From assembly GCA_963666485.2 (NCBI GenBank), contig CAXXUO010000007.1, positions 1-10,595 on the forward strand: a DNA stretch of 10,595 bases, given 5' to 3'. Below, piece by piece: positions 1-10,595 of this stretch; positions within the stretch are counted from its first letter, which is position 1; each line of letters begins with the position of its first letter. This DNA comes from Syntrophorhabdaceae bacterium (GTDB lineage: Bacteria > Desulfobacterota > Syntrophorhabdia > Syntrophorhabdales > Syntrophorhabdaceae). Both the position numbers and the translations under genes were made by a program. Under the pieces are notes generated by a model. It was given only the letters and a program-made list of their open reading frames with translations. It did not search any database and had not been told where the DNA came from.

Positions 1-1208
1 CTGCTGCTCTGGTTTCGCACATCACTGCCCCTGTCCATATTTCCAAAGGCCCCACCACCACGGTCCATTGATCCCGCACTCGGGCCTCCGCGGTCGCCTC
101 CTGCAGGCCGGGTCGACACGCCGGGACTGCCGCGATCACCTCCGCCCGGTCTTTCGCCTCCTGCAGGCCGGGTTGACGCACTCGGGCCTCCGCGGTCGCC
201 TCCTGCAGGCCGGGTTGACGCACTCGGGCCTCCGCGGTCGCCTCCTGCAGGCCGGGTTGACGCACCGGGACCCTGGCCGTCTCTTCCCCTGTACGCCTGA
301 CGGTCCTGGATCCCTTGCGCGGAACCGCCCCTGTTGTATTTTTGGGCGGTTGATTGATCACGATACGCCACACCCTTTCTGTTCTGAGGGTTGTGCTGCC
401 AGTTCTGCCCCGCCTGTCCCCCTTGCCTGTTGGCATATTGGGACCTGTTTATATTGGTGTTCCTGTTGATATTTGCATTTACGTCATAATGCATGGCATG
501 CGCACCCCAAGCCATGCTTCCCCATGCATAGCCCCATGCCGCGGTCAGTGCGACCCCTGCAGTGAATGCAAGTGCGGTCCCGGCGACGTACCCGGGCGGG
601 TAATAATAATACGGAGGGTATGACGGGTACGGCCAGGCCCCGTACACAACAGCCGGGTCGTAGGACGGGACGTAAACGTAGTTAGGGTTCGTGGGTTCAA
701 TAACGATCACTTTTTCCTGGACCTTGACCGTCTGCTCTTGCGTGCTCTTAAGGGTGCCCTGTGACTGCGCCTTTGCCCTCAACGATTGGATCGAATCGAG
801 CACTTCCGCCTGTTGTGCCAGCACCGCATCGCCGAGCTTCTGAGTCCAGTCCAGTTTCTCGTTCATCATCTTCAGGACATCGGGAAAGTTAACAAGCGAT
901 TTGACGCTCGGGTCCCAGCTCTGTTGTTCCAGGGCCTTTGCGAGCGCGTCGCCCTTGAGGTTCTTGTTCTGGTTCGTCCACCGATACGCCTGTACTATTT
1001 CAAGCGGATACGTGGAGGCCATCAGGACCTGTGCAATAAGTTCATCGGGATAAAGGGCAATAGGTGCGACGAGCTGGCTGATCTCTTCGGGTTTAAATGG
1101 CTTCGCCGACGGTCCCTGTGCCTGCTGGCTATACGCCGACGGGGGTATCACCAGGGATATAATACAGACAAGGATCAACCATGTGGTCAATACTTTTCGG
1201 CTCTTCAT
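1..1208 (-). CDS. DUF3300-domain exported protein with Gly/Arg-rich repetitive C-terminal tail (partial; stop lies beyond the left edge)
   Basis: Manual minus-strand translation (absent from the ORF track because no stop is in the window). SD AAAGGAG precedes ATG at 1208. MKSRKVLTTWLILVCIISLVIPPSAYSQ is signal-peptide-like, followed by motifs I recognise as DUF3300: QLVAPIALYPDELIAQVLMASTYPLE, WDPSVKSLVNFPDVL, WTQKLGDAVLAQ, YVPSYDPAVVYGAWPYP, WQHNPQNRKGVAYRD. The frame stays open to position 1. Confidence 0.9.
   Translation of the reverse strand, partial: MKSRKVLTTWLILVCIISLVIPPSAYSQQAQGPSAKPFKPEEISQLVAPIALYPDELIAQVLMASTYPLEIVQAYRWTNQNKNLKGDALAKALEQQSWDPSVKSLVNFPDVLKMMNEKLDWTQKLGDAVLAQQAEVLDSIQSLRAKAQSQGTLKSTQEQTVKVQEKVIVIEPTNPNYVYVPSYDPAVVYGAWPYPSYPPYYYYPPGYVAGTALAFTAGVALTAAWGYAWGSMAWGAHAMHYDVNANINRNTNINRSQYANRQGGQAGQNWQHNPQNRKGVAYRDQSTAQKYNRGGSAQGIQDRQAYRGRDGQGPGASTRPAGGDRGGPSASTRPAGGDRGGPSASTRPAGGERPGGGDRGSPGVSTRPAGGDRGGPSAGSMDRGGGAFGNMDRGSDVRNQSS
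76..265 (-). repeat. 42-bp in-frame coding repeats (14-aa unit ASTRPAGGDRGGPS)
   Basis: Unit GCACTCGGGCCTCCGCGGTCGCCTCCTGCAGGCCGGGTYGAC at 76-117, 178-219 and 220-261, with a partial copy at about 154-177. All lie in the frame of the DUF3300 tail. Confidence 0.95.
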
Positions 1209-1494
1209 ATCTACTCCTTTCTCTTGGTCAGCCGGCCGGCGGAACTAATTACCGGGCGGCATTGCTCGTGTTTTTTTGCCTGTCACCCCATCAGCCATGT
1301 GTGGGCTGACGCGATGCCCGGCAAAGGGAAAAATTGTACGGGCGCCCGGCGAAAATCAGCAGCACAGCATCAGATGGGTTTTCCATCCGGAATCGGCGGA
1401 AACGGCTATCTTGTCGATCAGGTCCCCGTACTGAATGAAGAACGAGACAATAAACGCGCGCATAATTCAATGGCCCCGCAAATTGATAATTAAT

Positions 1495-1522
1495 ATTATA
1501 TCTGATTTCACAGGCGCGCCAA
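1495..1522 (-). promoter_or_regulatory. Candidate sigma70 promoter for the DUF3300 gene
   Basis: Minus strand reads TTGGCG (1522-1517), 16 nt, TATAAT (1500-1495) in an AT-rich patch. It would imply a 5' UTR of about 280 nt. Confidence 0.35.
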
Positions 1523-1673
1523 GCCAAAAATTTGTCTTCGGGTCGAAATTTCTTCCCGTGTGAAACGGCAGTCGAACGTCAATGTTCACCCTTGCTCAAT
1601 TTCCCGGTACCAGCAAAGCGTCACGCCCCCGGCTCCTGAACAAGCCTCCCATTATAATTATTAGTCTTCCTCC

Positions 1674-1703
1674 TTGACTTGGAAATTTGTTTGGGTATAC
1701 AAT
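1674..1703 (+). promoter_or_regulatory. Sigma70-type promoter of the trp leader/trpB2
   Basis: TTGACT (1674-1679), 18 nt, TACAAT (1698-1703). The expected start about 7 nt downstream coincides with the A of the leader ATG at 1710. Confidence 0.7.
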
Positions 1704-1709
1704 ATCACT

Positions 1710-1757
1710 ATGATGAACGTGCAAATCAATAATTGGTGGTGGTGGCGGAAATACTAG
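1710..1757 (+). CDS. trpL: Trp attenuator leader peptide MMNVQINNWWWWRKY
   Basis: ATG ATG AAC GTG CAA ATC AAT AAT TGG TGG TGG TGG CGG AAA TAC TAG. Four consecutive Trp codons (1734-1745) lie directly upstream of alternative hairpins and a tryptophan synthase beta gene. No SD precedes it. Confidence 0.92.
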   Translation: MMNVQINNWWWWRKY

Positions 1758-1797
1758 GTGTGAGACCGTAATTTCCGGCCATGGGCGGTTTCACACC
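1746..1797 (+). promoter_or_regulatory. Attenuator: pause (anti-antiterminator) hairpin and antiterminator
   Basis: Pause hairpin: CGGAAATAC..GGT-gtgag-ACC-GTA-ATTTCCG (1746-1777). Antiterminator: GGTGTGAGACCG (1757-1768) pairs with CGGTTTCACACC (1786-1797), 12 bp with one G-U, mutually exclusive with terminator 1. Confidence 0.88.
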
Positions 1798-1818
1798 GTC
1801 CATGGCCGTTTTTGTTTT
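1776..1818 (+). terminator. Attenuator terminator 1
   Basis: 14-bp stem CGGCCATGGGCGGT (1776-1789) / ACCGTCCATGGCCG (1795-1808) with one G-U, loop TTCAC, then TTTTTGTTTT. Confidence 0.92.
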
Positions 1819-1821
1819 AGA

Positions 1822-1856
1822 AGGCCATGGGTCATTGGGACTCCTGGCCTTTTTTT
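1822..1856 (+). terminator. Second tandem leader terminator
   Basis: AGGCCA-T-GGGTC, loop ATTGG, GACTC-C-TGGCCT (11 bp, one G-U, one U/C mismatch). A run of 7 T at 1850-1856 follows, just ahead of the trpB2 SD. Confidence 0.75.
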
Positions 1857-1877
1857 ATTACGCATAAGGAGGATACG

Positions 1878-3230
1878 ATGGAAAAGAAGATATTTTTGAG
1901 TGACAGTGACATGCCGAAGGCATGGTACAACATACAGGCTGACCTGACGACGCCCCTGCCACCACCTCTTAACCCCGAGACAGGCGATCCTGTAACGCCG
2001 GACATGCTCGAGGCGATTTTTCCCATGAACCTTATCGAGCAGGAGGTCAGCACGGAGAGGTTTATCACGATACCCGACGAGGTTATGGAGCGCCTCCTTA
2101 TGTGGCGGCCCACGCCGTTATGTCGGGCCACGGCCCTCGAGAAATTTCTCGGTACCCCGGCCCACATTTACTACAAGAACGAAAGCGTGAGCCCCCCGGG
2201 CAGCCATAAGCCGAACACGGCTATTGCGCAGGTCTATTACAATAAAATGGCGGGGGTAAAAAGACTCACAACGGAAACAGGCGCCGGGCAATGGGGGAGT
2301 GCCCTGTCATTTGCGTGCAACCAGTTCGGGATGGAACTCAAGGTGTACATGGTCAGGGTGAGCTTCAACCAGAAGCCGTACAGGCGCATCATGATGGAAA
2401 CGTGGGGCGGGAAATGCGTGCCGAGCCCGAGTTCCGATACCGCTGCCGGCAGAAAATTCCTCGAAGGCAACCCGGACCACCCGGGCAGCCTCGGCATGGC
2501 GATATCGGAAGCGATCGAAGACGCGGTCACGTCACAAAACACAAAATACTCTCTCGGCTCCGTCCTCAACCATGTCCTCCTGCACCAGTCGGTCATCGGG
2601 CTCGAGGCACAGAAACAGCTTGCGTCCGTCGGGAAATACCCCGATGTCGTGATAGGGTGCGCAGGGGGCGGCAGCAATTTTGCCGGCATCTCTTTCCCCT
2701 TCCTCCGCGACAAGATCAACGGCAAAGAGGTTCGCGTGGTCGCGTCCGAGCCCACGTCGTGCCCGTCCCTCACGAAAGGGCGCTACGTCTATGACTTTGG
2801 CGATACGGCCGGCATGACGCCGCTCCTTCCCATGTATTCCGTGGGCCACGGTTTCGTTCCCGCCCCGATCCACGCAGGCGGCCTGCGTTATCACGGGATG
2901 GCCCCGCTCGTCAGCAGGGTCTTTGCGGACGGGCTTATCGAGGCGACATCGTACAATCAGATCGAGACGTTCTCCGCCGGCCTCATTTTCGCGAAAACGG
3001 AAGGTTTTATCCCGGCCCCCGAGACGAACCACGCCATCGCCTGCGCCATCGATGAGGCCAGGAAGGCAAAGGAGGAGGGCAGGGAAAAGGTCATTCTCTT
3101 CAATTTCTCCGGCCAGGGAACAATAGACCTGCCGTCATACGACGCGTTCATGTCCGGCAGCCTGCAGGACTATTGCATGCCTGAGAGCGAGATAGGGGAG
3201 TTGTTGAGGGAATTGAGGAAGATCGGCTGA
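1878..3230 (+). CDS. trpB2: TrpB2-type tryptophan synthase beta chain (stand-alone PLP enzyme), 450 aa
   Basis: SD AAGGAGG (1866-1872) places the start at ATG 1878 rather than 1827. Motifs: [24 protein letters not shown] (PLP lysine), [49 protein letters not shown]. No trpA is adjacent. Confidence 0.96.
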
Positions 3231-3234
3231 AGGC

Positions 3235-3530
3235 AGGCGATAGGTAATGGGCAATAGGCGATAGGCAAACGAGAAGCCCATGAGAAAAACGATTAGGGAG
3301 ATTAAGAAATGATACCATCGATTATTTTGGAAGGAAGATTAATGATTTCACGGGAGATTGATTGTTGTGACGATTATTTTCCTGTTTTCGGGAATTTAGA
3401 CAATAAGGATGAATTGCAGGATGATACAGGTCTGATCGTCGGTTACCAGGCCTTGTTAACCCTGTAAAAATGGGTCCAAGGATATGGGCCTTTGATTTTC
3501 CCATCGCCCATCGCCCATCGCCCATCGCCG
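3235..3530. repeat. Heptamer tandem-repeat arms in inverted orientation flanking a ~226-bp AT-rich spacer
   Basis: Left arm 3235-3269: AGGCGAT AGGTAAT GGGCAAT AGGCGAT AGGCAAA. Right arm 3496-3530: TTTTCCC ATCGCCC ATCGCCC ATCGCCC ATCGCCG. The reverse complement of ATCGCCC is GGGCGAT. Confidence 0.85.
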
Positions 3531-3539
3531 GAGGTCTTT

Positions 3540-3776
3540 ATGCACATTTATTGTCCCCAGCTTGGCATGCTCGTTTATTTGACGTATTGCCTGAAAGCGC
3601 AGAACGGTCTCCCCTGTTCCAACACGTACGGGTGCTGGAAAGAAAGGGTTGACGTGACTGCCATTCTTAAGGCAAATTTTACTGACGAAGAAATAGCGTT
3701 AGCTTTCAATACGATACCGAAGTCGCGGCTCCAGAAGATAATGGAGTCCGCCTCAGCGGCACGGAGGGATACATAG
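3540..3776 (+). CDS. Small 4-Cys hypothetical protein, 78 aa, possibly metal-binding
   Basis: SD GGAGG (3530-3534) and ATG 3540. Sequence MHIYCPQLG..YC..LPC..GCW..PKSRLQKI. The stop is 1 nt before the next ATG, suggesting translational coupling. Confidence 0.8.
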   Translation: MHIYCPQLGMLVYLTYCLKAQNGLPCSNTYGCWKERVDVTAILKANFTDEEIALAFNTIPKSRLQKIMESASAARRDT

Positions 3777-3777
3777 G

Positions 3778-4881
3778 ATGCTGCTTTCCGACAGGGTGAC
3801 ACAGGTAAGACCGTCAGGCGTGCGAAAGATCTTCGACCTGGCGCAGAAAGTAAAGAACCCGATCAACCTCAGCATTGGGGAACCTGATTTCGACATACCG
3901 GAAGCAGTCAAGAACGAAGGGATATCCTGGATCCAAAAAGGGTTCAACAAGTATACCCCGTCGGGAGGCATACCCGAACTCAGGGAAAAGGTCTTGCTTC
4001 AACTCAAGGCGAAAGGCATCATCTGCGATGACGTGATAATTACCGCGGGTGTGACGGGCGGCCTCTTGCTCGCCCTCATGACGACACTCAACCCCGGGCA
4101 GGAGGTCGTGATCCCGGACCCCTACTTTGTTCTGTACGAATACCAGGTGGCCCTCCTGGGGGGACGGTCCGTCTTTTTCAACACGTATCCGGATTTTACC
4201 CTGCGGGAAGAAGAATTGCGCAAGGCGATAACGGACAGGACGCGGATAATCCTCATCAACAGCCCGAACAACCCGACAGGCATGGTCAATTCCCGTGAAG
4301 AACTCGAAATGGTCGCACGCGTGGCGCGGGAAAAAGACCTCATCGTATTCTCCGACGACATATACGACCGCTTTATCTTCGACGAGGATGGGGCGCAGAA
4401 ACCTTACCTGGGCCAGATCTATGAAAAAACACTCACGTTCGGCGGTTTTTCCAAGACCTGGGGGATGACCGGCTGGCGTTTAGGCTACGTCGCCGGGCCG
4501 AGCGAGGTCATTCAGTGCATGATCACCATGCAGCAGTATGCGTTCAGCAGCGTCACATCTTTTGCCCAGAAGGCGGCCCTCGTGGCCCTCGATGACACCA
4601 TGGACCCCATGATCGATGGGTACCGGAAAAAGCGCGACCTTATTTACGAAGGGATAAAGGACAAGTACAATGTGGTGAAGCCGAAGGGCGCGTTCTTCAT
4701 TTTTCCCGAGGTACCGGGCGGGGAAGACAGCATGGCCTTCGTGGAGCGGGCATTGGAAAACAATCTTTTCATAATACCGGGAAGCGTCTTTTCGTCGCGA
4801 AGCAGTCATGTTCGCATCTCTTTCGCGGCCACCGAGGAGACCCTGCTCAAGGGGATCGATGTCTTAAGGAAACTGGTCTAA
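3778..4881 (+). CDS. PLP-dependent aminotransferase class I/II (aspartate/aromatic aminotransferase-like), 367 aa
   Basis: Motifs NLSIGEPDF, YTPSGGIPELRE, INSPNNPTG, SDDIY, FSKTWGMTGWRLGY (PLP lysine), PKGAFF, VRISFA. Confidence 0.95.
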   Translation: MLLSDRVTQVRPSGVRKIFDLAQKVKNPINLSIGEPDFDIPEAVKNEGISWIQKGFNKYTPSGGIPELREKVLLQLKAKGIICDDVIITAGVTGGLLLALMTTLNPGQEVVIPDPYFVLYEYQVALLGGRSVFFNTYPDFTLREEELRKAITDRTRIILINSPNNPTGMVNSREELEMVARVAREKDLIVFSDDIYDRFIFDEDGAQKPYLGQIYEKTLTFGGFSKTWGMTGWRLGYVAGPSEVIQCMITMQQYAFSSVTSFAQKAALVALDDTMDPMIDGYRKKRDLIYEGIKDKYNVVKPKGAFFIFPEVPGGEDSMAFVERALENNLFIIPGSVFSSRSSHVRISFAATEETLLKGIDVLRKLV

Positions 4882-4900
4882 ACTCAAGGAGTATACGCGG

Positions 4901-6119
4901 ATGCATGAAAATATCATCAGGCTGTTGATAGGGAACAGTGTTCGGCAGCTCTACGTGACAAGCCGTTCGACGCTCGCCGCGGTTCGCCGGTTATCTCCTC
5001 CGTATCCCCTTCATTGCGATGTCTCCACAAATGAAAAGATCGCATACGAGCTGGCGCTTGCCGGGGCGTATGCGGGCAAGAGAACGGCGTGTATCGTTTC
5101 GACGGAGGGCCTCTACGATGCCCTCGACCCCGTGATGAGCTCCGCGTACACAGGGGTCGCCGCTTCCTTCGTGGTCATAGCCGTCCAGGAGAATGTGGAA
5201 GAGATCACCCCCGCTCGGGTTTTTCTCGAAGCTCCCCGTCATTGTCACGGAAACGGACGAAGAATTGGAAAAGGCCGTTGCATATGCCTTCTCGATATCG
5301 GAAGAGTACAGGATCCCCGTTATCGTACAGGCATTTCCCGGCGGGTACGGACAGGGCGCCGACGCTGCTTCTCCGGGCCGGCCCGCCGAACTCGAAAACG
5401 CGTTCTTGAAAAAGGAACCGGGCCGATGGGCCGCAACACCCAAATTCAGGTACCAGCTTCACGGGGAATTGAACGACAAGATCCGAAGGATACGCGATGC
5501 CTTCGAGACATACGAAGGCAATATTGCTGAATACAAGGGAAAGACAGGACTCATCACCGACAGGTTCTCGCGCCTGGAATTCTACGACGAGGACGCCAGC
5601 ATCCTTCGTCTCGCCACGGTTTTCCCGCTGCCCGAGAAGCTCGTGAGGAATTTTATCGATGCGATGGATGAAGTCCTTGTCGTGGAAAATTACCCGGCGA
5701 TAGAGCTCCAGATACCGGACCGGGCAAAGGTGGGGAGCGGTTTTGTCGACAGGGGAAGGGGAAGGCCTCAGTTTGAGGAGAAGATACAGGGATTTACCGT
5801 CATACGGGACCGGCTGGGCCCGGCGTCTTCGATCAACATGGCGCACGGGGTCAAGAAACTGCATCCCGACAGGAACATCATGGCCGTCACATTCGAGGAC
5901 CATTTCTTCCATTCCGGAATGCCGGCCTACATCAACAGCCTGTACAATGATTCGGCAAGCGTCCTTCTCATCATGGTGAGCGAGTTTGCCGACGAATTGA
6001 AGAGGGTGTTTGAAAGCTATGGCGTGAAAAATGTCTTCGACATCAACGAGATAACCGAGCTTGCCCGGTTCAAGGATACGCAGGAACCCGTCGTCGCTCT
6101 CTACAGGGGTATGATATGA
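4901..6119 (+). CDS. Degenerate IorA-like (indolepyruvate:ferredoxin oxidoreductase alpha) paralog, about 405 aa after correcting one +1 frameshift
   Basis: SD AAGGAG precedes ATG 4901. The first frame has STNEKIAYELALAG and DPVMSSAYTGV. Removing one C from the C5 run at 5208-5212 joins it to the second frame (..EEITPLGFFSKLPV.., RWAATPKFR, FEDHFFHSGMPA). It lacks YPGTPS, CPGCP, GDIGCY, GDST and the ferredoxin domain. The stop overlaps the iorB start (ATGA). Confidence 0.75.
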
Positions 6120-6688
6120 AACGCGAGATAGTCTGTGCCGGGATCGGGGGAAGAGGTGTCCTTCTTGCTTCGACCATATTAATAGAGGCGGCGATACAAA
6201 GCGGCATGAAAGCCATGGCATCCGACGAATACGGGATGTCCCAGAGGGGCGGGTCGGTCATATCGCTTGTCAAGGTCGGCGATTTTGCGAGCCCGTTCAT
6301 TGGCAGGGAGAATGGTGACATACTTCTTGCATTCGAGGAAAGCGAGTTCTATAAAACTCTTTTCTTTCTCAAGAAGGGCGGGCTTGCCCTCATCAACACG
6401 CCCGCCGCGGGGCTCGGCGCATCTGTTGAGGCCGTGCTGAAAGAAAGGCAGATATCATACCGCCTGATCGACGCCGACGGCATCGCCCGGGATGAAGGGA
6501 TGTTCCAGTCGGCAAATATGGCGCTTCTCGGGGCGTTCGCTTCTTTTGGGATCGAGCCCTTTACGCGGAATATTCTCGAAACAACCATCCGTTCCCGTGT
6601 TCCCGAAAAGTTCATGGCAAAGAATCTCGCTGTTTTTGAAAAGGGATATGAGGCGGCAAAAAGGCGAACAGTGAACGGTAAAAAGTAG
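6116..6688 (+). CDS. iorB: Indolepyruvate oxidoreductase beta subunit (2-oxoacid:acceptor oxidoreductase gamma-like), 190 aa
   Basis: Motifs GIGGRGVLLAS, EYGMSQRGGSV, DILLAFE, ANMALLGA, NLAVFEKGYE. It lies between two iorA-like genes. Confidence 0.9.
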   Translation: MKREIVCAGIGGRGVLLASTILIEAAIQSGMKAMASDEYGMSQRGGSVISLVKVGDFASPFIGRENGDILLAFEESEFYKTLFFLKKGGLALINTPAAGLGASVEAVLKERQISYRLIDADGIARDEGMFQSANMALLGAFASFGIEPFTRNILETTIRSRVPEKFMAKNLAVFEKGYEAAKRRTVNGKK

Positions 6689-6732
6689 GGAAGGGGCAAG
6701 GGTTATATGCAGAATAATCAACTACCACCTGC

Positions 6733-6852
6733 CGTCATCCCGGTGCTTGACACCGGGATCCAGTGTCTTTTCTTTGCTTCTTTGCCTCGGTTTCTACACA
6801 TTACGAGAAAGATGGAAAACCTTGGATCCCGGTGTCAAGCACCGGGATGACG
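6733..6852. repeat. CGTC-tagged REP doublet (perfect 30-bp inverted pair, REPIN-like)
   Basis: CGTCATCCCGGTGCTTGACACCGGGATCCA (6733-6762) and its exact reverse complement at 6823-6852, with a 60-bp spacer. Each unit is itself a hairpin (ATCCCGGTG-cttga-CACCGGGAT). Confidence 0.92.
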
Positions 6853-6894
6853 ATATCTGGTTAGGATTTGGATGTGGTAATGGTTTTATGCCAT

Positions 6895-6900
6895 TATAAT
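6895..6900 (+). promoter_or_regulatory. Candidate -10 element upstream of iorA
   Basis: Perfect TATAAT about 55 nt before the GTG start. No convincing -35 at canonical spacing. Confidence 0.3.
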
Positions 6901-6954
6901 CAGTGAGGGGTAAGACGTAATAAGTTCAGCCCCAGGGTTAATGGAGGTCTTGAA

Positions 6955-8733
6955 GTGGATATAAGGCAGGAAGTTGTCATAGGAAACCAGGCGATCGCAC
7001 GGGGCCTTGTCGAGGCGGGGCTCGAGATCGCTGCTGCATATCCCGGGACCCCGAGTTCCGAGATCCTCCCCGGTGTCGTTTATTTCAAGAACCGGGAAGG
7101 GTTGGCCATACATACCGAATGGTCGTCGAACGAACTGTGCGCGTTCGAGGTCGCCTTCGGGGCAGCGGCATACGGGGGAGTGCGCGCCGCGTGCTTCATG
7201 AAGCAGGTCGGTCTCAACGTTGCGTTCCCGGCACTGCTCAAGGCACGCGAAAAAGTTCTCGAGGGCGGACTGGTCATAGTCTCCTGTGACGATCCGGGCC
7301 CGCAGTCTTCCCAGACGGAGCAGGACACCCGTCTTCTCGCCGCTCTCTATGGCATCCCTGTTTTCGACCCGGCATCCCCCGGGGAAGCCGCCGATGTCGC
7401 GTATTATGCGCTCGACTGGTCCTTTAAAAATAAAGTCCCCGTCATTATTCGTTCGACCCACAGGGTGAGCCATGCCCGTCAATCAATTGACCTCTATAAA
7501 CCCGGTACGCGTGACGTCACACTGCGAGAGGGTGTCTGTGCAGGGGCGGGTCAAAAACTCGGGATCGTCGCATCGGGCATGAGTTATTCGCTCGTCAGCG
7601 ATGTTATCGAAGAACTGGGAGCGGGGAAAGATGTATCTGTTTACAAGGTCCTCAGGGTATACCCCCAGTCCGAAGATCTGAGCGATTTCGTCGTGTCCAT
7701 GGACGAGGTCCTCGTCATCGAAGAGACGGACATGGTCATCGAATCCCTCCTCGGGATGCGGCAGAAAGTGATGGGCAGGGCGGACGGCACGGTACCGTCG
7801 TCCGGTGAGATAACCTATGATATCGTGCGCGACATACTCTCCGGGATCTTACGGGAGATCGGCACGGTAAAGACCTTCGTTCCCGACACGGGCATCGAGG
7901 CGGCCCTTTCCGATATCGCCATCACACCGAGGCCGCCGAAGCTGTGTCCCGGGTGTCCCCATCGGGCATCGTTTTTCGCCATGCAGCATATCTGGCCGAA
8001 CGCGATCTACCCGGGGGACATCGGGTGCTACACCCTCGGGATCTCGCAGGGAGCTGTGGATACGTGCCTCGACATGGGGGCGGGTGTCACACTTGCCGAG
8101 GGATTTTACGACGCATTTTACCAGGACGGTAAACTCGTTCCCATCCTTGCTTCTGTCGGGGATTCGACATTCCTCCATGCCTGCCTTGCGCCGCTTTACG
8201 ACGCCGTAAAGAACCATAAGAGATTTATTCTTGTGCTCATGGACAACTCCACGACCGCCATGACGGGTATGCAGCCGACACCGCAGACGGGGGTTACGGT
8301 TGACGGCATTGCGACCCGTAGCGTCGCTATTGAAGATATCGTCAAGGGTCTTGGCGTGAAGTACTTGAAGATCGTCGATCCATACGATGTTTCCCTGACC
8401 ATAGGAACACTGAAAGATGCCTTCACATACCTGCAGGGCGACGATATGCTTCCGGCCGTTGTTATAACAAGGCGGGAGTGCCTTTTGCTGCAAAAGGGAA
8501 AGGCAAAGGATGCCGCGTACCCGGTCAGGCTCGAAGAAGGCTGCATCGGGTGCAAGAGCTGTTTCAGTACGTTCGACTGCCCGGCCATTTCCTTCGATGC
8601 GGATGCGAAAAAGATCAGGATCGATGACAGCATCTGCACGAACTGCGGGATATGCTATTTCGCATGTCCGGTTCAGCCCGAAGGCAAGGACCTGAAGAAA
8701 TTTAAAGAGTCCGGCAAAGCACAGTCAAAATAA
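6955..8733 (+). CDS. iorA: Indolepyruvate:ferredoxin oxidoreductase alpha subunit (TPP- and 4Fe-4S-binding), 592 aa
   Basis: SD GGAGG (6943-6947) and GTG start. Motifs GNQAIARG, AYPGTPSSEI, MKQVGLNVA, DDPGPQSSQTEQD, RPPKLCPGCPHR, GDIGCY, GDSTFLHA..DNSTTAMTG (TPP), and C-terminal CIGCKSC..CP / CTNCGICYFACP ferredoxin motifs. Confidence 0.94.
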   Translation: MDIRQEVVIGNQAIARGLVEAGLEIAAAYPGTPSSEILPGVVYFKNREGLAIHTEWSSNELCAFEVAFGAAAYGGVRAACFMKQVGLNVAFPALLKAREKVLEGGLVIVSCDDPGPQSSQTEQDTRLLAALYGIPVFDPASPGEAADVAYYALDWSFKNKVPVIIRSTHRVSHARQSIDLYKPGTRDVTLREGVCAGAGQKLGIVASGMSYSLVSDVIEELGAGKDVSVYKVLRVYPQSEDLSDFVVSMDEVLVIEETDMVIESLLGMRQKVMGRADGTVPSSGEITYDIVRDILSGILREIGTVKTFVPDTGIEAALSDIAITPRPPKLCPGCPHRASFFAMQHIWPNAIYPGDIGCYTLGISQGAVDTCLDMGAGVTLAEGFYDAFYQDGKLVPILASVGDSTFLHACLAPLYDAVKNHKRFILVLMDNSTTAMTGMQPTPQTGVTVDGIATRSVAIEDIVKGLGVKYLKIVDPYDVSLTIGTLKDAFTYLQGDDMLPAVVITRRECLLLQKGKAKDAAYPVRLEEGCIGCKSCFSTFDCPAISFDADAKKIRIDDSICTNCGICYFACPVQPEGKDLKKFKESGKAQSK

Positions 8734-8774
8734 GGAATTTAGATCCTTAAACATACGCGGTAAAAGGGGCGAGC

Positions 8775-9708
8775 GTGGGTTCCCGGGAAGATCGGGCGAT
8801 CACAGTATCTATCGTTATCATCACAAAAAGATACGAAGGAACTCCTGAAAGGCTGTCTCGCCTCCGTTCAAAGGGATGCATCCCTCCAGCTGCTTGGCAT
8901 CGAGACGATCATCATCGACAACGCATCGACAGACGGAACGGATTCCTTGGTGCAGCAGGAATTCCCGGATGCCGTCTATATACGCAACGAGGTCAATGCC
9001 GGTTTCGCAGCCGCGGTCAACCGGGCTGGACGTACCGCCCGGGGGAAATATATCCTGTTCCTCAATTCCGATACCCTCCTCATCGAAGGCGAGATCGCGA
9101 AGATGGCCGGCATCGCGGACACGATAGACAACCTCGGCATCATGGGGCCGCAGCTCGTCTATGAAGATCTGAAGCTCCAGAGGTCGGTCGCGTCAATACC
9201 TCGATTGTCAGGCGAGGTCCTGCCCGGCTCGCAGCGGATGAAATCAGGCAGCCCGTCGCAGGAAGTGCAGGATGTCGAATCCTTGATCGGCGCCGCGATC
9301 ATGGTGCGAAAAAGCGCATTCGATGCCGTCGCCGGTTTTGACGAGCGTTTCTTCTTCTTTCTCGAGGAAACCGATTACTGTGTGCGCTTAAGGCAGGCCG
9401 GCTACCGCGTCGTCTTCTGCCCCGCCGCCCGGGTCATTCACCTCCAGGGAAAGACCGTTCGCAAGACCTGGGTCAAAGGCCGCCTGGAATACAACATCTC
9501 CCTGAGAAAATTCATCAGGAAGCATCACAGCGCCCTCTACGGTTTCGCATTCGATTCCGTCAAATTCATAAAAGCCTTGTTATTTGTCGTCTTCACGCCA
9601 TTCCTCCTCCTCGGTGAGAACTCCCGCCTGCGCTATCTCTATTACTGCAAACTCGTCGACTGGTACTTCTCCGGTTGCCCCGACACCTTCGGCCTGAAAG
9701 GAAACTGA
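8775..9708 (+). CDS. Glycosyltransferase family 2 (WbbL/rhamnosyltransferase-like), about 310 aa after correcting one +1 frameshift
   Basis: First frame ..ITVSIVIIT. Removing one A from the A5 run at 8825-8829 gives ITKDTKELLKGCLASV..IIIDNASTDGT, continuing into NAGFAAAVN, ILFLNSDT, GFDERFFFFLEETDYC and VIHLQGKT. Confidence 0.88.
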
Positions 9709-9867
9709 CGTTCCAGGTTCCACGTTCCACGTTAAAATAAAAAAGCATGCGGTCAACATCCGATATGGTCGATGCTGGCTGTCCTGTCTGACCTCAACCT
9801 TTATCTTTTAGCAGTTGAACGGTTGAACCATCTTTTAGCGTGGAACCTGGAACGTGGAACCTGGAAC
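9708..9867. repeat. Second heptamer inverted-repeat element (GTTCCAS / STGGAAC)
   Basis: Left arm: GTTCCAG GTTCCAC GTTCCAC GTTAAAA (9710-9737). Right arm: TTTTAGC GTGGAAC CTGGAAC GTGGAAC CTGGAAC (9833-9867). The spacer is about 95 bp. Confidence 0.88.
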
Positions 9868-9890
9868 CGTTTCGGCCTTTTCGTTGATCC

Positions 9891-9920
9891 TTGAACCTTT
9901 TTTCAGAAGTATGGTATAAC
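9891..9920 (+). promoter_or_regulatory. Candidate promoter of tRNA-Ser
   Basis: TTGAAC (9891-9896), 18 nt, TATAAC (9915-9920), with an extended -10 TG at 9912-9913. It ends 9 nt before the mature tRNA. Confidence 0.55.
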
Positions 9921-9929
9921 AGATGTCCT

Positions 9930-10019
9930 GGAGAGATGTCCGAGCGGCTGAAGGAGCACGATTGGAAATCGTGTGTGCGTTAACGCGTACCGAGGGTTCA
10001 AATCCCTCTCTCTCCGCCA
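9930..10019 (+). tRNA. tRNA-Ser(GGA)
   Basis: Acceptor stem GGAGAGA/TCTCTCC, discriminator G and encoded CCA. Anticodon arm CACGA-TTGGAAA-TCGTG (GGA at 9964-9966), long variable arm, T arm GAGGG-TTCAAAT-CCCTC. Length 90 nt. Confidence 0.98.
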
Positions 10020-10480
10020 GTACGACCAATTCGAACCCTTGTGCCCATCATCGAGGAGCGCAAGGGTTTTTACTTTCGTATGAGCCACATAGCGGGGCTT
10101 GAATTCGGAAATGTAGGGAATGTTCCGTTCTTTATCGACTTTAGGTTCCAGATGGACAGTTCCCAACAACTCTCTGAGTGCCTCCGCGGATAACGGAGTA
10201 TTTTTGTTCAGGGTTTCCCTGAGGTTATTCAATCTGTGATCAATCCACTCTCGTGGAGGCACCGTGAAGGTGTTCGTTTTTCTGGTATTCCATTAAATAG
10301 ATCTCTTCTTGTAGTATATCGGACAGTGGTATCTCTACCTGCTTCAATGCCTCAGAAACAGGTTTTGGGAAATTGCCTGCTTTGATATAGTTGAGGTAAT
10401 TCCAGATTTCGGATACGAGTTTATCGTGCTGTAGTTTCTTCTTTTTTATCAAGTCAGGGACATTGTCCAGTTCTTTCATA
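10017..10480 (-). pseudogene. C-terminal remnant of a probable large serine recombinase (integrase) abutting the tRNA 3' end
   Basis: Two minus ORFs join if one base is removed from the T5 run at 10277-10281 (..EYQKTNTFTVPPREWIDHRL..). The coiled-coil-like text, LRELLGTVHLEP and GSNWSYW reading into the antisense tRNA (RRERDLNPR) resemble recombinase-family C-termini as I recall them. No catalytic domain is visible, and the region is more AT-rich than the upstream genes. Confidence 0.55.
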
Positions 10481-10595
10481 GCAAGCAAGCCGGCATACGA
10501 TAAGACCAAGGTCGAATTGACAAATGTTCTTGTGGGACTTATAGGGAAGAGAATACATTGCGCTGTCTCAGACACGCCTGCAAGGTGCCGGGATA

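Follow-up and report, generated by a model that had tools for sequence, protein, structure and literature searches.

A conserved tryptophan leader ahead of trpB2 in a Syntrophorhabdaceae bacterium, with two predicted terminators in series that are likely coupled by a relay helix

The closest described relative of the arrangement considered here is the enterobacterial his attenuator, in which, as the cited accounts present it, stem-loops AB, CD and EF, the last followed by uridines, are exclusive with BC and DE (PMC10989985, PMC10065794). Elf and Ehrenberg are cited for the proposal that his, an operon under attenuation alone, keeps basal read-through to a minimum by means of its extra hairpin (PMC1183508). 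Two adjacent Rho-independent terminators have been described in the ermK leader (PMC4335068, citing Kwak 1991), while the descriptions cited for the Staphylococcus aureus ilv and Escherichia coli pheL leaders give one terminator each (PMC5794164, PMC3082878).

The DNA analysed here (the window) comprises 10,595 nucleotides, positions 1 to 10,595 of contig CAXXUO010000007.1 in the Syntrophorhabdaceae bacterium assembly GCA_963666485.2. Ahead of its trpB2 gene it carries a leader that, with its two hairpins T1 and T2, is a real and conserved element, his-attenuator-like in its working, with a probably leaderless sensor and a probable second termination site (Table 1). The reading preferred here, and held to be reasonably likely, is that this is a Trp leader-peptide attenuator of trpB2 in which a conserved relay helix would let one stalled ribosome disable two predicted terminators in series. 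The model is built on sequence, conservation, covariation and computed folds, from which leader translation, the order of folding and termination at each site are inferred.

A first-pass annotation of the sequence had proposed two terminators with a shared 5'-arm sequence (1776-1818 and 1822-1856), an antiterminator joining 1757-1768 to 1786-1797, and a further helix, adjoining it, between 1798-1807 and 1823-1832. Its coordinates are right. GGCCATGGG is present in both 5' arms (1777-1785 and 1823-1831), and these are the window's only two matches, against 0.14 expected; at least two were seen in 3 of 200 shuffles. The antiterminator has 12 bp (-22.2 kcal/mol), and the relay helix agrees base for base, with 8 Watson-Crick and 2 G-U pairs and its first base directly after the antiterminator. 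The fold of 1757-1860 has a z of -6.5, and none of 200 shuffles folded as well. A consensus terminator scan of the window flagged T1 and missed T2, probably because of the mismatch in the T2 stem.

Searching 1700-1880 against Rfam at E values up to 5 gave no match, the Trp_leader and His_leader covariance models included. As for a T-box or riboswitch, there were no Rfam aptamer or T-box matches upstream of the terminator, and the whole leader, counted from its predicted start, is only about 170 nt long and begins with the ORF. Contigs from runs X1 and X2 (one sample, possibly the window's own source) are identical to the window over 1600-2385; these contigs and the homologous upstream DNA of other genomes led to the rejection of an assembly artefact of the repeated arms.

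Table 1. Features of the trpB2 leader, in window coordinates
Feature	Position	Strand	Remarks
sigma70-type promoter	1674..1703	+	TTGACT, 18 nt, TACAAT; predicted start about 1710
Leader ORF MMNVQINNWWWWRKY*	1710..1757	+	Likely leaderless: ATG at predicted transcription start, no Shine-Dalgarno
Four tandem UGG sensor codons	1734..1745	+	
Predicted protector/pause hairpin P	1743..1781	+	1743-1752 with 1771-1781; encloses the antiterminator 5' strand (segment A); -14.6 kcal/mol for 1734-1781
Segment A, antiterminator 5' strand	1757..1768	+	
Hairpin T1 (B:C)	1776..1808	+	14-bp stem, then TTTTTGTTTT; -27.9 kcal/mol; 1786-1797 doubles as antiterminator 3' strand
Segment C	1798..1807	+	T1 3' arm and relay helix 5' strand
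U tract 1, TTTTTGTTTT	1809..1818	+	Predicted first termination site
Hairpin T2 (D:E)	1822..1850	+	One U-C mismatch, then T7; -18.7 kcal/mol; segment D (1823-1832) doubles as relay helix 3' strand
U tract 2 (T7)	1850..1856	+	Predicted second termination site
Shine-Dalgarno AAGGAGG of trpB2	1866..1872	+	Outside T1 and T2; read from sequence
trpB2, TrpB-like PLP enzyme	1878..3230	+	TIGR01415 and PRK12391 above cut-off

The four UGG codons, already taken for a Trp sensor in the first-pass annotation, are supported by conservation: WWWW stands ahead of trpB2, a Trp-run leader is found in 59 of the 64 distinct trpB2 elements, and in other elements runs of Phe, Tyr or Leu codons precede aromatic and leuA genes. 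TTGAC occurs upstream in all 59 trpB2 Trp leaders. In 58 of these the first in-frame ATG lies 34-39 nt past TTGAC, and an SD-like word occurs in 4 of the 58, so the leader ORF is probably translated from a leaderless message. The distance from the last Trp codon to the start of segment A is 11-17 nt in every one of 78 elements (14 nt in 49), whether the stop codon falls before or inside segment A. Set against the length of a ribosome footprint, this spacing fits, as a matter of geometry alone, a stalled ribosome that would free A and a terminating one that would mask it.

Beyond the first-pass annotation lie the leaderless start, hairpin P, two more elements in the same genome and a spread across the phylum. 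Hairpin P encloses segment A without pairing with it, and loses to the antiterminator at 1797 nt. Over 67 distinct pairs its pairing averages -10.0 kcal/mol for cognate and -7.9 kcal/mol for non-cognate combinations, and it is weak in family f3; it may serve as a pause or a protector, as a possible counterpart of AB in his.

How might such a leader work? With Trp scarce, a ribosome starting at the 5' end would stall on the UGG codons and leave segment A free to pair with the loop and inner arm of a T1 that has yet to close. The freed T1 3' arm would then capture the 5' arm of T2, so that neither terminator would form, and the antiterminator would be locked against later invasion by the T1 3' arm, now held in the relay. 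With Trp plentiful, a ribosome at the stop codon (1755-1757) would mask A, and T1 would form and terminate transcription near 1815. T2 would also form, because T1 holds segment C, and would stop polymerases that had passed T1 or for which T1 had closed late. In a lineage that yielded no Trp repressor, a second checkpoint of this kind would lower basal read-through, as has been suggested for the extra his hairpin.

Much depends on whether the relay helix is a functional structure or a by-product, and this was judged from homologs. Upstream DNA was taken from 89 trpB2 matches in 101 genomes: 2 had no upstream DNA, 22 had no recognisable T1, and the element is present upstream of 65 (64 distinct); the 59 Trp leaders span four families. 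A pattern scan gave 62 matches, of which L109 and L123, chance-like and with no second hairpin or U tract, were dropped before counting. The resulting 87 distinct two-hairpin elements consist of 60 from the trpB2 set, not chosen by pattern, and 27 from the scan, whose expression fixed two letters of segment D. Because the arms are repeats, complementarity of C and D could be a by-product; the pairing B:E (T1 5' arm with T2 3' arm), having the same repeat origin and no role in the model, serves as the control.

The 8-bp core of C:D is mismatched in 1 of the 87 elements, against 19 for T1 (8 if the terminal pair is left out) and 21 for T2, and wherever T1 is mismatched internally (8 cases) or T2 is mismatched (21 cases), the relay pair is kept. 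Within the 60 trpB2-set elements the mismatches are 1 for the relay, 12 for T1, 15 for T2 and 37 for B:E. In alignment A1, which holds 73 of the 87 elements, pairing is 99.5% for the relay, 97.5% for the antiterminator, 97.9% for T1, 96.3% for T2 and 83% for B:E. The contrast is weaker in the 20 parsed loci of the phylum-level set, with a relay mismatch in 4 and a B:E mismatch in 7.

The first-pass annotation had named covariation of the relay helix in trpB2 leaders as a check, and here it is supported, within limits. Pairing is nearly complete and D8 tracks C3: where the T2 partner is U, and a G-to-A change at D8 would favour T2, D8 is A in none of 37 elements with C at C3 and in 16 of 18 with U (families f1, f3 and f15 and leuA leaders). 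Double changes are few, however: in A1 just 1 of 9 relay pairs is changed on both sides, variation being mostly G-U wobble, as against 8 of 12 pairs in the antiterminator. Fisher and permutation p-values overstate these contrasts, since the sequences are kin and were compared without a tree, and are not taken as probabilities. As judged from the alignments, the relay helix looks selected, and that it is real and under selection is very probable.

A reading at odds with this makes T1 the regulated terminator and T2 a duplicated back-up, unregulated or weak, with the C:D complementarity left over from the duplication. B and D repeat each other directly, the single hairpin of L074 looks as if left by a deletion between them, other single-hairpin leaders occur (L016, L025, L209), and the scarcity of double-sided relay changes points the same way. 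Yet B:E, equally repeat-derived, has decayed (mismatched in 39 of 50 haplotypes) and C:D has not (1 of 50), and it is C, not E, that changes in D follow. With its 7-U tract, T2 would moreover block induction if it were unregulated: with the relay broken in silico, T2 forms with a probability of 0.97 despite the antiterminator. A mere back-up role for T2 is accordingly regarded as very improbable.

Does T1 itself terminate transcription, as the two-terminator reading supposes? The second hairpin, whose absence from relatives would by the first-pass annotation have told against its scheme, is kept in 56 of the 59 trpB2 Trp leaders. At least 6 U in the 8 nt following are found after both hairpins in 49 of the 59, after T1 only in 5 and after T2 only in 5. 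That none has lost both tracts (0 of 59) was discarded as an argument: about 0.4 such cases are expected by chance. Five leaders in which T2 is lost or degraded (L014, L016, L025, L053, L074) keep a U-tailed T1. Among 56 homologs the U frequency at positions 1-4 after T1 is 0.93, 0.91, 0.95 and 0.91, a profile like the one after T2 (6 or more U in 8 in 50 and 54 of the 56, respectively; control linkers have 24-33% U).

Over all 87 two-hairpin elements, at least 6 U of 8 follow T2 in 84 and T1 in 65. The 22 with no U tract after T1, among them the trpB2 leader of Syntrophorhabdus aromaticivorans UI (L114) and 4 of the 5 pattern-found leuA leaders, suggest that some members of the family probably have in T1 no more than a protector hairpin. 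Extended to the window, this gives a his-type alternative with one terminator: T1 would be an extra protector, equivalent to his CD and perhaps a pause; T2 alone would terminate, and the uridines behind T1 would signal a pause or make up the relay hairpin's loop. The greater constancy of the U tract after T2 speaks for it, as do the Leu leaders and the Desulfarculaceae Phe/Tyr leaders that retain the relay but lack a U tract behind T1, the mere 3 U in 8 after T1 in this genome's own Tyr element, and the topology described for the his attenuator (PMC10989985). It has to contend with a T1 that, in the window, passes on every point as a consensus terminator and is the stronger of the two hairpins, with a U profile after T1 that is position-specific, as after T2, and with the five leaders where T1 is the only U-tailed hairpin left. 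For the window this single-terminator alternative is thought unlikely, if far from negligible. The family mixes his-like and double-terminator forms, the window being, to go by its sequence, a double-terminator form; termination at both of its sites is predicted as fairly probable.

Folding calculations bear on the order of events. With A free, the lengthening transcript has the antiterminator as its minimum-energy fold until 1803; T1 takes over from 1806, the antiterminator together with the relay is favoured at 1832-1845, and from 1849 on T1 and T2 prevail. Constrained folding, also named in the first-pass annotation, supports its antiterminator and relay helix: with the antiterminator forced, the relay has a probability of 0.999 at 1849, declining to 0.69 at 1856 once the U tract is included, and with segment A masked T1 and T2 each have a probability of 1.0. 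Conservation and covariation agree with this as regards the antiterminator, and by alignment pairing and computed folds it and the U-tailed terminators are mutually exclusive. Among 75 homologs, T1 formed in 74 and T2 in 73 when A was masked; when the antiterminator was held, the relay formed in 57, and T2 beat it in 17.

All 75 elements have a T1 more stable than the antiterminator, and the full-length global minimum is the terminating fold; read-through therefore has to depend on a kinetic trap, in which A would pair first and be displaced slowly. The barrier to displacement is 24 kcal/mol by a rough direct-path estimate that ignores pseudoknotted intermediates. This thermodynamic disadvantage of the read-through fold lends something to the possibility that the outcome is not mainly intrinsic termination, the hairpins acting as pause sites or through Rho, or T2 controlling translation of trpB2; we also know of no test of intrinsic termination in this lineage. 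The canonical G+C stems and U tracts of both hairpins, and a distance from T2 to the gene of over 100 nt in several homologs, argue the other way, and little weight is given to it. Its translational variant was rejected, the Shine-Dalgarno sequence of trpB2 lying outside both hairpins.

In this 99%-complete genome the searches turned up no TrpA, TrpE N-terminal domain, IGPS or TrpR, and trpB2 as the one TrpB homolog; TrpR was found in none of 101 related genomes. On these results, and in line with background on TrpB2, the gene product is probably a salvage enzyme; attenuation may be the only Trp control of the gene. Named records with the element are mostly Syntrophorhabdus and Syntrophorhabdaceae.

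After trpB2, at 3778-8733, come an aminotransferase and indolepyruvate ferredoxin oxidoreductase (IOR)-like subunits, and in four other loci (L090, L093, L132, L134) a Trp attenuator directly precedes a similar aminotransferase; these neighbours hint at Trp synthesis from indole acids by an aryl-acid route. The first IOR alpha-like gene (4901-6119) is split across two frames, and, as one base at 5208 is missing in the X1 and X2 contigs, the break may be an assembly error. Elsewhere the Trp attenuator stands before genes for TRAP components (DctP, DctQ) or periplasmic binding proteins (L092, L096, L101, L104, L111, L115, L126, L129, L135, L142, L147), which are candidates for uptake of indole or Trp. 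The window also has a long perfect inverted repeat at 6715-6872, between IOR genes, which scores as Rfam WsnRNA46 on both strands and is probably a miniature repeat element. Short CCCATCG-type repeats, common to many other contigs, flank a gap downstream of trpB2 (3228-3265 and 3496-3529). A tRNA-Ser(GGA) lies at 9930-10019, and the minus-strand ORFs beyond it may belong to an integrated element.

Two further elements occur in the same genome, both on the minus strand: a Phe leader, MMRMFSFFFGFFFFRRLHPGLPLC*, before two tandem aminotransferase-like genes (L182, G000:C1:1177438-1177570) and the Tyr leader mentioned above, MLRNDTSIRLTSYYYYYYSPGHSCRSFS*, before an aminotransferase (L183, G000:C6:64149-64290). 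The two leaders themselves are placed at C1:1177438-1177537 and C6:64149-64254. The folds of both pass through an antiterminator-plus-relay state. A covariance model of the element matched 57 of 151 genomes of the phylum at E values up to 0.001. The loci inspected (27 chosen by the model, L156 and L158-L183, and 10 others) have Trp, Phe, Tyr, mixed aromatic, Leu or Ile leaders, followed by genes for DAHP synthase, a DeoC-family aldolase, trpE, trpB2, leuA, aminotransferases and solute-binding proteins. Of 26 phylum-level loci 20 could be parsed, the other 6 staying outside the counts; 19 of the 20 have U tracts after each hairpin, a figure biased upward by the choice of loci with the covariance model, and 16 have an upstream strand complementary to T1 (z < -2).

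Several leaders depart from this plan. Two other conserved trpB2 leader types in family f3 have no Trp run (L059, L066 and L069, a type that retains a T1-like arm; and L057, L060, L061, L065, L070 and L072), and are possibly decayed attenuators or different RNAs. Three trpB2 leaders (L047, L048, L049) have a T2-like hairpin with no T1 and no clear Trp leader nearby. L044 retains the relay and both hairpins and shows a compensatory change in all four arms; a Trp leader and segment A were not found there. Relay-bearing Phe/Tyr leaders in two Desulfarculaceae records (L098, L108) precede a protein of about 500 aa, of unknown function and with a weak GNAT match.

A wider and more tentative idea, short of probable, is that the element is a portable two-checkpoint cassette of the Thermodesulfobacteriota: a leaderless sensor ORF followed by two repeat-armed intrinsic terminators in series, reused for Trp, Phe, Tyr, Leu and Ile genes and tuned by gain or loss of either U tract or by repeat-mediated collapse to one hairpin. 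The state of the ribosome would be read twice by the polymerase, about 40 nt apart, so that leaks would multiply and attenuation alone could give repressor-like tightness.

Such leaders would show how attenuation may reach low basal expression with no repressor, by means of a compact two-stage switch of about 150 nt. They also make the extra-hairpin proposal for his testable on a natural series before the same gene: leaders with both U tracts, with that of T1 or of T2 alone, and with the hairpins collapsed into one. As an uncatalogued RNA family, they mark amino-acid regulons (DAHP synthase, trpE, trpB2, leuA, aminotransferases, transporters) in an anaerobic phylum.

How new is the layout? The first-pass annotation had offered the domino-like double terminator as one it did not know for a trp leader. 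The domino part was overstated: its topology is already known from the chain described for his (PMC10989985), and two terminators in one leader from ermK (PMC4335068). What stands is the U-tailed middle hairpin, of which in amino-acid leaders, as of such leaders in this phylum, no description was found in the literature searched, most subscription papers lying outside it. The comparative attenuator surveys Vitreschak 2004 and Lopatovskaya/Lyubetsky 2010 reportedly covered delta-proteobacteria, and may show such leaders.

Among more distant parallels, the rimP leader of some Gammaproteobacteria is described as having two predicted tandem terminators and an antiterminator; unlike the present element it has, in that account, no leader peptide, its arm motifs are inverse rather than repeated, and control by a protein is proposed (PMC2965389). 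The mycobacterial poly-Cys attenuators share a leaderless short ORF as amino-acid sensor, as far as their description goes (bioRxiv 10.1101/834739), for a different amino acid and in a different phylum. The ermK/ermD attenuator of Bacillus licheniformis, compared by its description only, likewise joins one leader peptide to two adjacent terminators, but senses macrolide-induced stalling rather than amino-acid supply. The E. coli trp leader (trpL; Rfam Trp_leader, RF00513) likewise has UGG codons in tandem towards the end of a short ORF, together with 1:2-like, 2:3 and 3:4 helices and a U-tailed terminator. It has one terminator and is described as co-controlled by TrpR (PMC1183508), whereas the leader here has two extra segments, TrpR was not found, and the target is a stand-alone trpB2 in a genome in which trpA, trpE and IGPS were not found.

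The his leader (hisL) is nearest: on the descriptions cited, it too couples one leader peptide to a chain of exclusive helices, the first antiterminator releasing a strand that keeps the last hairpin from forming, and the equivalent of its DE, a second antiterminator, is formed here by the T1 3' arm and the T2 5' arm. Only EF is described there with uridines, whereas here the middle hairpin is usually U-tailed too (both are in 49 of 59 trpB2 Trp leaders), short repeats (GGCCRYGG) make up the arms, the leader appears to be leaderless, and the amino acid sensed is Trp, Phe, Tyr, Leu or Ile.
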